Shown here: positions 1 through 64,000 of the stretch, piece by piece
Layout of the letters: every line of letters begins with the position of its first letter
Numbering within the stretch: the first letter of the stretch is position 1
DNA from: Limnospira fusiformis SAG 85.79
Lineage (GTDB): Bacteria > Cyanobacteriota > Cyanobacteriia > Cyanobacteriales > Microcoleaceae
NCBI RefSeq assembly: GCF_012516315.1
Contig: NZ_CP051185.1
Coordinates: forward strand, 3,413,363-3,477,362
DNA: 64,000 nucleotides
Reading direction: 5' to 3'
Translations under genes and position numbers: made by a program
Notes under the pieces: generated by a model
What the model was told of the DNA's origin: nothing
What the model saw: only the letters and a program-made list of their open reading frames with translations
Databases searched by the model: none

Positions 1-87
1 TATTATCATAGTAATTTATCCCAAAACCTCGCCGGATAAAATGTAAACCTCCGGGGCGAATTGGGGGATTAAGTATAGTTAAAAAAA

Positions 88-1275
88 TCACAAATTTATG
101 AGAGGATTTCCCACGTCAAAAAAATCTTCCATCCAGAGAGAACCAAGCAAGGCACCTTGATTTATAAACTCTTTGACTCCCTGCATATCTGCGGTTTTTT
201 TAGCTTGAGTAAAACCCTGGCTATCTCGATAAAGTACCCATAACTCTTCTGGCTTTAGACTATTTACAAAAAATGGAGAATGGGTAGTTACCATTAATTG
301 AGTATTAGCAGAAGCTGTCCGGCATTCTTCAGCCAGTTGTGGCAATAAAACCGGGTGTAAGTGATTTTCGGGTTCTTCAATGCCGACTAATTGAGGAGGT
401 TTTGGGTCATATAATACAGTTAAATATGCCAATAGTTTTAAAGTTCCGTCTGAGGCAAATTTGGCGAGAATTGGATGAGAAAAAGGTGCGTCTTTTATTT
501 GTAATAACAGACGACCATCTGGCATAATTGATGCTTCTACTTTTTCTAAGCGAGGAATTCGGGAAGATAAAGTTTTTAAGATTTCCTCTAAACGCTGGGG
601 ATGTTGTTCTTTTAAATATTGGATAACATTGGGTAAATTATTCCCCGTTGTGGATAATCTTTCTTGGGTTCCTGCTTCGGGAATGCTGCGGGTATTGTCG
701 GCGGTTAAATAGGATAAATACCATCCGGTGATGAACCGCCTTAAAGCACTAACCCGGGGATGTTTGGCAAATTGCCCCAAAGTATTAACCGCTAATAATT
801 CCGGGGAGTCAAGTTGTTCCGTGATTCTTTCGTCTTGTGGGTCTGGCATTTCCCCACTGATGACTTGTCCTTCCCCATTTTTAAAGTCCAAAAAACGGAA
901 GGGTTTACCTTGTCCTCCTCGTCGCCAATGCAGCCATTCTTCGGCGATAAAAGGGCGATTATTTTCTTCATTGATGGCGAGATGATAGGTAATTAAAGGT
1001 GAGTCGGAGGTTTCTCGGTATTTTAATTCAATCACAATGCAGCCTTGACTATCTCGGGTGCGGAGTTCTCGAAATCTCCCCCGTCTATCCCAGGCTTTGC
1101 TGAGGCTTTCGGTAAAGCATTCAGATAGAAAGGCAAACACATCAAAAATTGTGGATTTGCCACTGCCATTGGGACCTAAAAATACGGTGAGGGGAGTAAT
1201 TCTTTTTAATTCGAGATTTTGTAAGGCGCGGTAATTTATAACTTTGAGATATTCGATTTTGGGAATTGTACTCAT
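88..1275 (-). CDS. AAA family ATPase (AAA_15/AAA_21, RloA/OLD-like ATP-binding protein)
   Basis: N-terminal Walker [13 protein letters not shown]-terminal ABC/SMC-like signature region and Walker B/D-loop ([13 protein letters not shown] ... VTTHSPFF). Partner gene, if any, would lie beyond the window start. Confidence 0.7.
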
Positions 1276-1499
1276 AATTTCGCTGCTAAGACCTACTGCT
1301 AACTATAGCGGTGGGTCGGGGAATCCGCAATTGATAATAGTTGGGAAGAGTTTGTCAGGGTTTCCAGATGGTTGGATTGATGGGACTGTCCACCGGGTCA
1401 AGGGTTCCGATGTGGATTGATTAACTCTGGGGGTCTGGGGGGTTTCCAGAAGGTTTTTGGTCATTACTATCAATTAGTGCCGAGTTGAGCCATACTTAT

Positions 1500-1744
1500 C
1501 AAGAGTTGTAGATGTGACCGAAGAATACACCAGCAAAACCTGTACTCACTGTGGTCATGTCCATTCCCAGCTAGGTGGCTCAAAAGTGTTCCGATGTCCG
1601 GAGTGGGGGTTCACTCTACCACGGGACTGGAACGGTGCTTTTGGAATCTTTCTAAAAGCTTTGCGGGATACCGCCTCTGTTATCTTTACGGGTAATAGTG
1701 CTATCGTCGCATTATCCGGGAACAACCGGAAAAATGTCGCGTAA
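1500..1744 (+). pseudogene. 3' remnant of an IS607/IS605-family tnpB (zinc-ribbon C-terminus only)
   Basis: The 76-aa ORF plus ~5 codons upstream is ~90% identical to the C-terminus of the full tnpB at 43799..44932 (VVDVTEEYTSKTCTHCGHVHSQLGGSKVFRCPE[C>W]GF...). A zinc-finger Cys is mutated to Trp. It ends exactly at the glgP start region. Confidence 0.75.
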
Positions 1745-1771
1745 ATGTATCAGACAGGAAAAGGAGAATTT

Positions 1772-4309
1772 ATGACGCAGCCTCTTATCCCTATCGATCA
1801 ATGTCCAATTCAGATTGAGGACGATCGCACAGGTACAAATGTGGAAACTCTCAAACGGGCTTTTGCAGATAACCTGTTTTATCTTCAGGGTAAGTATGAG
1901 TCCCTGGCTACCCAGGATGACTTTTATATGGCTTTGGCTTACACTTTGCGCGATCGCCTCCTGAGTCGTTGGCTAAAGACCATGAAAACTTACATGGAGA
2001 AAGATGTTAAGGTAGTTTACTACCTCTCCGCTGAGTTTCTCATGGGTCGCCACATGGGTAATAGTCTGATTAACCTCCATCTTTATGATCGGGTACGTCA
2101 GGCCGTCGAAGAGTCTGGGTTAGACTTGGATGAAATCCTCGAACATGAACCCGACCCCGGCTTGGGTAATGGCGGTTTGGGGCGGTTAGCCGCTTGCTTC
2201 GTCGATTCCTTGGCTACTCTGGAAATTCCCGCCGTGGGTTATGGTATTCGCTACGAATTTGGGATTTTTACCCAGGCGATCCGCGATGGATGGCAAGCAG
2301 AAGTCCCTGATAAATGGTTGCGCTTTGGTAATCCTTGGGAAATTGCCCACCCTGACCAAGCCGTTGAGGTGAAATTGGGGGGCCATACCGAAATGTACCA
2401 TAATGAAAAGGGAGAGTATAAGGTTCGTTGGATTCCCGCTAACCGGGTAGTCGGGATTCCCTATGATACTCCCGTTCCCGGTTATGATACTAATACGGTT
2501 AATCCCCTGCGTTTGTGGCGGGCTGAGGCTTCTGATGATTTCAATTTTGATGCCTTCAATGCTGGCAACTATGATGGCGCGGTCGCTGAAAAAATGCGAT
2601 CGGAAACTATCTCTAAGGTGTTATACCCCAACGATAACACCCCCCAAGGTAAGCAATTGCGACTAGAACAACAGTTTTTCTTTGTTTCTTGTTCCCTACA
2701 GGATATTATCCGCACTCACCTACTGCGACATCCTAGCCTGCATAATCTTCATGATACCGCCGCTATCCAACTTAATGATACTCACCCGGCAGTAGCGATC
2801 GCTGAAATGATGCGATTGTTAATGGATGAACATGAGATGGACTGGAATACCGCTTGGCGGGTGACTCAAAAGACCTTCTCCTATACCAACCATACCTTAC
2901 TGCCAGAAGCTCTGGAAAAATGGTCTGTGGGTTTGTTTGAATATCTACTTCCCCGCCACCTAGAGATTATCTATGAAATTAACCGCCGCTTCTTGGAGGA
3001 CGTTAAACGCTGGTATCCTGGTGATGATAATTTGATCAGTCGTCTTTCTCTGATTGATGAGTCCGGCGAAAAGTATGTCCGTATGGCGAATTTGGCTTGC
3101 GTCGGTAGTCATGCTGTTAATGGCGTGGCTGCATTGCATACCCAACTCCTTAAACAAGACACTCTCCGGGATTTCTATAAGTTGTGGCCCGGAAAGTTCA
3201 TTAATAAGACTAATGGTGTCACTCCCCGACGCTGGATTTTGATGTGTAATCCTAAACTCGCTGAACTTTACAACTCGAAAATCGGTGAGGGTTGGTTGAA
3301 AGACCTTAGTCAACTCAAGCAGTTGGAAAAATATGTTGATGACCCCGATTTCTGTCAGCAGTGGCGAGAAATTAAGCTGCACAATAAGCGACAGTTAGCC
3401 CAATATATCTGGGAACATAACGGCATCGAAGTTGACCCCCATTCGATGTTTGATATACAGGTGAAACGGATTCATGAGTACAAGCGTCAGCATTTGAATT
3501 TGCTGCATATTATCGCCCTGTATAATCAGATTAAGCAGAATCCTGACCAGCATATTGTACCCTGTACTTTTATCTTTGGTGGTAAGGCTGCCCCCGGTTA
3601 TTTTATGGCGAAGTTGATTATCAAGCTCACTAATTCCGTGGCTGATGTCATTAACCATGATCCTGATGTTAGAGGTCGCTTAAAGATTGTTTTCCTCAAC
3701 AATTTTAATGTTTCTTTGGGTCAGCGTATCTATCCGGCTGCCGATTTGTCTGAACAAGTTTCTACCGCTGGAAAAGAAGCCTCTGGAACCGGAAACATGA
3801 AGTTTGCTATGAATGGCGCGATGACTATTGGCACCTTGGATGGTGCTAATATTGAAATCCGCGAAGAAGCAGGCGAGGAAAATTTCTTCCTGTTTGGTTT
3901 GACCGCACAGGAAGTCGCTGATACTAAGGCGAAAGGTTATAATCCCAGGGATTATTATAGCAGTAATCCGTCCCTGAAAGCGGTAATCGATCGCATTGCT
4001 GCTGGCTATTTCTCCCACGGTGATAAAGAGCTGTTTAAGCCTTTGGTTGATTCCCTGATGTACCATGATCAGTATATGCTTTTTGCTGATTATCAGGCTT
4101 ATGTGGACTGCCATAAACAGGTCTCCAAAACTTACAGTGATCAGGATAAGTGGACTCGGATGTCTATTTTGAATGCACTGCGGATGGCTAAGTTTTCTAG
4201 CGATCGCACTATTCGAGAGTATTGTAATGAAATCTGGAATGTGCAGCCTGTACCTATTGAGATGGAAGAATACAGCCAAGAAAATGCTGGTTTGAATCTC
4301 GGTAAATAA
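1772..4309 (+). CDS. glgP: glycogen phosphorylase
   Basis: ~845 aa with the pyridoxal-phosphate site EASGTGNMKFAMNGA. AGGAGA RBS before the ATG at 1772; the annotated ORF start at 1745 is probably too early. Confidence 0.95.
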   Translation: MTQPLIPIDQCPIQIEDDRTGTNVETLKRAFADNLFYLQGKYESLATQDDFYMALAYTLRDRLLSRWLKTMKTYMEKDVKVVYYLSAEFLMGRHMGNSLINLHLYDRVRQAVEESGLDLDEILEHEPDPGLGNGGLGRLAACFVDSLATLEIPAVGYGIRYEFGIFTQAIRDGWQAEVPDKWLRFGNPWEIAHPDQAVEVKLGGHTEMYHNEKGEYKVRWIPANRVVGIPYDTPVPGYDTNTVNPLRLWRAEASDDFNFDAFNAGNYDGAVAEKMRSETISKVLYPNDNTPQGKQLRLEQQFFFVSCSLQDIIRTHLLRHPSLHNLHDTAAIQLNDTHPAVAIAEMMRLLMDEHEMDWNTAWRVTQKTFSYTNHTLLPEALEKWSVGLFEYLLPRHLEIIYEINRRFLEDVKRWYPGDDNLISRLSLIDESGEKYVRMANLACVGSHAVNGVAALHTQLLKQDTLRDFYKLWPGKFINKTNGVTPRRWILMCNPKLAELYNSKIGEGWLKDLSQLKQLEKYVDDPDFCQQWREIKLHNKRQLAQYIWEHNGIEVDPHSMFDIQVKRIHEYKRQHLNLLHIIALYNQIKQNPDQHIVPCTFIFGGKAAPGYFMAKLIIKLTNSVADVINHDPDVRGRLKIVFLNNFNVSLGQRIYPAADLSEQVSTAGKEASGTGNMKFAMNGAMTIGTLDGANIEIREEAGEENFFLFGLTAQEVADTKAKGYNPRDYYSSNPSLKAVIDRIAAGYFSHGDKELFKPLVDSLMYHDQYMLFADYQAYVDCHKQVSKTYSDQDKWTRMSILNALRMAKFSSDRTIREYCNEIWNVQPVPIEMEEYSQENAGLNLGK

Positions 4310-4327
4310 CTACATTCTCGTGGGTGT

Positions 4328-4356
4328 TTGGGGCGGCTACAAGTCGCCCTTTTTTC
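4328..4356 (+). terminator. rho-independent terminator after glgP
   Basis: GGGCG-loop-CGCCC hairpin followed by TTTTTT. Confidence 0.55.
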
Positions 4357-4552
4357 GTTCACAGAACTATCGCCGCCTTAAATTATGTCCCACTGCTGAA
4401 AGTCCATATAACTGCTCTGGTTGCCTTCTTGTCTGTGTAGTCGCTGGGAGAATTAGCACCAGAGTTTTAAAAAAAAGCGATCGCCTTAGTCTGCTATAAA
4501 AATTAACGATACAGTCTAAAGTACAAATCAGCCAACCATTATAGGGAAGTTT

Positions 4553-5977
4553 ATGTCAGAGCAAAAATTTGGTGTCATTGGTCTAGCGGTCATGGGTGAA
4601 AACCTCGCCCTAAATGTCGAACGCAATGGCTTTCCTGTCGCTGTTTATAACCGCACCAGTGCCAAAACTGATGAGTTTATGCAAAAACGCGCCCCAGGAA
4701 AAAATGTCAAACCCGCCTACAGCCTCGAAGAATTTGTCCAGTCCCTGGAACGTCCCCGGCGTATCCTCGTCATGGTCAAAGCCGGTAAACCTGTCGATGC
4801 CGTCATTGACCAATTGAAACCCCTGTTGGATCAGGATGATATGATTATCGACGGGGGAAATTCTCTCTATGAGGACACAGAGAGGCGCACCAAGGAACTC
4901 GAAGCTACTGGTTTAGGGTTTATGGGTATGGGTGTCAGTGGTGGCGAGGAAGGCGCATTATGGGGTCCTAGTTTAATGCCCGGAGGAACCGAGAATTCCT
5001 ATCAGGCCCTTGAACCCATTTTAACTAAAATTGCCGCTCAAGTTGATGACGGCCCCTGTGTCACTTATATTGGCCCTGGCGGTGCCGGTCACTATGTCAA
5101 AATGGTTCACAACGGCATTGAATATGGCGATATGCAGCTGATCGCAGAAGCCTATGACCTCCTGCGTAATGTCATTGGCTTGAATGAACAACAGCTTTAT
5201 GAGGTCTTTGCTGAGTGGAACACCACCGATGAGTTAAACTCTTTTCTGGTTGAAATTACTGCCGATATTTTTAAGCAAAAAGACCCCGAAACTGGCAAGC
5301 CTCTCGTTGACTTGATTTTGGACTCGGCTGGACAAAAAGGAACCGGACGCTGGACCGTCGTTAGTGCTTTGGAGTTGGGCGTTTCTATCCCTACCATTAC
5401 TGCTGCTGTGAATAGCCGGATTATTTCTTCCTATAAGGATGAACGGGTAGCCGCCTCTCAGCAATTGCCGGGACCTAGTGCTAATTTTGATGGCGATGTT
5501 AGCGCTTTTATTAATAAGGTTCGTGATGCCTTGTACTGCTCGAAAATCTGTTCTTATGCTCAGGGTATGGCGCTTATTGGTAAGGCTTCTCAGGAGTTTA
5601 ATTATCATCTGAATTTGGGCGAAATTGCCCGCATTTGGAAAGGTGGCTGCATTATTCGGGCGGGATTTTTGAATAAAATTAAGCAGGCTTATGACCAAAA
5701 TCCACAATTGCCTAATTTGCTACTTGCGCCCGAGTTTAAGCAGACTATTCTTGACCGTCAGTCCGCTTGGCGGGAAGTTCTCGTCACTGCCAATACTATG
5801 GGTATTCCCGTCCCGGCTTTTAGTGCTTCTTTGGATTATTTTGATAGTTATCGCCGCGTGAGTTTACCTCAAAATTTAACTCAAGCACAACGAGACTATT
5901 TTGGCGCTCATACTTATGAGCGTATCGATAAACCCCGGGGGCAGTTTTTCCATACTGAATGGACTAATGTTGATTAA
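4553..5977 (+). CDS. gnd: 6-phosphogluconate dehydrogenase (decarboxylating)
   Basis: N-terminal NADP-binding fold [15 protein letters not shown], 474 aa, conserved Gnd core throughout. Confidence 0.95.
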
Positions 5978-6056
5978 TTCTCAGGTTTAGTCCCTTCGTG
6001 ATTAACTGAGTTTTCCCTCACCCACAAACCCCCCACCTCTGGGGGGCTGCTTTATG

Positions 6057-7196
6057 CTATAAGGTGGCTATACATTCTATTTGCACTCGTGCATTTTCCG
6101 GGAGTTGCGACACCGCTACACAGGTACAAATTGGCAGATTTCCATCGGTGAAATAGCTAGAGTAAACGCTATTCATGCGATCGCTTTCCTGCAAGTCTAC
6201 CATAAAAATCGTCGTTTTCACCACCTTAGACCAACCTACTCCCGCCGCCGTTAAAATCGCGCCAATATTATCCATCACTCGCCGCGTCTGGTCGGTAATT
6301 TCGTCATCGCATAACATAATATTTAGGCGGGGGGCTATGGCTATTTGACCCGCAATATATATACAGTCATTAATGATAACTGCTTGGTGAGGACTATTAG
6401 GAGATTTCGGCGCGTTTTCTGTATTAATAAATTCTGCCTTAGTCGAGTTTCTCCCAGACTCCCCCACTTCCATAATCAAATCATCATCGAGGTCATAAAC
6501 TTCACCGTCTGGCATAATTGCGCCAATGATTTGAGCTTCTTGATAGTTAGTTAGGTACAAATTGGCATCAGTTAAATTGGCTCCGACAAAACTCGCATTT
6601 TTAACTTTGGCTTTCATTAGATTAGCTGTTTTGATGTTAGCTTGCTTGAAATTAGCCCCCTCTAAACAAGTCTCTCTCAAGATGGCTTCCTCTAGATTTG
6701 CCATTTTAAAATTACATTTTTTGCAGTTAGCTGCAGCCAAGTTGATGCGGAATCCATAAATGCCAGAAAAATTACATCCTTCTAAATCCAAATACGACCA
6801 ATTTATGGAAAACATTTTACTACCAGAAAAATTAACATTTTTGATTATAGCTTTAGCCATGTTAATATCATCAAATCGACTAGATTCCTCGAATTGAGCC
6901 CCGGTTAAATCTGCCCCAGAAAAATCTATGGTTTGCAAATCAGACTTGATAAAACAGGCGTTAGTTAAGTTGGCATTAACAAATTGTACGGATTGGAAAG
7001 TTGACCCACTAAAGTTACAATTCTTGAGATTAGCATGATCAAAGGTCATCTCTTGAAAGTCAGAGTTGCTTAAATCAGCACCTTCTAAGTTAATCTCACT
7101 CAAATTACATCCTTTCCAAGTAGTATAAGATAAATCGACTCCGGGGAAGTCGCGTTCACCTAGTTTGTATCTGTCAAACAATTTTTGTGCTTCCAT
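6057..7196 (-). CDS. pentapeptide-repeat protein fused to a C-terminal RidA/YjgF (enamine/imine deaminase) domain, copy 1
   Basis: N-terminal half is A(N/D)LxxxxF pentapeptide repeats. C-terminal ~125 aa is RidA-like (HQAVIINDCIYIAGQIAI...DNIGAILTAAG...TTIFM). Confidence 0.8.
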   Translation of the reverse strand: MEAQKLFDRYKLGERDFPGVDLSYTTWKGCNLSEINLEGADLSNSDFQEMTFDHANLKNCNFSGSTFQSVQFVNANLTNACFIKSDLQTIDFSGADLTGAQFEESSRFDDINMAKAIIKNVNFSGSKMFSINWSYLDLEGCNFSGIYGFRINLAAANCKKCNFKMANLEEAILRETCLEGANFKQANIKTANLMKAKVKNASFVGANLTDANLYLTNYQEAQIIGAIMPDGEVYDLDDDLIMEVGESGRNSTKAEFINTENAPKSPNSPHQAVIINDCIYIAGQIAIAPRLNIMLCDDEITDQTRRVMDNIGAILTAAGVGWSKVVKTTIFMVDLQESDRMNSVYSSYFTDGNLPICTCVAVSQLPENARVQIECIATL

Positions 7197-7301
7197 TTTC
7201 AGTTAGTCCTGGTAGATGTGGTTTTGACCCTATCCCAGAGTAGATATCTGCTGGGTATCGCACTATCAATTATATCTGATTATACGCCAATAGTGCATTT
7301 T

Positions 7302-8441
7302 TTAGGTGCTGGCTATACATTGGATTTGGACTCGGGCATTTTCCGGGAGTTGCGACACGGCTACACAGGTACAAATTGGCAGATTTTCATTTGTGAAATA
7401 GCTAGAGTAAACGCTATTCATGCGATCGCTTTCCTGCAAGTTTACCATAAAAATGGTGGTGGTAACCACCTTAGACCAACCTACTCCCGCCGCCGTTAAA
7501 ATCGCGCCAATATTATCCATAACTCGCCGCGTCTGGTCGGTAATTTCGTCATCACATAACATAATATTTAGGCGGGGGTCTATCGCTATTTGACCCGCAA
7601 TATATATACAGTCATTAATGATAACCGCTTGGTGAGGACTATTAGGAGATTTCGGCGCGTTTTCTGTATTAATAAATTCTGCCTTAGTCGAGTTTCCCCC
7701 AGACTCCCCCCCTTCCACAATCGAATCATCATCAGGGTCGTAAACTTCACCGTCTGGCATAATTGCGCCAATGATTTGAGCTTCTTGATAGTTAGTTAGG
7801 TACGAATTGACATCAGTTAAATCGGCTCCTATAAAACTAGCATTTTTAAGTTTTGCTTTCATCAGATTAGCTTTTTTGAGCTTGGCTTGCTTTAAATTAG
7901 CCCCCTCTAAACAAGCCTCTCTGAAGATGGCATTTTCGAGGTTTGCCAGTTTAAAATTGCAGTTTTTGCAGTTAGTTTCTGTCCAATTAGTTCCATGTAA
8001 ATTAGTTTTATAAAAGCTACATCCTTCTAAGTCTAAAAAAGACCAGTTTACGTCGCTAAATTTAACTTTGTCAAAATTGACATTTTTGGTGATGGCTTGA
8101 GCGATTTCACAACAACTAAATTGACGACATTCTCCGAATTGCGCTCCGGTTAAATCTGCCCCAGAAAAATCTATGCCGCGCAAATCAGACTGGATAAAAT
8201 AGGCGTTAGTTAAATCGGCATTAACAAATTTTACGGATTGGAAATTTGACCCACTAAAGTTACAATTCTTGAGATTAGCCCTATTAAAAACCATATTTTT
8301 CAATTCAGAGTTGCTGAAATCAGCACCTTCTAGGTTAATCTCACTCAAATTACATCCTGGCCAATTAGTATCAGATAAATCGACTCCGGGGAAGTCGCGT
8401 TCACCTTGTCTGTATCTGTCAATTAATTCTTGTGGTTTCAT
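7302..8441 (-). CDS. pentapeptide-repeat::RidA fusion protein, copy 2
   Basis: Paralog of 6057..7196. The RidA half is near-identical and the pentapeptide half is diverged. Confidence 0.8.
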   Translation of the reverse strand: MKPQELIDRYRQGERDFPGVDLSDTNWPGCNLSEINLEGADFSNSELKNMVFNRANLKNCNFSGSNFQSVKFVNADLTNAYFIQSDLRGIDFSGADLTGAQFGECRQFSCCEIAQAITKNVNFDKVKFSDVNWSFLDLEGCSFYKTNLHGTNWTETNCKNCNFKLANLENAIFREACLEGANLKQAKLKKANLMKAKLKNASFIGADLTDVNSYLTNYQEAQIIGAIMPDGEVYDPDDDSIVEGGESGGNSTKAEFINTENAPKSPNSPHQAVIINDCIYIAGQIAIDPRLNIMLCDDEITDQTRRVMDNIGAILTAAGVGWSKVVTTTIFMVNLQESDRMNSVYSSYFTNENLPICTCVAVSQLPENARVQIQCIAST

Positions 8442-8546
8442 TTTCAGTTAGTCCTGGTAGATGTGGTTTTGAGCCTATCCCAGAGTAGATATCTGCTGGG
8501 GATGGCACTATCAATTATATCTGATTATACCCCCATAGTGGATTTT

Positions 8547-9686
8547 TTAGGTGCTGGCTATACATTGGATTTGCACTCGTGCATTTTCCGGGAGTTGCGA
8601 CACCGCTACACAGGTACAAATTGGCAGATTTCCATCCGTGAAATAGCTAGAGTAAACGCTATTCATGCGATCGCTTTCCTGCAAGTTTACCATAAAAATG
8701 GTGGTGTTCACCACCTTAGACCAACCTACTCCCGCCGCCGTTAAAATCGCGCCAATATTATCCATAACTCGCCGCGTCTGGTCCGTAATTTCGTCATCAC
8801 ATAACATAATATTTAGGCGGGGGTCTATCGCTATTTGACCCGCAATATATATAAAGCCATTAATGATAACTGCTTGGTGAGGACTATTAGGAGATTTCGG
8901 CGCGTTTTCTGTATTAATAAATACTGCCTTAGTCGAGTTTACCCCAGACTCCACCCCTTCCACAATCGAATAATCATCAGGGTCGTAAACTTCACCGTCT
9001 GGCATAATTGCGCCAATTATTTCAGCTTCTTGATAGTTAGACGCATAAACATAAGCATTAGTTAAATTGGCTCCGATAAAACTAGCATTTTTAACTTTGG
9101 CTTTCATCAGATTAGCTTTTTTGAGGTTGGCTTGCTTTAAATTAGCTCCCTCTAAACAAGTGTCTTTTAAGATAGCATTTTCGAGAATTGCCATTTTAAA
9201 ATTGCAGTTTTTGCAGTTAGAATTAGCTAAGTTTATGCAGGTTCCATTGATGCGAGAAAAATTACAGCCTTCTAAATCAAAAAGCGACCACTTTATCCCA
9301 GTCATATTAATGCCAGAAAAATTGACATTTTTGATAATAGCTTTAGCCATATTAATATCACTAAATCGACTAGATTCCTGGAATTGAACCCCGGTTAAAT
9401 CTGCCCCAGAAAAATCTATGGCGCGCAAATCAGACTCGATAAAACAGGCGTTAGTTAAATCGGCATTAACAAATTCTACGAATTGCAAAGTTGACCCACT
9501 AAAGTTACAATTCTTGAGATTAGCCCTATTAAAAGTCATATTTTTAAAGTCAGAGTTGCTGAAATCAGCACCTTCTAAGTTAATCTCACTCAAATTACAT
9601 CCTTGCCAAGTAGTATAAGATAAATCGACTCCGGGGAAGTCGCGTTCACCTAGTTTGTATTTGTCAAGCAATTCTTGTGGTTGCAT
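8547..9686 (-). CDS. pentapeptide-repeat::RidA fusion protein, copy 3
   Basis: Paralog of 6057..7196, with the same 1245-bp phasing. Confidence 0.8.
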   Translation of the reverse strand: MQPQELLDKYKLGERDFPGVDLSYTTWQGCNLSEINLEGADFSNSDFKNMTFNRANLKNCNFSGSTLQFVEFVNADLTNACFIESDLRAIDFSGADLTGVQFQESSRFSDINMAKAIIKNVNFSGINMTGIKWSLFDLEGCNFSRINGTCINLANSNCKNCNFKMAILENAILKDTCLEGANLKQANLKKANLMKAKVKNASFIGANLTNAYVYASNYQEAEIIGAIMPDGEVYDPDDYSIVEGVESGVNSTKAVFINTENAPKSPNSPHQAVIINGFIYIAGQIAIDPRLNIMLCDDEITDQTRRVMDNIGAILTAAGVGWSKVVNTTIFMVNLQESDRMNSVYSSYFTDGNLPICTCVAVSQLPENARVQIQCIAST

Positions 9687-10050
9687 TTTCAGTTAGTCCT
9701 GGTAGATGTGGTTTTGAGCCTATCCCAGAGTAGATATCTGCTGGGGATGGCACTATCAATTATATCTGATTATACGCCCATAGTGGATTTTTTAGGTGCT
9801 GGCTATACATCAGATTTCTACTCGTGTATTTGGGTTGGGGTGTACCGACGGAGATTATACCATTTTTAAGGTTGGGTGCGCCACAATGATTAATTATTAT
9901 AAAAAACCCCGATTTTGTAGGTGGTGATTTGATGGGGGGAAAACTGTATATCTGTGGATTGGGTCAGGTGAAATCATCCTAACCTACCTTAGACCCACCT
10001 AGTCCCACGACTACATAACAAAATAACCAGTCAGCAAGATATGGGCGGAT

Positions 10051-10914
10051 TTGGGAAAAGAAAATGTGACGATCGCACAAAATCTGTTAGAATGGAAAAC
10101 GATAATTTTGCATCGACCTAGAACTCAAAAACTGATGCTGCCAAGGCAAGAACTACTTAACGGAATTGAAAATCGAGATTGTATCGCCAGAATTATCGAC
10201 CTGGCGGAACAGGCTTTAAAAACCTGGGAAATTACCCAAACCGAGTTTCTCTCACCCCCAGAAATCGCAGAAGCACAAGGAATTTTTCGGCGACTGACAG
10301 AAATACAAGCGTTATCCTGGGGGGGTTATCCGCAAGCAGAACGTCAGCGAATGGCGATCGCACGATCAGAAATCCCCCTCGACTCAAGCCATGTAGAAAT
10401 CGCAGCGATCGACATTTCCGGGAACTTTTTATTTGATACCGCGACTCACCGGGATTTTTTGGGTTCCTTATTAGGGACGGGAATTGTCCGGGAAAAAACT
10501 GGGGATTTAATAGTGTTAGGAGAACGGGGAGCCCAGGCTATTGTGATTCCTGAATTGGTGGAATATCTGGAGATGAACCTAACCCAAGTGCGGACAGTTC
10601 CCGTTAAGGTGCAACCGATTGATTTAAGCGAGTTGAAAGTTCGAGAACCTAAGAAAAAAGCCATGACTACGGTTGAGGCTTCTTTGCGTTTAGATGCGAT
10701 CGCTTCTGCGGGGTTTGGGATGTCTCGGAGTAAAATGGTCAACCTCATTGATGGCGGTGATGTGCGAGTTAATTGGAAAGAAGTTAAACAAGCCAGCATT
10801 GCTATTAAAACCGGAGATTTAATCGCTATTCGCGGGAAAGGCAGATTGGAAATTGGGGAGGTTTCTGTCACCAAAAAACAGCGCTATCGAGTCGAATTAA
10901 CTAGATATAATTAA
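10051..10914 (+). CDS. S4 RNA-binding domain protein (YlmH-like / cyanobacterial 'photosystem II S4 domain protein')
   Basis: C-terminal S4-like motif region and YlmH-like length. The true start may be the internal Met near 10138. Confidence 0.6.
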   Translation: MGKENVTIAQNLLEWKTIILHRPRTQKLMLPRQELLNGIENRDCIARIIDLAEQALKTWEITQTEFLSPPEIAEAQGIFRRLTEIQALSWGGYPQAERQRMAIARSEIPLDSSHVEIAAIDISGNFLFDTATHRDFLGSLLGTGIVREKTGDLIVLGERGAQAIVIPELVEYLEMNLTQVRTVPVKVQPIDLSELKVREPKKKAMTTVEASLRLDAIASAGFGMSRSKMVNLIDGGDVRVNWKEVKQASIAIKTGDLIAIRGKGRLEIGEVSVTKKQRYRVELTRYN

Positions 10915-10928
10915 CTGATAATTAAACT

Positions 10929-13322
10929 ATGTGGCAGGTGCAACCATCCCGAAAAATTCCTGATTGGATGATAGCAGAAATCCGGCGACATCACCCTAAT
11001 ATTTCCGGGAAATACTTGTCTCAACTGTTACTCTCTCGGGGAATTTCTACACCGGAAAAGTTGACTAGATTTCTGGAAATTGACAGCTATCAACCCGCCA
11101 GTCCCGCTGAATTTGGGGCGGAAATGCAGCAGGCGATCGCTCGATTAACTCTCGCTTATCAGAGATGTATCAGCCACAATAACCCTGAAAAAATCGTGAT
11201 TTGGGGAGACTTTGACCCAGACGGTATCACCGCGACCGCCGTTTTGTGGGAAGGGTTGCGACAGTTTTTTGGGTCCTCTGTTTCCTACACTATTCCTAAC
11301 CGTTTGACCGACTCCCACGGACTAAACCAACCGGGAATTGAAACGTTGGCGGCGCAAGGTTGTAGTCTGATTATTACCTGCGATACCGGAAGCACAAACT
11401 TAGCCGAATTACAACTCGCGCAAAATTTGGGTATTGATGTCATTATCACAGACCACCATACCTTACCACCCACACGACCCCCCGTCGTGGCGATTATTAA
11501 TCCCCGCAATTTACCCTCAGACCATCCCCTTTATCATCTCTCAGGAGTAGCGATCGCTTATAAGTTAGTAGAAGCATTATATATGGCTTTACCAGGCGTT
11601 TCTCAACAGCCTTTAGAGAATTTACTCGACTTAGTGGCTATTGGTTTAATTGCGGATTTGGTTGAAATTACCGGAGACTGTCGCTACTTAGCCAAACGGG
11701 GGATTCAACAACTCCAAAAACAACAGAAAAACCCCACCCGTCCGGGAGTTTCCCAATTGCTGAAATTATGCAAAAACAATGGCGATCGCCCTACGGATAT
11801 ATCCTTTGGTATCGGTCCGAGAATTAATGCAGTTAGTCGCATTTATGGGGACGTTAGTTGTGTGGTGGAATTACTCACCACCCGCGACACCCAACAGGCG
11901 TACAAATTAGCCTGGAATACGGAAATAGCCAACAGTCGCCGCCGAGAGTTGCAGAAAAATCTCGCCTATGATGTGCGGAAAAAGCTGCAAAAAATCGACT
12001 TATCTACTACTTATGCGATCGTCCTGAGTGACCCTCAATGGTATGTGGGATTATTAGGATTAGTCGCGGGTCAAATCGCCCAAGAATATCGTCGCCCCAC
12101 TATTTTACTGACTACCGAAGGCGGTACCGAAACCGGACTAGCTAGGGGGTCAGCCAGTTCAATTCATCCTATTGACCTCTATGATTTAGTATATAGTCAA
12201 CGGCATCTATTGCATAGTTTTGGGGGTCATCCTTTCGCCGCCAGCTTGAGTTTACCCATTGAGAATATCCCCATATTTAAACAAGTCATAGACCAGCAAC
12301 TCCGACAACGTATGGGGGGAATATTACTCCCTCAATCTCCCATTATAGTCGATTTGGTTTGTACTGTGGCAGAATTGGGTTATAATTTATTCCAAGAACT
12401 AAAATTGCTCGAACCCTGTGGAATAGGAAATCCAGTCCCCAAGTTATTAATTAAGAATTGTTGGTTTGAGAATGTTTGGAATAAAAATATTGTGGATTTA
12501 CGGGGTAAAAAAGTTAAGTATATTAAGACTACCTATCAGCTATTTGATGATTCTACGGAATCAGGTTGTGCTGGGGTTTGGTGGGGTCACTATAAAGAAG
12601 AATTACCCCCCGGTCGATATGATGCGATAGTCGAGTTGGATTTTAATACTAATAGAAGTAAGTGCGAAGTGCGATTATTAGCTGTGTGTCCAGCCTTATC
12701 AGAAACGGAGATTAACCCGCCATTAATTACTGTTGAGATAGTGGATTTTCGGAATCGTGAACATGGGGAAAGTACAGTTTTTCCTGGTGAGAATAACCCC
12801 ATAGAAAGTAGTTATTTGGTGGTGAGTAATTGTCCGACCAGTTGGGAGGAATTAACAGCCAAGTTTATTGAGGCTTTCAACGCTGAGAAAAAATTGGCGA
12901 TCGCCTATTCTCTCCCTCCCAGAATATCACCCCCAGAAGTGTGGGAAAAACTCACCGAAATCGCGGATAATTTAAGCCATAATCACCAAGGGATTAGTCC
13001 CCAGGAATTACGAGAAATCTTGGGAATTGGGGATATAGCTTTAAGTAGGGGTTTAGATTGTTTAAAATCCCTAGGCTACCAGATAGAATTAGCCGAGGAT
13101 ACCCCATCAAATAAGCAGTTATATATTACCTCCCGGACTACTGCTGACCGGGGGGATATCTGTGAAGATGACGATGATTTTGCCACCTTACTAGACATCT
13201 TTTTTATCACCATTGAAGAAGAAAAATTTACCCGCCAATATTTCTGTGAAGTTTCCCTAGAAACCATCCAGGCTACCTGTAGAATGAGTCAACTCAAATC
13301 AATTTATAGTTTCCCCGGATAG
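10929..13322 (+). CDS. recJ: single-stranded-DNA-specific exonuclease RecJ (DHH/DHHA1 family)
   Basis: Motifs IWGDFDPDGITA and ITDHHTLP (DHH), with a long cyanobacterial-type C-terminal extension. Confidence 0.9.
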   Translation: MWQVQPSRKIPDWMIAEIRRHHPNISGKYLSQLLLSRGISTPEKLTRFLEIDSYQPASPAEFGAEMQQAIARLTLAYQRCISHNNPEKIVIWGDFDPDGITATAVLWEGLRQFFGSSVSYTIPNRLTDSHGLNQPGIETLAAQGCSLIITCDTGSTNLAELQLAQNLGIDVIITDHHTLPPTRPPVVAIINPRNLPSDHPLYHLSGVAIAYKLVEALYMALPGVSQQPLENLLDLVAIGLIADLVEITGDCRYLAKRGIQQLQKQQKNPTRPGVSQLLKLCKNNGDRPTDISFGIGPRINAVSRIYGDVSCVVELLTTRDTQQAYKLAWNTEIANSRRRELQKNLAYDVRKKLQKIDLSTTYAIVLSDPQWYVGLLGLVAGQIAQEYRRPTILLTTEGGTETGLARGSASSIHPIDLYDLVYSQRHLLHSFGGHPFAASLSLPIENIPIFKQVIDQQLRQRMGGILLPQSPIIVDLVCTVAELGYNLFQELKLLEPCGIGNPVPKLLIKNCWFENVWNKNIVDLRGKKVKYIKTTYQLFDDSTESGCAGVWWGHYKEELPPGRYDAIVELDFNTNRSKCEVRLLAVCPALSETEINPPLITVEIVDFRNREHGESTVFPGENNPIESSYLVVSNCPTSWEELTAKFIEAFNAEKKLAIAYSLPPRISPPEVWEKLTEIADNLSHNHQGISPQELREILGIGDIALSRGLDCLKSLGYQIELAEDTPSNKQLYITSRTTADRGDICEDDDDFATLLDIFFITIEEEKFTRQYFCEVSLETIQATCRMSQLKSIYSFPG

Positions 13323-13373
13323 TCGCCATTGTAGCACCGAGAAGCGATCGCCTTTCCAGCCACTTCCGCCATT

Positions 13374-14066
13374 TTAGGGATTGATTGACAATCTTTGTAC
13401 AAATTCCTGATATTCTGGGGTAGCTATTCCTTCCTGTAACTTAGCTAAAACCTGCGCCATATTACCCGATAATAGCGCATTTACATCTAACCATAAACCT
13501 GGGAAAAATGTACTTTTCAGACAACCAGAATTATCTATCTGTTGTAGCTGATAGCGTCCTTCACAGAGTACATACCAGCGAAATTCTGACCCATCAACCA
13601 GCCAGACTAAATATTCCCTTACACCATTACGGCGATAGGCGTGTAGCTTATCGTGGAGGTCTTTTGAGGCGCTACTGGCTGCAATTTCTACAATCAATTC
13701 TGGCGGTCCTTCTATATAATCATCCTCACTAATGCGCGACTGTCCCCCCGCCGCCTCTTCGATACGCAATAAAGCATCTGGTTGCGGTTCATTATCCATG
13801 TCTAGGCGAACACTTGCGTTATCCGCCACTTGAGTCTCTGGTGTAGAAGCTGCATAAACTTGTAACCAAGTGATGATTTTGGCGTGAGGGTCGGCGTGTT
13901 GTCGGACCCTAACAGGGGATGTCATATAAACGACTCCTTCCACTAATTCAGCCTTTTTTATATCCGGTAGCAAACTATAGCGCCGCTCAAATTCTATCAT
14001 CGATAAGCGATCGCCATTTTCCAAAGTTGGGAGAATTGTCTGAGAACCTGATGGAGTATAATTCAT
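13374..14066 (-). CDS. Uma2 family endonuclease (DUF820), copy A
   Basis: Typical Uma2 N-terminus (LSMIEFERRY...AELVEGVVYMTSP) and C-terminal core. 230 aa. Confidence 0.8.
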   Translation of the reverse strand: MNYTPSGSQTILPTLENGDRLSMIEFERRYSLLPDIKKAELVEGVVYMTSPVRVRQHADPHAKIITWLQVYAASTPETQVADNASVRLDMDNEPQPDALLRIEEAAGGQSRISEDDYIEGPPELIVEIAASSASKDLHDKLHAYRRNGVREYLVWLVDGSEFRWYVLCEGRYQLQQIDNSGCLKSTFFPGLWLDVNALLSGNMAQVLAKLQEGIATPEYQEFVQRLSINP

Positions 14067-14149
14067 AACATCACCTAACCATTAAAGTTGTAAAAGTCTA
14101 TTATTTATTATAGCTATCAGCGATCGCCTTTCCAGCCACTTCCGCCATT

Positions 14150-14842
14150 TTAGGGATTGATTGACAATCTTTGTACAAATTCCTGATATTCTGGGGTAGC
14201 TATTCCTTCCTGTAACTTAGCTAAAACCTGCGCCATATTACCCGATAATAGCGCATTTACATCTAACCATAAACCTGGGAAAAATGTACTTTTCAGACAA
14301 CCAGAATTATCTATCTGTTGTAGCTGATAGCGTCCTTCACAGAGTACATACCAGCGAAATTCTGACTCATCAACCAGCCAGACTAAATATTCCCTTACAC
14401 CATTACGGCGATAGGCGTGTAGCTTATCGTGGAGGTCTTTTGAGGCGCTACTGGCTGCAATTTCTACAATCAATTCTGGCGGTCCTTCTATATAATCATC
14501 CTCACTAATGCGCGACTGTCCCCCCCCCGCCTCTTCGATACGCAATAAAGCATCTGGTTGCGGTTCATTATCCATGTCTAGGCGAACACTGGTGTTGTCA
14601 CAAACCATAATGTTAGGCGTAAAACTGCGGTAAAAAACCAGCCAACCCATAACATCACTATGAGGTTTTCCGTGTTGTCGGACCCTAACAGGGGATGTCA
14701 TATAAACGACTCCTTCCACTAATTCAGCCTTTTTTATGTCCGGTAGCAAACTATAGCGCCGCTCAAATTCTATCATCGATAAGCGATCGCCATTTTCCAA
14801 AGTTGGGAGAATTGTCTGAGAACCTGATGGAGTATAATTCAT
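14150..14842 (-). CDS. Uma2 family endonuclease (DUF820), copy B
   Basis: Near-identical to copy A except for a ~30-aa patch (GKPHSDVMGWLVFYRSFTPNIMVCDNTS versus ADPHAKIITWLQVYAASTPETQVADNAS). Confidence 0.8.
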   Translation of the reverse strand: MNYTPSGSQTILPTLENGDRLSMIEFERRYSLLPDIKKAELVEGVVYMTSPVRVRQHGKPHSDVMGWLVFYRSFTPNIMVCDNTSVRLDMDNEPQPDALLRIEEAGGGQSRISEDDYIEGPPELIVEIAASSASKDLHDKLHAYRRNGVREYLVWLVDESEFRWYVLCEGRYQLQQIDNSGCLKSTFFPGLWLDVNALLSGNMAQVLAKLQEGIATPEYQEFVQRLSINP

Positions 14843-14911
14843 AACATCACCTAACCATTAAAGTCTATTATTTATTATAGCTATGATAGCCGGATAATAC
14901 CGCTTCATGAA

Positions 14912-15523
14912 TTAGCAAATAGGTAATTTACCCGATCGCACAGCGTGTATATATTCACTACCAGAATCCGGCCATCCCCGCCGATACGAGGCTTCTCCTG
15001 GCTGTCCCCAACCCAATTGTAACAACATCTCTAAGAAATGGGATTTTTCCCACTTCCAAACACAAGCCCACTCAGTCCTTTGGGCGATCGCATCTATATC
15101 AGAACCCTTAATTTTGCGGTGATTTTTCCCACCATTCAGACTCAAATATAAATCCATATTTTGCGTCACCCGATACCAGAAATCAATCAACCTATCCTTA
15201 GCCTGTTTGAGAATTGCCAAATCTTCTGGTAAAGCAATCAGTTGTTCTCCAATCATCGGATAATCTAGGCTAATTTCTGCCACTTGTATCTGTCGCCACA
15301 CAATCCCAGAAACCTGATTTTCCCGTTGATATTCATGAACCGCCGCCTTAAAATCCTGATAGGCGGTAAACTTCTGAATAGCATCAGGTTTCAAAAAGTG
15401 ATCAATCACCGGATTTCCCACCCCAGGGGTCGCCTTTAAATTCAGTCTTTTACCGTTTAAACAAGCCCTTTTCTCCTCTTGCAAAATGTGTAGCAGTTCC
15501 TGTGTAGTATAAACTTTGGACAT
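14912..15523 (-). CDS. conserved hypothetical protein
   Basis: 203-aa ORF with good coding appearance; no motif I can name. Confidence 0.45.
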   Translation of the reverse strand: MSKVYTTQELLHILQEEKRACLNGKRLNLKATPGVGNPVIDHFLKPDAIQKFTAYQDFKAAVHEYQRENQVSGIVWRQIQVAEISLDYPMIGEQLIALPEDLAILKQAKDRLIDFWYRVTQNMDLYLSLNGGKNHRKIKGSDIDAIAQRTEWACVWKWEKSHFLEMLLQLGWGQPGEASYRRGWPDSGSEYIHAVRSGKLPIC

Positions 15524-15611
15524 GGAAACTATCCCCTAAAAGGCAGCGGGAGGCAGCCCATAACAATTAGTAATTAACTATTAATTGACTCCTCCCGGAA
15601 CTCCTGATTTA

Positions 15612-16737
15612 CTAAGCAGACTGATTATCAATCACCTGATTTTCTTGGCGTAGATAGGCTTGAATAAACCCATCCAATTCACCATTCATCACATCATTAA
15701 TAGCCGTCGTTTCCTCACCAGTCCGCAAATCTTTAACCATCTGATAGGGATGAAATACATAGTTGCGGATTTGATTTCCCCAAGCCGCCTCTACCAGGTC
15801 GCCGCGAATTTCTGCGATCGCCTGCGCCCTTTGTTCCTGCGCCACGACCAATAACTTAGCTTTCAGTAAAGCCATGGCTTTTTCCCGGTTTTGTAGTTGG
15901 CTACGTTCCTGCGTACAACGAACCGCTATCCCCGTGGGAATATGAACTATGCGGACCGCCGTTTCCACCTTATTGACATTCTGACCACCCTTTCCCCCAG
16001 CGCGAGACGTGGTAATTTCCAGGTCTTTTTCCGGGATATCTAAATTTATAGCCCCTTCATCCAGAATCGGCATGATTTCCACTCCCGCGAAACTGGTCTG
16101 GCGTTTACCATTGGCGTTAAATGGGGAAATTCTGACCAGGCGATGGGTTCCTTTTTCTGCCTTTAAATAGCCATAGGCGTAGGGTCCCTCCATTTCCAAA
16201 GTAGCAGATTTAATCCCCGCCTCGTCTCCTTCCGAAATTTCCGCCAGGTGGACCTTATAGCCTTGGGCTTCCCCCCAACGGGTGTACATTCGTAATAGCA
16301 TTTCCGCCCAGTCTTGGGCATCCGTACCCCCCGCCCCAGCGTTAATGGTCAAAACCGCCCCACTGCGATCGTAGGGACCCGATAGCAGTTGCTGTAACTC
16401 CCAGCGATCGATATCCCGACCGAGATGGACTACATTAGACTCAGCCTCCTGTCGTAGGGACTCATCATCCTCTAACTCTAGTAACTCTGCGATCGCCCCA
16501 GTATCTTCCAGCGTCTTTCGCCAGTCCTGCTGTTGTTGCAAAACCGATTTAAGGTCACTCAAAGTCTGGAGCGTCTTTTGTGCCTGGGTTTGATCATCCC
16601 AAAAGTTCGGTTGAGCTGCTAATTGTTCCAAGTCTTGAATTTTGGCTTCAATGGCGGGTACGTCAAAGATACTCCTGGGTTTTACCCAGGCGGTCTGCCA
16701 ACAATTCGATTTCTCGTTTAATCTCTGCCACTTCCAT
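15612..16737 (-). CDS. prfB: peptide chain release factor 2, with programmed +1 ribosomal frameshift
   Basis: GGQ motif and RF2 core in the 339-aa ORF. A 24-codon leader ORF starts with ATG at 16737 ([24 protein letters not shown]) and ends in the canonical CTT TGA C shift site (TGA at 16663..16665). The +1 frame continues DVPAIEAK... into the main ORF. Confidence 0.9.
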
Positions 16738-16805
16738 TGCGATCGTTACACACTCAGCACAGTATCTAGCGATTATAGCGCTATTTGCTAATCAGAAACA
16801 GTCAA

Positions 16806-16848
16806 AAACCCGGTAATGATGTCCCACAGACTCACTACCGGGTTGGTA
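16806..16848 (-). terminator. hairpin plus U-run (AACCCGGUA...UACCGGGUU UUUU) downstream of the PEP-CTERM gene at 17076..17660
   Basis: 9-bp inverted repeat followed by TTTTT on the minus strand, ~230 nt past the stop. Confidence 0.4.
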
Positions 16849-17075
16849 CGCCAATATGAATATATACCTAGTGATTTTTAGTAGATGCCTATTTTTTCCT
16901 GTGGGGGTCAGTTTACAAAACCCCCTCCGAACCGAAAACCAATCTTAGAACCTGCTCCTACACAGCCTGAATGTGACAAGTGATTTGGCGAATACAATAA
17001 TCAACCCTGATATCTAATCTATCGCCTAGTTTTGGAAGCTCAGTCAAGATCTAAATTGTTCCTACTAACTAACGT

Positions 17076-17660
17076 CTAGTTTTTGCCAGAGATCGCTTTT
17101 TGACCAACCATCATACCGCCAACGGCTACCAAACCTAACAGCATTCCCGGTTCGGGAATTTCTGTCCGGCCGCCTGGTCTGCTGCTGGGGGTGTCGAACA
17201 CATACAGAGTCGCATGAGACAAGCCAGGTCTTCCTGTTTCCCAGTTTAAATTCTCTAATTGGTCGATCCCGTCAAACAGATAAGCCGCAAAACCTGGACC
17301 ACCTTTGATCACAAAGGCAAAAGTGGAATCTTTGAGGCTATCATCAAAAAACGTCAGAGTCCCTTTACCTTCACTGGTGCTGGCGATGGTGAAAAAGGCG
17401 TTCTCACCAGTGCTTCTATCAACTTTGTAGTCGTCTAGTCTAAAACCATCGATTACTGTTTGACCAAACATAGATTCAATGGCAGAAACATTGTCATTTC
17501 CACCACTATCTTGGCAAATGTAAGTTAATCCCGCAAACAAATTTTCTTGGCAAGTGGCAACGTTGCGAGGTTTTTGGGCCATGGCATCCGGTGCCAAGGT
17601 GGACACTAAGCCAGCGGCTAAAACTACGGAAGTTACTATATTTAATAATTTAACTTTCAT
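17076..17660 (-). CDS. PEP-CTERM sorting-domain secreted protein
   Basis: N-terminal signal peptide. C-terminal IPEPGMLLGLVAVGGMMVGQK + basic tail, i.e. the PEP-CTERM exosortase motif. Confidence 0.75.
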   Translation of the reverse strand: MKVKLLNIVTSVVLAAGLVSTLAPDAMAQKPRNVATCQENLFAGLTYICQDSGGNDNVSAIESMFGQTVIDGFRLDDYKVDRSTGENAFFTIASTSEGKGTLTFFDDSLKDSTFAFVIKGGPGFAAYLFDGIDQLENLNWETGRPGLSHATLYVFDTPSSRPGGRTEIPEPGMLLGLVAVGGMMVGQKAISGKN

Positions 17661-17752
17661 CTTGGCTCTCCAAAAATCTAGGTGGGACTAGGCTGGAAAC
17701 ATGGCGCTTGTTTCCCTATCTGTTCACCATTATACCCAACACCACCAGAACC

Positions 17753-17800
17753 GTCCTCAGTGTTTGTACTGATTTACAGGATCTTTACATAATGCTCACA
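17753..17800 (-). promoter_or_regulatory. conserved upstream element shared by both PEP-CTERM paralogs (copy 1)
   Basis: cctcagtgtttgtactgatttacaggatctttacataa lies ~95-140 bp upstream of the start. Near-identical text sits at the same offset upstream of the paralog. Confidence 0.5.
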
Positions 17801-18018
17801 CTTACTTTAAGTTTCTGTTAAGTAAAGTATCCGCTATCCAATCCTATCATTTATGGATGCAATACAGTTAATAATTGACGCTAATAGATATTATCAGTTT
17901 ATTTAAACTTCTTTAATTGCGGAAATTCTAGTTATCCTAACTAACTATAGTCGTATTTTCTATGATTCCCGTGAACTTAACCCCTAGAGCCTGACTCTCC
18001 ACAGAACCCCGAAAAGGA

Positions 18019-18066
18019 GATAACCCGGCAATTAGTCTTAAAGACCATAGCACCGGGTTATTGTCC
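18019..18066 (-). terminator. hairpin terminator after the PEP-CTERM gene at 18102..18674
   Basis: Perfect 9-10-bp inverted repeat ATAACCCGG/CCGGGTTAT followed by a U-rich tract on the minus strand. Confidence 0.45.
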
Positions 18067-18101
18067 CTAGTTTTTGAAGTTGAGTAGAGATGCTAATTCA
18101 T

Positions 18102-18674
18102 CTAGCTTTTGCGAGAGATGGCTTTTTGACCAACCATCACACCACCAATGGCTACTAAACCTAACAGGGTTCCGGGTTCAGGAACTGGTATTGGGGGAAT
18201 TGGGCTATCGAACACATACAGAGTCGCGTGAGACAGACCAGGGCCACCAGTTGACCAGCTTAAATCAGTTAGTTGGCTAATACCGTCAAACAGATAAGCT
18301 GCAAAACCGTTACCACCTTTGATCACAAAGGCAAAGGTAGAATTAGCCAGTGTGGAGTCGAGGAAGTTCATGGTCCCGACACCTTCACCAGTGCTGGTGA
18401 TGTCGAAAACATTTGCGATCGCGCCACTGCTGTCATCAACTTTGAAATCGGCAATTACTTCTCGTTCAAATAGCGCTGCAATGCGAGTAGCATTGTCATT
18501 TCCAGCGGGTCCACCAGATTGTTCCCGACACTCTTCAAACAAGCCACCAAAAATATTATCTTGGCAAGTGGCAGCGTTGCCAGGTCTTTGGGCCATGGCA
18601 TCGGGTGCAAAGGCGGACACTAAACCAGTGGCTAAAACTGCGGCTGTGGCAATATTTAAAAATCTAACTTTCAT
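18102..18674 (-). CDS. PEP-CTERM sorting-domain secreted protein (paralog)
   Basis: Signal peptide. C-terminal VPEPGTLLGLVAIGGVMVGQKAISRKS. Confidence 0.75.
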   Translation of the reverse strand: MKVRFLNIATAAVLATGLVSAFAPDAMAQRPGNAATCQDNIFGGLFEECREQSGGPAGNDNATRIAALFEREVIADFKVDDSSGAIANVFDITSTGEGVGTMNFLDSTLANSTFAFVIKGGNGFAAYLFDGISQLTDLSWSTGGPGLSHATLYVFDSPIPPIPVPEPGTLLGLVAIGGVMVGQKAISRKS

Positions 18675-18767
18675 TTCCGTCCTCCAAAAATATAAATTTA
18701 ACTAAGCACTAAACACGAGGTTAGCTGTTTCAATATAGTAATTATTATACACGAGATGACCCATTCT

Positions 18768-18812
18768 GTCTTCAGTGTTTCTACTGATTTATAGTATATT
18801 TACATAAGGTTT
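18768..18812 (-). promoter_or_regulatory. conserved upstream element shared by both PEP-CTERM paralogs (copy 2)
   Basis: cttcagtgtttctactgatttatagtatatttacataa at the same offset as copy 1. Confidence 0.5.
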
Positions 18813-18967
18813 AGATGGGCTTTATAACTTTAGGGAAATTAACCCAAGATGATAAAATATTGTTAGCTGTAGACAACAAGTAATTAAGAATTGACTGTTT
18901 TTGATTATATGCAATTTTTTTTTGCGGGGGAAATTTTAGTGAGAGTAGCTAGATATGGTCCAATTTT

Positions 18968-20137
18968 CTACCATTGAGGTGAACTTAACCCCCTCAGTTT
19001 TACATCTTCGGAGAAGGTACCCTGGATCAGAACCCCAAAGTTACCTAATCCCATGGGGTCAATTAGGGAATGTAAAGCCTCCCGCCGCCGTAATACTTGG
19101 GAAATTTTTGGGCCTTCGGAAACGGTGGCTATACGATCGCCTAATCCCAAAGCCATCATAAATAAAGCCTGTTGGGTAAAGCCGATGGTTTGGAGTCCCA
19201 GCGATCGCCCTTTTTGCTGTAAGGCGGTAAAATCTACATGGGCGGTTATATCCTGTTCACCTATATATATATAGGGGTTATTATGATGGCGATGTTGATA
19301 GTAACATTGTAGGGTTCCTTCCCGGCGGGTCGGACTATAAAGGCGATCGGCACTATAGCCATAATCAATAGTTAGCACAAATCCCCGCCGCAATTTTCTA
19401 GCCACAGTTTCTACCCACCCCAAAGCGGCTAGATTAACCTCGGTTCGGTAGCCTTCGGGGTAAGCCTCCGATAATAAATCAATACCGACTAACCGAAAAT
19501 AGTCAGCTAGTTGGGGGGTGGAAAGTTCCCCGACTACTTCGGCTAATTGGTAATCGGATTTTGACCCGGTAGTGGTTAGATAAATTTCCTGTAATTGATT
19601 ATTCTGGCGGGTGACTAAATGCACCGGGAAAGCGTCGATTAATTCATTGGAGAAAAAACATCCGGTAATTGAATGGTTGGCAATTTCATCTAAATCACAC
19701 CAACGGATTTGGGTAAAGGGTGCGCCCAATTGCTGAAAGCGCCGCTGTTGTTCGGTTTTTAGTCGCGTGGATTTTTCGGCGATCGCATAATCTAATACCC
19801 CGACAACTTGGGGATATTGTCCTTGCAGATAGCCGATAATATCCGCAGCTAAAATTCCTTGACCCGCCCCCATTTCCACTAAGGTAAACGGTTCCGGCTT
19901 TCCCAAAATTTCCCACATTTCTACTAACTGTTCAGCTAGTAACTCGCCAAAATCTGAACCTAGGTGAGGGGAAGTGAAAAAGTCCCCCTGTGCGCCTATT
20001 TGGGGGGAGTTATGGTTATAGTAGCCCTGTTTGGGGTCATAGAGTGCCATCTCCATATACTCCGCAAAAGTAATCCGATTTTGGGGATGGTTGCCAATTC
20101 GTTGACTAATGCGATCGACCAGGGTTACAGATACCAT
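18968..20137 (-). CDS. class I SAM-dependent methyltransferase, MidA/DUF185 (NDUFAF7-like) family
   Basis: LVEMGAGQGILAADI glycine-rich SAM motif; length and architecture of COG1565. Confidence 0.65.
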   Translation of the reverse strand: MVSVTLVDRISQRIGNHPQNRITFAEYMEMALYDPKQGYYNHNSPQIGAQGDFFTSPHLGSDFGELLAEQLVEMWEILGKPEPFTLVEMGAGQGILAADIIGYLQGQYPQVVGVLDYAIAEKSTRLKTEQQRRFQQLGAPFTQIRWCDLDEIANHSITGCFFSNELIDAFPVHLVTRQNNQLQEIYLTTTGSKSDYQLAEVVGELSTPQLADYFRLVGIDLLSEAYPEGYRTEVNLAALGWVETVARKLRRGFVLTIDYGYSADRLYSPTRREGTLQCYYQHRHHNNPYIYIGEQDITAHVDFTALQQKGRSLGLQTIGFTQQALFMMALGLGDRIATVSEGPKISQVLRRREALHSLIDPMGLGNFGVLIQGTFSEDVKLRGLSSPQW

Positions 20138-20469
20138 ATATCACCAAAATTTCCGCCCACAACTTCCCATTATATCATAGAAATTTTCCCCAACCTAATG
20201 ATTTATATGGTAGTGGAATAATCCCCGGAATAGGGGATTTCCTCCCCAATTTCCCCTAGTCTTCTATTACCAAGATATCCCCATATTTGGGAGGCTTTAT
20301 TTTTCCGTTAAACTTGATTCCCATCATAATGGTCAATGCGGTTAACCTCCCCATTGGGGTGATGCTTTAGGTCAGCGACTGTGGGGGATTAATGGGAATA
20401 GCCCCGAGGTGGCTTTGTTTTTCCAGAACTTACCCCGGAGACTGTCACCCCCAAATTGACGATTTATTA

Positions 20470-21420
20470 AGTTTTTACCATGGCTTCTTGATGGTGCGAT
20501 CGCCCTTTTTGTCCCTACAGTTCAAAAATGTGCTATCTTGGGGTTAACTATTTGTCCAAAATATCTACAGCTAATGGGTTCGGAGATGGAAATTTTCTCG
20601 GAGGTCGGCAATGGCACTACTTTTCAATTTAAATTAAATGTGCTAGTCCGAGAACATCACCCTAGGGACAATGGTGCTAAAACTTATCAAAATTATCAGC
20701 CAAAATTAGACGATTATCCTCGGGTAAATAATCGGCGTGGTCAACATCTGATTTTGATGGTTGAGGAGAATTATTATAATCGGCAATTACTCCACCAAAT
20801 TCTATCACCTCATTTTGGAATTAATGCAAGCGGTGGCTACTCAACTTAGTTTTCCCCGGCCACAGGCTGGTCTTGATCAACAACTTAAACAAGCTAATTT
20901 TAAACTAGACCGTTTGGCGCGCTTAGATGGATTAACTCAGTTGGCAAACCGTGGCAATTTTCATGAATTTTGGTGGCGGGAGTGGCGGCGTATGCACCGG
21001 TAAAAGTTGCCTTTATCCTTGATTCTGTGTGATGTCGATTACTTGAAAAAATATAACGATACTTACGGACATTTAGCGGGTGATAATTGCTTAATTAGAG
21101 TAGCTCAAGCTATCCAAGAATCAGCTATGCGTCCGGGGGATTTGGTGGCTCGTTATGGGGGGGGAAGAGTTTGCCATTATTTGATCAAATACTAACTGCG
21201 AAGGTGCTATACAAGTGGCTATGCGAATCTAGGTGGCAATTCAACAATTAAATATTCCCCTGCCTCTCTGGTGAGCGATCGCATTACTGTTAGCCAGGGT
21301 ATTTCTAGCATAATTCCATCTATTAATACCTCCCCGAACTGTTAAAATCCGCAGAGTCTGCCCTATATCAAGCTCAAGAAAAAAGCCGCAATACTTATAT
21401 GGTATGCAAAATGGAACGGG
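20470..21420 (+). pseudogene. decayed multidomain signalling gene (HATPase_c end, receiver-like region, GGDEF) split by several frameshifts and missing its N-terminus
   Basis: Three short ORFs in different frames read GLTICPKYLQLMGSEMEIFSEVGNGTTFQF (histidine-kinase ATPase end), [24 protein letters not shown]...RYGGG (GGDEF) and ITVSQGISSI...LYQAKKK (GGDEF end). Confidence 0.6.
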
Positions 21421-21513
21421 GCTAATTCTTAATTATTCATTAACTTTTTGATAACCACTTGCTAGTTATAGTATGATAGGATAGTATAGTTATCAATTCA
21501 GGATAAATTAACT

Positions 21514-23055
21514 ATGGATCAAGTTGCTAATTGGGACTGGAAAAAGCTACAAAATGGGTCGGATATTCGGGGAGTCGCCATAGCAGGTGTAGCCAATGAA
21601 CCAGTTAACCTAACTCCTGAAATTGCCACTATCTTAGGTAAAGCCTTCGCGAGTTGGGTCAGCCAAAAACTGGGTAAAAATACCGCAGAATTAACTATGG
21701 CGGTAGGTAGAGATAGTCGTCTATCTGGACCTGTGCTAAGTCAAGCAGTTATGGAGGGAATTATATCCACTGGGGCTCAGGTTTATGATTTGGCGATCGC
21801 CTCAACTCCCGCCATGTTTATGAGTACCGTTACCCCCGGCTGGGAATGTGATGGCGCAATTATGTTAACCGCCAGCCACCTCCCCTTTAACCGTAATGGC
21901 TTAAAGTTTTTTACCCCCCAAGGAGGCTTAGGAAAGCCGGATATTTCCGAGATTTTGGAGTTAGCGAAACTCAACGATTTTGCCAAATCTCCCACCCCTG
22001 GTTCTATTATACAACATGATTTTATTTCTGTCTATGCCGAAGGATTAGTTAATACCATTCGCCAAGGTGTCAATCATCCCACCAACTTGGAACAGCCTTT
22101 AACTGGATTAAAAATAATCGTTGATGCTGGCAATGGTGCGGGGGGATTTTATGCCGAAAAAGTCTTAAAACCCCTAGGGGCTGATACCACAGGGAGCCAA
22201 TTTTTAGACCCTGATGGCACATTCCCTAATCATGTTCCCAACCCGGAAAATCAAGCGGCTATGCAGTCAATTTGTCAAGCGGTTATTGACAATAAAGCCG
22301 ATTTTGGGATTATTTTTGATACCGATGTAGATCGGGGTGCAGCCGTTGATCAGTTGGGGAAAGAACTTAACCGAAATCGCCTAATTGCCTTAATTTCGGC
22401 GATAGTTTTACGAGAACATCCCGGTTCTGCGATCGTCACTGATTCCATTACTTCCGATGGCTTAACTCATTTTATCGAGCAGGAATTAAAAGGGGTTCAT
22501 CATCGCTTTAAGCGCGGTTACAAAAATGTAATTAATGAAGCCATACGACTTAATGAAAGCGGACAGGAATCTTGGCTGGCGATTGAAACTTCCGGTCATG
22601 GTGCTATGAAAGAGAACTACTTTTTAGATGATGGTGCATATTTAGTTAGCAAGCTGTTAATTGAACTAGCTAAAACCCACCTAAAAGGTAAATCTCTCAC
22701 CGATTTAATTGCCAATTTACAGGAACCCGCCGAGAGTGAAGAAGTGCGGATCACTATTCAAAATGATGATTTTAAATCATTAGGTAATAACGTGATTGAA
22801 AAACTCACTCAGTTTGTCTCCCAACAAACCGACTGGGAAATTGTCCCCAAAAACTACGAGGGGGTTCGGGTTTCCTGTGGGTCCCCCGACGAGGATGGCT
22901 GGTTTTTATTGCGCCTATCCCTTCATGATCCGGTTTTACCGTTAAATATTGAATCAAATGTGGTCGGTGGCGTGGCGAAAATTGCTAACCGTTTATTAGG
23001 GTTTTTCCAAGGTATCGACTCCCTAGATATCTCGACATTTTCGGGAATTAAATAA
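21514..23055 (+). CDS. phosphoglucomutase/phosphomannomutase family (alpha-D-phosphohexomutase)
   Basis: Active-site loop TASHLPFNRNG (the TASHNP variant); four-domain length of 513 aa. Confidence 0.8.
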   Translation: MDQVANWDWKKLQNGSDIRGVAIAGVANEPVNLTPEIATILGKAFASWVSQKLGKNTAELTMAVGRDSRLSGPVLSQAVMEGIISTGAQVYDLAIASTPAMFMSTVTPGWECDGAIMLTASHLPFNRNGLKFFTPQGGLGKPDISEILELAKLNDFAKSPTPGSIIQHDFISVYAEGLVNTIRQGVNHPTNLEQPLTGLKIIVDAGNGAGGFYAEKVLKPLGADTTGSQFLDPDGTFPNHVPNPENQAAMQSICQAVIDNKADFGIIFDTDVDRGAAVDQLGKELNRNRLIALISAIVLREHPGSAIVTDSITSDGLTHFIEQELKGVHHRFKRGYKNVINEAIRLNESGQESWLAIETSGHGAMKENYFLDDGAYLVSKLLIELAKTHLKGKSLTDLIANLQEPAESEEVRITIQNDDFKSLGNNVIEKLTQFVSQQTDWEIVPKNYEGVRVSCGSPDEDGWFLLRLSLHDPVLPLNIESNVVGGVAKIANRLLGFFQGIDSLDISTFSGIK

Positions 23056-23200
23056 CTCTGATTTCCTGCGTCAGACCTATAGTGGCTGGCGCATTCCCCC
23101 CAACCCAGAAATTAACCGGATCTAGTATAATCAAGCTATGGCATGAATTACAGCCTATCTGTGTATAGATCCATATCATCAACCTAAGGATGCTTAAATC

Positions 23201-24388
23201 ATGACTCCAGCTAAATCGGCAAATACTGCTGTTAATTATGATATAGAAAATGAAGTTTTAGAACGCTATAAAGCCGGGGCGAAAGATGTTCAGCCTTCCC
23301 TGTGTTGTCCGACATCATATAATGGTAATTATCTGGAGATTTTGCCATCAGAAATTATTGAGAAAGACTATGGCTGTGGCGACCCCACCCAATATATTAA
23401 TTCTGGGGAAGTGGTGGTAGATTTGGGGTCTGGTGCTGGCAAAAATTGCTATATTATCGCCCAAAAAGTCGGCAAAGATGGGCGAGTAATTGGGGTTGAT
23501 TTTAATGATGATATGCTGGCGCTTTCCCGTAAGTATCAAGATGAAATTGCCGATAAGTTGGGCTATAAAAATACTGAGTTTGTTAAGGGAAAAATCCAGG
23601 ATTTGGGGCTAAATTTGGCTATGGTGCAAACCTGGTTAAATGATAATCCTATTACCTCCATAGAAGATGTATCCCGGTTTGAGGCAATGTGCGATCGCCT
23701 CCGCCAAAACCAGCCTTTAATCCCTGATGCAACTGTGGATGTAGTCGTGTCTAACTGCGTGCTTAACCTAGTTAAATCTCAGGATAAAGTGAAACTATTT
23801 ACGGAGATTTACCGAGTCTTAAAAGTCGGAGGAAGGGCGGTTATTTCTGATATTGTGTGTGACGAACCCCCCACCGAAACAATTATCAACGACCCCGAAT
23901 TGTGGAGTGGTTGCATTGCTGGCGCTTTTCAAGAACACGAATTTTTACAAATGTTTGAAAATGCCGGATTTTATGGGGTCGAAATCTTAACCCGTCAGAC
24001 CGAACCTTGGCAGGTAATTGATGGCATTGAATTTCGGTCTGTCACAGTTTGCGCCTACAAAGGGAAAGAAGGTCCTTGTTTAGAACGCCATCAAGCAGTA
24101 ATTTATAAAGGACCTTGGAAACAGGTAGTTGATGATGATGGTCATACCCTTTATCGAGGTCAACCTATGGCAGTTTGTGATAAAACCTTTAACATCTATA
24201 CTAGGAGTCCCTACAGTGACGATATTATCCCCATTCCTCCCTATCAAAATATTGATCTAAAGGATGCTAAAGAATTTGATTGTCGGCAAAATGCCATCCG
24301 CGACCCTAAACTAACTAAAGGTGAGAATTACCACGTCACTAATATTAATAACGACGAGTCTTGTTGTTCTCCATCAAGTTGTTGTTAG
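23201..24388 (+). CDS. arsM: arsenite S-adenosylmethionine methyltransferase-like (ArsM/AS3MT family)
   Basis: YGCGDP motif; SAM motif VVDLGSGAGKNCY; conserved Cys positions (VVSNCVLNL, SGCIAG); Cys-rich C-terminus CCSPSSCC. Confidence 0.7.
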   Translation: MTPAKSANTAVNYDIENEVLERYKAGAKDVQPSLCCPTSYNGNYLEILPSEIIEKDYGCGDPTQYINSGEVVVDLGSGAGKNCYIIAQKVGKDGRVIGVDFNDDMLALSRKYQDEIADKLGYKNTEFVKGKIQDLGLNLAMVQTWLNDNPITSIEDVSRFEAMCDRLRQNQPLIPDATVDVVVSNCVLNLVKSQDKVKLFTEIYRVLKVGGRAVISDIVCDEPPTETIINDPELWSGCIAGAFQEHEFLQMFENAGFYGVEILTRQTEPWQVIDGIEFRSVTVCAYKGKEGPCLERHQAVIYKGPWKQVVDDDGHTLYRGQPMAVCDKTFNIYTRSPYSDDIIPIPPYQNIDLKDAKEFDCRQNAIRDPKLTKGENYHVTNINNDESCCSPSSCC

Positions 24389-24410
24389 GGTCTGATTATC
24401 AGCTATTTGA

Positions 24411-27400
24411 TTAGAGAAACTCCCATACTACTACGCGATCGCGTCCTTGGTTTTTTGCCAGATATAAAGCATCATCAGCCAGTCTCAGTAAATCATCTAA
24501 AGTTTGGGCGTGTTCTGGGAAACTAGCCACCCCAAAAGAAGCCGTAATTTGACCGAGATCTCGGTTGTGGTGTTGCCGTTTTAATCCGCGAATTCCCTCA
24601 CATAAAAACTGGGCGCGATCGCTCGCTATTTCTAGGGTAGTGTCTGGCAAAATTAACGTCATTTCTTCCCCCCCATAACGGCAAGCCGTATCAGAACTTC
24701 TGATATTTGTTTGGATGAAATGAGCAATTTCTTGCAAAACTAAGTCCCCAGCTTCATGACCAAACGTATCATTGAAGTGTTTAAAATGGTCAATATCTAT
24801 CATGATAATACATAAGGGTTGATTTTTGCGGTGAGCCTTGGCTAAGGCTTGATTGAGCGTTTCTTGCAGATAGCGACGGTTAAAGAGTCCAGTCAAAGGA
24901 TCTCGGATACTTTCTAGGCGTAATTGTTCCTGAAGTTTCAAGTTGAATAAAGCCAAAGATAACTGATCAGCAACAGTGCGCCCTAGTTGTTCGGAAGACT
25001 CCATATTAACTAAAGACGATTCAGTAATCATGTATAATAATCCCCAAATTTTGGTTTTGGCAATTAGGGGAATACATAAAGAATGTTTAGGTAGCAGTTC
25101 AGAATTTATATGATTACAAAATAAACCCGATTGCTGGTCACTGGCGGTATGAATTTTTCCCCTTCGTAACGTCCAACAATCTTTGAAAGGAAATTTTATC
25201 TCCTGATGTGGGAGTTCACCAAATGTAGAAACCGCTTCTAAATCCGATTCCGGGCTATCAGGATCTATTACCAATACCGCCCCAGCAAAATCGGGAAAAA
25301 GCTGTTTCAGAAATTCCGAAATCGCCCCATATCCCTCCTCAACTGCATCGCAGGCTTGCAGAAATTCAATCATTTTTCGGACAATTTCCATTTCCCGATT
25401 TTTTTGCTTGAGATGCTGATAAGTAGTGTGTAATATTTCTTCGGTTTGTTTGCGATCGGTGAAATCTGTCGCCGTCCCTAAAATTTCTTGAACCCGTCCA
25501 TCTGAATGGCGACTAAAAACGAGATCCCGACTCAGTAACCAACGCCATTCTCCATTTGCTTTTTGAACGCGATATTCTACGGTATATATTTGACCATCTT
25601 GTGCTTTGGACATATCTTGAAAGTGTTTTTCGACGATGGGTAAATCTTCAGGATGGATAATTTCATAGAGTAAAGTGCCTCCGGTTTCTTGAATTTGTTG
25701 GTAGGTGTATCCGAGGATATCTTGAATATTGCGATTGATATAAACATTGCGCTTTTTGATGATGTCGAATATATACAAAATATTGGGGATATAATCAGTA
25801 ACTTTCTGAATAAATGTTTTACTGTTTTGGAGTTGTTCAAGCATGAGTTTTCGGGAGGTAATATCTTCGGCAATTCCCGCCCAACGATAGATTTTTCCTG
25901 ATTTATCAGTGACTGGAAAAACCCGCGCTGCTACCCATCTAATTGTACTATCAGGGCGAATAATTCTGTATTCCTCATCAAAAACCAACTTATCCTGAAA
26001 CTGGCGCTGATATGCTTCTATCACCCGCTGTAGATCTTCTGGATGTACAGAATTAATCCAATGTTGAGGGTTTTCGTAGAGACTGGCGCAACTTTGCCCC
26101 CAAATTTTCTCGTAGGCAGGATTAATATACAGAATTGTTTGACCATCAAAAGATGTCATAAAAAACACTTCTCGCACTGTTTCAGCAATTTGACGGAATT
26201 TTTCCTCGCTTTCTTGGAGGGCAATTTCTGTCTCTTTCTTGTCAGTAATATTAATCATAACTCCCTGGAGGAATGTGGGGTTGCCTTGGTCATCGAGGAC
26301 AACTTGGCCGTTATCACGCACCCAGACCACATTTCCCGATCGCGAAAACATCCGATATTCAACACTAAAGCCTTGATTTTCTTCGATACCTTGACGGATT
26401 TCCTCCAACAGGCGATCGCGATCTTCTGGATGCACTAACTCCAGCCAATCCTTACTATTTTTTAACCACTCACTGGCTGAAATACCCAGCAAACGCTCAA
26501 TTTGAGGACTAATATAAAGTATGCTCAATTTGTCATCTAAATTAGCCGTATAGGTAGCCGCTGGCATTTGTTCAATCAGACGGCGATATTTAGCCTCAGA
26601 AGCACTTAAAGCCATCTCTGCTTGTCTTTTTTCGGTGATATCAATTACCGAGCCAAATAAGCGTAATGGTTGCCATTCTGCATCATGTTCAACCCCTCCC
26701 ATACCTTGAATATAACGAATTTCTCCACTGGGACGAACCAGACGATATTCTGTATAAAAAGGTTCTCCCAAGGTTAACGATCGCTCCGTATCTTCCGCGT
26801 GGCGATCGCGATCATCCGGGTGCATTTTTTCTCGTAATTCTGCTAAAGTAGGTTCCCCTTGGGTCGGGTCCATGCCATAAATCCGGAACACCTCTTCTGA
26901 CCAAGTAATTTTACCCGAACTTACATTATATTCCCAAGTGCCAATCCCAGCTATTTTTTGAGAGTTGAGCAAATCTTGAGTAATTTTATATAATTGATAT
27001 TCGGTTTTTTTGGCTTGGGTAATATCCTCAGCAATGTAGCAAAACCTCAACTTGTCTAAGCCGGAATTTAGGATAGGCGAAACCGTAACCGATAAGTGAT
27101 GTTCCCCATCATTTAGGGTGTGAATATACTCAAATTTAATCGGTTTCCCAAGCTGTTGACTTTCCCGATAATGTTGACACCATAACTCAATAATTGAGGC
27201 GGGTACACCCATTTCACTACACCGGGCATTTTTCAGAGCTTCAGGACTCACACCCCAAAATTCAGCCGTTGCATTATTACTAAAAATGTGGATAATATCC
27301 CCATCTAGGAGTTCTACTACACCCATCATCATGCTGGTGCTATTATAGAAACTATACAAGATCGCCTCTCGTTCCGCTGCTGCTATTTCTGCTTGTTTGC

Positions 27401-29366
27401 GATCGCTAATATCAAAACCATAGCCCACCACTTCTCTGGGTTTTCCCGCCGCATCTAATACTAACCTTAGATGTTCTTGCATCCAGCGATAACTACCATC
27501 CCCATGGCGAAAACGATATTCATAAAAAGATGTCCCCTTCGTCAAAACCTCACGAACTTTAGACCAGGCAAAATCTCGGTCTTCTGGATGAACTCTCTCT
27601 TCCCAAAACTCGACACTTTCTTGGAATTCTTTTTGAGTATATCCCAGGACATTTGGCACATTACTACTAATGAATGTCACCCGCAGAGTTTCCGGGTCAC
27701 AGCTATAGATAATTGCCAAACTTGAATTAAGTAAATCATTCAATCTTTCTTGAGAAAAGATTAGCTGTTTTTGAATCTGATTTACCTGATTAATTTCCAG
27801 TTCTAGTTGATGTTTACTCTCCGCAATTTCAGAGGTTTTTGACTCTACTTGTTCTTCCAGGGATGATGCTAATTGGCGATAGGCTTCCTTCTGGGATTCT
27901 AACTCAATTCCTGACCGTCTCCGTTCGGTAATATCTTCTCCCGTGCCGATAATATATTCCACTTGCCCATCATCATCACATAAAATTGTATTAGACCAGG
28001 CAATTAAACGGCGATCGCCTGTTTTCGTCACCCAATAATTTTCATGATAACTGGGAAAATTCCCCGCTGTTAAATCCGCAAACCCCTTTTTTACGCTGTT
28101 CACTTCTTCAGGAACTAATAAAATCTCCCAAAACGGTCGATCTTGAACTTCTTGCCCAGAATATCCCGTAATTTTCACACAGGCTTGATTAAATTTGACG
28201 ATGTAACCTTGGGTATTTAAAACCACAATTAAAGCCGGAACCGTATCTAAGATAGCCTCGGTAAAATCTCGCTGTTTTTGCAGTTCTTCGCGAGTCTGAT
28301 GGTGGTCATTTTGCATCTGTTTGATCCGTTCACCTTGTAATTTATTAACCTGCTGTTGTAGGGCTTCAATGGTATTATAAAGTTCCAGGGGATTAAGAGT
28401 TTGCAGTAAACTGGTTTGAGTCAAAATACCCACTAATTGCTGTTGTTCATCACACACCACTAACCGACGGACTCCCCGTTGCTGCATTTGTTCATGGGCT
28501 ACCCATAAATTTTCTGTGGGGTGCAAACACCATAGGGGGCTACTCATAATGTCAGCCGCCATCATCCGATCAAAATTAAGATCCAGGGCTGAACACTTGA
28601 CAATATATCTTTCTGTGACTATTCCCACAGGATGGCACAGGAAACTATCCCCGATTTTGGGTTCAGCAATGACCACACAACTAACCCGATATTCCGCCAT
28701 CAATTGAGCCAGATGTAAAATAGAAGCGTTAGGGGTAGCATGGATCACGTCTCGCGTCATGGCTTCGGCGACTTGACGTAATTTGAACAAATCCCCTGGT
28801 TGCAAACACTCGCGCAGGGTTTGTGTGGAAATTAATCCCACCAGCTCACCAGTTTTCGACAAAACCGGAAGATGGCGAATCTGATGTTGACGCATCAGGG
28901 TAATAGCAGTAAAAATGTCTTGATGGGGTTCTATTGATAGGGTGACTAGATCGCGAGTCATCACCGCCGCTAAGGTTAAATGGTCAAAGCTGCGATATTG
29001 GGTAGCCAGGCGCACGAGATCCCTTTCCGTAATTAAACCGACCAGTTTTCCCTGTTCTACGGCCAGGACGCAACTTTTCCGGTGTGGCTGGGTTTCCCTG
29101 TCAGAGTCACTTTTTGGCTGTGGGCTGATCATGGAGATGACCCCCATTAAGGGAGTTTCAGGAGAAGCCGTCAGTGGGTGTCGATCAATTGCCTTATATA
29201 ACGGCAAATTCGAGAACAGTAGATCTTGGCTAATCATTAGCTTAGTTAGGAGATGGTGAATAGGGATTGATTCTGTGGCACTGGCATCAAATACATTATC
29301 CCATGGGCGAATAGCCGGAAACAAAACTAAGAAAGCCGAGGGTGTGATAGCTATTCTAGGTAACAC
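24411..29366 (-). CDS. large sensor diguanylate cyclase: CBS pairs, multiple PAS/PAC, GAF, C-terminal GGDEF (GGEEM variant)
   Basis: 1651 aa. C-terminus ...DIDHFKHFNDTFGHEAGDLVL...RYGGEEM. Repeated PAS/PAC signatures. Confidence 0.85.
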   Translation of the reverse strand: MLPRIAITPSAFLVLFPAIRPWDNVFDASATESIPIHHLLTKLMISQDLLFSNLPLYKAIDRHPLTASPETPLMGVISMISPQPKSDSDRETQPHRKSCVLAVEQGKLVGLITERDLVRLATQYRSFDHLTLAAVMTRDLVTLSIEPHQDIFTAITLMRQHQIRHLPVLSKTGELVGLISTQTLRECLQPGDLFKLRQVAEAMTRDVIHATPNASILHLAQLMAEYRVSCVVIAEPKIGDSFLCHPVGIVTERYIVKCSALDLNFDRMMAADIMSSPLWCLHPTENLWVAHEQMQQRGVRRLVVCDEQQQLVGILTQTSLLQTLNPLELYNTIEALQQQVNKLQGERIKQMQNDHHQTREELQKQRDFTEAILDTVPALIVVLNTQGYIVKFNQACVKITGYSGQEVQDRPFWEILLVPEEVNSVKKGFADLTAGNFPSYHENYWVTKTGDRRLIAWSNTILCDDDGQVEYIIGTGEDITERRRSGIELESQKEAYRQLASSLEEQVESKTSEIAESKHQLELEINQVNQIQKQLIFSQERLNDLLNSSLAIIYSCDPETLRVTFISSNVPNVLGYTQKEFQESVEFWEERVHPEDRDFAWSKVREVLTKGTSFYEYRFRHGDGSYRWMQEHLRLVLDAAGKPREVVGYGFDISDRKQAEIAAAEREAILYSFYNSTSMMMGVVELLDGDIIHIFSNNATAEFWGVSPEALKNARCSEMGVPASIIELWCQHYRESQQLGKPIKFEYIHTLNDGEHHLSVTVSPILNSGLDKLRFCYIAEDITQAKKTEYQLYKITQDLLNSQKIAGIGTWEYNVSSGKITWSEEVFRIYGMDPTQGEPTLAELREKMHPDDRDRHAEDTERSLTLGEPFYTEYRLVRPSGEIRYIQGMGGVEHDAEWQPLRLFGSVIDITEKRQAEMALSASEAKYRRLIEQMPAATYTANLDDKLSILYISPQIERLLGISASEWLKNSKDWLELVHPEDRDRLLEEIRQGIEENQGFSVEYRMFSRSGNVVWVRDNGQVVLDDQGNPTFLQGVMINITDKKETEIALQESEEKFRQIAETVREVFFMTSFDGQTILYINPAYEKIWGQSCASLYENPQHWINSVHPEDLQRVIEAYQRQFQDKLVFDEEYRIIRPDSTIRWVAARVFPVTDKSGKIYRWAGIAEDITSRKLMLEQLQNSKTFIQKVTDYIPNILYIFDIIKKRNVYINRNIQDILGYTYQQIQETGGTLLYEIIHPEDLPIVEKHFQDMSKAQDGQIYTVEYRVQKANGEWRWLLSRDLVFSRHSDGRVQEILGTATDFTDRKQTEEILHTTYQHLKQKNREMEIVRKMIEFLQACDAVEEGYGAISEFLKQLFPDFAGAVLVIDPDSPESDLEAVSTFGELPHQEIKFPFKDCWTLRRGKIHTASDQQSGLFCNHINSELLPKHSLCIPLIAKTKIWGLLYMITESSLVNMESSEQLGRTVADQLSLALFNLKLQEQLRLESIRDPLTGLFNRRYLQETLNQALAKAHRKNQPLCIIMIDIDHFKHFNDTFGHEAGDLVLQEIAHFIQTNIRSSDTACRYGGEEMTLILPDTTLEIASDRAQFLCEGIRGLKRQHHNRDLGQITASFGVASFPEHAQTLDDLLRLADDALYLAKNQGRDRVVVWEFL

Positions 29367-29437
29367 AACCAGACTATGTGGGTGGCTGTTGGCAATTAGA
29401 GGTAGGATTGTAGTTAGGTTATTTTGACAGTCTTTTT

Positions 29438-29836
29438 ATGAAATACTTTGTTTCTCGCCTGGTTGCCCTACTGATGGTCGTTACCGTTGCCCTGGTGGGC
29501 TGTGGTAACTCACCCGATGGTCTAACAGGAAATTATAGCCAGGATACCTTAGCAGTTGTGAATAGTTTGAGAACTGCGATCGCTTTACCGGAAGATGCCC
29601 CAGAAAAGGCCGCCGCCCAGGCGGAAGCCCGGACCCTGATTAATAGTTTCGCTTCCCGCTACCGTCGAGACCCAGCGGTTTCTACTTCCAGTTCCTTTAC
29701 TACTATGCGGACTGCCTTAAATGCCCTAGCAGGTCATTACAGTTCCTACCCTAACCGTCCCGTTCCTGATAAACTCAAGCAAAGACTAGAACAGGAGTTT
29801 AAACAAGTAGAAGCGGCTGTGAAACGGGGCGCTTAA
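29438..29836 (+). CDS. psb27: photosystem II assembly lipoprotein Psb27
   Basis: Lipobox LVGC. GLTGNYSQDTLAVVNSLRTAI and SFTTMRTALNALAGHYSSY match Psb27 closely. Confidence 0.9.
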   Translation: MKYFVSRLVALLMVVTVALVGCGNSPDGLTGNYSQDTLAVVNSLRTAIALPEDAPEKAAAQAEARTLINSFASRYRRDPAVSTSSSFTTMRTALNALAGHYSSYPNRPVPDKLKQRLEQEFKQVEAAVKRGA

Positions 29837-29899
29837 CTCCCGCTAACCTGATGGGGAAATTAACCGAGGCAACTCAATCTGATCTGTAATGATTAAGAG

Positions 29900-31499
29900 T
29901 TGCTTTTATGTGGTATATGTGCTATGGCTAAATCACCGATCGCCTTAAATTGGCTTCACCGTCTGCTGAGTCTCTATAAACCCATGTTAGGGGCTATATT
30001 ATTAAGCCTGTTGGCCACTAGCCCAGGGCGATCGCAAACCATAGCCTTTTGTCGCCTCTCCCCAGAGGCGATCGCCTCTAAAGAAAGCCTGCGCCAAAGC
30101 GCTCTATCGGGGGATAGCAACGCCCAACAGCAATATAACCAGATCCTGATTCAACACGCCCAAGCTGTATATCGCTGTCGTCAGCAAAGCCGCCCCCAAA
30201 ATCAGGCCTTATGGTTAAGACTATATAGCTGTGATGCCCAACCCGGAGCCATCGAAAAGCTGTTAGATGACATCATCAACAAAGGCTATAACCAAGTTTA
30301 CCTAGAAGTATTTTATGACGGTCAGGTGTTACTTCCCGCCGCCAATAACCCCACCCCTTGGCCGTCAGTGATGCGATCGCCCGGCTTGGAACAAGTAGAC
30401 CTCCTCGCGCAAACCATCGAAAAAGGCAGACAACGGGGGCTACAGGTTTACGCCTGGATGTTTATGCTCAACTTTGGTTATACCTACACCCTACTACCTA
30501 ACCGCGCCGGAGTCCTTGCGGTCAATGGTAGTGGGGAAACCACCGTCACCGCGAATTTAGACGAGCACCGCCAGCAACGATTTTGGGGAAAGCTACATCA
30601 ATCAGGGTTTCGTTGACCCCTATAATCCCACCGCACGACAAGATTTTAATACCCTCCTGAATGCCGTCCTTAGCCGTCGCCCCAGTGGTGTTCTGTTTGA
30701 CTATGTTCGCTATCCCAGGGGTTTGGGACCTCAATCAGTAGCCAGCCGGGTTAAGGATTTATGGATTTATGGGGATGCTTCCCTGTCCGCCTTGCTGCAA
30801 CGAGCCAACAACGACCGGGGACGGGAACTGCTACAACGCTATGTTAGCCAGGGTTTTGTCACCGAAAATGATGTTAATCAGATCAATCAAAAGTATCCTG
30901 AGCCAACGGAGCCAACACCAGCAGAGCCACAGGAACCACAGCCACAGGAACCACAGCCACAAGAAAAACCACCCCTGTGGCATGATGAAACCGCCCTCCC
31001 CGCTCTCAGTGGCATTCCCAGCCTGGGAAATACCTTTAATCAACAATTGTGGCGGTTGAGTGTGGCTCACGCCCAACAGGGGATTCTGGACTTTTTAAAT
31101 ATGTTTAGCCAGCCAGTACAATCACGCGGCATTCCGGCTGGGGCGGTGTTTTTCCCGGAGGCTAACCGTCGCGTTGGGGAACAGGGTTTTGATTCCCGGC
31201 TGCAACCTTGGGATCGGTTCCCTAGTGCGATCGAATGGCATCCCATGGCCTATGGAGTTTGTGGCACCACAAGCTGTATAGTTGAACAAGTGGAAACTGT
31301 TGCTAACCAAGCCCAACCGGGAACTAAAATTATCCCAGCGATCGCTGGAGACTGGGGCAAATCCATTAAAAACCGCCCCCCCCTAGAACATCAGATGCGC
31401 GACATTATCAATGCTATTCCCCAAATTCAGTCAATCAGCCATTATTCCTACGATTGGCAAGAACCACAACTTACACGCGATCGTCAATCATGTCGGTAA
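29900..31499 (+). pseudogene. glycoside-hydrolase-like GHL10 (YngK-like) lipoprotein gene, interrupted by a +1 frameshift
   Basis: ORFs 29900..30616 and 30723..31499 form one protein. The second frame is open from 30561 and reads ...FGESYINQGFVDPYNPTARQDF...FDYVRYP (GHL10 signature). The shift maps to the T4G4 homopolymer at 30581..30588. Confidence 0.6.
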
Positions 31500-31577
31500 T
31501 CGGCAAAACCTTTAAACTAGAAGATGATGCTTTCCAGCCTCTTCTATACTGTCGTTCATAACTAAGGAGTTATAACT

Positions 31578-32423
31578 TTGAAAAGCGCACAACCCCAACA
31601 GGGTTTACCAGCCATTGTTCTGGGAATTATCGTCGCACTGGCTATTCTGATTGGGCTTAATTCTTTTGTAATTATTAATCCTGGTCAAGCCGCCGTGTTA
31701 AGTATTCTCGGAAAGGCCCAGGATGGCGCACTACTAGAGGGGTTACACTTTAAGCCTCCCATAATTTCCGCCGTCGATATTTATGATGTCACTGTCCAGA
31801 AGTTTGAAGTTCCCGCCCAAAGTTCCACCAAGGATCTACAGCAACTTTCCGCTAGTTTTGCCATCAACTTCCGCCTTGACCCCGTAAATGTCGTGCAAGT
31901 CCGCCGGGAACAAGGTACTCTACAAAATGTGGTATCTAAAATTGTCGCGCCCCAAACTCAGGAATCTTTTAAAATTGCCGCTGCTAAACGTACCATTGAG
32001 GAAGCCATTACTCAACGGGAGGAACTGAAAGCAGATTTTGACGAGGCTCTGGTGTCACGATTAGATAAATATGGCATTATTGTTTTAGATACCAGTGTTG
32101 TCGATCTGACTTTCTCCCCTGAATTTGCTCGCGCCGTTGAAGAAAAACAAATCGCTGAACAACGGGCGCGGCGGGCTGTCTATGTCGCTAAAGAAGCTGA
32201 ACAACAAGCCCAAGCCGACATTAACCGCGCTAAGGGTCGGGCGGAAGCTCAACGCTTATTAGCCGAAACTCTCAAGGCTCAAGGTGGTGAGTTGGTACTG
32301 CAAAAAGAGGCGATCGAGGCTTGGCGACAAGGGGGTTCTCAAATGCCTAAAGTCCTGATTTTGGGTGATTCTAAAAGTAAGGTTCCCTTCTTATTTAACG
32401 TCGGCGACCTAACTAAATCCTAA
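31578..32423 (+). CDS. SPFH/band-7 (prohibitin-like) membrane protein
   Basis: N-terminal TM helix followed by a PHB domain. TTG start with an AGGAG RBS. Confidence 0.8.
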   Translation: MKSAQPQQGLPAIVLGIIVALAILIGLNSFVIINPGQAAVLSILGKAQDGALLEGLHFKPPIISAVDIYDVTVQKFEVPAQSSTKDLQQLSASFAINFRLDPVNVVQVRREQGTLQNVVSKIVAPQTQESFKIAAAKRTIEEAITQREELKADFDEALVSRLDKYGIIVLDTSVVDLTFSPEFARAVEEKQIAEQRARRAVYVAKEAEQQAQADINRAKGRAEAQRLLAETLKAQGGELVLQKEAIEAWRQGGSQMPKVLILGDSKSKVPFLFNVGDLTKS

Positions 32424-32511
32424 TCATTGTCACCCAGTTGTTATTTCCTAGTAGGGGCATCCGCCCCTATTTAAACTATTAATATTTGCCAATAAAGCCC
32501 TTAGCTAAAAG

Positions 32512-34449
32512 ATGAATATATTAACTCTACAATCAGTTCAAAAAGACTTCGGGACTAAAGAAATTCTTAGGGATGCTAACCTGAATTTAGGAGTTATGGA
32601 TAAAGTGGGTTTAATTGGAACTAATGGTTCTGGAAAATCCACCCTACTAAAAATGATTGTAGGTAGCGAACATATTGATGGCGGTCAACTCTGGGTTAAC
32701 CCGAAAATTAAACTAATATATTTGCCGCAACAACCAGAACTTGATGAAAATAACACCGTTTTAGAACAGGTTTTTGCTGATAGTGGTGATAAACTGCATC
32801 TGATTCAGGAATATGAGGAACTTTCCTTAAAAATTGCTAAATTTCCCGATGATGAAAGCCTCATGACTCGCTTTTCCGAAATTATGCAGCGCATGGATGC
32901 TAGTAATGCTTGGGAGTTGGAAACTCAGGCAAAAATTATTTTAACTAAATTGGGAATCGAGGATTTTGATGCCAAAATTGGCAGCCTTTCGGGAGGATAT
33001 CGCAAACGTATTGCTTTGGCGGCGGCGCTATTGCGAGAACCAGATGTTTTATTAATGGATGAACCGACTAACCATCTTGATGCTATGTCTGTGGAATGGT
33101 TACAGGATTATTTGAATAGTTATCGGGGCGCTTTGTTTTTAATTACTCACGATCGCTATTTTTTAGATAGGGTCACTAACCGCATTATTGAAATCGATCG
33201 CGGTGATTTATATACCTACTCCGGCAATTATTCCTATTACTTGGAAAAAAAAGCCGAAATGGAAGATGTAGCCGTCAGCCAACAACATAAACATAAAGGA
33301 GTTTTGCGCCGAGAATTAGAATGGTTAAAGCGAGGACCCAAAGCCAGAAGCACTAAGCAAAAAGCCCGGATTCAACGCATTGAAGAAATGCAGGATGTTG
33401 AGTTTAAATCAACCCTCGGCAAAGTCGAAATTTCTACCCCCGGTCGCCGCATAGGTAAGAAGGTAATTGAGTTAAAGGATATTGCGAAATCCTATGATGA
33501 CAAAACTTTAATTAAAGATTTTACCTATACATTTAACCCCCAAGACCGCGTGGGAATTATTGGCAGTAATGGAGTCGGAAAATCTACCCTTTTAGATTTA
33601 ATTACGGGTCGGGTTGAACCGGACTCGGGAACTGTGGAAATTGGCAGCACTATTCATATTGGCTATTTTGACCAACATTGTGATAACCTGCTGGAAGCGA
33701 TGAATGAAAATCAGCGGGTTATTGATTATTTAAAAGAGGTCGCAGAATATGTGACTACCGCTGACGGAACCCAAATTACCGCTTCCCAAATGTTGGAGAG
33801 GTTTCTATTTCCTCCCGCCCAACAATATGCTCCCTTAAATAAGCTATCTGGCGGCGAAAAACGGCGTTTGTTTCTGTTACGGGTATTAATGGAAGCACCC
33901 AATGTTCTGATTTTAGATGAACCGACTAATGATTTAGATGTGCAGACTCTTTCGGTGTTGGAAGAGTATTTAGAGGAGTTTAATGGATGCGCGATCGTGG
34001 TGTCTCACGATCGCTATTTTTTAGATCGCACCGTCGATATGATTTTCGCCTTTGAGTCTCAGGGAGTCCTCCGTCAATATCCCGGTAATTATTCGGTTTA
34101 TTTGGACTATAAACAAGCGGAAGAAGTCGCCAAAGCACAGTCACAGCAAATGCAGGTCGAGGCTACCCCCAGCCAACCAGAACCGGAAAAATCCCCCCGC
34201 TATTCCTGGGGGAAAGACGGGCGGCGCAAACTTTCCTCTAAGGAAAAGCGAGAGTATGAAAACCTGGAAAAAGAAATCGCTAAGTTAGAGGAGAAAAAAC
34301 AGCAGTTAGAGGCGGAACTTTACCAAGCCTCATCAACTTCTGTCAGTCGGGTGCAGGAGTTACATCAGCAAGTTGAGTCCTTGACAGTGGAAATTGATCA
34401 GGCGACAGAAAGATGGATGGAGTTGGCAGAAATTGCCAGTTCATCTTAG
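32512..34449 (+). CDS. ABC-F family ATPase (Uup/EttA-like, two ABC cassettes plus C-terminal coiled coil)
   Basis: Two Walker A sites (GTNGSGKST, GSNGVGKST), two LSGG signature sequences and a C-terminal coiled coil. Confidence 0.9.
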   Translation: MNILTLQSVQKDFGTKEILRDANLNLGVMDKVGLIGTNGSGKSTLLKMIVGSEHIDGGQLWVNPKIKLIYLPQQPELDENNTVLEQVFADSGDKLHLIQEYEELSLKIAKFPDDESLMTRFSEIMQRMDASNAWELETQAKIILTKLGIEDFDAKIGSLSGGYRKRIALAAALLREPDVLLMDEPTNHLDAMSVEWLQDYLNSYRGALFLITHDRYFLDRVTNRIIEIDRGDLYTYSGNYSYYLEKKAEMEDVAVSQQHKHKGVLRRELEWLKRGPKARSTKQKARIQRIEEMQDVEFKSTLGKVEISTPGRRIGKKVIELKDIAKSYDDKTLIKDFTYTFNPQDRVGIIGSNGVGKSTLLDLITGRVEPDSGTVEIGSTIHIGYFDQHCDNLLEAMNENQRVIDYLKEVAEYVTTADGTQITASQMLERFLFPPAQQYAPLNKLSGGEKRRLFLLRVLMEAPNVLILDEPTNDLDVQTLSVLEEYLEEFNGCAIVVSHDRYFLDRTVDMIFAFESQGVLRQYPGNYSVYLDYKQAEEVAKAQSQQMQVEATPSQPEPEKSPRYSWGKDGRRKLSSKEKREYENLEKEIAKLEEKKQQLEAELYQASSTSVSRVQELHQQVESLTVEIDQATERWMELAEIASSS

Positions 34450-34523
34450 AATATGGGAGGGGGTCTAGGCTTGCACAATCACCATTTCACCGTAGCATCT
34501 TTAGCAAGAAAGCAGAAGTTATC

Positions 34524-37388
34524 ATGGCTAAGTTAGACCCGCTTCCCGAAATTCTTGATGCCCTAGCCCGGTCAATGGAAAAGCAATTCCAGGGGGGACT
34601 CTGTTCGATTTTACTATGCGATCGCCACGGGAAACTACACCACGGCGCAGCCCCTAATTTGCCCAAGGCTTACTCCCAGGCTTTAGATGGGATGATCATT
34701 GGTCCCGAAGCTGGTTCCTGTGGAAAAGCTGCTTTTTGTCGGGATATTGTCATCGTTGCTGATATTGCGACAGACCCCCTATGGCAAAACTTCAGACATT
34801 TAGCCCTAGAACATCAATTGCGTGCTTGTTGGTCGGCTCCGGCGATCGGTAGTGATCAGCAAGTTTTAGGAACTTTTGCGGTTTATTTCAAGACCTGTCG
34901 CACTCCCCAAAATCAAGACTTAGAAATTCTCAGCCTTAGCGCCCATATTGCCTCCATTGCTATTGAACGCGATCGGACTACCCAAGCCTTAGCCGACTTA
35001 AATCAACAGTTAGAAGTGCGGGTAGAAGAACGTACCGCCGCCCTCAGAGAAAGTGAAGCTAAGTTAGAAGCAATGCTTAATTTTGCTCCGGCGGTAATTT
35101 ATGTCAAAGACTTACAAGGACGACATACCTTTGTTAACAGGGCATTTCTGAAATTATTTAACTGTACTCTAGCAGATATCATTGGCAAAGTTAACCATGA
35201 TTTTTACCCACCCGAAGTCGCTGATGTTTTTGAAAAAAATGACCGCATAGTAATTGAATCTTGTCACTTCCATCAGCTCGAGGAAGAGGTGACCATCCAT
35301 GACCAAAATTATACTTTCCTCTCCCATAAGTTTATCCTGTTTGACCAAAATCAGCAACCCTACGCCCTCTGTGGTATTTCCAATGATATTACCCAGCGCA
35401 AGGCTTTCTACAATGCCCTCCAACGCAGTCAAGAACAACTCAAGGCAACTTTGCAAGCCATTCCCGACCTAGTATTTAGACTGAACAGCCAAGGGGAATA
35501 TCTGGCTATTTATCCATCCGAATATGTCGGAAATTTAGTGGACATCAAATTAGCCATTGGTCACTCAATCAAGGAACTATTACCCCCCCCTATTGCGGCG
35601 AAATATAGTCAGGTTACGCAAACAGCCCTAGCCACTAACACCCTACAAACCTATGAACAAGATGTAGTGATTGATGGGGTTTTGCGTCATGAAGAAGTCC
35701 GGGTGGCTCCCTGTGGTGACCATGAGGTAGTTTTTGTCATTCGGGATATTAGCGAACAGCAAGCAGCACTCCGTGAACGCCAAAAAGCCGCCGCCACTAT
35801 CAGGAAAAGTGAGGACAGATTTGCACGCATTGCCAATAATATGCCGGGGGTTTTATATCAATATGTTTTGCATCCTGATGGCTCCCATAATTTTATCTAT
35901 ATTAGTGAACGCTGCCAACAAATTTTTGGTTTAGATGCTGATACAATCACCAGAGATGCTAATGAGTTATTCAGACTTTTTGAGTCGGAAGATTTTATCT
36001 CTCTTAAATCCTCAATTTTGCTATCTGCAAGCACCTTAAACACCTGGTCTTGGGAAGGAAAATTGATTACCCCATTTGGTGAAAAAAAATGGATACAGGG
36101 TATTTCTCAACCGGAACAACAACCTAATGGCGATATTCTTTGGGATGGGGTAGTGGTAGACATCAGTGAACGTAAATTGATGGAAATCAAATTACAAAAA
36201 ACTGTAGCCGAGTTAGACCGGGCTACCCGCCTTAAAGATGAGTTTCTGGCAAATATGAGCCATGAACTGCGTACCCCTCTTAATGGGATTTTGGGGATGT
36301 CGGAAGCGTTAAAACAAGGCATATTAGGGACATTGAACCCTAATCAACATCATGCGATCGCGATGATTGAAAAAAGTGGTAAACACTTACTAGAATTAAT
36401 TAGCGATATTCTGGATCTGTCCAAAATAGAGGCGGGGAAACTCGAACTATATCTAACGGAAGTATCAGTGCAGGAACTATGTAACTCTAGTTTAACTTTA
36501 GTCAATCACTTGGCATTTACCAAACAAATTAATATAGAGAGTAACATACCCCAGCAATTACAAAAAACTTTCATCAAAGTAGATAATCGGCGGCTGCGTC
36601 AAGTCCTGATTAACTTGCTAAGTAATGCGGTAAAATTTACCCATAAAGCTGGTAAAATTAACTTAAATGTTGGCATAAAACCATCTACAAATCTGGCTAT
36701 TTCAACCCCTCAGTCTATCTATTTTTCCGTCGTAGATAATGGGATTGGTATTGCTACCGATGATTTAGATAAACTGTTTTTACCTTTCACCCAAATTGAT
36801 AGTAGTCTGAATCGTCAATATAGTGGTACTGGACTGGGATTAGCTTTGGTTAAACAAATCATAGAATTACATGGCGGTTGTGTTGAGGTGAGCAGTCAAC
36901 TGGGTAAAGGTAGCTGCTTTACAGTTTATTTACCCTATAATGAAACCTCAAATAATATGAGCAACTTACCCGATAGTTATAGATGGGAATTGCCTAGTTA
37001 TTTGAATGTAATAAATCCTCAGTCTCCATTAATTATGCTGGCGGTAGAGAAGGAGGCTCATTTGATTACACTGTCTAGTTATCTGGAAGCTAAAGGCTAT
37101 AGTTTATTGATAGCCAGAAATGGACAGGAGGCGATCGCATTAATCGAATCCCAATCTCCCCAATTAGTTGTAATTGATATTCAAATACCTGTGCTTGAGG
37201 GTTTAGCAGCCATTAAATATATTCGCCAAAATCTCAAGTTAACTAACTTGCCAATTATTGCCTTAACTGCTGTAGAAACCACTGGCGAACCGGAAAAATT
37301 ACGAGAAGCGGGAGCCAATGAATATCTAACTCAACCGATTAAATTAAAACATTTATCTAACCTAATTCATAACCTTTTAAACCCCTAA
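34524..37388 (+). CDS. hybrid sensor histidine kinase (GAF, PAS/PAC x3, HisKA, HATPase_c, C-terminal receiver)
   Basis: H-box MSHELRTPLNGI; G-boxes; receiver domain at the C-terminus. Start taken at MAKLDPLPE to avoid overlap with the ABC-F gene. Confidence 0.85.
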   Translation: MAKLDPLPEILDALARSMEKQFQGGLCSILLCDRHGKLHHGAAPNLPKAYSQALDGMIIGPEAGSCGKAAFCRDIVIVADIATDPLWQNFRHLALEHQLRACWSAPAIGSDQQVLGTFAVYFKTCRTPQNQDLEILSLSAHIASIAIERDRTTQALADLNQQLEVRVEERTAALRESEAKLEAMLNFAPAVIYVKDLQGRHTFVNRAFLKLFNCTLADIIGKVNHDFYPPEVADVFEKNDRIVIESCHFHQLEEEVTIHDQNYTFLSHKFILFDQNQQPYALCGISNDITQRKAFYNALQRSQEQLKATLQAIPDLVFRLNSQGEYLAIYPSEYVGNLVDIKLAIGHSIKELLPPPIAAKYSQVTQTALATNTLQTYEQDVVIDGVLRHEEVRVAPCGDHEVVFVIRDISEQQAALRERQKAAATIRKSEDRFARIANNMPGVLYQYVLHPDGSHNFIYISERCQQIFGLDADTITRDANELFRLFESEDFISLKSSILLSASTLNTWSWEGKLITPFGEKKWIQGISQPEQQPNGDILWDGVVVDISERKLMEIKLQKTVAELDRATRLKDEFLANMSHELRTPLNGILGMSEALKQGILGTLNPNQHHAIAMIEKSGKHLLELISDILDLSKIEAGKLELYLTEVSVQELCNSSLTLVNHLAFTKQINIESNIPQQLQKTFIKVDNRRLRQVLINLLSNAVKFTHKAGKINLNVGIKPSTNLAISTPQSIYFSVVDNGIGIATDDLDKLFLPFTQIDSSLNRQYSGTGLGLALVKQIIELHGGCVEVSSQLGKGSCFTVYLPYNETSNNMSNLPDSYRWELPSYLNVINPQSPLIMLAVEKEAHLITLSSYLEAKGYSLLIARNGQEAIALIESQSPQLVVIDIQIPVLEGLAAIKYIRQNLKLTNLPIIALTAVETTGEPEKLREAGANEYLTQPIKLKHLSNLIHNLLNP

Positions 37389-37535
37389 CCTTGTCCCTAT
37401 AGTCCCACCCATCATCAAAGCCAGTCCCGTTAACTATCGCCCCTCAATTATAGCAATAAATGTGGTCGGTTAGATGTTGTTGTCAGAGGCGATCGCCTTT
37501 TTATATTGACTGAAAAGTGCGATCGCTTTTGGGAG

Positions 37536-38552
37536 TCAGGGAACCTCGGCTAAAGCGGCTTTAACTACTTCCACCCCAGCACCGGGAAGGTGTGCGTTTT
37601 CGCTTAAATATCGCTTCCAGGCTTTAGTCCCTGGTTGTCCAGCGAAAAGTTGTAGGATATGGCGGACAACGCTGTTAAGTCGCCCTCCCTGACTTAACCA
37701 ATTTTCGATATAGGGAAGCATTTGTTCTACTACTTGATGACGGGTGGGTGGGTTGATATTTTCGCCGTAAATTTCTCGGTCAGCGATCGCAAATAAATAG
37801 GGATTATCATAGGCGGCGCGACCAATCATTACCGCATCAACTTTTGTGAGTTGTTGTTTCACCTGTTCAAGGGTAGTAAATCCTCCATTAATTTCAATTG
37901 TCAAATCGGGAAATTCTGCCTTGAGACGGTGAACATCTCCATAACGCAGGGGGGGTATATTTCGGTTATCTTTGGGGCTTAATCCTTGTAGCCATGCTTT
38001 GCGCGCGTGAACAGTAAAACGCTGACACCCAGAGGCGGCGACCACCCGCACAAATGCGGCCATATCTTCATAGCGATCGTGATTATCGATACCAATACGA
38101 TGCTTAACTGTTACCGGAATATTAACGGCTTTTTTCATGGCTGAGATGGCTTGAGCAACTCTTTCCGGTTCCGCCATTAAACAAGCGCCAAAGTTACCAT
38201 TTTGCACCCGCGCACTCGGACAACCTACGTTGAGGTTAATCTCATCATAACCCCAATCTTCGGCGATTTTAGCACAGGTCGCCAGTTCATTAGGATCATC
38301 TCCCCCAACCTGTAAGGCGAGGGGTTTTTCTTCTGGTGAAAAGTCCAGTAATTTGTGGTGATCGCCGTTAATAATTGCAGCACTTGTCACCATTTCTGTA
38401 TACAGTAGGGGACGGCGGGTAATTTGTCGCATGAAGTAACGAAAATGGCGATCGGTCCTATCCATCATGGGTGCAATACTCAGGATATGACTTTGATAAT
38501 TGTCCTCACTTAACCTCAGTTGTGGACTGATAGCTGTCATGTTTAAAATCAT
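37536..38552 (-). CDS. dusA: tRNA-dihydrouridine synthase A
   Basis: SIAPMMDRTDRHFRYF and the TIM-barrel FMN motif region, about 330 aa. Confidence 0.85.
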   Translation of the reverse strand: MILNMTAISPQLRLSEDNYQSHILSIAPMMDRTDRHFRYFMRQITRRPLLYTEMVTSAAIINGDHHKLLDFSPEEKPLALQVGGDDPNELATCAKIAEDWGYDEINLNVGCPSARVQNGNFGACLMAEPERVAQAISAMKKAVNIPVTVKHRIGIDNHDRYEDMAAFVRVVAASGCQRFTVHARKAWLQGLSPKDNRNIPPLRYGDVHRLKAEFPDLTIEINGGFTTLEQVKQQLTKVDAVMIGRAAYDNPYLFAIADREIYGENINPPTRHQVVEQMLPYIENWLSQGGRLNSVVRHILQLFAGQPGTKAWKRYLSENAHLPGAGVEVVKAALAEVP

Positions 38553-38827
38553 AGACTATACTATAATTAGAGTATCTAAGACTATCTAATAATAGTATAC
38601 CATGACTAATTTTTATGGCAATCTTTCCCCCCAACCATTCCGCCCAAATATCTGATCAATACTCACCAACTGCTCAATGTTCAGCCCGGATTAACTCATC
38701 ACTCTGCGCCATATCTTCCCCCATGACATCATCGATATTAATCAACCCGTGATTAGGCAAAAAATTACAGGTAAAACTTGATATAATTAGTGGGCTTACT
38801 GATTACTTACTGAGTCCATAATTAACC

Positions 38828-39721
38828 ATGCTAGAACCAGGGACATTACTGTTAAAACTTCAACAGCAAACCGCACGGGCTTTAGAGGTCGGTGCATTAC
38901 AGCCTATTAGCACCCATTATCAGCTCATTGAACAGGCGGAAATCCCTTTTTTGGTCAGGGTGATAGATAATCTACAACGCAAGGCTACAGTCCAGGAAAA
39001 GCAGGAAAAAACCCAGACCGCCACCGGGGTAGAATTTAATCCTTTTTTACCTTATGACCCTGATTTATTTGTCGAGAATTTATCAGCTACTCATGTGGGT
39101 TTACTTAATAAGTTTAATGTCGTTGATTATCATCTGTTGATAGTAACGCGGGATTTTCAAGAACAGGATAGTTTACTAACCTTAGAAGATTTTGAGGCTA
39201 TGTGGCTGGCTTTGACCGAAATTGACGGTTTAGCCTTCTATAATGGTGGTCGAGAGGCGGGGGCTAGTCAACGCCATAAACACCTTCAACTTGTGCCGTT
39301 TCCCCTAATTCCTAATGGTTTAAATGTACCGATTGAAAAGGCGATCGCATCTAGTATTTTTTCCGGTTCAATCGGTAAAATACCCCCCTTTGAGTTTCGC
39401 CATACTTTATCATTATTTGAACCCGGTTTAGTCAATGATTATAAATTAGCCGCCCAAGTAACTTTGGCAGAGTATTTAAAATCCTTGGATTTCCTGAAAA
39501 TCTCAATTAATGATAATGGGAAACCCGCCACACATTATAACTTATTGGCGACTCGAAATTGGCTGTTAATTATACCGCGATCGCAAGAAAGTTGGGACGA
39601 CATATCCGTTAATTCTTTAGGGTTTGCGGGGGCGCTACTGGTTCGTAATCATCAACAATTGGCACAACTAAAGCAACAACAACCCTTAACTATTCTCAAG
39701 TCTGTGGCTTTCCCTATTTAA
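38828..39721 (+). CDS. putative Ap4A phosphorylase / ATP adenylyltransferase family protein (HIT/GalT-like)
   Basis: Single HxHxQ motif (SQRHKHLQLVPFP) and the overall size of cyanobacterial Apa2-like proteins. Confidence 0.45.
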   Translation: MLEPGTLLLKLQQQTARALEVGALQPISTHYQLIEQAEIPFLVRVIDNLQRKATVQEKQEKTQTATGVEFNPFLPYDPDLFVENLSATHVGLLNKFNVVDYHLLIVTRDFQEQDSLLTLEDFEAMWLALTEIDGLAFYNGGREAGASQRHKHLQLVPFPLIPNGLNVPIEKAIASSIFSGSIGKIPPFEFRHTLSLFEPGLVNDYKLAAQVTLAEYLKSLDFLKISINDNGKPATHYNLLATRNWLLIIPRSQESWDDISVNSLGFAGALLVRNHQQLAQLKQQQPLTILKSVAFPI

Positions 39722-40641
39722 GCTACAGATAGCGCCTGTTTAATGCGTTGAACAAATGATGCAGGCATTCCCGCCACCCATTTTTCTCGGATGATACCAT
39801 CTTCCACTATTACAGCGGTGGGGACAGTATCAATTTTTAGGCGATCGTATGCTACGCTATCTAAAGCGACCACCGAAAAATTGAGTTGATAACTATCAAC
39901 AAACCACCGCATTTCATCATAATTAGTAAACGCGACAACCCCTAAAACATCAGGCAATTCCGGGCAATCATGGACAATTTTTAACACCTGTAACCAGTCC
40001 TTGCACTGAGGACAGCGGGGACTCATAAAAACGATTAATTTTGAACCCAAACTGAGGTCTAAATCTACTGCTTCTCCTAACCATTGATTTTGCCAGGGTC
40101 GGTTAGCTTGAATCGGCGCTAAATCAAGGAATGGATAGCCATGAATATCTAAATAGGCTAGGGAAGCTGAGGCGGCTGTATAGCTAACTAAAAACGTCGC
40201 TATAACAATCATCCACCGCCATAAAATAGTCCCTGTGTTATAGTTGCCAATTAAACCTACACCTAGGAAAATAATATATAATAAATTCAGCAGTAAACTT
40301 TGATTGGGGGTGATTTTTAGCCAGCCATTATAACAGCCACAATCTTCCGTTTTTCCCGTCGATGTACTCCCATAAGTTAACCACGACAGACCCATTAAAA
40401 TTATGATACTAAACGGGATCATAATGGCGGGTGTCGCCCCGAAAATTAACGCGGTTCCTATGGTCGCTTCAACAGCTATAAAAGTGATGGTTATCGGTTC
40501 AATTAACCCAGAAGTAAATAGCCTCAGTTGGGCGATGTGTTGGGCGAATTTCCAAGGTTCAATAATTTTGGCGATCGCTGTTAGTAAAAATACACTTCCG
40601 ACAAATACAATACCAAAATTAGCTAATGTTGCGGATATCAT
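39718..40641 (-). CDS. membrane protein with MauE/DoxX-like N-terminal TM domain fused to a thioredoxin-like domain (CPQC)
   Basis: Multiple TM helices, then FMSPRCPQCKDWL (CxxC). Confidence 0.5.
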   Translation of the reverse strand: MISATLANFGIVFVGSVFLLTAIAKIIEPWKFAQHIAQLRLFTSGLIEPITITFIAVEATIGTALIFGATPAIMIPFSIIILMGLSWLTYGSTSTGKTEDCGCYNGWLKITPNQSLLLNLLYIIFLGVGLIGNYNTGTILWRWMIVIATFLVSYTAASASLAYLDIHGYPFLDLAPIQANRPWQNQWLGEAVDLDLSLGSKLIVFMSPRCPQCKDWLQVLKIVHDCPELPDVLGVVAFTNYDEMRWFVDSYQLNFSVVALDSVAYDRLKIDTVPTAVIVEDGIIREKWVAGMPASFVQRIKQALSVA

Positions 40642-41086
40642 AGTTAAATCATGGTTAAGCGTTAATCACAGGGGTTGGGCTTCCTACAGGTTATCCCCGA
40701 ATCAACTAGAGACCCAGGGAAACCTATATACACTGGGGAAAGGACATCTGACAATTATGTGATAAAACTTTGCATTGTTCAAGATTTAACCTTCCCATAT
40801 CTATGATATCATTGTTTATCTTCAATAGTAGCTTTACCTCATTTTGGTATCCCCAACTGAGGCGATCGCTTGCTTATTTGGGAGGGACACAAAATCTATA
40901 GCAATTCCTGATTGATCTACATCTAAACTCCCCTTACCCTATTGGGGAGAGGGGTTAGCAGTGAGGGATTAGATAAGTTAAAATCTGATTAATACCCATG
41001 AAACAATCCCTTAATACTTCATAATTCAGTCAGGTTAATAACTGCTATAGAAGACTCTTGTAAATTACCAGTATACTTATAGAAAA

Positions 41087-42058
41087 GTGGGAACTAGAAT
41101 TAACAACCTACAAGTTACTAAAGTTGTAGATGGAGATACTATCAAAGTCTTGCTAAATGGTCGCCGAGAACCTCTGCGATTGCATTGCGTTGATACCGAG
41201 GAATCATTTGCTAAAGGTTCCAAACCTGTCACGCAAACCGGAATAGAGGCTTCAGCTATGGCTAAAAAATACTTCACCGAAGCTGATGGAACCTTAACCC
41301 AAGTTGATTTGGAATTTGATAGTCATGATTCCTTAAAAGTCTGCTTAGACAAATACCGAGATACCTATGGTCGTTTGATTTGCTATGTTCATAAGGGCGA
41401 TGATAATTATAACTTGCGATTAATTCAAGAAGGTTGGAGTCCCTATTATATTAAATATGGGCGATCGCAATTTTATCACCGCCAAATGATGGAAGCAGAA
41501 GCGATCGCTCAATCCCATAATCTCATCATTTGGAATCGTAATTTACCTCAAAATAAGCCATTTCGTGATTATGAACTATTAAGCTGTTGGTGGTCATTAA
41601 GGGATAGTATTATTCAAGATTATCGCCATCATGGCAAAACAGCCGGAGTGCTTTCTGTCCGTTTTGATTATCCCGAAATTCTAGCCGCCGCCGCTAGTCA
41701 ACAATGGATTACTGTATTTTGTGACTTACAAGATGGTATCACCAAATGGATTGGTAATAGTGCCTTAATTCATACAGGGTCAAAAGACCATATTATCAAG
41801 TTATGGATACCAGAAGCCAAAAGCGATAAAAATGCACCCATTGTCCGATTGATTAATCGTCGATATGCTGGTCTCGGTCGAGGATATGTTTATATTACTG
41901 GTCGGGTTATTATGTATCGAGATAAACCCGAAATCACCATAAATCACCCACAGCAATTATCTGATTTTTGTCCTACACCACATCACTTACAGCAATTGAT
42001 AGCACTTGGGGAGCCTGATCATGTACAATCAAAGATAATTGTTGAATCTAGGAGTTAA
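41087..42058 (+). CDS. staphylococcal-nuclease-like (SNase/thermonuclease) domain protein with a ~180-aa uncharacterized C-terminal extension
   Basis: VVDGDTIKVLLNGRREPLRLHCVDTEE is the SNase active-site region. Only a GTG start is available. Confidence 0.55.
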   Translation: MGTRINNLQVTKVVDGDTIKVLLNGRREPLRLHCVDTEESFAKGSKPVTQTGIEASAMAKKYFTEADGTLTQVDLEFDSHDSLKVCLDKYRDTYGRLICYVHKGDDNYNLRLIQEGWSPYYIKYGRSQFYHRQMMEAEAIAQSHNLIIWNRNLPQNKPFRDYELLSCWWSLRDSIIQDYRHHGKTAGVLSVRFDYPEILAAAASQQWITVFCDLQDGITKWIGNSALIHTGSKDHIIKLWIPEAKSDKNAPIVRLINRRYAGLGRGYVYITGRVIMYRDKPEITINHPQQLSDFCPTPHHLQQLIALGEPDHVQSKIIVESRS

Positions 42059-42063
42059 GAAAA

Positions 42064-42582
42064 ATGCCAGCCGATTTACCAAAAGGATTCCCAGAACCCA
42101 CAGCCATTGGAACTATTGAAGTTAAAAAATACCCCCATTATCGGGCTGTTACCTACCGTCATCAGGGAGATTTAACCATCGCCACCCGCATGGCATTCAA
42201 CCCCCTATTTCAACATATTAGCACTAATAATATCGCCATGACAACCCCCGTCGAGGCGCGATATTTACAGGAAGATTCCTGGGAAGAAACATCGGCGGCT
42301 GATGTGTCTTTTTTATATTCTCAACCCGAAATTAATCCCCAAACTGTTGATTCTGATGTCACCGTAACAGATACCCCAGAAATGATCGTCGTTAGCATTG
42401 GGATTCAAGGTCCTTATACCTGGGAAAGCTACCAAATACATTTGGATAAATTGAAAGACTGGTTACAACAGCATCCCGAATATCAAATTTTTGGACCCCC
42501 AAGACGCTTGTTTTATAATTCCCCCATGACTCCCCCCTATTTAAAATATAGTGAAGTACAAATCCCCATTACTCCCCGTTAA
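42064..42582 (+). CDS. SOUL heme-binding family protein
   Basis: IAMTTPV motif and the SOUL-type C-terminus. 6 nt after the nuclease gene, so a probable bicistron. Confidence 0.55.
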   Translation: MPADLPKGFPEPTAIGTIEVKKYPHYRAVTYRHQGDLTIATRMAFNPLFQHISTNNIAMTTPVEARYLQEDSWEETSAADVSFLYSQPEINPQTVDSDVTVTDTPEMIVVSIGIQGPYTWESYQIHLDKLKDWLQQHPEYQIFGPPRRLFYNSPMTPPYLKYSEVQIPITPR

Positions 42583-42592
42583 CCGCTGGGGG

Positions 42593-42622
42593 TTGACAAG
42601 TTTTGGCGACTTATCATATAAT
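42593..42622 (+). promoter_or_regulatory. consensus sigma-70-type promoter (TTGACA-18-TATAAT) with no ORF downstream
   Basis: TTGACA at 42593..42598 and TATAAT at 42617..42622. It points toward the 3' end/antisense of cysH. A perfect 9-bp inverted repeat TTGTAACAA-11-TTGTTACAA lies at 42747..42775. Confidence 0.45.
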
Positions 42623-42849
42623 ATTGACATATTCTTTTTTCATAATTGGAATGTTTTAGTCAAAAAAAAAATGTGTATTTCCCCATTATATAAATAATAC
42701 CACAGCCTCACCCCAAAATCAAGACGCGACCCCCAACCAGAAATTTTTGTAACAATTATTAATTTTTTGTTACAAAAGTTAATCTAATTATCAGAATAGA
42801 CCGATACCGGGGAATCGCCCTGGGTGTAACCATAACAGGCGGGACTATG

Positions 42850-43671
42850 TTAGAGGGAACTAGAATCCAAGCTCTTGGCTTCTTCGTCGCTTTGGGGAAG
42901 GTGTAAGCCGCACTCTTGTTTAAGTCCCCGGAACCGGGTATCACGATCGCTTTGATCACTATCAGTCACCGGGCGACTGGAATGCCAATCACCAACAGTA
43001 GTGTAACCGAGGTCAAAATAGGGATGATAGGGGAGGTCGTGGGCGGTTAGATATTGATAGACATCGCGGGAATGCCAATTAAGAATCGGGTAAACCTTAT
43101 AACGACCCGATTGGTAATCAATAGAACGCAAAGTTTGGCGGTGTGCGGTCTGATCAGCCCTAAGTCCCGCCAACCAAGCCGTAGCCCCAAGTTCATTTAA
43201 AGCCCGTTGCATAGGTTCAACCTTGCGGATTTGGTCATAGCGGTTAAAGGCTTCGAGATCATTTTGTTCCCACAGACGACCATAAAGTGCTTCCATCCTA
43301 GCCGGAGACAGGGAAGATTGATAGACTTTCAGATTGAGTTGGAGGCGCTGAGTCAATTCTTCAGCAAAGCGGTAGGTTTCAATGGGAAGATAACCCGTAT
43401 CGACCCAAATCACCGGAATATCTGGAACTACCTGGGTAACTAGATGTAGCATCACAGCCGATTGGATACCGAAACTGGTACTCATCAACAACCCTGACCC
43501 AAAAGTTTCCGCAGCCCATTTCACAATATCAGTAGCATTAGCATTTTTGAGGCGATCGTTAATGCTATCGAGATCCAGTTGCTCTAAAGTGCGATCGTCA
43601 CAGCACCCGTTTTGGTCTGACGGGATAGATGCAGATTGTCCGTTGGAATTAATTAGACTCAAATTCGTCAT
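42850..43671 (-). CDS. cysH: phosphoadenosine phosphosulfate (PAPS/APS) reductase
   Basis: PAPS_reduct core ([28 protein letters not shown]) and C-terminal ...KQECGLH. Confidence 0.85.
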
Positions 43672-43798
43672 CTTTTTTCCCTCCTAGAGACCCCCGCCAT
43701 AGCTGTATTCAGCTGGGCTGGCTGCCGGAGTAAACGAGGGGCAGCACTTAGTTGGCATACGAATAACCATCCTTCTTGTGAATATTTGACTGATACAT

Positions 43799-44932
43799 TT
43801 ACGCGACATTTTTCCGGTTGTTCCCGGACAATGCAACGATAGCACTATTACCCGTTAAGGTAACAGAGGCGGTATCCCGCAAAGCTTTTAGAAAGATTCC
43901 AAAAGCACCGTTCCAGTCCCTAGGTAGAGTGAACCCACACTCCGGACATCGGAACACTTTTGAGCCACCTAGCTGGGAATGCACATGACCACAGTGAGTA
44001 CAGGTTTTGCTGGTGTATTCTTCCGTCACATCTACAACTGTGGTTCCAGTTATTTCCCCTTGATGTCTCAGGGTTAGTTTGAATCGATAATGCGCCCATG
44101 TCAGCATGGCGCGGGCAGTCTTAGACCTGATTAGACGCTTCACCTTGGCAACCATATCGGAAGTCTCGAAGGTGGGCAAAAAAATTAGGCTGTAGTTGTG
44201 AGTCAAGTAGTGAGCAATTTGTTTGTGGGCTTCATCAACTAGATTGCGGATTTTGGTTCTCATTCGTTGAGCCGCTTGCCTCATCCGTCGCCTCCTTGAA
44301 CGACAGGGTTCCTTGGCGATTCGGCTCATTAAATCATCCAAATGTTGACATAGCCTAGTAATGCGTCCAATATCCCCGGAGCCCAATTCCAGAAATCGTG
44401 AACCATCAAACCCGGTTATGAAAGTTCGCACACCCGGGTCTAATGCAATCACGCCAGTAGCGTCAGTTGGGGTAACGGCAACTGGTTCAGGGAAAATCGC
44501 CAACCATCGACCTTTGGTAAACACCAACTGAGTCCCTTGCCCGCAAGTTTTAGGGATGGGTTCGGAAACCATGAAAGTTAATCCTTTCGTGAGTCTTGGA
44601 TACCAACTCCCTGAAGAGAAATTAGCATCGTTAAACTTGATGGCTTGAGAACTATCCCGACAGCTCCTAAACCTTGCGCCAGGACTGGCTGAAAAGGCGA
44701 GATAGGCATCAAAGATAGCATTCTGCCGAATGTGGCAGGGTGTTTCTTTGACCCATGCAGGCAAGTCGCTCTGCATCACTTCGTTGCGTAATTTCAGTTT
44801 GCTTAGTCGTTTACCACTCCGGGATAATGCAATTGCTTGGTTGTAGCAATACCGACAAGCGGCCAACCATTTGCGCCAGACTTGATTTAGCTCGGGGCTG
44901 GGGTAAATCCGGATCTTCTTTGACCTGAGTTT
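43799..44932 (-). CDS. tnpB: TnpB (OrfB_IS605, RuvC-like + zinc ribbon) of the IS607-like element
   Basis: KIRIYPSPELNQVWRKWLAACRYCYNQAI N-terminus; RuvC motifs; C-terminal CTHCG...CPECG zinc finger. No canonical ATG at the expected start, so translation may be coupled to the tnpA frame. Confidence 0.75.
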   Translation of the reverse strand, partial: KLRSKKIRIYPSPELNQVWRKWLAACRYCYNQAIALSRSGKRLSKLKLRNEVMQSDLPAWVKETPCHIRQNAIFDAYLAFSASPGARFRSCRDSSQAIKFNDANFSSGSWYPRLTKGLTFMVSEPIPKTCGQGTQLVFTKGRWLAIFPEPVAVTPTDATGVIALDPGVRTFITGFDGSRFLELGSGDIGRITRLCQHLDDLMSRIAKEPCRSRRRRMRQAAQRMRTKIRNLVDEAHKQIAHYLTHNYSLIFLPTFETSDMVAKVKRLIRSKTARAMLTWAHYRFKLTLRHQGEITGTTVVDVTEEYTSKTCTHCGHVHSQLGGSKVFRCPECGFTLPRDWNGAFGIFLKALRDTASVTLTGNSAIVALSGNNRKNVA

Positions 44933-45480
44933 TGTATTTACTCCGTCCGTATAATCGGGAACTGAAGCAGTGGAGGATGGCGAGGATGTCCTCAACCATT
45001 TCTGGTTCTGGACTGAGACTTGTCTGGTTGAGAACCATGAGTGAACACCTGTTTTGCTCACAGAGCCATCGAAACAAGTCAAATCCCCATATTGCCAATC
45101 AGTCTTTGTGGGCAACGACAACCATGCCGACATCTCCTGACAAATGATGTCCCAGTAAGGCCAGCATTTTCTTTCCCTTGAAGTTGAGCCCGCCTCGGAT
45201 TTCTGAGACGACTTCTGCTTCGGGGTAGAGGTTGGACAGTGCGGCCACCTGTCGGTTGAGGTCTGACTGCTGGGCGCGGCTACTAACTCTGGCATAGATA
45301 ACGACTTTGCGTTTGTCACTGCCTGATTTGGCAGCAGTATATCACTCAACGTTGTATCGTCGTTGCCCAGCGGGGGTTCTGATGGTCTCGATTGAGCCAT
45401 TGTCGTCCCATCTGCGGAGTGTTCTTTCATGGACTCCAAGGATTTGGGTGGCTTCCTTGGGTTTGACATATCTGGCAATA
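44811..45480 (-). pseudogene. tnpA: IS607-type serine recombinase tnpA, disrupted
   Basis: Frame B reads ...RRYNVE*YTAAKSGSDKRKVVIYARVSSRAQQSDLNRQ...VVVAHKD*. It then shifts to the 95-aa ORF RLARFGFDLFRWLCEQ...ILHCFSSRLYGRSKYK (resolvase catalytic Ser in YARVSS). Confidence 0.7.
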
Positions 45481-46079
45481 GGTTTATCCTCAACCCTTCT
45501 CGCTTATTATACTGTATTGCCCTAAAATATTAACCGAATTTGTGATTAAATCATGCTCTCTCCACGCTAAAGCAACGGAGATTCGGGAATGAACCAAAAG
45601 TTCTCACAGGCGTAGTCAAAGCGCCCCTATAGGTAGCCATAAGGCTTCCCTTTACTTTTTTTCGATGTCCCTTTTGCCTCTCGCCGATGAAACCACTTTG
45701 CTACCGACATTTCTGCATTATGCAAGTCTGCCCTCACGGGATGTTAAGCCCCTTTCATTCGGGTCTTAGAGAAGGCAGTTATATGATACCATAGCACCCG
45801 CCGGCGTAAGCACGCCTGTCGCTTTTCCTCCCCGTTAAAGAGACGGGGCTACCAAGCCACCGAGCTTTCAGCGTGTTGAGATCTTAAAACTTCCAGCAGT
45901 AGCCGTGGTGCAACCCACAGAATCAATCGTCCGGTATGATGACTTATCCGCAGTCCCCACAGCGGGTTTAGGCATAACCCAAACAAATCTTACCCAAAAA
46001 TTCCCTGAGCAACTACCCTTGTTTTGACGCTCCCCGCTCTAAATAGACGGGGATTCTTCATTCATAGACTTGCCATAAT

Positions 46080-47099
46080 TTAGCAGGATTTCTCCAACCA
46101 AACTAGAGGGCAAATCTCTGAAGCTTGAGATTTGGTGCGCCCCACCATACTTAATCCTTTTGGCAATATGTTTAAAGCAGCGTTTCTATCACGGAAGTCT
46201 GTATATCTGCAATGAGGGCAGACATGAGTGCGAGTAGATAACGACTTTTCTACCCTTTGGTCACAATTAGAACAATTCTGAGAAGTATTATGGGGTGGAA
46301 CAGCAATAACCAATTTGCCATACTTATCCCCAAAATACCCTCGCCATCGTTTAAAAGTAGCCCATCCTGCATCGGTTATCGACTTGGCTAAACGATGATT
46401 TATAACCATACCTCGAACATTCAAGTCTTCACAAACTACCAAACCGTTAGATTGGACTAAACGGAGTGCCACGCTTTTGACAAACTCTTCTCGCTGTCTG
46501 CTTACTCTTAAATGTTTTTTGGCCTAAGGAGTTAAAGGGGTTATGGTATCTCTAGGATCTAATTTTATGGAGAATTGAACATAATATCCATCTGCTTGTC
46601 TAATAATCCTCACTCGCTTAATCTGTTCAGGCTGATAGTAATTAATATCCCTAGAGCCGATCAGCTTGAGCTTACCAATACCTTTTTGGTCGGTAAAAGT
46701 GATCTGCCGTTTATTGTCTGATAGTTTCCATCCAGAGACTTTATATTCTACCGAACGAGAATGTTTTTTGAATCTTGGATACCCCTTCTTCCCCTTGACC
46801 TGGTTTTGGCAATTCTCGTAAAAACGAGTAATGGCACCGAGAACCCTTTCAACTGTCGTTTGACAAGCATGATAGTTTAAATCCTTGACCAAATCAAACA
46901 CCTTCCGCAGTGCTGTGTTGCATCGAAATAAGTCAACCTTACCTATGCCACGATTGTCCATCCAATAACGAAGCACCTTATTGCCGACAAACTGTGCTGT
47001 CCGTATTGCTTCATCAATGGCTTCGACTTGATGTGGCTTGGGTTGGACTTTGTATTCGATCACCAACATTTTGACACTGTACGCGCTGGTATCAGCCAT
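46080..47099 (-). pseudogene. second tnpB (IS605/IS1341-type), internally deleted (RuvC-I region missing) and split
   Basis: The 191-aa N-terminal part (MLVIEYKVQPKP...) and the 130-aa C-terminal part (VVCEDLNVRGM...NTSQNCSNCDQ...HVCPHCRYT) are only 52 bp apart, so ~70 aa including the GIDxG motif are absent. A CGCGGGTT-AA-AACCCGCG hairpin at 47118..47140 resembles an IS200/605 end structure. Confidence 0.7.
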
Positions 47100-47409
47100 T
47101 ATAGCCTAAAAAATAAACGCGGGTTAAAACCCGCGAGTCGCCCTAACCCTCCCTTGAAAGACGAGGGCTTGCGGGCATCCCGTGTGATTTTCGTCAGATC
47201 CATAGCCAAAATTTTGGTGAAAATTTCTTGATTTCCTCCACAAGATCTTCACAATCTCATGGTTTGATGAGAATTAACTACTTTAGTAAACCGCCAGCAC
47301 CCCTTTTATAAAATCGCTGGCCTATATGATCAAAGCATAGCCTGAGTCCATCGGACTTGGGCTATGTTGTCTGCGAGGAAAAAGTTGGTTTTTGCCGGGG
47401 CGGGTTTAT

Positions 47410-48051
47410 TTACAGTTCCAGAACAGCAACCACTAGCCTGTAACATAGAAGCTGATCATCAGAATTCCGCTTTTTCCAAGGTTGAGAAAGGCTAAGAACC
47501 ACCAGACATTCAGGACTTAAAATATAGTCATTGTCTAGTTTAGTACAAAGCTCTGGATCAGTCACGTTTAAGACCAAGCTGTTACCGCCCTCTAAAGGAA
47601 TTTCCCCTTTCCACTTCCCGTAATTATTGCACCAAGTTTTAAACCCGTCAACCTTGACTATTTGTAATGTACGTCTTTGATGGCGAGGCAATGAAGATAT
47701 GTATGAATAGGGGATAGCATTCAGCCAATCATGACAATGACTATGAATAATTTCATCATCACAATAACAAACTACGTCCATAGGGCTAACTCTGCCAATG
47801 TGCTTCCAGGAACCCCTTAAAATCAGTCTATTCTCGTATTCATATCCATTTCCTGTATCACTTAGAGGTATATCAACGATATCCAGAGGTTGGATAAGCC
47901 TTCCATTAATCTGAGACATATTTACCGGAATGCGACCATCATCCAATCTAGTCACAGGACGAACCCATTTACCTGTAGATATTTCTATCCCAGCAATACA
48001 ACGGTCATTGTTCTTCCGAGAATTAGCAAGACAAATTAATTTTGACATCAT
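47410..48051 (-). CDS. hypothetical Cys/His-rich protein (N-terminal MMSKLICLANSRKNNDRCIAG)
   Basis: 213-aa ORF, 9 bp downstream of the DUF488 gene. Contains a CYCDDEIIHSHCHDW cluster. Confidence 0.5.
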   Translation of the reverse strand: MMSKLICLANSRKNNDRCIAGIEISTGKWVRPVTRLDDGRIPVNMSQINGRLIQPLDIVDIPLSDTGNGYEYENRLILRGSWKHIGRVSPMDVVCYCDDEIIHSHCHDWLNAIPYSYISSLPRHQRRTLQIVKVDGFKTWCNNYGKWKGEIPLEGGNSLVLNVTDPELCTKLDNDYILSPECLVVLSLSQPWKKRNSDDQLLCYRLVVAVLEL

Positions 48052-48060
48052 CCTTACGAC

Positions 48061-48540
48061 TTATAGGTGATGAATGTTTATATTTCCCCATTTTTGGTTT
48101 AAGTATTCAGCAACTAAGCGACGATGACAGTTATGAGGTTTAGCCTCACTGCAAAGCAAACAGGCTCCATGAGCTAAATCTGGGGACAGTTTTTTTTCGA
48201 TTTGACGCTCCTCCATCAGCGTTAAAAATTTCTGCTCGTATATCGACCAATCTCCTTTTTTCTTTTTGTACTCATCAAGAATATCTTTGGTGGGAGCCAA
48301 GTCTAAAATATGCACATAATCAATATCGTTGATAGTTTTCAAGAAATACTCTAAGTCGGCTCTTTTAGCGAATCCCGCCAATTGAGATACGTTATTTAGG
48401 CGAGTGTCTATAACTGTCTTAACACCTGCTTTTTTAAGAGTTTCAAAGAAATTTTGTGCGCTCTTTTTAGTGAAACCTATGGTGAATAAATCAACCTTAT
48501 TTTTCATGGCTATTATCCGGTTCGACATAAGCAATCTCAT
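48061..48540 (-). CDS. DUF488 family protein
   Basis: DLFTIGFTKKSAQNFFETLKKAGVKTVIDTRLNN ... LLCSEAKPHNCHRRLVAEYL are both DUF488 hallmarks. Confidence 0.65.
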   Translation of the reverse strand: MRLLMSNRIIAMKNKVDLFTIGFTKKSAQNFFETLKKAGVKTVIDTRLNNVSQLAGFAKRADLEYFLKTINDIDYVHILDLAPTKDILDEYKKKKGDWSIYEQKFLTLMEERQIEKKLSPDLAHGACLLCSEAKPHNCHRRLVAEYLNQKWGNINIHHL

Positions 48541-49129
48541 CCCCCTGAAGTCGATAAGCTTGGCTCAAGCATTCTTCTCTTGTCGGTAAAATTTGGGGGG
48601 AAAATAGGGAAAGCTGAACTTCTTGTGAATCGCCAAAATCCCTAAAACCATGCTTGACAAGCATTCTATCTTCCAAATGCTCATGAGATTCTAAATCACC
48701 ATTCTTGAGGATGTGATTTATAGGGATATCCAAATCCCGTAAGTGCTGACAGACCAAGATGGCTCTGTGACAGGTTAATGGATCTTTTTCAGCACACATC
48801 AGCGAAATCTTATGTTTTTTCAAACCTTTCTGAAGTCGCTTAATTCCTTGGTGAAACGCATCTGTGAGGGCAATTCTTTCATATACGGCTTTACCATTGA
48901 TATAGCAGTCGGGGTTACTAGGTCTTGCACCCAGTTCCCGTCCCAGAAAAACATATTGAATTCCCTCTTTAGCGAGAAACTCTTGTAGGGATGAGCGATT
49001 GAAATGTGACAAGAATCGGCTGTAGGGATGTGAACGTACATCAGCAACAGCGGTTACTTGATGCTTTTGGAGCAGGGAGATAAAAGCATCTATCTCATGA
49101 TTAGAGTGACCGATACTGAATAACTCCAT
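48497..49129 (-). CDS. DUF488 family protein (long form with C-terminal extension)
   Basis: MELFSIGHSNHEIDAFISLLQKHQVTAVADVRSHPYSR ... LMCAEKDPLTCHRAILVCQHL. Overlaps the next gene by 44 nt. Confidence 0.65.
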   Translation of the reverse strand: MELFSIGHSNHEIDAFISLLQKHQVTAVADVRSHPYSRFLSHFNRSSLQEFLAKEGIQYVFLGRELGARPSNPDCYINGKAVYERIALTDAFHQGIKRLQKGLKKHKISLMCAEKDPLTCHRAILVCQHLRDLDIPINHILKNGDLESHEHLEDRMLVKHGFRDFGDSQEVQLSLFSPQILPTREECLSQAYRLQGDEIAYVEPDNSHEK

Positions 49130-49315
49130 GCTGCTCCTCTGTTGTTACCTAGTCATACCATCTTATATAGTAGGGTTCATCCAGGTATATGAACCGTGGT
49201 TATTATGATAGTACAGACGCGCTTGGCTTGTCAATCTTAACCAGTTTCCCAATCAGGTAGAGGGGGGATATCTAACTATTCATCAGACAAGGGCAACTCA
49301 GCACAACTGCGATCG

Positions 49316-49390
49316 CCCTATCCCATAACCCCTATGCCATAGGCCATAACCCATAACCCCTATCCCATAACCCCTATGCCATAGGCCAAT
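49316..49390. repeat. short tandem repeat (CCCATAA / CCCCTAT[C/G]CCATAGG units)
   Basis: cccataacccctatgccataggccataacccataacccctatcccataacccctatgccatagg; STRR-like heptamer-based repeats. Confidence 0.6.
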
Positions 49391-49557
49391 TATCCCCCGG
49401 ATTAGCTTCCCAGGGAAAAGCGATCGCTTCTGCAAACATTAACGGGGAGGTGGAGGCGAAAATTGCCCCCAATGTATTCGCACACGCAGCAGGATTTTGG
49501 CACTGGGGAGTTGATAACCCGTAACTACCCCAACGCCCAGGGCTATAATTATCCCGA

Positions 49558-50023
49558 TCAACCCCCGATCGCCACAAACGCAGCCCAGTAGTAAGGAGAT
49601 GAAAAAGGTTGACTCTCGGATTTTTTGCCCCATTGCAAGGTAAATTTCATCTGCTCCTGCCATTTCGGTGCAATCGCCGGACAACTATCAATCCAGTCTA
49701 ACAAATTTTGCACTGTGGCTTCTCGCAGCCATTTCTGAGTCTGCTGCAACGCCGGAGCCACTGATGAATTAGGCTGCTGGTGGAGAATTTCATAAAAGCG
49801 AATCATTAAGATGGCAGTGGATAAATCATGTACACTCCACAGGGAGCAGACCACATTAGCAGAACCCGCCAAAAGAAATCCACTGGCTAAACTGATATAT
49901 TCATCGGTTTGGTCAACGGCGACTTGTCCAGTTTCAGAGGCGGAAAGGGTTACAAGGCGGCAGTTGCTCAGGTTCAGTTGGGTGATGATTTGTTCTAGGG
50001 GATTGGTGACAACTTAAGGCTAG
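49558..50023 (-). pseudogene. C-terminal fragment of a CHAT-domain (caspase-like) protease, N-terminus deleted
   Basis: Reads VVTNPLEQIITQLNLSNCRLVTLSASETGQVAVDQ...LLAGSANVVCSLWSVHDLSTAILMIRFYE...SPYYWAAFVAIGG. These are CHAT C-terminal signatures, but Ser replaces the usual catalytic Cys in SAC-E-T. Confidence 0.65.
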
Positions 50024-50473
50024 AGTGTAATTGTCAAGCTACTTTCGACAGCAGTTTGATGGAATGAGTCGTCCTCGCAAAAACAACCCAGATCATACTC
50101 GCCGCCACAATATGCCAGGGCCAAGTAGCGACGCGATTAAAGCCCACCTGAGCGACTTGTTGAGACCTGTGGTTCACGAGCAATTGAAATACTATCGCCA
50201 GTTGGGGTTGCGCTAACGAATTGTGGGGCTTCCTCTAATGGTGGCAGCAGTGTTGAGCCTGTTATGGCCTCAAAATGTGGGATCTCAAACCTTTCCATCC
50301 AAACCTCTAGCAACCTCTGAAAAAAACTGGGAGTTCCAACCAAGAAACCCCAGCTTTTTCCTTGTCTTCAAAAATGTGATCGCCCTGATCTGTAGTCTGT
50401 CTGAAACGTCCCTGCATCATGACCCAGCCTACTATTGATCACCATGACCCACAGGAAGCCATATCTGCGCAAA

Positions 50474-52471
50474 CTAGCGAATGTACTTTTTAAGAATACT
50501 ATTGCGATCGGAATGGCGGAGTTTACGCAACGCTTTAGCCTCAATTTGGCGAATGCGTTCGCGAGTCACATTAAAAATTTTGCCGATTTCTTCAAGAGTT
50601 TTCATCCGCCCATCATCGAGCCCGTAACGAAGTCGCAGGATATCCCGTTCACTGGGGCTTAATGTATCTAAGACACTTTCAAGATCTTCGCGCAACAACT
50701 TTTTAGAGACTTGAGCTTCAGGGGTTTCACCATCAGATTCAATGAAATCCCCCGGCTCTGGCTCTTCGGTAGGTGGGGGCGGTTCCTCAACTACAGAGGA
50801 GGATTCCAACTGTTCCGCATACTCTATATATGCTCCTCCCAATGACCTTAAAACCTGAGCCGTTACCCGGGCAAAAGCGATCGCATTCCCCTGAACTTCC
50901 CCTTCCCCTAACTGTTGCGGATTTCTCAAAATCGCCCCAAAATCTTCTACCGCAAAGCCCAAATTCCTCGCCACATAACCAGAAATCTCATCAATCACCC
51001 TCACCGTCTCATCCACCGGCATCAACTCTAACAATAACTCCCGGACTCCCGGCATAAAATCATATTGCACCAACTCTGGGTCAGTATCGATATTAATCTC
51101 CGATATCGGCTGCAATAACCCACCCAAAAACACCTCCGCTACATGGACTGGCAACGACTCTTTTAACAAATTTTCCTGAATCAACCGCACCACAGGTAAG
51201 GTAATCACAGGGGCTGCCGCCAACAACCCGGCTAATTTCCGCCCTACCCGAGAAGCCGTTGCCCGAAACCCGTTTACCCGCTTTTCCGCCGTCAATTCTC
51301 CCCCAGAATTGGGTCTGCGCCTCCGTCCTTGATGTTCTGCACACTTAAATAGATATCCTGCCGCCCAAACTTTACCTTTCCCCGCCAATAATCGCGCCCA
51401 AGTCCCTACGGATTCCGGTTCTAAGGTAAAAATCGGCACTTTCACCACCGAATGAGCCACTTCCTCATCCCACCACAAGGGGAATTCATCAACCTTTAAA
51501 TTCTGATTCCAATCTCCGGGATTGAGTCCCTGTAACCTCACCAACGCTTCCCAACCTAAACCGCTTCTTTTCCACATCCATTCAGGCAGCATCTGCAAAA
51601 TAGCCATCGACCCCCGTTTCGCCCACAGGTCTAAAATGGGAGTCATTTTCCCCTCTCGCCACACTTTCGAGACACAATCACTCACCACAATCACTAACCG
51701 TCGCCCAGTGGGGTCGATTAATTCCTTGGGACTGCGAGGGGCTTGATGTTTCGCCGTTGCCCCAATCCCCCGCCGAATTTTGACCGCTTCCGGGTTATCG
51801 GTGAGCAAACTCCAAACTCGGACATCTCGGAAAATTCCATAGTTCTTGAGGAGTTTTTCTAAGTCTCGCAGGGTATGCCGCCACAGCAACATCGAGAGGG
51901 AATCCTCAATCACTAAATCTAAGTCTAACCAAGGTTCTAGGCGAGGTTTTAAAACCGGAATCCAAATCCCTTGGCTGGCAATTTGTTCGCTAGTGGCGAC
52001 TTCATCAATCACCCAATCTCGTCCCCCAGAAACTCGACGCATCAGGGGTTTTAAGGCTCTGGCTAAGGTCAGAGGTTCCCGGAGTGAGGGGGCATCGGAA
52101 ACTCGAATGGGTAAACCCCCTCCACCCGCAGCGGTTTGACTGGGTTCCGGTTTAGGGACAATTTCCCCTTGGGGCGGTTGGGGGGTTGCTGGGGTAGCAG
52201 GGGCAGGAGGTTGGTTTTCTGGGAGATTCTCTGGAGGGGTTGTGGCGGAATCCTCTGGGGTAGGGGGTTGAGGGGCTGGTTCTGTGGGCGGTTGGGATGA
52301 ACTGCTGCTGTCGGTGGGGGGTTCAGCCCCAGGAGAAGCACTGGCTTCCTCTGGGGGGGTTACAGATTCAGAATATTGGTCAATGTGGCAAGCCAGCCAA
52401 AAGACATCCGCAATATCTTGGGCGGAGAGTTGAAATTCCTGTTGTAAGGCTTGAACCAAGTCGGGATTCAT
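50474..52471 (-). CDS. MoxR-associated protein: Pro-rich N-terminal linker, possible vWA-like middle region, C-terminal sigma-70 region 3.2-4 module
   Basis: The last ~95 aa ([92 protein letters not shown]) are near-consensus group 1/2 sigma region 3.2 + 4.2. The start ATG overlaps the MoxR stop (ATGA). Confidence 0.6.
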
Positions 52472-53553
52472 TAGTCTTCTGAACTGTTCAGATACTTCAT
52501 TAAGATTGTTACCAAATCTTGCTCGTCGCTGACTTCCGGTTTTAAGTCTCGCGTCACCATATAAATGGCATTTAAGAGTTGGTCGGTGGCGAGGTCTCCC
52601 TGGCTGCGACGCTTGATAAACTGGTCGATGAGTTGATTAATTTTTGCGGGGTTTTGGGTGAGGCTATCTTCCCCTAAATGGGCTTCGACAATTTCTTTTA
52701 AGGCGGTAGAATTGGGTTGATAGGGCATGGATAGTCTTAAACAACGCCGGAGAAAAGCTGGGGGAAAATCCCGTTCTCCATTGTTGGTGAGGATAATCAA
52801 GGGAAAGTTACAGCAGCGAATTTTCCCATTTTGGACGGGAACTGAAATTCCATCAGCGGTGGTGACTTCGACTTGATTTTGCTCTGGGCTAATGCGGGCG
52901 AGTTCGGGAATGGGGAATTCCCCTTCTTCAAATAGGTTGAGGAGGTCGTTGGGGAGGTTGATGTCACTTTTATCAATCTCATCGATGAGTAGAACTCTGG
53001 GACGATGAGCGGGTAAGAGGGCGGTTCCTAATGGACCGAGGGTGATGTAACGACCGATATCTTTACTTTGGTCGCCCATTTGAACGTCCTGGAGACGGGC
53101 GATCGCATCATAACGATAGAGTCCATCTTGCAAGGTGGAACGAGCGGTAATATACCACGGCAACACCGGACCCAGTTTCAATTCGTAAGCCACCGCATAG
53201 GCTAAGGAGGTTTTCCCCGTTCCCGGTTTCCCGGTTACTAACAGGGGTCGCCTCAGATATAAGGCAGCATTGACCATATTCACCACCCGATTTTGCTCCT
53301 GGGTCTCAGGGCTATGAATCCGAAAACTTTTCCCCCGTTTTTGGTCGCGAGTTTCCGAGTCCAAAGTCTGTAAAAAATCGTTCCAGCGGCTGGCAATTTC
53401 TGCCACCAAACTCTCTTCTACTCCCGTAAACTGTCGCCAACTCGGAGGCGGCGGCAATTTCTCAATCCCATCATGGGGGTCATGATTTCCTTGAAAGATT
53501 TTCCAGGTGTTCATAGGGTTAGGTGGGTTATTCTCCGGGTTGCATGAGTTCAA
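52471..53553 (-). CDS. MoxR-type AAA+ ATPase (AAA_5)
   Basis: Walker [16 protein letters not shown]; Walker [12 protein letters not shown]; sensor regions; ~100-aa N-terminal extension. Confidence 0.8.
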
Positions 53554-55681
53554 TCATCATCTCAGGGGTGAGACGATAAGGGTCTTCCCAGAGAAAGCCT
53601 AAATGACATCCGAGATGATCGGGTCCATTTCCTCGGGATTGCGATCGCAGTTCTTGGACTGACTCCGTTAACTGACGCAAAGGGCGACAGGTGAGGAGTT
53701 GATTGATACTCTCAGCATAGTTGGAATTGGCATCAGGGCATCGGGGCCAAAGGGCGATCGGTGTTGCTGCTTGTAACATGGCTTTGACTAAAACCTGGAA
53801 CTGCTCAGAGGCGGTGGGACAAGTCAGCTTTAAGCCTATTTTCTGGGTTAATTGGTGGGGCAGTTGCCGAGAGTTGAAGCTGTGGAGGTCTTCTAGGCTC
53901 TCAAAACTTTCTAACGGGGGATATTGGTCTAAAATCTGGCTGACTTTCCCCCAGTTTTCATACCACTGATTGAGGTAATTGTCAAGATAATCGAGATTTA
54001 ATCGTTCAAGCGATCGCACTCGCAGTCCGTACCTCATTCCCCAACAAAATTCACTATCAATGGGGTCAAATTCTAATTGCCATTGGTCAACTTCGGTACT
54101 GAGAAACTCTTGGGGCAAAAACACTTCAATAGTTAAATGATACCGCTTTCCTCTCAGCAACTTTAAGGCTTTTCTGAGACATTGATTTAACACACTCTGA
54201 ATCTCCGCCTGAGTACAACTTAACCCATATTCCCCAGGTTCATCTAACAGCGGCTTAAACGCGGTATTGGGGTCATTTTGGATTAAGGAATTATCCTTCA
54301 CTAGCCAAGCCTTGACGATGAATTGCTCAGACTTTTTCTGGGACTCCACAGTAACCAGCACATAAGACTCTAAGGGATGGGGTAAATTATCGGCTTCTTT
54401 CTGGGATGTCTGATTTTCCAATAAGTTTAAGAATTTATCTAAGCATTGATACCGCAAAATCTGGGTCAAGCTGCTGAGTTCAGAAGGTGAAAATTTATCC
54501 TCTAAAATAGCATCATCTGGTAATTCAGTATGGGCAAACTCTATGACATCTTTATCATAACCAATACCCTGCAATATTTGAAGAATTTGTTGCGATATCC
54601 CTTCAAAATTCATAGGTTTTCTATCTTCAAACATCCCAGGAATGGGGAGGATAGTCGATGATTTTAATAGAGTTTTGATTTCCTCAATCCCTTGATTGGC
54701 TTGGTCAACCCCGGCTTGAAGTTCTTCAAGTTGCCAGGGAATGCTCTGTAAAATCTCTCGAATACTGCCATAACTCGACTCAAGGCTTGCGGAAATCTCT
54801 CGCAGGGTTTGCCGTTGTTGTTCTTCGCTAACCTCCTTAAGTTTACCCTGTAAGTCATCAAAATGTTGTTGGATTTTGGCAAACTCTAGAATCTGATAGG
54901 CTTGACTGGCTTCGCCGTCATTTTTGAGTTGCAGTAATTGGCTTAAAACACTTCCAAACTGAGTATTTTGCTGTTCATTTAGCCCAGCCAAGTCAGTCTG
55001 CAACCTGGTCAGTAAATCCAACATTAACCCCGCGAAAGCCTTACCATCTTCGGCAAAATCTTCCTTGAGGGTTTGACGGAAGGCTTGGGGGAACTCATCA
55101 TAAAGCAATTCGGAGACTGTGGCAGAAACTCCATCAGGAAACTGAAATCCTCCACCCGGACAGGCTTCCATATTCAGCCGTCTAAAAATATCTTGCCAAT
55201 CTTCCAGTTCCAGGATTTCATCACCCTTTGGAATCAGGATATCTGGGAGTTTACCCTCACCAAGTTCTGGGTATCTTTCCGATTCTCCTGTCTCTTCATT
55301 TAGCCAACGACTCCATAAATCTACCCATTTGTCGGGGGTGATTTCGGCAATCTTCAGAAGATGGTGACGAGTCTTTCTATCATGCTTAAACTTAGGGACG
55401 GCTTTATCGGTAATAATGGCGGCGATCGCTTTGCCAACGGCTTGAATTAAATCCTGGTTTTTTAAAGAAACCCCAGGATGTCCGGTGGTGGCATCCCCTA
55501 ACTCATTCGCCACATTTCCGGCTATAACTGAGCCAATAGCCTTGCAAGTTTCTCCCAAAAACTCTTGAGCCTCTGGGTTCGAGAGTAACCCCACGACACC
55601 CAAGGCTGGGGGGAATGTGCAGGTTGCAACATAGCAGGCTCCAAATACTCCCAGCCGATAGAGGGTCTTTTTGACCGCCAT
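53528..55681 (-). CDS. large uncharacterized protein (717 aa, central coiled coil), first gene of the MoxR operon
   Basis: Long ORF overlapping the MoxR start by 26 nt. Central heptad-rich region; no motif I can name. Confidence 0.5.
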   Translation of the reverse strand: MAVKKTLYRLGVFGACYVATCTFPPALGVVGLLSNPEAQEFLGETCKAIGSVIAGNVANELGDATTGHPGVSLKNQDLIQAVGKAIAAIITDKAVPKFKHDRKTRHHLLKIAEITPDKWVDLWSRWLNEETGESERYPELGEGKLPDILIPKGDEILELEDWQDIFRRLNMEACPGGGFQFPDGVSATVSELLYDEFPQAFRQTLKEDFAEDGKAFAGLMLDLLTRLQTDLAGLNEQQNTQFGSVLSQLLQLKNDGEASQAYQILEFAKIQQHFDDLQGKLKEVSEEQQRQTLREISASLESSYGSIREILQSIPWQLEELQAGVDQANQGIEEIKTLLKSSTILPIPGMFEDRKPMNFEGISQQILQILQGIGYDKDVIEFAHTELPDDAILEDKFSPSELSSLTQILRYQCLDKFLNLLENQTSQKEADNLPHPLESYVLVTVESQKKSEQFIVKAWLVKDNSLIQNDPNTAFKPLLDEPGEYGLSCTQAEIQSVLNQCLRKALKLLRGKRYHLTIEVFLPQEFLSTEVDQWQLEFDPIDSEFCWGMRYGLRVRSLERLNLDYLDNYLNQWYENWGKVSQILDQYPPLESFESLEDLHSFNSRQLPHQLTQKIGLKLTCPTASEQFQVLVKAMLQAATPIALWPRCPDANSNYAESINQLLTCRPLRQLTESVQELRSQSRGNGPDHLGCHLGFLWEDPYRLTPEMMIELMQPGE

Positions 55682-55971
55682 ATCCTGCTCCGTCTAACTC
55701 ATGGACTGATTCTACCAGAAACCGCCTAGAAATCTGATGTCTGGGGTCATGGTTTTCTGGGATTTTTGATTCCACCGGATTAACCTTCTGCTGCTGTCTG
55801 GGAATTCTTGTGCCGCTAGGCTTGACAGGTGCTGCCAAGCCATGATACTATATCTATGTACAGTTTCATAATTGAGATATTTATTCTTTAAAAAAAATTA
55901 GCAATATTCCCATTATGTAAAAGTATAGCCCAGGTTTCCCAAAAAAGCAAGGAACCCCCCCAGAAAAAAAA

Positions 55972-56008
55972 TTTTCGTAACATTTCGTAACATTTCGTAA
56001 CATTTCTT
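55972..56008. repeat. 10-bp direct repeat TTTCGTAACA x3.5 in the divergent promoter region
   Basis: ttttcgtaacatttcgtaacatttcgtaacatttc sits between the MoxR operon start (55681, minus) and the redoxin gene (56075, plus). Confidence 0.8.
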
Positions 56009-56074
56009 TACAGAAGTTAACATAATTATGAATTACATTGATAGCTAATCAAGCAGAGTAGATATGAGATTGAG

Positions 56075-56626
56075 ATGATGCTAACTTCCAATGACTTTAG
56101 TGGGTTACTGAATCAAAGATTTTTCCGAAACTTTTTACCCATTCCGGCGACTGGGACTTTACACTTAGGGAAAAAGACCCCAGACTTTGAATTACCAGAC
56201 ATCACGAATAATGGGAAAGTGCGTCTGTCTGAATACCGAGGTAATACGCCTGTTATTCTGGCGTTTACGCGAATTTTTACGGAAAAGCAGTATTGTCCCC
56301 TATGCTACCCCCACATAAAAGCTCTCAATGAAAATTATGCAGCTTTTGTGGAGCGTGGCGCTGAAATATTGATGATTACCAGTACAGACACAGCACAAAG
56401 CCAGACCGTGGTTAAAGATTTAGGTCTAAAAATGCCGTTGTTAAGTGATTCTAGCTGTGGTATTTTCCGACTTTATCATGTAGGTCAAGCCTTGGGCGCA
56501 CCTCTTCCGGCTCAATTTGTTTTAGACCGTGAGGGAATCTTACAATATCGCCATTTATTTTCGTTTCTTGAACCCAATGCGACAGTCCCTAAACTGCTGA
56601 GTGTTCTGGATGAACTAGCTAATTAA
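56075..56626 (+). CDS. AhpC/TSA-redoxin family thiol-disulfide oxidoreductase
   Basis: Thioredoxin-fold with a CPLC motif; GNTPVILAFTRIF... Confidence 0.65.
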   Translation: MMLTSNDFSGLLNQRFFRNFLPIPATGTLHLGKKTPDFELPDITNNGKVRLSEYRGNTPVILAFTRIFTEKQYCPLCYPHIKALNENYAAFVERGAEILMITSTDTAQSQTVVKDLGLKMPLLSDSSCGIFRLYHVGQALGAPLPAQFVLDREGILQYRHLFSFLEPNATVPKLLSVLDELAN

Positions 56627-57666
56627 AAACCAGGCTGCCAATCTTTGGATTCTAAGCGTTTGAGCTGTTGTAGGTAACGAGAAAAATAACCATGATTTAA
56701 GCGGCTGTAGTCGTACATTTTGGCGCTTTGTAAGCTAATCGCCCAGGACCAAATTTGGGCAACTTGGGTGAAGGCGGGTAAGGTATATTTTTCCCAATCA
56801 GTGAGGGGGTAAATATCTTGATATCCTTGTATAAAAGCGTCTCGGCTACTACGTCCTAACCCGGCTTGTAGGGAAACTTGTAAAAATTTGGCGATGTCAA
56901 AAATGCGCCAACCATAGCCACATTGATCAAAGTCGAATAGGGTGATATCTCCTGAATTGGTAAAATGGGCGTTTCCACTGTGGGGGTCTCCCCAACAAAT
57001 TCCCCATAGGTCAGCGTTTTTGGGGAAATCAGCTAGTTGAGCCCGGATTGTCTCTGCTGTATTATGTAAGTCTGATAGGTCAGACGATCGCAATTGTAGG
57101 AAGGGGGCGATCGCTTCTACGGAACGATCTAAGAGGTATTCTAGGGTTAGTGGCGATCGGTAATGGTCTGTATGGAAGTGACGAGAAACCTGATGAAGAC
57201 GGGCGACAGTTTGACCTAGTTGGCGACTTTGGCTAGAGTTTAAGTCTCCTAGGGGGATTTGTCCTGATGCGTAGGTGAACAGGGCTGCATATCGTTTCCC
57301 CTCCGGTGCATTAATTTCTACTAACAGTTGATTCTCCCAAGTCCTTAACGGGTGCGAAACGGGAATATCTCGTTTCCGCAGAAAGTCCAACAGGTCTAAC
57401 TCGAATTGGGTTTCTGACCTGGACCGCCAATGATGATGGGACACTCTGAGAATGTAGGATCTGATCGATGTTTCGATTACATATATATCACTCAAGCCTC
57501 GATGCCAAAATTCACAACTCTGGACTGCTTCGAGTCTATACTTAGGCAGTACCTTGGAAAGTAAAGCATCACAGGCTAGGGTTGAGTAACTGACGGGAAA
57601 TGTCTCTTCTGTAGTCGTTAGGCTTAGTCTAGATCCTTTGCTTTTGGTGCGACTAACAGCAATCAT
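56623..57666 (-). CDS. aminoglycoside/choline-kinase-like phosphotransferase (APH family)
   Basis: Brenner motif WGDPHSGNAHF and DFDQCGYG. Confidence 0.65.
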   Translation of the reverse strand: MIAVSRTKSKGSRLSLTTTEETFPVSYSTLACDALLSKVLPKYRLEAVQSCEFWHRGLSDIYVIETSIRSYILRVSHHHWRSRSETQFELDLLDFLRKRDIPVSHPLRTWENQLLVEINAPEGKRYAALFTYASGQIPLGDLNSSQSRQLGQTVARLHQVSRHFHTDHYRSPLTLEYLLDRSVEAIAPFLQLRSSDLSDLHNTAETIRAQLADFPKNADLWGICWGDPHSGNAHFTNSGDITLFDFDQCGYGWRIFDIAKFLQVSLQAGLGRSSRDAFIQGYQDIYPLTDWEKYTLPAFTQVAQIWSWAISLQSAKMYDYSRLNHGYFSRYLQQLKRLESKDWQPGF

Positions 57667-58260
57667 GGCTTTATACCTCCAAAGTTATTTGATGAGTGTT
57701 GACGGCTTCTCTGGTCCCACACAGATGCGATCGCTTTAGCTGGCTAACGGTTTCCCTCCGTTGTTGGTAGCATCTGTATTGACTATTTCCCTTTTTTGGA
57801 TCAATTGGCTGATTCCTCGCCTGATTCCCTCAACTATCCGGTTATTTCTACCATCAAAAATTATCAAACCTTTTTGGTATAAATGACAAGCTATGGCGAC
57901 GTTGAACCACCAATCGATCACACCATTTGATTCATTATCATATTTCTTCTAGCCTAAAATTGTAAGATAAAAATGACATTTTTATATTTTTTTTCCAGAT
58001 GATTTTCCCGGTCAATAATTCTTAACTATTTATTTGTATTTTTCCCGAAAACTGATATAATGGACGATTATGCCATTCCACCAAGCCATACTACAAATCG
58101 AATTTTTTGGCAAGTCTGATTTGAACAAAATCTGCGATTTCTGGTTGATCACTTAGCAACTATCCTCAAATTTGGTAAAATTGATTACAGTTTTTGTAGT
58201 GGTTATGCGCTATGGCTGACCTGATAGCTGGGAATATGAAACCAATTAAATCAATGGGAC

Positions 58261-58896
58261 ATGGAAGTGATGAGATGTCTGATTAAATCAGCCAAGGAAA
58301 AAGCTAATCAGCCTCATGATTTCACGAGGTTAACAGATAACAGGTCTCGCTTGCACGCGATCGCCAAACCCGCTATGGTATTTGAGGACGGTTATCAGGT
58401 CTACGCCCATCATGGCTGGATTTTCCGAGAAGATTATCTATGGGGGGTTGAGTTAATCCGTCATAGTGTGGATGAAAGCGATCGCCTCCACGCCGAAGGG
58501 GAAGCCGCCATCGAATTTTCCGATGGATTTTGCTGTCACGTCCAGGGGGTAAGGTTACCGGAAAAATACGGCAAACTGCACCCAAATCCATGGCAATCAC
58601 AATGGTTATTAACGGAACCAAATGCGGAACGAATAAGGGTGTTAATTGAGGGGATAGGTTATGGCAGAATTTGCCAAGAACTCGATTCGGTAGAATTAGA
58701 TAATTGGCGGGAATATAATTTATTAAAAATTGATAACTATCAGGAAAACGAGCCAATTTTATTATTAAAAATGACCTGTGGGAGTACCAAATCAATTCAT
58801 GTCCTGCGGGTTCCCCCAGATATGACCTCAGCTAGGGCGGCGATTAAGTGGGTGAACTGGGGGATTGACCCGGAAGAATTTGCAGTGTCAACTTAA
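58261..58896 (+). CDS. hypothetical protein
   Basis: 211-aa ORF; no recognisable motif. Confidence 0.4.
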   Translation: MEVMRCLIKSAKEKANQPHDFTRLTDNRSRLHAIAKPAMVFEDGYQVYAHHGWIFREDYLWGVELIRHSVDESDRLHAEGEAAIEFSDGFCCHVQGVRLPEKYGKLHPNPWQSQWLLTEPNAERIRVLIEGIGYGRICQELDSVELDNWREYNLLKIDNYQENEPILLLKMTCGSTKSIHVLRVPPDMTSARAAIKWVNWGIDPEEFAVST

Positions 58897-59019
58897 ACAA
58901 TATTTAATGATTATGCGATCGGCAAAATGTCTCGTTCAATTCTAGCCATATCGAGATAAAAATGTTACCATCTATTCTACAATTGTAGCATCTAATGGTT
59001 TGAGAGTTGGGCTTTTTTT

Positions 59020-60285
59020 ATGGATTATAAACAAGAATTAATTACCACAATCCACGATTTTGGCTGTGACCTAGAATTATTAGAAGGTCGCTTAACCCAA
59101 CTCAGTGAAATTTCCCCAACAGCCGTCCTAATTCCGGCGTTGTATGAAGAACTAGAAAGACCGGCGCTGACTCAAATTCGCGATTGCTTAAAAGACTGTG
59201 AATTTGTCAGAACTGTTGTAATATGTGTGCGAGCAACCACCTTAGAACAATATGCCAGCACGGTTCAATTTTTTGAAATCATGCCCCAACCGACCCTAGT
59301 AATTTGGGAAAACGGACCCCGCGTGACTCAACTTTTGAACAAATTAAGGGAAAAGGGGCTAGATCTATTGAGTTTTAAAGGTAAAGGTCAAGCGGTATGG
59401 TTAGGACTAGGTTTAGCATCCCTGCAAGCGGAAGCGATCGCTCTCCATGATGCAGATATTACCACCTATGATAAATCCTATCCGCTCAAATTGTTATTTC
59501 CCCTAGTGGAGAAGGACTTAGGCTTGGCCTTCAATAAAGCCTACTACGCGCGCATAGGAGGGGAACCCCTAGGTTTTCATGGTCGGGTAGTGCGTCTGTT
59601 TGTGACACCGTTACTGACAGCAATGATGGATGTATTTGGCTATAACAATTACCTCCGGTATCTTAGCGCCTATCGTTACCCCCTGTCGGGAGAATTTGCC
59701 CTGACCGATGACCTGGCCCTGAATACTCGCATTCCGGGTAACTGGGGGTTAGAAATCGGGTTATTAGCAGAAGTCTACCGCAATGTTGCCGATAAACGTA
59801 TCGCCCAAATCGACTTAGGGATTTTCGACCATAAACATCAAAGCCTAGGAAGATCCAGCAATGAAGGCCTGCGGAAGATGTGCCGGGATATTTTCCGTTC
59901 AATTCTCAGAACCCTAGTAGAAATGGAAAGAGTTACCATTAGCCGGGAACAAATCCATACTTTGCGGGTAAAATTTCGGCGAGAAGCACAAGACTACACG
60001 AGACAATATTTTCTTGATGCCCGATTTAATAACCTACACTACGATCGCCACCAGGAAGAAATGACTGTAGAAATCTTTGAACAGGTGATCGCAGAAGCCG
60101 GGGACGAATATTTCCGCAACCCAGCGGGGGCGCAAATTCCTGACTGGACTAGGGCGTTAGCGGTAATGCCAGCCCTGCGGGAACAACTACGGGAAGCCAC
60201 CCGGCGCGATATGGTACAAGGGAGGGAACTTACCGAAAAAAATGCTGGTGAACCTTCGCCGGAGGCTGACTCGGAAGCAAATTAG
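59020..60285 (+). CDS. gpgS: glucosyl-3-phosphoglycerate synthase-like glycosyltransferase (GT81, GpgS family) with terminal extensions
   Basis: HDADITTYD; GRVVRLFVTPLL; GLEIGLLAEVY; IAQIDLGIFDHKHQSL. These parallel the GpgS motifs GGRVTELVARPLL, GVEIGLLVDTY and IAQVNLGVRAHRNRPL. Confidence 0.6.
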   Translation: MDYKQELITTIHDFGCDLELLEGRLTQLSEISPTAVLIPALYEELERPALTQIRDCLKDCEFVRTVVICVRATTLEQYASTVQFFEIMPQPTLVIWENGPRVTQLLNKLREKGLDLLSFKGKGQAVWLGLGLASLQAEAIALHDADITTYDKSYPLKLLFPLVEKDLGLAFNKAYYARIGGEPLGFHGRVVRLFVTPLLTAMMDVFGYNNYLRYLSAYRYPLSGEFALTDDLALNTRIPGNWGLEIGLLAEVYRNVADKRIAQIDLGIFDHKHQSLGRSSNEGLRKMCRDIFRSILRTLVEMERVTISREQIHTLRVKFRREAQDYTRQYFLDARFNNLHYDRHQEEMTVEIFEQVIAEAGDEYFRNPAGAQIPDWTRALAVMPALREQLREATRRDMVQGRELTEKNAGEPSPEADSEAN

Positions 60286-60387
60286 ACTGTTGTGGGTTCT
60301 CGTCTTGTTTCTCAGAACGGTTATTGTATTAAAAGGAACTAAAAGACGCGATCGCCTGATTTTTGGGACTCGACAAAAAGGAAGAGA

Positions 60388-61881
60388 ATGTTTATTGCAT
60401 CGGACAACACTACAATTTTTATCTTACTAATTTCCCTAGGGATTCTGACTTGGGGGTACTACCGCGCTAGACCTTATGGAAAAGCTGGCATTCTCTCATG
60501 GCTACAGTCAGTATCTCTGATGGGACCCTGGCTATTATTTTTTGGGCTAACTGCCTTTGGCATCTATATTAACTTTGTCAGCATTCTGCTGTTATTCGTC
60601 GCCGCCACGGGTATTTACATTTACTTGGGGCGAAAACTGCGATCGCTGGCTGAAGAATTAGATGACAACAACCCACAGATTCCTCAAGAGGGGGAAACTC
60701 CTACCCCAGAAGCTGTTAACCTCAGCGACACCAGCCGGGAAACACCAGGGACTCCCCAAACTGAAACTACAGCTATCAACCCAGAAGACCTAAAAGTTAT
60801 CCAAGGTATTTTTGGCATTGATACCTTTTTCGCCACGGAAACTTTCCCCTATCAAGAGGGAGTGATTTTTAAGGGGAACCTTCGCAGTGACCCGGAAGAG
60901 GTCCATGGTCGTCTCAGCCGCAGCCTTCAAGAAAAAATGGGCGATCGCTTCCGTTTATTTTTAATCGAAAATCCTGACGGTAAACCCGTTGTCATTGTCC
61001 TTCCCAGTAGCAAAGACCCCCAACCCGCTACAGATGGACAAAAAATCCTCGCCCTGGTTTTACTGGTGATTACAGTCGCCACTATTTTTCAAGCCGGGGG
61101 TCTACTTTTGGGCTTCGACTTCTTTGGTGAACATAATCGTTATGGGGAAGTCTTACCTATTGCGATCGGTATAGGATCGGTTCTCGCCGCCCATGAAATC
61201 GCCCATCAAGTTATCGCCAACCGCCACCAGGTTAAATTTAGTCTCCCCTTTTTCATTCCTACTGTACAAATCGGCACCTTTGGCGCTTTTAACCGATTTG
61301 AGTCTCTACTTCCCAACCGGAAGGTTTTATTTGATGTCGCCCTAGCTGGACCCGCCGCCGGGGGTTTGTTATCACTACTTATGCTATTGGCTGGATTGAT
61401 ACTTTCCCACCAAGGTAGTTTGTTTCAAGTTCCCACTAGCTTTTTCCAGGGTTCTGTTTTGGTCGGGCTACTTTCCAAATTGATTCTCGGAAACGCCCTC
61501 AAACAAAGTATTGTCGATGTTCATCCCTTGACTATTATTGGTTGGCTAGGCTTGGTGATTACTGCTATTAATTTAATGCCAGCCGGACAGTTAGATGGTG
61601 GTCGCATTATCCAGTCTATCTTTGGGCGCAAAGTCGCTGGAAGGTCTACTTTTGCTACTTTTATTGTTTTGGCGATCGCTTCTTTGGTCAATCCCCTGGC
61701 TTTGTATTGGGCGGCGGTTATCCTGATTTTACAGCGTAACCTCGAACGTCCTAGCCTTAATGAACTCACTGAACCCGACGACACCCGCGCCGCTTTGGGA
61801 CTCCTGGCTATCTTTATGATGATTATTACCCTCTTTCCCCTTACCCCTACCTTAGCCAGTCGCTTGGGAATTGGCGGTTGA
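60388..61881 (+). CDS. site-2 protease family (M50) membrane zinc metalloprotease
   Basis: HEIAH (HExxH) in a TM helix and NLMPAGQLDGGRI (LDG motif); polytopic membrane protein. Confidence 0.75.
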   Translation: MFIASDNTTIFILLISLGILTWGYYRARPYGKAGILSWLQSVSLMGPWLLFFGLTAFGIYINFVSILLLFVAATGIYIYLGRKLRSLAEELDDNNPQIPQEGETPTPEAVNLSDTSRETPGTPQTETTAINPEDLKVIQGIFGIDTFFATETFPYQEGVIFKGNLRSDPEEVHGRLSRSLQEKMGDRFRLFLIENPDGKPVVIVLPSSKDPQPATDGQKILALVLLVITVATIFQAGGLLLGFDFFGEHNRYGEVLPIAIGIGSVLAAHEIAHQVIANRHQVKFSLPFFIPTVQIGTFGAFNRFESLLPNRKVLFDVALAGPAAGGLLSLLMLLAGLILSHQGSLFQVPTSFFQGSVLVGLLSKLILGNALKQSIVDVHPLTIIGWLGLVITAINLMPAGQLDGGRIIQSIFGRKVAGRSTFATFIVLAIASLVNPLALYWAAVILILQRNLERPSLNELTEPDDTRAALGLLAIFMMIITLFPLTPTLASRLGIGG

Positions 61882-62119
61882 TCTCACCCCATACACAAAC
61901 CACCCCCTGTCTCTATATCGGCTATTGTGTTAATTTATGTAACAAAAAATTAAGAAGTGTTAGAAAAAACGGCTTTTTGGCACTGGGGGGGTTGATTTTG
62001 TAGGTGGCTCGTGGTACTATGTTACATAATGGGAATGTTAGCAATTTTATTTTTTGGGTCAATTATCCATTATGCTATAAACTATATGTCAATAGCCTAT
62101 CACGACTCGACAACAGTTG

Positions 62120-64000
62120 TCAACCCCCAGAATGATTCAACCATTGTTGAAAGACAAGATTTCTGTCATCATCAGGGATAAGTAATTGATAGACCCGATG
62201 TCGTTTTTTGGCATAAGTTTCGAGACGATCGCATTTTAAGCCATAGCCAATTTGATCAAGAAAGCGACTTAATACCATAATGGGGGTAGATCGTGGTGCT
62301 AACCCTATTCCGATAATAGACTTAATAGCAGTGCGATCGCCTAAAGCCAGCTTCGCCATTTGCTGTAAATCAGGATCAGTATTTTTAAACTCCCGATTTT
62401 CCTGTTGTAATAAAGTAGGAAAGCGTAATAATTCCAGAGTAGCGACGACCGCGCCTAATTGCGATCGGTTAAAATCAGGACCAAATAAACTACCTTTTCC
62501 TCGTTGTCCCAAATCCTGTGCTATTCGCGCATCTCTCGCGGACAGGAAAGGGCGACCCACAGTTAAGAAATAATGCAATTTTAATTTTTCATACCATCCC
62601 TGGTCATCCTTAGTTATCAATTCAGGATTAACGGGAATACCATAGCGCAATTTTAACTGATGTTTGCGTAAAGATTGACTTTCAGCAGGAGTTTTAAACA
62701 CTTTTTTTTGCAAAACATGATATGCCAAATCACTTAAATCTGTAGCGTTAGATATAGCCCAGCATTCGGTCTGATAATTGCGATCGCGCACAGCGTCAAT
62801 CAAATCAGTTAAACTAGGTTTAAGGTGATGGTCAGCCACCAAATCAGAATCAGAAGTTTCGCAAGGGGGAGAAACGGGTGATAATTGATGACCTTCAGCT
62901 TCCAAGCCAGCCAATACAGATTCCCGATAGCGGGTCATAGTAGCATTAAACCGGACGGCAATTTTAGCCCAACACATTAAAGACTCAGCTTGAAACCCCA
63001 TTTCCAAATCATCAAAATCATCAAAATCTGACTGTTGTAATAAACGAATGTTTAACTGAGTTAAGCGATGGCTACAACTCAGCAGGGAAGCCATAGATAA
63101 AGCGCCATTTCCCAACCTATTTAAACCGTGGGAAGCTATCCACAGATGTCGAGGTATATTTTCGCGAATTCTAGCCAAAGCCTGACGCACAGAATTTTCA
63201 GATTGAACCCCTTGGGCGATACCCCATACGGAGGTAAAATGACCTTTTAAATCAATACTCACCCCAGTTTCAATAGCAGGGGAAGCCAAAACCAGATCAT
63301 AATCTGCTAAAATATGATTAAGTCGGTTGATGCAACCGTAGGCGGGATGATGAGGGTCAGCCAAAGACTGGGAATCAATACGGAGGATTTTCAGTTGAGG
63401 AAATTGCGCTTTAAAATAGGCTTCTAAGGTGGAAGTCCCCCACTTACTAGCTAACTTTTGGGCGGACAAACACACAAAGGGACGACCGCCATTAGCGAGA
63501 TGATTTTCTAGGTCTTTAACTAATTGTTTAGGAGTATGACCGCCATAGTGATAAACATTCCAAGCCTGATCAGCAGCAGGTCGAAAATGGTTTTCGATAA
63601 TAAAGGGAGTTAGGGGAATTCCCGATAAGGCTTTGAGATAATCAATAGTAGTATCACTGAGGTCAGCATCAGCGATAACTACCCGACCATTGGACATGAA
63701 GACATTTTGCAATAAAACTTTTAGCGATCGCAATATAGCGACTCGATATTGGCGACAGGTGTCGGAATTTAGACCATGCCAAATTATCTGTTCAACTTCA
63801 TCAAAAATCACCAAAGTATTAGACCAATTATTGGGGTTAAAACCCAGGGAGGAAGAGGGATGCAGGGAATCAATACATAATCCATAACCCTCCCCAGGAC
63901 GACTGATAACCGTCCCCATTCCGGCTTTCATATAGTTTAAACCAAACCGCTGACAGAGAGATTCTACTAAGCGGATACGATGACCGATAACCAGGACAGA
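62120..64000 (-). CDS. partial CDS (N-terminus beyond window): large protein, possibly plasmid-type replication/primase-helicase-like (CyRepA-like)
   Basis: The ORF stays open upstream of the annotated Met to the window edge (SVLVIGHRIRLVESLCQRFGLNYMKAG...). Family assignment is by gestalt only. Confidence 0.35.
   Translation of the reverse strand, partial: SVLVIGHRIRLVESLCQRFGLNYMKAGMGTVISRPGEGYGLCIDSLHPSSSLGFNPNNWSNTLVIFDEVEQIIWHGLNSDTCRQYRVAILRSLKVLLQNVFMSNGRVVIADADLSDTTIDYLKALSGIPLTPFIIENHFRPAADQAWNVYHYGGHTPKQLVKDLENHLANGGRPFVCLSAQKLASKWGTSTLEAYFKAQFPQLKILRIDSQSLADPHHPAYGCINRLNHILADYDLVLASPAIETGVSIDLKGHFTSVWGIAQGVQSENSVRQALARIRENIPRHLWIASHGLNRLGNGALSMASLLSCSHRLTQLNIRLLQQSDFDDFDDLEMGFQAESLMCWAKIAVRFNATMTRYRESVLAGLEAEGHQLSPVSPPCETSDSDLVADHHLKPSLTDLIDAVRDRNYQTECWAISNATDLSDLAYHVLQKKVFKTPAESQSLRKHQLKLRYGIPVNPELITKDDQGWYEKLKLHYFLTVGRPFLSARDARIAQDLGQRGKGSLFGPDFNRSQLGAVVATLELLRFPTLLQQENREFKNTDPDLQQMAKLALGDRTAIKSIIGIGLAPRSTPIMVLSRFLDQIGYGLKCDRLETYAKKRHRVYQLLIPDDDRNLVFQQWLNHSGG

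Follow-up and report, generated by a model that had tools for sequence, protein, structure and literature searches.

A tandem array of pentapeptide-repeat proteins fused to a Rid domain with replaced active-site residues in Limnospira

Three tandem genes in the window (the whole 64,000-nucleotide stretch of Limnospira DNA analysed here) encode paralogous cytoplasmic proteins, of which one lineage has only two, and each protein joins an N-terminal pentapeptide beta-helix of ~11 coils through a flexible linker to a C-terminal Rid-fold domain. This domain descends from RidA, its active-site residues having been replaced together so that a Cys-x-Cys motif now occupies the former substrate pocket. 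What might such an array be for? The best explanation, in which our confidence is middling, is a Limnospira-specific array of this Cys type whose Rid trimer would no longer be a deaminase but a hub displaying variable binding helices. With a Rid domain devoid of its catalytic arginine, one copy that is frozen and two others that reshuffle one side of the helix, the locus looks like a variable binding-protein family rather than a detoxifying enzyme.

Layout and recurrence of the array

The genes follow one another with a start-to-start period of exactly 1245 nt, i.e. a 1140-nt coding sequence plus a 105-nt spacer (Table 1), which bears out the three complete units reported in a preliminary description of this DNA. 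The repeat block occupies positions 6065-9831, and because it stops at 6065, the final three codons of copy 3 deviate from those of the other copies (…ATL*). The remnant of a further copy reported earlier is real as well, even though it measures 40 nt and not ~45; it agrees with copy 1 in 31 of its final 35 nucleotides, contains an internal stop and occurs in all Limnospira assemblies examined, the divergent two-copy lineage included, and must therefore be old.

Could the assembly have falsely expanded one gene into three? Nothing beyond the general risk posed by tandem repeats speaks for it, whereas the copies differ from each other at 10-14% of their nucleotides, each with a cassette of its own, which an assembler expansion could not have produced. 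Moreover, comparison with related strains, as the preliminary description had advised, revealed the array, with its genes in the same order and with ylmH/recJ and gnd on either side, in six further assemblies of Limnospira, namely two complete genomes (FO818640.1 and CP028914.1) and four independent drafts. An assembly artefact is thus rejected, its probability being practically negligible. Five assemblies, this window counted, carry three copies and two carry two, and all 19 copies across the seven assemblies are intact.

The spacers are 94.3-99.0% identical to one another. The one preceding copy 1 contains two TATAAT boxes (9769-9774 and 9759-9764, read directly) as candidate promoter elements, neither of which was flagged by a consensus promoter scan that needs a -35 box; no significant RNA structure (z = -0.03) and no Rfam family were detected in the spacer. 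Judging by its sequence, the extended -10-like motif upstream of the stub may be the promoter of the entire array, and the G+C-rich hairpin beyond copy 3 is likely a bidirectional terminator that closes it.

Table 1. Positions of the array features within the window
Feature	Position	Strand	Remarks
Copy 1 (C)	8547..9686	-	Upstream gene, closest to ylmH; 379 aa; intact ORF, Pfam and NCBIfam domains, AF2 model
Copy 2 (B)	7302..8441	-	Middle gene; 379 aa; intact ORF, architecture as copy 1
Copy 3 (A)	6057..7196	-	Downstream gene, closest to gnd; 379 aa; intact ORF
Stub	9792..9831	-	Relic of further upstream copy; last 40 nt of coding sequence including TAA, in-frame stop
Rid (YjgF/L-PSP fold) domain, copy 1, aa 256-379	8550..8921	-	Copy 2: 7305-7676; copy 3: 6060-6431
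Hypervariable (HV) cassette, copy 1, aa 101-176, coils 5-8	9159..9386	-	Copy 2: 7914-8141; copy 3: 6669-6896
Cys357-Thr-Cys359, copy 1	8610..8618	-	Copy 2: 7365-7373; copy 3: 6120-6128; HMMER and MAFFT alignments, codon check
Gln372 (Glu120 position), copy 1	8571..8573	-	Copy 2: 7326-7328; copy 3: 6081-6083
Spacer / 5' region of copy 1	9687..9791	-	105 nt; equivalents 8442-8546, 7197-7301
Extended -10-like motif TGGTATAAT	9854..9862	-	Upstream of stub; sequence read directly; candidate promoter
G+C-rich hairpin CCCCCCACCTCTGGGGGG	6029..6046	.	Between copy 3 and convergent gnd; terminator-like match

Origin and active site of the Rid domain

In copy 1, the pentapeptide beta-helix spans aa 1-230 and a disordered linker (aa 236-252) connects it to the Rid domain. 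The domain content described earlier is confirmed by Pfam in all three copies (Pentapeptide, E 1e-35 to 1e-43; Ribonuc_L-PSP, E ~1e-30). The fusion itself, by contrast, is not as unusual as first thought: ~65 protein clusters and ~30 species-level loci, spread over Nostocales and Oscillatoriales, contain it, and the current NCBI name of these proteins is ‘Rid family detoxifying hydrolase’. These fusions of filamentous cyanobacteria are single-copy at every locus examined. In three outgroup genomes the Cys-type gene adjoins a canonical, Arg-type fusion; hence it originated in an ancestor within the Oscillatoriales as the tandem duplicate of an Arg-type fusion whose catalytic residues are intact, and was amplified to an array in Limnospira.

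Alignments (HMMER to solved RidAs, MAFFT against E. coli RidA) place Cys357 at the position of the catalytic Arg105 of RidA and Cys359 at that of Cys107. The exchange of Arg105 for Cys is found in every Limnospira allele and comes with those of Glu120 for Gln and Tyr17 for Pro or His, while Gly31, Asn88 and Cys107 are retained. The resulting signature (N-S-P/H/R…C…C…Q) is shared by 20 of 20 Limnospira alleles, Lyngbya CCY1209, Capilliphycus and one metagenomic relative, and among the best 150 of 1.84 billion representative proteins it appears only in one fragment of the same clade. The canonical Y…R…E, on the other hand, is kept in 44 of the 45 other fusion clusters (the exception, P0057, has Leu), as well as in 30/30 fused loci and 51/51 single-domain Rid genes. 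The lack of conservation of His270 in Capilliphycus makes a Cys2His metal site less likely.

These replacements count against the imine deaminase module seen in the preliminary description. They also count against a reading in which the array encodes three RidA-type enamine/imine deaminase isozymes, targeted to particular PLP enzymes by their helices and specialised by client. The activity of plant and Salmonella RidA depends on Arg105 (PMC4433059, PMC5619798), the change of which to Ala nearly eliminates it, and Rid subfamilies without this arginine have no imine hydrolase activity (PMC4433059). In addition, the Cys-type domain evolves faster than its Arg-type neighbour (57% versus 75% Rid identity in the same species pair). 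Such isozymes are nevertheless compatible with a fold that is well preserved (TM 0.87-0.93 and rmsd 1.5-1.8 Å against RidA-family structures in Foldseek; PF01042, 102-105 bits), with a TIGR00004 score of 112-117 bits (cut-off 106.25), with the three retained residues and with Arg-type sisters that are very probably deaminases. We consider them quite improbable; some altered catalytic activity is possible, given that Gly31, Asn88 and Cys107 persist and that the TIGR00004 score lies just above its cut-off. A further caution against a loss of deamination is that ~10% of RidA proteins naturally have Ser in place of Arg105, with unknown consequences (PMC4433059). Whatever its activity, the Rid domain is still functional, judging by the intact state of 19 of 19 copies, a dN/dS of 0.19-0.29 and the 105 of 124 sites that are invariant in 20 alleles.

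Divergence between copies and between strains

The near-identity of the Rid halves and spacers reported earlier holds, with the former 93.8-96.8% identical between copies in nucleotides and 93.5-96.0% in amino acids. The corresponding values for the pentapeptide half are 82-87% and 69.6-78.7%, such that the ~70% originally given is right for the proteins in two of the three pairs but not for the DNA. Rather than being evenly spread, divergence peaks at aa 101-176, the HV cassette (68-82% nt and 49-74% aa, versus 88-92% nt in the remainder of the pentapeptide half), that of copy 2 being the most divergent (68-69% nt to copies 1 and 3). An entropy map by coil and face locates the variation on two adjacent faces of the beta-helix, leaving another face almost invariant; inward-facing positions are conserved and it is the outward positions of the two faces that vary.

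How did this pattern come about? When rates were considered domain by domain, as the preliminary description had proposed, the Rid half proved to be under purifying selection, whereas the cassette combines a dN of 0.17-0.35 with a dS of 0.44-0.81, compared with a dS of 0.05-0.18 in its flanks. Tree topology shifts along the gene (site-pattern heterogeneity, chi-square 45, p=2e-6), and differences between strains are mostly states already present in paralogues, clustered in short patches. High cassette dS, shifting topology and paralogue-derived patches together indicate gene conversion and mosaicism. Diversification is therefore concentrated in the pentapeptide half, as had been proposed, yet it is not plain drift after duplication. 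Frequent short-tract conversion homogenises the Rid half and the spacers and shuffles patches of the helix, while the old cassette remains distinct in each copy. Unequal crossover, also suggested at the outset, accounts for the changes in copy number, as witnessed by two or three copies, the relic, and a two-copy locus whose first gene is a copy 1/copy 2 chimera.

The copies also behave differently among strains. Copy 3 is frozen: it is 99.8-100% identical in PCC 8005, CP028914 and CS-328, and its helix shows no nonsynonymous difference even from the divergent two-copy lineage. Copies 1 and 2, by contrast, vary among near-clonal strains whose gnd genes differ by 0-1 nt. Copy 1 is the most variable (N-terminal or HV modules are swapped, and its positional orthologues are 94-96.7% identical in nucleotides), and the cassette of copy 2 has accumulated, summed over pairs of near-clonal strains, 54 nonsynonymous versus 3 synonymous differences. 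Amino-acid changes are in excess in the helix of these two copies (Nd 91.5 versus Sd 12.5; binomial P=0.022), in contrast to the Rid half along these branches (Nd 14 versus Sd 15; Fisher p=1.3e-5), and pN/pS is ~1-2 in the N-terminal segment but 0.26-0.51 in the Rid half. Since part of this excess was imported by gene conversion, it provides no clean test of positive selection, and the binomial P is itself no lower than 0.022.

Are copies 1 and 2 then merely functionless genes under relaxed constraint, churned by neutral gene conversion, with only copy 3 mattering? Their N-terminal pN/pS of ~1-2, the restriction of conservation to copy 3 and the lineage with just two copies would all be expected under such drift. 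However, all 12 examples of copies 1 and 2 in the seven assemblies have intact frames of 379-380 aa, purifying selection constrains their Rid halves, and the conserved inward positions and one whole conserved face beside variable outward positions describe a folded, working helix and not decay, which renders drift rather improbable. The hypervariability of copies 1 and 2 among strains with identical gnd genes, with an excess of amino-acid changes on one side of the helix and cassette-like mosaic alleles made by gene conversion at a locus of variable copy number, could alternatively reflect a conflict, for example with phages or mobile elements, in which the helices of these two copies would recognise fast-evolving foreign proteins, and the invariant copy 3 together with the Rid hub would form the constant part. 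This is unlikely, as the surroundings are housekeeping genes (ylmH, recJ, gnd, glgP) and not a defence island, no effector domain is recognisable, and the sole PADLOC match, PD-T4-2_B (93-96 bits), reflects the Rid fold in general, given that E. coli RidA scores 112 and cyanobacterial RidA 219 bits.

Proposed function and relation to known systems

On our preferred account of a variable binding-protein family, the Rid domain would no longer deaminate 2-aminoacrylate or other imines and would instead act as a trimerisation hub, its Cys-x-Cys pocket possibly sensing a ligand, a metal or the redox state. The three products can probably co-assemble into mixed trimers, because their Rid halves have been kept ~94-96% identical; a strict 1:1:1 heterotrimer is not essential, as the two-copy lineage exists. 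Each trimer would thereby show three beta-helices, the variable faces of which may, by analogy with HetL, bind one or more protein partners, and diversification would tune or broaden the recognition of these partners.

Limnospira is not known to form heterocysts. Among cyanobacterial pentapeptide-repeat proteins (HetL, Alr5209, Np275/276, Rfr), to which the likeness lies in the helix, HetL (3du1) is the best structural match, and it acts through protein-protein binding to HetR (PMC7476756). HetL and Alr5209 also rank near the top of the NCBIfam models matching the N-terminal 100-150 residues, and NF047416 is one of the top NCBIfam hits, but the former two score 103-110 bits, below their cut-offs of 260 and 125, and these cyanobacterial proteins, unlike those of the array, have no Rid domain. 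The helix had initially been called DNA-mimic-like, in which case the proteins might protect gyrase or another DNA-binding enzyme in the manner of Qnr or MfpA. The pentapeptide fold and weak matches to the Qnr and MfpA models fit this view; still, these matches (36-64 bits) fall far below cut-offs of 240-500, the net charge is just -3 to -5 over 229 residues, HetL and not Qnr, AlbG or MfpA is the closest structure, and oligomerisation would proceed via the trimeric Rid domain and not a Qnr-type C-terminal dimer module, all of which makes mimicry highly improbable.

The closest relatives are the Arg-type fusions of Nostoc, Calothrix, Rivularia, Microcoleus, Planktothrix, Argonema and others, with the same two-domain plan, a conserved junction motif (GAIMPDGEVY) and full-length homology (33-40% identity). 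They keep, however, Gly-Pro-Tyr17, Arg105, Cys107 and Glu120, and have longer and more regular helices in addition to being single-copy. Database names for them also include ‘2-iminobutanoate/2-iminopropanoate deaminase’; we found no published study of Arg-type fusions in the literature. With the RidA/YjgF/YER057c/UK114 family (TIGR00004, PF01042) the Limnospira domain shares the fold and 38-46% identity to archaeal and bacterial members, but it has Cys for the carboxylate-binding Arg besides the other two exchanges, and is joined to a 230-residue beta-helix. Rid4-Rid7 likewise have the Rid fold but no Arg105; the prediction is that they do not hydrolyse imines, and they have no known role (PMC4433059). 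They are, though, ancient lineages of their own in which position 105 holds Trp or varies and Glu120 is retained, whereas the domain of Limnospira branched off recently within the RidA subfamily, with Cys at 105 and Gln at 120. Finally, 3x-RidA proteins also make up a Rid trimer out of three units that are linked and diverging, some of which lack the arginine (PMC4433059), but as a single chain with no pentapeptide helices, where Limnospira has three separate genes whose products would have to co-assemble.

Layout and copy number of the pentapeptide-Rid array

The array is a concertedly evolving tandem family in which a Rid pseudo-enzyme is joined to a pentapeptide-repeat beta-helix, and its function is a predicted one. 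The preliminary description, which had proposed a tandem triplication followed by the stub of a further copy, holds in this respect: three intact ORFs follow one another with a start-to-start period of exactly 1245 nt by direct-repeat analysis (1140 nt of CDS and 105 nt of spacer), the repeat block extends from 6065 to 9831, and a decayed relic of 40 nt is found at its upstream end (see the table below). Of the last 35 nt, the relic shares 31 with copy 1, and it has acquired an internal stop, and the final three codons of copy 3 lie off the repeat (…ATL* versus …AST*). Each protein contains the Pfam domains Pentapeptide (aa ~15-225) and Ribonuc_L-PSP (aa 260-378), and the AlphaFold2 monomer model places a beta-helix with a strand every five residues at aa 1-220 (pLDDT >90), then a disordered linker (aa 236-252) and finally the Rid domain. 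A promoter/terminator scan detected no -35/-10 consensus promoter in the spacers, where TATAAT boxes were seen by eye only; Rfam returned just a sub-threshold chance match inside a CDS, the spacer fold has a z of -0.03, and exact look-up retrieved no record of the window's own protein.

Coordinates of the array, of the compared loci and of neighbouring features
Feature	Sequence	Position	Strand	Remarks
Copy 3 (A)	window	6057-7196	-	intact 379-aa ORF, adjoins gnd
Copy 2 (B)	window	7302-8441	-	intact 379-aa ORF
Copy 1 (C)	window	8547-9686	-	intact 379-aa ORF, adjoins ylmH
Decayed relic of a further copy	window	9792-9831		equals the final 40 nt of the CDS with its TAA, beyond the third spacer
G+C-rich hairpin	window	6029-6046		between copy 3 and convergent gnd
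gnd	window	4553-5977
Copy 3, with conserved helix region	window; two-copy lineage (L084)	6250-7150; 6038-7177		helix region compared over ~750 nt
Tandem Uma2-family genes	window	13374-14066; 14150-14842	-	230 aa each, just past recJ
14-nt tandem repeat	window	49316-49383		4.9 copies
Insert with perfect hairpin	two-copy lineage (L084)	~4560-4640		ylmH to stub
Cas12f1-like/TnpB C-terminal fragment	PCC 8005 (L001)	15943-16173		76 aa; compared with window ~1276-1744
Cys/Arg-type region	Lyngbya CCY1209 (L086)	7001-9566
Cys/Arg-type region	Capilliphycus salinus (L088)	7001-10021
Cys/Arg-type region	metagenomic contig (L090)	7001-9767
Arg-type fusion	Phormidiaceae genome (L006)	7124-8242
Stand-alone canonical RidA	Phormidiaceae genome (L006)	9182-9571		same strand as the fusion, ~1 kb apart

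The nearest proteins all belong to Limnospira (Arthrospira) and are 77-93% identical, and the window is 98.4-99.3% collinear with L. indica PCC 8005 (FO818640.1), CP028914.1 and L. maxima CS-328. Three copies stand at the same site, between ylmH/recJ and gnd/glgP, in these three genomes and in an L. fusiformis draft, whereas only two are present in L. fusiformis CCALA 023 and in a related assembly, so that copy number is polymorphic within the genus. In the two-copy locus the first gene is a copy 1/copy 2 chimera and the relic is retained, as would be left by the unequal crossover that had been put forward as the mechanism of amplification. The comparison with related strains thus returns the same ordered array at the same locus, and rules out an assembly artefact. 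The array is also older than the split of the two-copy and three-copy lineages, between which gnd has a dS of 0.216.

Smaller differences surround the array. Upstream of its relic the two-copy lineage contains an additional insert, with the perfect hairpin CCCCTCTCCCCTTGGGAGAGGGG and no equivalent in the window, which looks like a small repetitive element. In PCC 8005 the Cas12f1-like/TnpB fragment lies between glgP and an AAA_15 ATPase gene, and no such gene is called after glgP in CP028914 or CS-328; the glgP ORF itself is 854 aa long in PCC 8005, as in the window, and 845 aa in the other strains.

Segmental divergence, gene conversion and one variable helix surface

Divergence between the copies is spread unevenly over the segments. 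Paralogue nucleotide identity amounts to 88-92% over aa 1-100, 68-82% over aa 101-176 (the hypervariable cassette of the beta-helix), 88-91% over aa 177-230, 94-97% in the Rid half and 94-99% in the spacers, which places the diversification in the pentapeptide domain, as had been described. The dN/dS analysis per domain gave 0.4-0.5 for the cassette (dS 0.44-0.81), 1.1-1.9 for the N-terminal segment (dS 0.05-0.13) and 0.19-0.29 for the Rid half (dS 0.09-0.18). Because the dS of the cassette is far higher than that of its flanks (0.05-0.18 overall), the cassette is much older than they are or, equivalently, the flanks are being homogenised. Moreover, the closest pair of copies shifts along the gene, from B and C in the spacer, linker and Rid half to A and C in the cassette and to A and B at aa 177-230, and this heterogeneity of site patterns is significant (chi-square 45, p=2e-6). 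Copy number varies, one copy is a chimera, dS depends on the segment and paralogues share states in patches; this is a tandem family that evolves by unequal crossover and gene conversion and in which the cassette escapes concerted evolution.

Could copies 1 and 2 instead be the variable repeats of a diversity-generating retroelement that uses the invariant copy 3 as its template? The differences from copy 3 are spread over all four template bases (24-33 sites at A, 17-33 at T, 23-31 at G and 22-29 at C) without the adenine bias of such elements, and no reverse transcriptase gene occurs among the genes within ~8 kb of the array, so this candidate was rejected.

The 20 Limnospira alleles were aligned coil by coil, with correction of a one-residue register shift at ~aa 107; inward and outward positions, as well as faces, were assigned by sequence register and DSSP pattern and not by computed solvent exposure. 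One face is near-invariant (mean entropy 0-0.59 bits), and variation over the full length of the helix is seen on the third and fourth faces, where entropy peaks at 1.8 bits in coils 5-7. Inward positions of the N-terminal segment have an entropy of 0.14-0.23 bits and outward positions one of 0.50-0.73 bits. A helix that folds and diversifies on one surface would be expected to vary in this way. Two variable faces and a fixed one in such an allele series mark a putative binding surface and suggest a way of finding the partner.

The three copies do not take an equal part in this variation. According to the module table, the module types of beta-helix and linker in copy 3 do not change across 7 of 7 assemblies, and at the 95% level copies 1 and 2 fall into eight types for the N-terminal module and seven for the cassette. 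Five strains have 0-1 differences in the 1425 nt of gnd and a nearly identical copy 3 as well; within the first 100 codons of their copies 1 and 2, by contrast, up to 30 nonsynonymous changes stand against 4 synonymous ones. Counted over roughly independent branches, nonsynonymous (Nd) differences in the helix of copies 1-2 number 91.5 and synonymous (Sd) ones 12.5 (binomial P=0.022 against neutrality), in contrast to 14 and 15 in the Rid half on the same branches (Fisher p=1.3e-5). The strain differences are mostly pre-existing paralogue states in short clustered patches, which makes short-tract gene conversion a main source of them, together with some new mutations, and the excess therefore does not test selection cleanly. 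The copy 3 helix, on the other hand, is 98.7-100% identical to that of the two-copy lineage, with 0 nonsynonymous and 3 synonymous differences, against a background of 91-97% in gnd and the rest of the flank. The edge of this island of conservation coincides with the 3' end of copy 3, and a recent sweep, a transfer or an unusual constraint may account for it. With strains that are nearly clonal at the locus, two hypervariable copies beside an ultra-conserved third make a useful strain marker, and the array offers a compact model for diversification driven by gene conversion.

Two further repeats occur in the window. The tandem Uma2-family genes encode putative restriction-endonuclease-like proteins and, in off-diagonal BLAST comparisons, the copies are ~94% alike against CP028914 and ~99% alike against PCC 8005, so this pair may also be undergoing gene conversion. 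The sole high-scoring short tandem repeat of the window has the unit CCCTATCCCATAAC.

A Rid domain that has lost the RidA catalytic set

By fold and family score the second half of these proteins belongs with RidA: it reaches 102-105 bits against PF01042 (cut-off 27.3) and 112-117 bits against the NCBIfam model TIGR00004, just above the cut-off of 106.25, and Foldseek superposes the predicted domain on RidA structures with TM 0.87-0.93 and 1.5-1.8 A. Its catalytic residues differ from those of RidA. HMMER alignments to solved RidA proteins, together with an alignment to E. coli RidA, show that Cys357 takes the place of Arg105 in each of the three window copies and throughout the 20 Limnospira alleles, Gln372 that of Glu120, and Pro269, with His270 adjacent, that of Tyr17, whereas Gly31, Asn88 and Cys107 (here Cys359) are retained, which results in the motif Pro-Ile-Cys-Thr-Cys. 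Imine hydrolysis depends on Arg105, to which the carboxylate of the substrate binds (PMC4433059, PMC5619798), replacement of this residue by Ala almost abolishes the reaction, and the Rid4-7 proteins, which do not have it, show no imine hydrolase activity (PMC4433059). Ala variants at Tyr17 and Glu120 had little effect in Salmonella RidA (PMC4433059), and these two positions consequently weigh less than Arg105. The initial view of this half as an imine deaminase thus does not agree with its residues. At the same time the domain is not decaying: it is intact in 19 of 19 copies, 105 of its 124 sites are invariant, and its paralogue dN/dS (0.19-0.29) reveals purifying selection.

The Cys signature is common to all 20 Limnospira alleles, Lyngbya sp. 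CCY1209, Capilliphycus salinus and one metagenomic protein. In a search of 1.84 billion representative proteins it recurred, among the best 150 of 9508 matches, in just one fragment of the same clade, and identity outside the clade never exceeded 49% within those 150. The canonical Y…R…E set, by contrast, is kept in 44 of 45 other fusion clusters (the exception, P0057, has Leu at the Arg position), at all 30 fused loci and in all 51 single-domain Rid genes fetched. No other Rid gene is present in the 64-kb window; as for an Arg-type fusion (one with the canonical Arg105) or a stand-alone RidA elsewhere, no Limnospira-named Rid match appeared in either of two lists, each with 120 shown of 8000 word-sharing candidates, the second being saturated by RidAs of >80% identity. 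Separately, many representatives of proteins with three RidA domains (P0335-P0481) have one domain with Leu, Ser, Gln, Ala or Cys at the Arg105 position, so partial loss of the catalytic site seems common in Rid trimers.

The fusion itself, previously regarded as unusual, proves to be common, and it is the triplication that is not. Both domains occur together in ~65 clusters of homologues, and a scan of one genome per species found the full-length fusion at at least 30 loci in Planktothrix, Microcoleus, Nostoc, Rivularia, Calothrix, Argonema, Trichormus, Aphanizomenon and other genera (Limnospira itself was absent from the matches listed), with a single fused gene at each of the 30 scanned. 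The database name of these proteins is 'Rid family detoxifying hydrolase', and our literature search turned up no publication that deals with a fusion of pentapeptide and RidA domains or with these genes of Arthrospira/Limnospira.

Where did the Cys-type gene, that is the fusion with Cys at the Arg105 position, come from? In Lyngbya CCY1209, Capilliphycus salinus and the metagenomic contig it is followed immediately (after 1 nt in Lyngbya) by a longer pentapeptide-Rid fusion of 460-477 aa, which is canonical (GPYNQ…PARAC…VEIDC) and scores 156 bits against PF01042 versus ~103 bits for the Cys-type genes. This Arg-type neighbour has no Pfam match on record and precedes an S8 peptidase gene in all three. 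The shared derived signature indicates that the Cys-type arose once, as a tandem paralogue of the Arg-type fusion, and, with Rid domain identity of 57% for the Cys-type versus 75% for the Arg-type in the same species pair, it has evolved the faster of the two. This provides a datable case of a RidA domain becoming a non-Arg Rid, with the ancestral Arg-type gene still adjacent in sister genera, and the pair is a tractable route to what arginine-less Rid proteins do, a question that Rid4-Rid7 also pose. It also has a practical side, as every Limnospira (commercial 'Spirulina') genome annotates these genes as 'Rid family detoxifying hydrolase' or 'endoribonuclease L-PSP'; since the residue on which this activity hinges is missing, including them as RidA in metabolic reconstructions is probably a mistake.

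Predicted roles and comparison with known systems

Cyanobacterial pentapeptide proteins are numerous and almost all of unknown function, and gene neighbourhood was rejected as a clue to that of the fusion. In Nostocales, malQ, a NUDIX-like gene and the fusion travel with a long unrelated housekeeping block, i.e. ordinary synteny, and in the outgroups the order of aaRS, SH3, Cys-type, Arg-type and S8 peptidase genes likewise runs into unrelated genes. Among the Arg-type loci of Nostocales and some Oscillatoriales (L006-L033), a same-strand NUDIX-like gene of ~145 aa precedes the fusion in 19, and 18 also have a divergently transcribed 4-alpha-glucanotransferase gene (malQ), within the region ~0.1-2.5 kb upstream; the Limnospira array adjoins glgP and gnd, and the recurrent link to glycogen and pentose-phosphate genes may be synteny only. 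In one Phormidiaceae genome an Arg-type fusion and a stand-alone canonical RidA lie close together (table).

The hypervariability makes a defence role attractive, but the genomic context is housekeeping and positive evidence was not found. Membership in the anti-phage system PD-T4-2 was considered and rejected: the PADLOC profile PD-T4-2_B matches only at its positions 165-293 of 294, with 93-96 bits, and, as ordinary RidAs score higher (112 bits for E. coli, 219 bits for a cyanobacterial one), the match is generic to Rid. The partner gene of PD-T4-2 is absent from the array locus, and the papers on this system name DUF262 and HEPN domains, not Rid. The profile (PDLC04030) flags any Rid-domain protein and hence represents a trap for automated defence annotation.

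The helix is a clear member of the pentapeptide family (PF00805, 118-144 bits; cut-off 20.2), in which tandem A(D/N)LXX-like pentapeptides build a right-handed quadrilateral beta-helix, yet it falls short of every named subfamily compared: it reaches 103-106 bits for HetL (NF047416; cut-off 260), 103-110 bits for Alr5209 (NF052603; cut-off 125), 31-64 bits for the Qnr family (cut-offs 240-500) and 40-50 bits for MfpA (cut-off 360). Qnr and MfpA mimic DNA with a strongly electronegative surface that resembles B-DNA; the array helix has an overall net charge of just -3 to -5 and a pI of 5.0-5.3. The DNA-mimic-like character ascribed to it in the preliminary description therefore finds no backing in the Qnr and MfpA scores, the charge or the nearest structure, as the top PDB matches are HetL, the closest solved helix, and solenoids derived from Np275/276. 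HetL works by binding HetR (PMC7476756), and by analogy the array helices would bind protein partners. RidA proteins are homotrimers whose active sites lie where the subunits meet. The Rid domain of the array, for its part, would serve as a trimerisation hub instead of a deaminase, perhaps with its Cys-x-Cys as a ligand, metal or redox site, and the near-identical Rid halves would permit mixed trimers. Taken further, these thoughts lead to a combinatorial recognition device, in which Rid domains kept alike by conversion let the paralogues form hetero-trimers that combine the constant copy 3 helix with helices whose binding faces are repatterned by conversion, on a pseudo-enzyme hub whose Cys-x-Cys may be a redox or metal switch. 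We regard this as an unlikely, if conceivable, extension; it would amount to a cytoplasmic, cassette-shuffling analogue of antigenic variation.

Follow-up and report, generated by a model that had tools for sequence, protein, structure and literature searches.

The window is a stretch of 64,000 nucleotides, and the features described here lie on its minus strand unless stated otherwise. The gene cysH (42850..43671) encodes a 273-aa protein of the phosphoadenosine phosphosulfate reductase family (Pfam PAPS_reduct, E = 4.9e-56), and upstream of it sits a complete ISArma1-type insertion of the IS607 family, 1,766 bp in length (43790..45555). The insertion begins at its left end with CATGATTTAATCAC and closes at its right end with GCGTAAATGTATCAG; both junctions are fixed exactly by alignment with seven IS-free strains, in which the empty site reads GTGGAGAGAG followed directly by TCACATATTC. 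Within the element, tnpA is followed by a downstream tnpB that overlaps it, as expected of the IS607 family. A preliminary description had named the family correctly but placed the element at 43672-45560, a span that takes in 118 nt of native cysH leader at the right end and is off by 5 nt at the left. Its figure of ~130 bp upstream of cysH agrees with the measured distances to the cysH ATG, which are 127 nt from the tnpB stop codon and 118 nt from the end of the IS. An older, fragmented tnpB of the IS200/IS605 type adjoins the element at 46080-47099.

The locus is polymorphic. The IS occupies the cysH site in the window and in L001, L008 and L010, and is absent from L002-L007 and L009, so that it is missing in seven of 10 Arthrospira strains; the insertion is young, and an intact tnpB reading frame alone is no proof of selection on this copy. 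Comparison of empty and occupied sites reveals no target-site duplication, and no terminal inverted repeats were found at the element termini. An AG dinucleotide is common to both junctions, as judged from occupied and IS-free strains and from the flanks of relatives. The absence of duplication and of inverted repeats, together with the shared AG, makes these junctions typical of a serine recombinase. The AG shared by the left flank and the right-end terminus is a candidate for the crossover dinucleotide; the studied members of the IS607 family recombine at a matching GG.

ISArma1 is the ISfinder name of an IS607-family element of Arthrospira maxima (used in PMC3673617 and PMC3627910), and, going by database names, the feature appears to be a non-autonomous copy of this known Arthrospira/Limnospira IS. 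The TnpA homologues, 96–97% identical, are named IS607 or 'ISArma1 family' (UniRef names one so), and the TnpB homologues, 96% identical, come from Arthrospira and fall in a cluster of 761 members. The window element thus shares with ISArma1 its host genus, the order of serine-recombinase tnpA and tnpB, the lack of inverted repeats and target duplication, and these levels of identity to Arthrospira/Limnospira proteins; it differs in that its tnpA is inactivated.

The tnpA pseudogene (44811..45479) encodes a serine recombinase that, once repaired, scores 188 bits against the NCBIfam model transpos_IS607 (cut-off 110). Its intact homologues carry Pfam MerR/HTH_17 and Resolvase domains, the MerR-like helix–turn–helix serine recombinase by which the IS607 family is recognized. 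The defects were read against two intact TnpA proteins of 201 aa (P0121 and P0124) at 96–97% identity. Codon 46 has changed from TCA to TGA (45344-45342) and codon 127 from CGA to TGA (45101-45099), a 3-nt insertion adds one extra alanine, and the natural stop has been lost by a change from TAA to CAA at 44873-44871, with the frame now terminating at a TAA at 44813-44811. The two in-frame TGA codons and the stop loss leave the gene inactivated. The gene had been described beforehand as dead through an in-frame TGA and a frameshift; it is dead, but the frameshift was sought and not found, the whole of TnpA aligning in a single frame. Nor is the absence of an ATG a defect, since the ATT start (45479-45477) is also present in intact relatives, where NCBI translates it as M. 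A broken or undetectable tnpA is found in 24 of 53 relatives with a full-length tnpB, which looks like the ordinary decay of non-autonomous copies. Intact TnpA copies occur in related genomes and mobilization in trans is therefore possible; in strain C1 the only TnpA matches named, among 120 listed, are truncated at 125–127 aa.

The downstream gene, tnpB (43799..44995), has a TTG start, as annotated in relatives, and encodes 398 aa up to a TAA stop at 43801-43799. The protein scores 125.6 bits against the NCBIfam model guided_TnpB (NF040570; cut-off 100) and matches the Pfam families HTH_OrfB_IS605, OrfB_IS605 and Cas12f1-like_TNB; the narrow 'exception' models are not reached (IS607_TnpB, 45.8 bits against a threshold of 350; IS200_TnpB, 61 against 425). 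The RuvC motifs and zinc finger recognized earlier are confirmed in full. They comprise D185 in IALDPG (codon 44440-44438), E325 in TEEYTSKTC, six residues before the first cysteine (codon 44020-44018), D359 in PRDWNGA (codon 43918-43916), and all four cysteines of the CxxC..CxxC finger (C331, C334, C349 and C352, between 44002 and 43937). Inactivating substitutions in the RuvC residues, which would have spoken against a working nuclease, were looked for and none is present, leaving the triad intact. In alignments A2, A4 and A5, E325, D359 and three of the four zinc-finger cysteines are invariant, while D185 and the fourth cysteine reach this in two of the alignments and are near-invariant in the third. 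The window protein deviates at 4–6 of ~212 columns that are at least 85% conserved, and at least two of these deviations (K to L in KVKRLIRSK and A to G in RHQGEITG) are also found in the Arthrospira copies P0001 and P0002. Thus tnpB is intact and apparently functional, every catalytic and zinc-binding residue being kept, and by analogy with its characterized relatives it is predicted to carry out RNA-guided, TAM-dependent DNA cleavage. The absence of a working TnpA, put forward before as the configuration in which TnpB is a nuclease, is no genuine distinction: TnpB in the published IS607 and IS605 systems acts alongside an active TnpA and restores excised copies (PMC10690162).

Sequence and fold comparisons assign this TnpB to the 'pro-Fanzor' clade of cyanobacterial TnpBs, which among bacterial proteins stand nearest to the Fanzor2 of eukaryotes. 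The clade is defined by a DPG motif in RuvC-I and a glutamate placed six residues ahead of the zinc finger (PMC10711439), and the window protein has both (IALDPG, and E325 six residues before C331), along with a cyanobacterial host, an IS607 TnpA partner and Fanzor2 as its nearest structure. By both sequence and fold, its best solved relative is mimivirus Fanzor2 L79 (PDB 9b0l), matched at E = 2e-31 by the family profile and at E = 2e-16 by Foldseek. L79 has the same DPG and alternative-glutamate active site, and differs in being a eukaryotic-virus protein of 520 aa with ~130 residues before its KIRIYP motif. Among 80 related loci, 72 have cyanobacterial titles, five belong to metagenome-assembled genomes of Oscillatoriales or Oscillatoriaceae, and three have only 'uncultured bacterium' or a cut-off title.

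Compensatory changes throughout the family preserve the helices of a predicted RNA encoded by the terminal ~150–180 nt of tnpB, as far as the right end. This omega/reRNA scaffold (43790..43969; RNAalifold, pair counts and a covariance model) comprises stem-loops at about 43909-43883, 43880-43869, 43866-43845 and 43838-43802, an invariant terminus at 43804-43790 and a possible long-range pairing of 43969-43964 with 43843-43838. On 70 elements, 90% of cells are paired, against 43–50% when the partners are slid, and double-change cells number 265, against 28–77 with slid partners; in the model-fitted alignment A7 the paired share is 91.4%, against 34–55%. At four-fold synonymous sites, identity is 0.79 over the scaffold, compared with ~0.3 in the tnpB body. 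The covariance model (R1) gives the segment 43939-43790 a score of 151 bits, within the range of intact elements (105–157 bits), and matches at 87 bits or more at the tnpB 3' end in 74 of 80 related loci; beyond these there is a single, weaker match, in L076. The structure search suggested in the preliminary description thus bears out its proposal of a guide-RNA module at the 3' end of tnpB. Its placing of the module at 43680-43850, in the cysH upstream region, does not hold, as the scaffold falls within the tnpB coding sequence and reaches no further than 43790. An Rfam search gave no match in the window at gathering score, nor any in 43600-46200 at E <= 5, which rules out the RAGATH-18 and IS605-orfB motifs as identities for the scaffold. 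With its filters off, R1 finds two copies in the window and none beyond these. The second belongs to an orphan right-end fragment of the same IS on the plus strand (1504..1753; 96% identical to 43787-44039), which consists of the last ~240 nt of tnpB and the terminus and carries a complete scaffold (147 bits at 1604-1753). The glgP start codon (1772) lies 18 nt beyond its end, and all 10 Arthrospira strains examined carry the fragment.

At the right end, the similarity among ~55 relatives stops exactly after ...ATCAG, and the boundary and the IS-free alleles together define the predicted guide segment as the first ~20 nt of native flank beyond it, TCAAATATTCACAAGAAGGA (43770..43789). This arrangement fits the earlier suggestion that DNA upstream of cysH would supply the transcribed guide, the first ~16–20 nt of flank (43789-~43770) being native sequence. 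The guide matches the IS-free alleles, where it is preceded by GGAG or GAGAG: in L007, GGAG is followed by the exact guide sequence, and L002 and L003 have one mismatch. Flank comparison places a GAGA-G motif (RGAG) beside the left end at 45556..45559, the left junction of the window reading GGAGAGAG followed by CATG. RGAG closes the left flank in 12 of 16 rows of close relatives, and in three more if the fuzzy match is shifted by 1–2 nt, L043 being a mis-hit; it is also found at the left flank of nearly all of 38 more distant loci in eight subgroups, read by eye at the point where similarity starts, with L037 and L047 unclear. These flank statistics make RGAG a candidate target motif, or TAM.

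The mechanism published for IS607 TnpB and omega RNA in ISXfa1 and CboIStron (PMC10711439, PMC10690162) suggests how these parts would work together. In those elements, as predicted here, a guide RNA of ~150 nt spans the tnpB 3' end and the right end and reaches into the flank; TnpA and TnpB recognize overlapping target motifs, and TnpB restores excised copies. They differ in having a GG core with GGG or TGGG motifs, in contrast to AG and RGAG, and a canonical glutamate position; the window element has no group I intron. By analogy, the tnpB transcript would be processed into an omega RNA whose scaffold terminates in ...AUGUAUCAG and whose 3' ~16–20 nt (UCAAAUAUUCACAAGAAGGA) would come from the flank upstream of cysH. 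TnpB carrying this RNA would recognize RGAG followed by TCAAATATTCACAAGA, which is the IS-free form of the same locus, arising by excision with TnpA supplied in trans or sitting on a sister copy of the chromosome. Cleavage of the IS-free form would lead recombination to re-copy the element, while the occupied locus would be spared because the sequence before its target is the right end (..TCAG) instead of RGAG. The most likely role of TnpB and the element would accordingly be selfish retention or homing. Taken as a whole, the best explanation of the locus, to which we give a probability of roughly three in four, is a non-autonomous ISArma1 copy whose pro-Fanzor TnpB and omega RNA serve such retention or homing, any effect on cysH being a by-product of the insertion.

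The foremost alternative is that the element is a recent IS already in decay, its tnpB frame still open only from lack of time and its TnpB and RNA idle. The three inactivating changes in tnpA are compatible with this, as are the truncated tnpB genes of many relatives. Of the differences from the C1 assemblies, about half appear by eye to fall inside the 1.77-kb IS (99.84% identity over the whole 12.75 kb), and the orthologous C1 copy (L001) has acquired non-synonymous changes in tnpB, including Q to E in the otherwise invariant HIRQNA motif. Against it, the window TnpB agrees with the family consensus at ~206 of 212 strongly conserved positions and has every catalytic residue, and its scaffold scores as high as those of intact elements. 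Moreover, of the changes that kill tnpA, the R126 TGA and the stop loss are synonymous in the overlapping tnpB frame, and the change of S46 to TGA alters only His to Asp there. We consider an idle relic unlikely, although it is the better placed of the alternatives.

Much less probable again is co-option for regulation, in which cysH transcription would be driven or modulated by the insertion or by its right end, through either read-through from the left end or TldR-like binding of TnpB and omega RNA near the promoter. The element is co-directional with cysH and would place a unit of left-end promoter, tnpA remnant, tnpB and omega RNA before it, pushing whatever lay more than 118 nt upstream back by 1.77 kb. 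A consensus scan finds a promoter-like site in the left end upstream of tnpA (TTAATA-16 nt-TATAAT, 10 of 12 matches, 45506..45533; a pattern match only), 1.8 kb upstream of cysH and the only consensus-like promoter on its strand. No intrinsic terminator is predicted between this site and cysH, the tnpB–cysH gap included, so read-through, and with it the rewiring of the cysH promoter suggested earlier, is possible; the IS-free intergenic region yielded no sigma-70-like promoter, and scanning both occupied and empty loci for promoters and terminators brought no native cysH promoter to light. The orphan right end fixed before glgP in all 10 strains points the same way. However, the scan relies on crude matching to a consensus, and many cyanobacterial promoters do without a −35 element. 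The comparison with IS-free relatives that had been proposed for the cysH upstream region shows the insertion to be exact at 43790 and the native leader between guide segment and ATG (43672..43769, with GGAGG just before the start codon and no Rfam match) to be identical in IS-free and IS-bearing strains; most strains have no IS, with cysH and its leader otherwise the same, and the guide is mere adjacent flank, as in every mobile copy. TldRs are nuclease-dead, TnpB-like transcription regulators that have lost their RuvC residues and are fixed beside their targets, and while the window likewise has a TnpB-family protein with a guide RNA adjoining a host gene, a TldR-like regulator is rejected by its intact RuvC triad, its normal transposon ends and its absence from seven of 10 strains.

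As one more copy of a catalogued IS family in which a dead tnpA beside a live tnpB is common, the element matters little as such. It is of use nonetheless. In the part of PMC10711439 that we draw on, neither RNA nor TAM is characterized for the pro-Fanzors, and the scaffold backed by covariation, the RGAG flank and the AG core appear to be new inferences for them; a scaffold, an exact right-end boundary and a candidate TAM are now given for the bacterial clade closest to the eukaryotic Fanzors. The IS-bearing and IS-free alleles form a natural pair in near-isogenic Arthrospira strains, permitting a direct test of homing by a pro-Fanzor TnpB in a polyploid cyanobacterium and of any change in cysH expression.

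Unexpectedly, the tnpB frame also continues upstream of its annotated start, through tnpA in the +1 frame of that gene, for 166 codons with no stop (44996..45493), and its inferred translation contains the conserved motifs PYW (45160) and SWFS (45040), seen across the clade as P[YF]W...SWFS. Throughout the pro-Fanzor/ISArma1 clade, no stop interrupts the frame over at least ~115 codons before the annotated start, a stretch that covers the 3' two-thirds of tnpA. Among 35 elements with intact tnpA it contains 0 stops, against 127 expected from synonymous-codon shuffling, while the +2 frame has 367 against 361 expected; identity at four-fold sites is 0.61–0.68 in the extension region, against ~0.3–0.4 in the body of tnpB. 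These patterns may reflect dual coding with tnpA, a proposal that we regard as evenly poised. A folded N-terminal domain homologous to Fanzor2 finds no support: a full-length profile alignment extends into L79 residues 77–131, but a profile of the extension alone matches neither L79 nor anything else in the PDB at E <= 10, and AlphaFold pLDDT is below 50 for residues 1–119 of the long form. If the extension is translated, the annotated TnpB of ~398 aa would be N-terminally truncated or would have a translated leader ahead of it, and tnpA and tnpB would be dual-coded over ~350 nt, a long overlap that would alter the view of the annotation and expression of both proteins. The extension might then be the bacterial counterpart of the extra ~100–130 N-terminal residues of Fanzor2, and dual coding would explain why mutations that kill tnpA but are silent in the tnpB frame accumulate.

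The ISArma1-type IS607-family element upstream of cysH is real and was rightly recognised in the preliminary description, but it is ordinary: a decaying ISArma1 copy, whose boundaries, tnpA lesions and guide-RNA position are corrected here. On the minus strand, the order 5′–3′ is left flank, insertion sequence (IS), a 118-nt leader and cysH (43671-42850; PAPS-reductase family, Pfam E = 4.9e-56), with a 564-codon open frame containing tnpB (45493-43799, minus strand) upstream of cysH. Ten Arthrospira/Limnospira platensis-group loci, retrieved by searching for the exact CysH sequence, served for the strain comparison; two strain-C1 assemblies match the window at 99.84% identity over 12.75 kb. 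The element occupies the same site in three loci (L001, L008 and L010) and is missing from the other seven (L002-L007 and L009); most strains get by without it. Alignment with IS-free strains defines a clean insertion of 1,766 bp at 43790-45555, and the interval first proposed, 43672-45560, therefore contains the element but overshoots its right end by 118 nt, the excess being native cysH leader that is the same in IS-free strains. The empty site reads GTGGAGAGAG/TCACATATTC and the occupied site GTGGAGAG[AG]CATGATT...GTATC[AG]TCAAATATTC; comparison of the two reveals no target duplication, and the element ends carry no terminal inverted repeat. A single AG is common to the left and right junctions, which is the signature of serine-recombinase crossover.

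Two of the compared loci show further variation. At the empty site of L007 (L007 5985-5995) the (AG)n run is 4 nt shorter, GTGGAG/TCAAAT, which may stem from slippage of the repeat or mark the former site of a lost IS; this IS-free allele has a flank SNP in common with IS-bearing alleles. In L008 (about 4100-4900), the orthologous IS copy has many differences from the window within tnpA and the upstream part of tnpB, while its 3′ 900 nt are identical, a pattern that points to gene conversion by a different ISArma1 copy.

The recombinase gene tnpA, which lies in another frame of the same DNA as tnpB, is recognisable as an IS607 serine recombinase, now interrupted, by its match to NCBIfam transpos_IS607 (188 bits; cut-off 110). 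Intact 201-aa homologues (MARYVKPKE...KSSLA; 92-97% identity), one of them named 'ISArma1 family', are found in several Limnospira/Arthrospira genomes. Comparison with these bears out the earlier view that tnpA is dead with an in-frame TGA, and locates lesions at codon 46 (TCA to TGA, 45344-45342), codon 127 (CGA to TGA, 45101-45099) and the natural stop (TAA to CAA, 44873-44871), all on the minus strand; there is one additional Ala codon, and the frameshift previously reported is not present. The absence of an ATG is not a lesion, because relatives with uninterrupted tnpA likewise have ATT at the start position. In the overlapping tnpB frame, neither the R126-to-stop change nor the loss of the stop alters the encoded amino acid.

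The C-terminal ~380 residues of the 564-codon frame correspond to TnpB (Pfam HTH_OrfB_IS605, OrfB_IS605 and Cas12f1-like_TNB; NCBIfam guided_TnpB, 125.6 bits, cut-off 100). Its nearest proteins are 398-aa Arthrospira TnpBs with 96% identity, whose TTG start corresponds to window position 44995, and its best solved relative is the mimivirus Fanzor2 (PDB 9b0l; E = 3.6e-25 when the single sequence is the query, 2.2e-31 for a family profile, 1.8e-16 in Foldseek). The RuvC motifs and zinc finger noted previously are all found, as IALDPG (D185), TEEYTSKTC-THC (E325, C331), PRDWNGA (D359) and CPEC. According to Yoon et al. (PMC10711439), cyanobacterial IS607 'pro-Fanzors' are distinguished by DPG at RuvC-I and by a glutamate placed six residues ahead of the zinc finger, both of which the window protein shares; tnpB is intact and of 'pro-Fanzor' type. 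It deviates from columns conserved at 85% or more at 4-6 of ~212 positions, and at least two of these deviations recur in the Arthrospira copies P0001/P0002. The literature has long named ISArma1 as the bacterial element nearest to eukaryotic IS607-like and Fanzor2 elements (PMC3673617, PMC3627910).

The tnpB frame, which is the +1 frame of tnpA, continues upstream within tnpA (44996-45493, minus strand; about 2500-3000 in the related loci L011-L090). Almost every relative, those with intact tnpA among them, keeps it open for 117-208 codons beyond the annotated tnpB start, so that it spans most or all of tnpA; the third frame closes at once. When synonymous codons of 35 intact tnpA genes were shuffled, with amino-acid sequence and codon usage fixed, 150 stops were expected in the +1 frame and 18 observed (127 and none over the last ~150 codons), against 443 expected and 429 observed in the +2 frame (361 and 367). 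Four-fold-site identity in tnpA rises from a background of 0.38 over codons 1-50 to 0.61-0.68 over codons 100-200, and P[YF]W and SWFS motifs are conserved in the +1-frame product. These unexpected patterns suggest dual coding: the frame is probably translated, either as a leader or as a TnpB N-terminal extension overlooked by annotation. An AlphaFold pLDDT below 50 over the extension, and the lack of any PDB match to the extension alone, count against a folded domain. The ~100 additional N-terminal residues of a eukaryotic ORFB relative to ISArma1 (Gilbert and Cordaux) are at least compatible with an extension.

Eighty related loci were fetched, and right ends were compared in about 55 with full-length tnpB (55-95% protein identity). 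Similarity ceases directly beyond a near-invariant terminus, ...GCGTAAATGTATCAG, and this sets the right end at 43790. Over their last 260 nt, 70 elements share a common fold with many compensatory changes, including GCGG with CCGC, GAGG with CCTC, GTCG with CGAC, GCUUUUGG with CUAAAAGC and GCACGUAA with UUACGUGC. In a sequence-only alignment of the 70, 90.2% of cells are paired, versus 43-50% with partners slid, and both sides change in 265 cells versus 28-77; a covariance-model alignment, itself fitted to the model, gives 91.4% versus 34-55%. The 150-nt model scores 151 bits at 43939-43790 and matches strongly at the 3′ end of tnpB in 74 of the 80 loci (87-157 bits), with one additional, weaker match in L076. 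Four-fold synonymous-site identity is 0.79 over this segment versus ~0.3 in the tnpB body. Given the fold, covariation, model match and synonymous-site constraint, the putative omega-RNA scaffold is placed inside tnpB (about 43969-43790, minus strand); the covariance search upholds a guide-RNA module at the tnpB 3′ end and corrects its position. No Rfam family matched the scaffold, even at E ≤ 5. The predicted guide of ~16-20 nt, TCAAATATTCACAAGAAGGA, lies in the flank next to the right end (43789-43770, minus strand).

RGAG immediately precedes the left end in 12 of 16 close-relative rows, in another three once the match is moved by 1-2 nt and, read by eye, in nearly all of 38 more distant loci (eight subgroups, two unclear). 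The survey of independent insertions spans L011-L086; the window's own left flank is GAGAG (45556-45560). We infer RGAG as a candidate target motif or target-adjacent motif (TAM) with an AG core. The crossover dinucleotide appears to be AG; motif and core are variants of the GGG/TGGG motifs and GG core demonstrated experimentally in ISXfa1 and CboIStron (PMC10711439, PMC10690162). The IS-free L007 allele has GGAG and then the predicted guide sequence without a mismatch, and the L002 and L003 alleles have GAGAG followed by the guide with one mismatch; such alleles would be precisely the substrate that a homing TnpB requires.

Anatomy, junctions, polymorphism, catalytic-residue conservation and RNA covariation were established directly for this element; by analogy with published IS607 systems, TnpB would process its own transcript into omega RNA and cut the RGAG-plus-guide site, which is present only when the element is absent. 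The cut would force recombinational re-copying of the element, and in a polyploid cyanobacterium IS-free chromosome copies could likewise be converted. Since the element's own tnpA is dead, excision would require TnpA in trans; intact copies occur in related genomes. The 'solo TnpB' configuration thought special at first is commonplace: tnpA is uninterrupted in 37 of the 80 relatives, and 24 of the 53 with full-length tnpB adjoin a broken or undetectable tnpA. This state looks like the usual course of decay for non-autonomous copies. The orthologous tnpB of one C1 assembly already has non-synonymous changes, one within the invariant HIRQNA motif.

For cysH, comparison with IS-free relatives shows that the 118-nt native leader is kept unchanged and everything further upstream is displaced by 1.77 kb. 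A pattern scan detected one consensus-like promoter on the cysH strand, in the element left end (45533-45506, minus strand), and no terminator-like site between tnpB and cysH; a consensus scan of the IS-free intergenic region found no sigma-70-like site. Read-through into cysH could therefore occur, and the insertion may have rewired the cysH promoter, as first suggested.

Elsewhere in the window, a 250-nt orphan right-end fragment of the same IS (1504-1753, plus strand) retains a complete scaffold (147 bits), has one zinc-finger cysteine codon mutated (CPEW) and stops 18 nt ahead of the glgP start codon in all ten Arthrospira strains examined; any RNA made from it would have the ribosome-binding region of glgP for a guide. 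Two fragments (130 aa and 191 aa) of an older IS200/IS605-type tnpB lie at 46080-46472 and 46524-47099 (minus strand), in IS-free strains as well, with the ISArma1 insertion point 524 nt downstream. Between this remnant and the new IS lie two alike GC-rich hairpins (45823-45845 and 46022-46050, minus strand), CCCCGTCT..TTTA..ACGGGGAG. Tandem gene duplications occur at 6057-9686, 13343-14864 and 17075-18715, with three units of 1,245 bp encoding 379-aa pentapeptide-repeat proteins, two of 776 bp (230-aa ORFs) and two of ~1,014 bp.

Follow-up and report, generated by a model that had tools for sequence, protein, structure and literature searches.

Three genes on the minus strand of the Limnospira/Arthrospira chromosome (47410-49129 of the 64,000-nucleotide window, the whole stretch of DNA that was analysed) are all intact and, judged by their profile matches, make up a complete chromosomal copy of PDC-M45, a phage defence candidate listed by PADLOC that consists of a DUF488 protein (B), a DUF488-N3a protein (C) and a DuOB protein (A). 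The reading preferred here, to which a probability of roughly 55% is given, is that in this PDC-M45 copy DuOB would guide the processing of phosphates by B and C at single-stranded DNA (ssDNA) or DNA ends, with a role that is most likely defence against invading DNA.

Gene layout and identity with PDC-M45

Gene B (48497..49129, minus strand) encodes a DUF488 enzyme of 210 aa (PDC-M45B) whose C-terminal tail, about 75 aa long, is conserved. It is followed on the same strand by gene C (48061..48507), which encodes a DUF488-N3a enzyme of 148 aa (PDC-M45C), and by gene A (47410..48051), whose 213-aa product is a DuOB (dual OB-fold) protein (PDC-M45A) and is predicted to be the subunit that likely binds ssDNA or DNA ends. 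A preliminary description of the region had correctly noted three ORFs on one strand, which lie on the minus strand at 48497-49129, 48061-48540 and 47410-48051, and a 9-bp gap between genes C and A. It also had genes B and C overlapping by 44 nt; the overlap exists but is really 11 nt (ATGAAAAATAA), the larger figure being an artefact of the longest ORF of gene C (48061-48540, minus strand, 159 aa). The start of gene C is M12 of that ORF (48507) according to its orthologues and to the gene calls of eight Limnospira/Arthrospira genomes. The trio lies between a split tnpB remnant on one side (46080-47099) and a VMAP-C/MoxR-AAA/CHAT module, a conflict system that it adjoins, on the other; the term "IS-flanked" is true of one side only. 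The location of the cassette on the chromosome is constant, at ≥99% identity, in 8/8 Limnospira/Arthrospira genomes inspected.

The products of the three contiguous genes match, along their full length, the PADLOC HMMs M45A (1.6e-23, over residues 3-212 of 213 aa), M45B (1.3e-74) and M45C (1.6e-71). The match to M45A (2e-23) is much weaker than those to M45B and M45C (about 1e-72) because DuOB diverges fast. PDC-M45 has the same make-up as this locus, one DuOB protein and two different DUF488 proteins, and its gene order is B-C-A here and in most cyanobacterial loci and A-B-C in proteobacterial and plasmid instances. It was catalogued as the three-family cassette CAS_00153 among 145 candidates that were chosen for having instances inside BREX, DISARM or type I restriction-modification (R-M) systems, and that were called untested (Payne et al. 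2024, bioRxiv 10.1101/2024.01.29.577857). The linkage of the trio is therefore not new, and the novelty implied by the preliminary description falls away, since all three genes match PDC-M45 HMM sets and Pfam already contains DuOB and DUF488-N3a. The locus is a genuine example of a candidate system that had been catalogued before; there is nothing unusual about the Limnospira copy, and PADLOC and Pfam would detect it automatically. The Pfam families DUF488-N3a ("Active DUF488-N3 subclade") and DuOB, which match genes C and A, are presumably those of Burroughs and Aravind 2023; gene B differs in that it matches only the general DUF488 model and no N3 subclade. None of the three proteins matched NCBIfam, and full-text literature searches on DuOB and PDC-M45 returned nothing useful.

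Linkage and distribution of the cassette

All three genes are present in 76 of the 80 best genome loci with a DuOB relative, and 75 of these 80 have them side by side as B-C-A. The search was also run in reverse, and homologues of the gene B product led to the trio in 3/3 cases. The 213-aa partner is thus neither absent nor unlinked in relatives, and these counts strongly support the earlier proposal that the two DUF488 proteins and their 213-aa partner belong to a single functional unit, set among accessory or conflict genes. The trio loci span Cyanobacteria, Planctomycetota, Victivallales and one deltaproteobacterium; the trio is a single evolutionary unit in several phyla. DuOB relatives occur in at least 299 of 185,579 species-representative genomes, a lower bound that comes from a single peptide pattern.

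The flanking genes vary between loci, and no fourth conserved gene was found among 137 neighbours of 30 dereplicated loci, a set in which 220 Pfam families occur. Neighbours at other loci include an integrase, toxin-antitoxin (TA) modules and AAA_21/RloB, and in the Microcoleus clade the cassette is flanked by housekeeping genes; overall, defence or TA genes are only modestly frequent around the cassette. In 21 Microcoleus-type loci a 398-aa ORF lies downstream, which is clade-specific and has no Pfam match. The order A-B-C is seen on the Allochromatium plasmid pAt1, where the cassette is embedded in a type III CRISPR locus between csx16 and csm6, and on IMG/VR contigs. On a Citrobacter plasmid the sister family DUF4326 stands in place of B. 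The cassette is found in 0 of 50,697 INPHARED phage records and in 3 of the 2.9 million viral contigs of IMG/VR, and a phage origin was rejected on these counts; PHROGs gave only weak DUF488-type matches and none for DuOB.

The DUF488 proteins B and C

Both B and C match Pfam DUF488 (PF04343), as had been described, with E values of about 1e-25 (2.5e-25 for C) and scores of 89 and 89.9 bits, respectively, above the gathering threshold of 22.2 bits. The DUF488-N3a model (PF22751, gathering threshold 27 bits) separates them, with C a member at 39.2 bits and B a non-member at 16.9 bits. Tandem duplication of DUF488 had been considered seldom found, but this is beside the point as B and C are distinct orthologous groups that accompany gene A, each scoring about 250 bits against its own group and about 25 bits against the other. 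In addition, more than 5,000 clusters at 90% identity match gene B alone at E ≤ 1e-10.

The median identity of B and C across cyanobacteria is 56-73%, and C is the most conserved of the trio (median 73%, 75 loci), with the motifs DTRLNN.SQL.GF and LLCSE..P..CHRRL invariant or near-invariant in its orthologues. The C-terminal extension noted earlier for gene B is real and conserved, and its motifs LExH..LE.RLL, QLSLF and AY..QG..IAYVE recur in orthologues. The C-x-E…C-H-R motif is invariant and is retained in both proteins. Judged by their alignments, B and C each retain all of the invariant active-site-type residues, and for this reason neither is a dead paralogue.

Structure prediction models gene B as a Cys-phosphatase (PTP/DSP-like) fold, with the conserved Cys apparently at the strand-loop-helix position where Rossmannoid enzymes of the rhodanese-phosphatase superfamily carry their nucleophile; C112 and C120 are the candidate catalytic residues. 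The model resembles RNA 5'-phosphatases and the capping-enzyme triphosphatase and also tetrapyrrole and diphthine methylases, which Burroughs and Aravind (2023) are said to have placed in the same superfamily. They also reportedly predicted DNA-end processing in virus-host conflict for the DUF488-N3 clade. Identity to Cys-dependent dual-specificity and polynucleotide phosphatases (laforin, SEX4, baculovirus RNA 5'-phosphatase and PIR1) is only 8-18%, and the DUF488 signature C-x-E-x5-C-H-R differs from the canonical HC-x5-R P-loop of those enzymes. A sequence search of solved structures returned none for B and only chance-level matches for C. DUF488 is annotated in Pfam as a domain of unknown function, and literature searches on DUF488 and DUF4326 found no functional study.

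The DuOB protein

Gene A encodes a full-length member of Pfam DuOB (PF22557, "dual OB-containing domain"), which scores above 27 bits and has two OB barrels. Sequence comparison reveals no similarity to any solved structure, and structure prediction of the 213-aa protein gives two confident OB barrels whose best structural matches are ssDNA and telomere-end binders. DuOB thus shares two tandem OB barrels with RPA, SSB and telomere-end-binding OB proteins, and its binding is predicted from the model. A metal-binding-like Cys/His cluster had been suggested for this protein in the segment CYCDDEIIHSHCHDW, but the residues of that cluster are not conserved. In an alignment of 30 homologues only Y96 of the segment is near-invariant, and its Cys and His residues (C95, H102, H104, C105 and H106) vary or occur in this genus only. 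Other Cys residues of DuOB (C7, C18, C182 and C203) are conserved. The conserved polar residues are N10, S11, K13, R17, R31, E73, N74, R126, R127, T128, Q130, T164, D165 and E212, a set that is, on the alignment, unusually rich for a passive binder.

DuOB is also the fastest-diverging of the three proteins. Homologues from other phyla carry a complete RecQ helicase in the same polypeptide, and at four loci (L028, L029, L034 and L046) the DuOB-RecQ fusion remains adjacent to B and C. Fusions of DuOB with RQC/HRDC are seen as well, so that relatives of DuOB are physically joined to RecQ and to the accessory domains of RecQ helicases. One fusion bears a DUF559/restriction-endonuclease-like domain, and no RNA-specific module is among the fusions seen.

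Proposed function and alternatives

The cassette is most likely a phosphate-processing module directed at DNA ends or ssDNA. DuOB would bind ssDNA or DNA ends, either by itself or where a RecQ-type helicase has unwound the substrate, and would recruit the cysteine phosphotransfer enzymes B and C as a pair (the model assumes that B joins C in a heteromer and that B/C form a complex with DuOB). The pair may then take phosphate-linked groups off nucleic-acid termini or transfer them, and could thereby leave the bound DNA unfit for ligation, extension or packaging. The fast-diverging DuOB would be the specificity or sensor part, and the slowly evolving B and C would be the effectors. A DNA-directed function is suggested by the resemblance of the OB folds to ssDNA and telomere-end binders and by the DuOB-RecQ and DuOB-RQC/HRDC fusions, while phosphate chemistry is suggested by the Cys at the strand-loop-helix position and by the replacement of B with DUF4326 on the Citrobacter plasmid.

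The role is most likely defence against phage or plasmid DNA, which is the least secure step of the proposal. Embedding in a type III CRISPR locus, the integrase, TA and AAA_21/RloB neighbours, adjacency to VMAP/MoxR/CHAT, near-absence from viruses and the rapid divergence of DuOB all point to defence-like behaviour, whereas the only modest richness of the neighbourhoods in defence and TA genes counts against it. An anti-phage role of the candidate cassette is plausible. A stronger version, in which the cassette would be a new anti-phage or anti-plasmid system with a rapidly evolving tandem-OB sensor of free ssDNA or DNA ends in invading or replicating foreign DNA and heteromeric cysteine phosphotransferases that alter the terminal phosphate (by removing a 5'-phosphate, or by adding or removing a ribose-phosphate-type adduct), is unlikely. 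We know of no defence system for which DNA-end modification as an immune effector has been shown biochemically. DUF488 is a large family without a demonstrated activity, and the cassette is a clean genetic setting in which to look for one, as it combines two paralogues that look active with an OB-fold partner of their own and with natural RecQ fusions that point to DNA. If DNA-end modification as defence were true, it would be the first function for this family, and if PDC-M45 were shown to defend against phage, bacterial immunity would gain a mechanism based on DNA-end processing.

The same chemistry could serve a housekeeping or accessory DNA-repair module that is not aimed at foreign DNA, a reading that appears somewhat unlikely. 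DuOB, with RecQ in some lineages, would recognise ssDNA gaps or damaged ends, and the phosphatase-like DUF488 enzymes would clear termini blocked by a 3'-phosphate, a 3'-phosphoglycolate or an adduct and thus let repair proceed. The RecQ, RQC and HRDC modules fused to DuOB belong to the classical repertoire of repair and recombination, conservation of B and C across cyanobacteria is good, the Microcoleus clade has housekeeping flanks, and a fixed chromosomal position at ≥99% conservation in eight genomes fits a stably useful housekeeping or repair function too and so counts against defence. However, the distribution is patchy, the variable flanks often hold integrase, TA or defence genes, the candidate was first picked for its embedding inside BREX, DISARM or R-M systems, and the binding subunit diverges rapidly. 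It is quite improbable that the targets of the module are RNA or nucleotides derived from NAD/ADP-ribose instead of DNA, with DuOB binding RNA or tRNA and the DUF488 enzymes acting on substrates such as 2'/3'-phosphate RNA ends, ADP-ribose-1''-phosphate or signalling nucleotides. Such RNA repair or degradation of nucleotide signals would agree with the resemblance of the B model to RNA phosphatases, with the instance between csx16 and csm6 (type III CRISPR loci involve cyclic-oligoadenylate signals) and with the proposal by Aravind's group that DUF4326 processes terminal ribose-linked phosphates of ADPr (PMC9503650), but the recurrent DuOB fusions are with DNA helicase modules and, in one case, with the DUF559/restriction-endonuclease-like domain, and an RNA-specific partner is missing from them.

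Transcription signals and the inverted repeat

A putative promoter, TTGACA-N18-TATCAT (49205..49234, minus strand), lies upstream of gene B. It matches 11/12 consensus positions and is, by consensus match only, the top-scoring promoter-like site within 47200-49600; its presence suggests that the trio is transcribed independently of the upstream CHAT gene. The inverted repeat GGTTCAT-N8-ATGAACC proposed earlier as a candidate operator is present at 49174..49195, 45 bp from the gene B ATG at 49129, where it begins 10 nt downstream of the -10 hexamer and is unique within the window. When GTTCAT motifs and inverted repeats were sought upstream of 73 other orthologous operons, the Limnospira repeat had no counterpart outside the genus. 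A repeat with 7-bp arms arises by chance in 13% of shuffled 160-bp upstream regions, and the repeat pattern with two mismatches allowed finds matches in 25/100 shuffles of the window. Although inverted repeats occur in 30/74 upstream regions against the 13% in shuffles, the excess is mostly one Microcoleus-clade hairpin counted many times. The repeat is thus weak evidence, and its status as an operator is unsupported.

These results bear on a TA-like addiction module, in which one DUF488 protein would be toxic and neutralised by its paralogue or by DuOB while the repeat served as an autoregulatory operator. The compact, overlapping genes, the frequent TA neighbours and the position of the repeat at the predicted transcription start are in keeping with it, but it is highly improbable given that Pfam finds no HTH, RHH or AbrB domain in the trio and that a three-gene make-up with RecQ fusion is unlike known TA systems. 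A type II TA module with an operator was rejected, as neither a DNA-binding antitoxin domain nor a conserved operator repeat was found, and the complete active sites of both DUF488 enzymes argue against an enzyme/pseudo-enzyme pair.

The predicted fold of the leader RNA is of unexceptional stability (z 0.33), and an Rfam search of the window returned no RNA elements. A short hairpin (47345..47363) follows the stop codon of gene A at a distance of about 50 nt and is a weak candidate for the terminator of the operon. The scan listed it on the + strand; on the minus strand the complementary sequence folds into the same stem but has no clear U tract.

A conserved three-gene cassette

Three tandem minus-strand genes make up the cassette at 47410-49129 of the window: gene B (48497-49129, an ORF of 210 aa), gene C (159 aa when its longest ORF, 48061-48540, is taken) and gene A (47410-48051, an ORF of 213 aa), which follows C after a gap of 9 bases. 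Genes B and C both match Pfam DUF488 (E about 1e-25), and gene C is also above the threshold of PF22751, the "Active DUF488-N3 subclade". Gene A matches PF22557, DuOB (Dual OB-containing domain), over its full length (E 1e-34). No match to NCBIfam was found for B, C or A. In PADLOC-DB, the trio matches the three components of the phage defence candidate PDC-M45 (B at 1e-74, C at 2e-71 and A at 2e-23). The 145 PDC cassettes are candidates selected because copies of them occur within BREX, DISARM or type I R-M loci. Among them, PDC-M45 is CAS_00153, a cassette of three families for which a count of 68 is listed (Payne et al. 2024, bioRxiv 10.1101/2024.01.29.577857). Since the arrangement is already in PADLOC and Pfam, the window copy represents a known candidate system and is an ordinary example of it.

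When one genome was scanned for each GTDB species, DuOB relatives were found in 299 genomes, a lower bound obtained with a single peptide pattern. All three genes are present in 76 of the best 80 loci, and in 75 they are adjacent, on one strand and in the order B-C-A; of the four loci lacking the full set, one is cut at a contig end and the other three carry DuOB but no DUF488 genes. The best 80 loci are mainly from Cyanobacteria, with others from Planctomycetota, Phycisphaerae, Pirellulales, Victivallales and a deltaproteobacterium. A reverse search starting from B homologues recovered C and DuOB in 3/3 loci, counting one (L093) in which gene C was missing from the gene calls and was found in the sequence afterwards. 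The trio is thus one unit conserved across phyla. The preliminary description was correct in suspecting that the DUF488 pair and the 213-aa protein are functionally linked: the partner is present and linked in nearly all of the loci examined, and the linkage is strong. The arrangement itself was already known as a candidate system.

Two IMG/VR contigs and the Allochromatium tepidum plasmid pAt1 carry the cassette in a permuted order, A-B-C. No recurring fourth gene was seen around 30 dereplicated loci (137 neighbour ORFs, 220 Pfam families). In 21 loci of a Microcoleus/Oscillatoriales clade, an ORF of ~398 aa (length in L063:8788-9984) lies about 100 bp 3' of DuOB on the same strand. It has no Pfam match, a coiled-coil-like middle and a C-terminal ...RNRAAHHEP... 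motif that recalls HEPN/Abi RNases. This ORF could be a fourth component restricted to the clade or an unrelated neighbour. A variant on the Citrobacter freundii plasmid pLNU-11 (L089, 4995-6662) has the order DuOB, C-type DUF488, DUF4326, with the sister family DUF4326 in place of the B-type DUF488; a group II intron reverse transcriptase adjoins it.

The DUF488 proteins

Genes B and C had been described as overlapping by 44 nt. The overlap exists, while its length was an effect of choosing the longest ORF: gene C orthologues start at the residue equivalent to M12, and in 8 Limnospira/Arthrospira genomes the public gene calls place the start at 48507, for a protein of 148 aa. This leaves a real overlap of 11 nt (ATGAAAAATAA), suggestive of translational coupling.

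B and C form distinct orthologous groups, scoring about 250 bits to their own kind versus about 25 bits to the other. Gene B keeps the motifs D-V-R-S and L-M-C-A-E-K-D-P-x2-C-H-R, and gene C keeps D-T-R-L-N-N-x-S-Q-L and L-L-C-S-E-x2-P-x2-C-H-R. With the whole conserved motif set in both, they are not an enzyme/pseudo-enzyme pair. DUF488, RapZ-C and DUF4326 are said to have been grouped in a rhodanese-phosphatase superfamily by Burroughs and Aravind in 2023, reportedly also the source of DuOB and the DUF488-N3 clade. The predicted structure of gene B appears to match this placement, as it resembles cysteine phosphatases (laforin, SEX4, KAP, archaeal PTPs, PRL, PTPMT1 and a baculovirus RNA 5'-phosphatase); it also resembles tetrapyrrole and diphthine methylases. 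B and C are two different, apparently active enzymes with a probable Cys-phosphatase fold. Gene B also has a conserved C-terminal tail (residues about 135-205), modelled at lower confidence as two helices and short strands; this tail is a putative partner-binding element.

The DuOB protein

Gene A is the least conserved of the trio in 74/75 loci, with a median identity to the window protein of 41% (73% for C and 56% for B across the 75 loci). Among 30 homologues, the invariant positions are N10, S11, K13, R17, C18, A20, G21, I22, W29, R31 and P32, followed by E73, N74, R126, R127, T128, L129, Q130, T164, D165, S187, P191, C203 and E212. A metal-binding Cys/His cluster had been proposed in the segment CYCDDEIIHSHCHDW, where only Y96 is near-invariant among these homologues, and a conserved metal site there was rejected. 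Cysteines C7, C18, C182 and C203, unlike that cluster, are invariant or near-invariant.

The DuOB family comprises about 1,700 clusters at 50% identity (E ≤ 1e-10), and its domain fusions are the most informative evidence on it. DuOB forms the N-terminus of a complete RecQ helicase, with B and C still preceding it, in Victivallales, a deltaproteobacterium and unclassified MAGs (L028:4201-7143, L029:6336-9254, L034:7902-10838 and L046:7986-10619). The same fusion occurs in a Chitinispirillaceae MAG (L041:8001-10907) with no DUF488 genes within 8 kb. The fusions carry DEAD, Helicase_C, RecQ_Zn_bind and HRDC domains, usually RQC as well, and in several copies HTH_40; other DuOB relatives have RQC and/or HRDC alone. 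Gene A is a tandem-OB protein of a family fused again and again to RecQ-type DNA helicase modules. Other architectures (P0129, P0122, P0127 and P0130) include an 848-aa protein with a Ser/Thr protein kinase, DuOB and a DUF559/restriction-endonuclease-like domain, and proteins of about 565-586 aa joining DuOB to a WD40 beta-propeller; these suggest that DuOB is a reusable sensor/adaptor module.

Upstream region

A sigma-70-like site (TTGACA-N18-TATCAT, 49234-49205, minus strand) matches 11/12 positions and is the best in the region. In relatives with an intact CHAT gene, about 430 bp separate that gene from this site downstream of it, which makes a promoter of the trio's own probable. The inverted repeat GGTTCAT-N8-ATGAACC, noted earlier as a candidate operator, is present at 49174-49195 and begins 10 nt past the -10 hexamer, a fitting place for an operator or a 5' hairpin. 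It was not found upstream of 73 other operons examined, chance alone would give a repeat with 7-bp arms in about 13% of such upstream regions, the leader is not unusually stable and no regulator gene is encoded within the cassette, leaving the operator idea unsupported. Between the CHAT fragment and the promoter lies a tandem array (49316-49383) of about 4.9 copies of a 14-bp unit (CCCTATCCCATAAC) with a 7-bp sub-period; a HIP1 site (GCGATCGC) adjoins it.

Genomic neighborhood and proposed function

The cassette had been called IS-flanked, which holds on one side, where a split tnpB remnant lies (46080-47099); the other flank is a VMAP-C/MoxR-AAA/TPR-CHAT conflict module. This arrangement is found in 8/8 Limnospira/Arthrospira genomes inspected at 99% or higher identity. 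The identical DuOB sequence is on contigs of at least 8 NCBI assemblies, and the nearest homologue clusters carry the labels Limnospira and Arthrospira. Elsewhere, one instance adjoins a phage-type integrase inside a split peptidase U32 gene, others adjoin HicAB, ParE and PIN TA genes, and PD-T4-6, a viperin, AriA and a caspase-like protein are among the scattered neighbours of defence type. The cassette is rare on plasmids (7 records) and essentially absent from viruses (0/50,697 phage records; 3 of 2.9 million IMG/VR contigs).

DuOB would bind ssDNA or DNA ends and deliver the B-C pair to nucleic-acid termini, where B and C would take off phosphate-linked groups or transfer them; specificity may be determined by DuOB, which evolves faster. 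DNA-end processing in virus-host conflicts was reportedly predicted by Burroughs and Aravind in 2023. A role in defence is plausible given the selection of PDC-M45, several defence-embedded instances, the variable flanks and the patchy distribution. The main rival is a role in DNA repair, favoured by the link of DuOB to RecQ and by the Limnospira locus, which is fixed and highly conserved. RNA- or ADP-ribose-directed and TA-like roles are less likely than either.

On pAt1 (L091, 5965-7689), the A-B-C cassette is embedded in a type III CRISPR-Cas locus: csx16/cas1 is on one side, csm6 on the other, and a TnpB gene is close by. Solo DuOB genes adjoin TPR-CHAT and AAA_21/RloB pairs: two (L027:1328-3154 and L040:5456-7273) have no DUF488 within 8 kb and are oriented divergently from a neighbouring gene for a TPR-CHAT protein (about 605 aa), and L027 also has the AAA_21/RloB pair. 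The presence of TPR-CHAT beside both solo DuOB and the window trio could reflect chance or an association that recurs.

The TPR-CHAT gene of the VMAP/MoxR system in the window (49558-52471) is broken; in other strains it encodes 1386-1618 aa. A 665-aa ORF (50474-52471) has a Sigma70 region-4 domain at its end, a 104-aa CHAT C-terminal fragment is separate (49558-49872), and no homology to intact alleles is seen across roughly 49600/50000-50775. The module is 94-97% identical between strains versus 99% or more in the flanks, and it has the appearance of a hypervariable conflict locus that has been rearranged and contains a chimeric ORF. A TnpB-only IS element of about 1.76 kb (43792-45555) encodes a 564-aa ORF (43799-45493) with HTH_OrfB_IS605 and Cas12f1-like TNB domains. 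It is also in the Limnospira/Arthrospira genomes L081, L087 and L088 and is precisely missing in three others, L082-L084 (junction 45556/43791); it is a recent insertion polymorphism and therefore may still be mobile.

What the first reader, a model, noticed from the sequence alone, without database searches (positions are those of the whole stretch)
49558..56075. Three-gene MoxR operon with a sigma-70-domain output and a CHAT protease remnant: candidate ternary NTP-dependent conflict/signalling system
The three genes are translationally coupled: the 717-aa gene overlaps the MoxR start by 26 nt, and the MoxR stop overlaps the next start as ATGA. The MoxR AAA+ ATPase carries canonical Walker A and B motifs. 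The third gene encodes a 665-aa protein whose middle might be a degenerate vWA-like region ([13 protein letters not shown] is only a loose DxSxS candidate). MoxR ATPases are canonically partnered with vWA proteins, and MoxR/vWA/third-protein ternary systems with CHAT or trypsin effectors have been described as conflict systems in multicellular cyanobacteria. That part is established knowledge. Here the 665-aa protein ends in a sigma-factor region 3.2-4 module, and a truncated CHAT fragment lies immediately downstream (49558..50023). The island is bounded by IS debris and a DUF488 cluster. I do not recognise the 717-aa partner. The sigma-domain fusion suggests a transcriptional or RNAP-targeting readout rather than a purely proteolytic effector.
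Basis: partly seen in the sequence, partly recalled or inferred. Interest (0 to 1): 0.85.

Follow-up and report, generated by a model that had tools for sequence, protein, structure and literature searches.

The report
VMAP defence operon with sigma-factor decoy
This is a standard three-gene VMAP/MoxR/vWA conflict (probable anti-phage) operon of the filamentous cyanobacterium Limnospira, unusual only because the variable tail of its vWA protein has been swapped from a TPR-caspase module to a copy of the last 92 residues of the housekeeping sigma factor.

Summary
The three co-oriented, tightly packed genes are real. They form a textbook VMAP-ternary system as defined by Kaur, Burroughs, Iyer and Aravind (eLife 2020).

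- **717-aa protein:** this is the VMAP (Pfam VMAP-C, E 1.5e-33).
- **Middle gene:** a MoxR AAA+ ATPase carrying the two N-terminal motifs specific to this system.
- **665-aa protein:** this is the vWA component (NCBIfam SAV_2336_NTERM, E 9e-145).

The order VMAP→MoxR→vWA is conserved in every related cyanobacterial locus I could test.

The sigma part is only the C-terminal half of region 3.2 plus region 4 of the primary sigma factor SigA, at about 88% identity. It lacks regions 1-3, so it cannot be a sigma factor.

Comparison with sister Limnospira/Arthrospira strains shows a 753-nt cassette (sigma fragment plus its own 3' UTR). This cassette replaced the TPR array and most of a CHAT domain that used to be the tail of the same gene. 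The "CHAT remnant" is the stranded 3' end of that old tail.

An independent SigA-region-4 fusion occurs in another cyanobacterial VMAP system.

The most likely role is a mimic of host sigma region 4. It would act as bait for invader proteins that target sigma, or as a dominant-negative module. This is inferred, not shown.

Verdict: a new member of a known kind, of moderate interest.

The parts
53528..55681 (-). VMAP gene (717 aa), first gene of the operon. Residues 1-311 are an all-alpha N-terminal module shared with the N-termini of cyanobacterial NACHT proteins. Residues 328-706 are the VMAP middle and C-terminal domains.
   Evidence: Pfam VMAP-C PF20028 E 1.5e-33, residues 453-701. Residues 1-311 are 40% identical to Limnospira indica NACHT protein P0253. 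Residues 328-706 are 68% identical to the Laspinema CHAT-VMAP protein P0252.
53579..54325 (-). VMAP-C domain coding region (residues 453-701 of the VMAP)
   Evidence: Pfam PF20028, 117 bits against a cutoff of 27.
52471..53514 (-). MoxR-type AAA+ ATPase. The probable start is the ATG at 53514 (347 aa). The ORF is open to the TTG at 53553 (360 aa).
   Evidence: Pfam AAA_5 and AAA. Walker A GKPGTGKT, Walker B VLLIDE, and the VMAP-system-specific N-terminal motifs WKIFQG (WxhapG) and PSWRQF (PsWRxa) (motifs defined in PMC7159879). ATG start supported.
50753..52471 (-). Constant part of the vWA component (residues 1-573). It comprises an N-terminal helical extension, a Pro/Ser-rich disordered linker (about residues 34-131), the vWA-like core (about 150-395, with EDSLS at 189-193 and SDC at 264-266) and the helical/winged-helix linker domain vWA-L (about 395-560).
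   Evidence: NCBIfam NF041121 SAV_2336_NTERM E 9.1e-145, residues 17-505. 498 homologues carry the effector repertoire described for VMAP systems: FGS, GUN4, Roc-COR, caspase, NACHT, EAD10. AF2 model. hhalign to a bona fide VWA domain gives E 0.0011.
50477..50752 (-). Sigma module: the last 92 residues of the vWA protein (574-665), running [12 protein letters not shown]...LKKYIR. This is the C-terminal half of sigma region 3.2 plus all of region 4 of a group-1 (SigA-type) sigma factor.
   Evidence: Pfam Sigma70_r4 E 8.7e-20. NCBIfam PRK07406 E 7e-53. Aligned end-to-end with the C-termini of solved cyanobacterial SigA chains 8h3v_G, 8gzg_F and 9dvs_G. Foldseek top hit is Synechocystis SigA.
50001..50753 (-). 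Allele-specific 753-nt cassette: the sigma module, its stop codon and 473 nt of 3' non-coding DNA. It replaces the TPR array and the N-terminal two thirds of CHAT found in sister strains.
   Evidence: blastn homology to A. platensis C1 stops at 50754 and resumes at 50000. The cassette is 100% identical in L039, L043 and L044. It has no match elsewhere beyond generic rpoD coding similarity.
50330..50351 (-). Terminator-like hairpin followed by a T-run, about 120 nt downstream of the vWA-sigma stop and inside the cassette.
   Evidence: Pattern scan. This is a consensus match only; the number of such sites in the region is not above the shuffled expectation.
49558..50016 (-). CHAT (caspase-like) relic: the C-terminal about 150 residues of the displaced former arm. 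It has no start codon and no catalytic His segment, and carries Ser at the Cys position (LSASETG).
   Evidence: Pfam CHAT E 1.3e-15, profile positions 221-288 of 289. Stops lie immediately upstream. It aligns with the end of the 582-aa CHAT ORF of A. platensis C1 (87.8% nt identity, dN/dS 0.8). P0275 shows vWA-TPR-CHAT as one ORF.
55682..56074 (.). Divergent intergenic region between the peroxiredoxin gene (+) and the VMAP gene (-). It is presumably the operon promoter region and contains a perfect 10-nt tandem repeat, TTTCGTAACA x3.4, at 55973..56006.
   Evidence: Sequence. Tandem Repeats Finder. Promoter-like hexamers on the minus strand at 56052..56025 and 55869..55842 (not above chance).

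Best explanation
The locus is a VMAP-ternary conflict system: VMAP, then a MoxR AAA+ ATPase, then the vWA component, transcribed as one operon. It sits in a Limnospira/Arthrospira chromosome, in a small defence island.

**Shown**
- The vWA protein has a constant front (vWA core plus linker domain) and an exchangeable C-terminal arm.
- In this allele the arm is a 92-residue copy of the C-terminal end of the primary sigma factor (the C-terminal half of region 3.2 plus region 4).
- That copy arrived as a 753-nt cassette. It displaced a TPR-CHAT arm and left the CHAT 3' end stranded downstream.
- The fragment lacks regions 1-3, so it cannot bind core RNAP productively or melt promoters. It is not a sigma factor.

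**Inferred mechanism**
- The module acts as a tethered mimic of host sigma region 4, that is, as bait.
- Invader proteins that seize sigma region 4 would bind it, as phage AsiA, gp39 and gp67 do in other bacteria.
- That binding is coupled through the vWA-MoxR chaperone pair (ATP-dependent remodelling) to the VMAP.
- The VMAP's N-terminal all-alpha module is shared with NACHT proteins of the same genomes. It then executes or relays the response, probably by homotypic assembly.
For: **Identity of the system**
- VMAP-C is present.
- MoxR carries the WxhapG and PsWRxa motifs.
- The 665-aa protein matches SAV_2336_NTERM at E 9e-145.
- Gene order and tight spacing fit the definition.
- MoxR lies directly upstream of the vWA homologue in all 24 genome loci that include upstream DNA.
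- The ORF upstream of MoxR carries VMAP-C in 10 of 10 loci tested.
- Homologues carry exactly the cyanobacterial arm domains listed by Kaur et al.: FGS, GUN4, Roc-COR, caspase, NACHT.

**Arm swap**
- Flanks are 99.8-100% identical to A. platensis C1, but homology breaks at 50754 and resumes at 50000.
- The protein junction is ...TEEPEP|GDFIES here against ...EEPEP|EENQQT(TPR) in sister alleles.
- P0275 is a single vWA-TPR-CHAT ORF.

**Mimicry**
- The module aligns end to end with solved cyanobacterial SigA C-termini, with 81 of 92 residues identical to 8h3v_G by my count from that alignment; the -35 recognition helix [16 protein letters not shown] is intact.
- The same SigA segment was fused independently, at a different junction, in another VMAP system: P0009/P0010, locus L040, which has EAD10-VMAP, MoxR and vWA-sigma4.
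- Sigma region 4 (with region 3.2 for AsiA) is the documented target of phage sigma-remodelling proteins (PMC7403470).

**No protease to release the arm**
- The VMAP N-terminus is not a peptidase.
- The CHAT is a dead relic.
- This favours a tethered binding role.

**Published models**
- A decoy or dominant-negative role for host-derived arm domains was proposed for this system class (PMC7159879).
- An arm-as-sensor model was also published (PMC10907252).
Against: - There is no functional evidence of any kind.
- No cyanophage protein that binds SigA region 4 is known to me.
- The cassette is invariant in all copies seen, so selection on it cannot be measured.
- One strain carrying the same allele has a frameshift in the vWA gene (L043). 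The arm swap left debris. Both facts are also compatible with a decaying locus.
- The module carries 7-8 substitutions at positions invariant in three solved SigAs, including Arg to Ser in LSPRERD and HPN to HSD in the C-terminal tail. Its binding properties may therefore differ from the host sigma's.
- The function of the VMAP N-terminal module is unknown (pLDDT 56, no fold match).
Confidence: 0.45

Rival explanations
1. The system is the same, but the sigma module is the effector rather than the sensor. The VMAP (its variable middle domain) senses the invader. MoxR then remodels the vWA protein so that the sigma 3.2/4 fragment is exposed or released. The fragment competes with full-length sigma factors for the RNAP beta-flap and RNA-exit channel, or for -35 elements. 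This shuts down -10/-35 promoter transcription and aborts the infection: a dominant-negative, RNAP-targeting output.
For:
- The module keeps the whole of region 4 plus the part of region 3.2 that lies in the RNA exit channel, and has an intact recognition helix.
- Region 4 alone is an autonomous folding unit that has been crystallised on its own or with partners (PDB chains 1tty, 1ku3, 4g6d).
Against: - No peptidase is available in this locus to release the arm.
- A 92-residue fragment tethered to a 570-residue protein would compete poorly with holoenzyme-bound sigma.
- Arg to Ser in LSPRERD affects the position I recall as the E. coli R554 DNA-backbone contact. That equivalence is from memory and was not tested here.
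Confidence: 0.3
2. The sigma arm has no function. The cassette is the by-product of an illegitimate recombination that truncated the TPR-CHAT arm. This allele would then be a crippled or decaying VMAP system, hitch-hiking in a clonal Limnospira lineage.
For: - A stranded CHAT relic and 473 nt of orphan non-coding DNA remain.
- One complete genome carries a 1-nt frameshift in the vWA gene.
- The cassette is 100% identical in all copies, so no purifying selection can be demonstrated.
- The first MIDAS Asp is replaced by Glu.
- None of the best 149 family representatives aligns into the sigma arm; the only listed match covering that region is the 166-aa fragment of this same allele.
Against: - The junction is in frame and sits exactly at the linker where all alleles switch modules.
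- The 665-aa ORF is intact here, in L039 and in L044, and the allele occurs on at least 20 further contigs.
- VMAP and MoxR remain intact, with dN/dS of 0.11-0.49.
- An independent fusion of the same SigA segment exists in a different VMAP system.
- The Glu substitution is shared with the TPR-CHAT alleles.
Confidence: 0.17
3. The protein gives a genuine transcriptional output. The tethered region 4 binds -35-like DNA, or recruits RNAP, as an activator or repressor of specific genes once the system fires. This resembles the ECF-type sigma fusions seen on other conflict proteins.
For: - The recognition helix is intact.
- Other vWA components of this family carry more complete ECF-like sigma domains with region 2 (P0047, P0088).
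- ECF-like HTH effectors are described on bacterial TRADD-N conflict proteins (PMC8195603).
Against: - Regions 1.2-3.1 are absent.
- Region 4 alone binds -35 DNA weakly and cannot initiate transcription (established knowledge of sigma-70 architecture).
- The module is a copy of the housekeeping sigma, so it would have no private regulon.
Confidence: 0.05

Closest known systems
VMAP-ternary (vWA-MoxR-VMAP) conflict systems of multicellular bacteria (Kaur, Burroughs, Iyer & Aravind, eLife 2020, PMC7159879)
   Same: - The gene order is VMAP, then MoxR, then vWA.
- VMAP-C is present.
- MoxR has the two N-terminal aromatic/Arg motifs.
- The vWA component has an N-terminal helix, a disordered linker, the core and a C-terminal helical extension.
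- The C-terminal arm is hypervariable and differs between close strains.
- The host is a filamentous cyanobacterium.
- The arm is built from a partial or inactive copy of a host protein.
   Different: - A primary-sigma region 3.2/4 fragment as the arm is not mentioned in that paper's text (0 occurrences of 'sigma') or in the supplementary text held here.
- The VMAP N-terminus is none of the listed peptidase, nucleotide-signal or Pfam EAD domains. It is a roughly 230-310-residue all-alpha module shared with NACHT proteins.
- No peptidase partner is present.
Sister alleles of the same locus in Arthrospira platensis C1, A. platensis PCC 7345, Limnospira indica, and P0275
   Same: - The chromosomal position and flanking genes are the same.
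- Against A. platensis C1, the constant genes VMAP, MoxR and the vWA front are about 96% identical at the nucleotide level over the stretches compared; against PCC 7345 they are 88-91%. The sister vWA proteins are 87-95% identical over the shared front.
   Different: Their vWA arm is TPR repeats plus a full CHAT domain. Here 753 nt carrying the sigma fragment replace it.
Plant NLR 'integrated decoys' and host-mimic baits in immune receptors
   Same: By inference only: a fragment of a host protein that pathogens target is fused to an NTPase-controlled immune scaffold, so that attack on the target is detected.
   Different: - The proteins are unrelated (AAA+ MoxR/vWA rather than NB-ARC-LRR).
- No experimental evidence exists here.
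- The analogy is functional only.
MzaA, the sigma-70-family component of the MZA anti-phage system (PADLOC / NCBIfam NF041931)
   Same: A sigma-70 region 4 lies at the C-terminus of a large defence-associated protein. PADLOC MzaA matches residues 582-663.
   Different: - The match is confined to region 4: 102.7 bits against a family cutoff of 800.
- The rest of the protein and the partner genes are unrelated. It is not a member.
Sigma-70 family sigma factors (group 1 SigA/RpoD)
   Same: The last 92 residues are about 88% identical to the SigA C-terminus (81 of 92 to 8h3v_G, my count).
   Different: Regions 1.1-3.1 and the N-terminal half of 3.2 are absent. The fragment is fused behind a vWA scaffold.

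Membership tests
VMAP-ternary conflict system (Kaur et al. 2020) | Three co-directional core genes in the strict order VMAP, MoxR, vWA | tested here: met
   The ORFs lie at 55681..53528, 53514(53553)..52471 and 52471..50474 on the minus strand. There is a 13-nt gap (or 26-nt overlap) between the first two and a 1-nt overlap between the last two. The same order is found in related loci.
VMAP-ternary conflict system (Kaur et al. 2020) | Third component carries the VMAP-C domain | tested here: met
   Pfam PF20028 E 1.5e-33, 117 bits against a cutoff of 27, residues 453-701.
VMAP-ternary conflict system (Kaur et al. 2020) | MoxR-clade AAA+ ATPase with a unique N-terminal region bearing WxhapG and PsWRxa motifs | tested here: met
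   WKIFQG (17-22), PSWRQF (37-42), Walker A and Walker B. Pfam AAA_5 and AAA. Motif definitions come from PMC7159879. MoxR-clade placement by phylogeny was not done.
VMAP-ternary conflict system (Kaur et al. 2020) | vWA component: family membership of the constant N-terminal 500-560 residues | tested here: met
   NCBIfam NF041121 SAV_2336_NTERM at 483 bits against a cutoff of 200. Homologues carry the published arm repertoire.
VMAP-ternary conflict system (Kaur et al. 2020) | The core of that component has a von Willebrand A fold with a MIDAS site | tested here: inconclusive
   - The AF2 model has mean pLDDT 63, and residues 147-190 are below 50.
- Pfam VWA models do not hit the core.
- hhalign of a 234-sequence core profile against a bona fide VWA domain gave E 0.0011 and probability 20%, aligning the beta1-DxSxS and beta4-TDG positions.
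- This clade has EDSLS in place of DxSxS.
VMAP-ternary conflict system (Kaur et al. 2020) | Hypervariable C-terminal effector arm that differs between close relatives | tested here: met
   Sister proteins 87-95% identical over the shared front (protein level) carry a sigma fragment, TPR or TPR-CHAT. More distant relatives carry FGS, GUN4, Roc-COR, caspase, NACHT or EVE.
VMAP-ternary conflict system (Kaur et al. 2020) | VMAP N-terminus is a peptidase, a nucleotide-signal enzyme or an effector-associated domain (EAD) | tested here: inconclusive
   There is no Pfam peptidase, cyclase, TIR or EAD hit. The N-terminal about 310 residues are instead shared with the N-termini of NACHT proteins, including one elsewhere in a Limnospira genome. 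That distribution is EAD-like, but the domain is not a described EAD. It has no fold match.
VMAP-ternary conflict system (Kaur et al. 2020) | Host with a multicellular or filamentous habit | tested here: met
   The locus is 98-100% identical to Limnospira/Arthrospira records. That these are filamentous cyanobacteria is established knowledge.
Sigma-70 family sigma factor | Region 2 (core binding, -10 recognition and melting) together with region 4 | tested here: not met
   Only residues 562-665 match sigma models. They correspond to the last about 103 residues of SigA, from the middle of region 3.2 onward. There is no Sigma70_r2 or r3 hit.
CHAT / caspase-like peptidase | Complete domain with a catalytic His-Cys dyad | tested here: not met
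   The fragment covers only profile positions 221-288 of 289 and is preceded by stop codons. The His segment (HLYFSCHG in the C1 allele) is deleted. The Cys position reads Ser (LSASETG) both here and in the intact C1 allele. The identity of the catalytic motif is recalled from knowledge of the family.
MZA anti-phage system (MzaA) | Full-length match to the MzaA model, plus MzaB-E partner genes | tested here: not met
   NCBIfam MzaA scores 102.7 bits against a cutoff of 800, over the region-4 portion only. PADLOC matches residues 582-663 only. The neighbouring genes are VMAP and MoxR.

The most novel reading that the evidence does not exclude
The sigma 3.2/4 module is an integrated decoy. It would be a copy of the exact surface of the housekeeping sigma factor that phages seize to reprogram RNA polymerase, wired to an ATP-driven vWA-MoxR-VMAP switch. 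An attempt at sigma appropriation would then trigger defence. This would be a bacterial counterpart of plant NLR integrated decoys. The module could also serve as a ready-made bait for finding the still unknown sigma-hijacking proteins of cyanophages.
Probability: 0.3. Interest if true: 0.7.

Novelty: new member of a known kind. Interest (0 to 1): 0.4.

Why it matters
VMAP-ternary systems are widespread in multicellular bacteria. They are known only from comparative genomics, and no mechanism has been tested.

This locus offers three things.
- **A natural allelic pair in an industrially grown organism (Spirulina).** The flanks are identical and the constant genes about 96% identical (nucleotide level), but the arm is either TPR-CHAT or a sigma region-4 mimic. 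That suits tests of whether the arm is sensor or effector.
- **A direct snapshot of the arm-displacement process.** That process was so far only inferred from architecture comparisons. Here both breakpoints and the stranded relic are visible.
- **A concrete, cheap hypothesis.** The arm would be bait for sigma-targeting invader proteins, which pull-down or two-hybrid assays can test.

If the module proves inert, the locus is just one more variant of a known, highly variable system.

Tried and rejected
1. **Independent proof of the vWA fold.**
 - AF2 with a 53-sequence alignment gave mean pLDDT 63.
 - Foldseek against the PDB returned only sigma factors.
 - A profile search of PDB sequences gave only noise.
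 - The Pfam VWA hits in homologues P0013 and P0021 lie in their arms, not in the core.
 - hhalign gave only weak support.

2. **Donor of the 753-nt cassette.**
 - An exact 25-mer from its terminator found nothing in JGI metagenome contigs.
 - blastn against plasmids and phages found only generic rpoD coding similarity.
 - My guess that the 473-nt spacer holds an IS transposase N-terminus got no Pfam support and is dropped.

3. **dN/dS of the sigma module.** I tried loci L026-L028 as the comparison. They turned out not to be plain sigA genes but NERD-sigma-TPR fusions, so they are not a valid comparator.

4. **Fold of the VMAP N-terminal module.** The model had pLDDT 56, and no PDB match had E below 0.4.

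5. **Literature searches.** Searches for a described sigma arm in VMAP systems, for MzaA, and for a sigma-decoy idea returned nothing usable.

6. **Rejected readings.**
 - A functional sigma factor: region 2 is absent.
 - Membership of the MZA system: the match covers region 4 only.
 - The CHAT remnant as a separate effector gene: it is the tail of the old arm.

Full report
**What is there**

Three minus-strand ORFs occupy 55681..50474:
- a 717-aa ORF at 53528..55681;
- a 360-aa ORF at 52471..53553, or 347 aa from the ATG at 53514;
- a 665-aa ORF at 50474..52471.

The 26-nt overlap between the first two depends on a TTG start. Homologues align only from residue 7-17 onward. Gene callers on identical or near-identical loci use the ATG, which lies 13 nt after the stop of the first gene. 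Either way the genes are packed like an operon.

Promoter and terminator pattern scans found no more sites than shuffled sequence gives. One terminator-like hairpin with a T-run sits about 120 nt after the last stop.

**Identity of the three proteins**

- **717-aa protein.** It carries Pfam VMAP-C (E 1.5e-33, residues 453-701), the signature of the vWA-MoxR-associated protein.
- **Middle protein.** It is an AAA+ ATPase (AAA_5 and AAA) with Walker A GKPGTGKT and Walker B VLLIDE. It also carries the two N-terminal motifs that Kaur et al. describe as unique to MoxR proteins of these systems: WKIFQG (WxhapG) and PSWRQF (PsWRxa) (definitions in PMC7159879).
- **665-aa protein.** It matches NCBIfam SAV_2336_NTERM over residues 17-505 at E 9e-145.

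Its 498 detected homologues share the first about 560 residues. They then diverge into FGS, GUN4, Roc-COR GTPase, caspase, NACHT, EAD10, EVE, TPR and other domains. That is the arm repertoire published for the cyanobacterial vWA component.

The published gene order VMAP-MoxR-vWA is what is seen here. In all 24 related genome loci that include upstream DNA, MoxR directly precedes the vWA homologue. In 10 of 10 loci tested by Pfam, the ORF before MoxR has VMAP-C, with CHAT, EAD1 or EAD9 at its N-terminus.

The locus is therefore a bona fide VMAP-ternary conflict system.

**The vWA question**

The family-conserved DxSxS-like motif sits after a hydrophobic strand at residues 189-193. The consensus is VVDESISM, and it reads VIEDSLSM here and in sister Limnospira alleles.

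I could not confirm the fold independently:
- The AF2 model is mediocre (mean pLDDT 63) and is disordered around the first strand.
- Foldseek found only sigma factors.
- A 234-sequence profile aligned to a bona fide VWA domain at E 0.0011 and probability 20%, matching both motif positions.

Family membership is solid. The fold assignment rests mainly on the literature.

**The sigma part**

Residues 574-665 ([12 protein letters not shown]...LKKYIR) align without gaps to the C-terminal 92 residues of solved cyanobacterial SigA proteins (E 1e-47). By my count from that alignment, 81 of 92 residues are identical to 8h3v_G. The module starts in the middle of region 3.2 and runs through all of region 4. 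The recognition helix [16 protein letters not shown] is intact.

Seven or eight positions that are invariant in the three solved SigAs are changed. Among them are Arg to Ser in LSPRERD and HPN to HSD in the C-terminal tail.

Nothing upstream resembles regions 1-3. By established knowledge of sigma-70 architecture, this fragment cannot function as a sigma factor.

The PADLOC and NCBIfam MzaA hits are confined to region 4 and lie far below the family cutoff.

**Where the sigma part and the CHAT remnant came from**

The window is Limnospira/Arthrospira DNA. The exact 665-aa protein occurs in a Logan assembly. At least 20 further Limnospira contigs carry the same allele, where only a 166-aa piece is annotated.

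Sister strains have the same flanking genes and the same triad: A. platensis C1, PCC 7345 and L. indica. There the vWA gene continues into TPR repeats and a CHAT domain. P0275 shows vWA-TPR-CHAT as a single 1187-aa ORF.

DNA homology to C1 stops at window 50754 and resumes at 50000. So a 753-nt cassette replaces the TPR array and most of CHAT. The cassette holds 276 nt of sigma coding, the stop codon and 473 nt of non-coding DNA with its own hairpin.

At protein level the switch is in frame. It lies exactly at the acidic/proline linker where all alleles change modules...TEEPEP|GDFIES here against ...EEPEP|EENQQT in sister alleles.

The "CHAT remnant" (49558..50016) is the last about 150 residues of the old arm. 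It lacks the His segment. It reads Ser at the catalytic Cys position, as does the intact C1 allele. This agrees with the published observation that most arm-borne caspase domains are inactive.

I could not identify the donor of the cassette.

**Population picture**

- Against C1, the flanking genes are 99.8-100% identical. VMAP, MoxR and the vWA front are about 96% identical (dS 0.06-0.12, dN/dS 0.18-0.49), and the CHAT relic is 87.8% identical. The triad is thus an allelic hot spot in an otherwise near-clonal background.
- Among sigma-allele strains the cassette is 100% identical, while the locus as a whole (window 55996..49300) is 98.1% identical.
- One complete genome has a single-base insertion in the Pro-rich linker. 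This may be a real frameshift or an assembly error.

**Recurrence**

A Nostocales-like metagenomic VMAP system (L040) has EAD10-VMAP, MoxR and a vWA protein. That vWA protein also ends in SigA region 4, but the junction is different (...KTSENQVSKNLLRED). In one variant a STAND-like NTPase follows. This argues for independent capture of the same host segment.

Other members carry ECF-like sigma domains with region 2 (P0047, P0088).

Sigma arms are nevertheless rare. None of the best 149 family representatives at 50% identity aligns into the sigma arm; the only listed match covering that region is the 166-aa fragment of this same allele.

The defining paper does not mention sigma. It speaks only of "different HTH domains".

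**The VMAP**

It is itself a mosaic.
- Residues 328-706 are 68% identical to a Laspinema protein whose N-terminus is a CHAT peptidase.
- Residues 1-311 are 40% identical to the N-termini of cyanobacterial NACHT proteins with multi-pass hydrophobic C-termini. One of these lies elsewhere on a Limnospira indica chromosome, beside toxin-antitoxin genes.

This distribution is what the "EAD principle" predicts for an adaptor or effector domain (PMC8195603). The domain is in no library, however, and has no fold match.

**How it probably works**

Two models are published.
- In Kaur et al., the VMAP senses the invader, MoxR/vWA provide an ATP-dependent threshold, and the arm is deployed as an effector. 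The arm is often an inactive host-protein copy acting as decoy or dominant negative.
- In Doré et al., the arm is the sensor and the VMAP N-terminus is the effector.

For this allele I favour the arm as a tethered mimic of host sigma region 4 that acts as bait. My reasons:
- The fragment cannot initiate transcription.
- It stays close to SigA, and SigA region 4 was captured twice.
- The locus has no peptidase to release the arm.
- Sigma region 4, with region 3.2 in the case of AsiA, is the documented target of phage sigma-remodelling proteins (PMC7403470).

All of this is inference. The dominant-negative reading is nearly as good. A decaying, functionless allele cannot be excluded.

**Verdict**

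But the class is published, and borrowing fragments of host proteins is its stated hallmark.

This is a new member of a known kind. Three points give it some interest: a visible arm-swap event, a recurrent sigma region-4 arm not described in the defining paper, and a testable decoy hypothesis.

Noticed in passing
window 47410..49129 (minus strand): Directly downstream of the CHAT relic lie DUF488 (210 aa), DUF488-N3a (159 aa) and DuOB (213 aa). They match the PADLOC candidate defence system PDC-M45 B/C/A at E 1e-74, 2e-71 and 2e-23. They are 100% identical to A. platensis C1. With the VMAP operon they form a small defence island.
   Followed up: partly
window 46080..47099 and 43799..45493 (minus strand): Two split ORFs (191 aa and 130 aa, the latter with a Cas12f1-like TNB domain) form a broken TnpB/IS605-OrfB gene. 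A neighbouring 564-aa ORF corresponds in position to an intact TnpB in the C1 strain.
   Followed up: no
window 55973..56006: A perfect 10-nt tandem repeat (TTTCGTAACA x3.4) lies in the divergent intergenic region between the peroxiredoxin gene and the VMAP gene. It could be a regulator binding site.
   Followed up: no
window 49316..49383: A 14-nt (7-nt sub-period) tandem repeat, CCCTATCCCATAAC x4.9, lies just beyond the CHAT relic.
   Followed up: no
L026 8396..11311; L028 8378..11278; L027: Chroococcales and Nostoc MAGs encode a protein of about 970 aa. By eye it consists of a NERD-like N-terminal domain, a complete SigA-like sigma factor and a C-terminal TPR array. No domain scan was run on it. 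It is another unusual sigma fusion, unrelated to the VMAP locus.
   Followed up: no
   Followed up: no
window 54749..55681; L045 8001..11129: The first about 310 residues of the VMAP form a conserved all-alpha domain with motifs AGNxAN, SLxNxDLxxAVGKAIAA, WxDIFxRLNM and LKEDFxxDGKAFAGL. It is otherwise found at the N-terminus of cyanobacterial NACHT proteins with hydrophobic C-termini. It is absent from Pfam and has no PDB fold match.
   Followed up: partly
L043 about 8770 (equivalent to window about 52204): The complete genome of Limnospira sp. PMC 1291.21 has a 1-nt insertion (TGTCCCC against TGCCCC) in the Pro-rich linker of the vWA-sigma gene. This frameshifts the gene and leaves only a 166-aa annotated "sigma factor". 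It may be real or an assembly error.
   Followed up: partly
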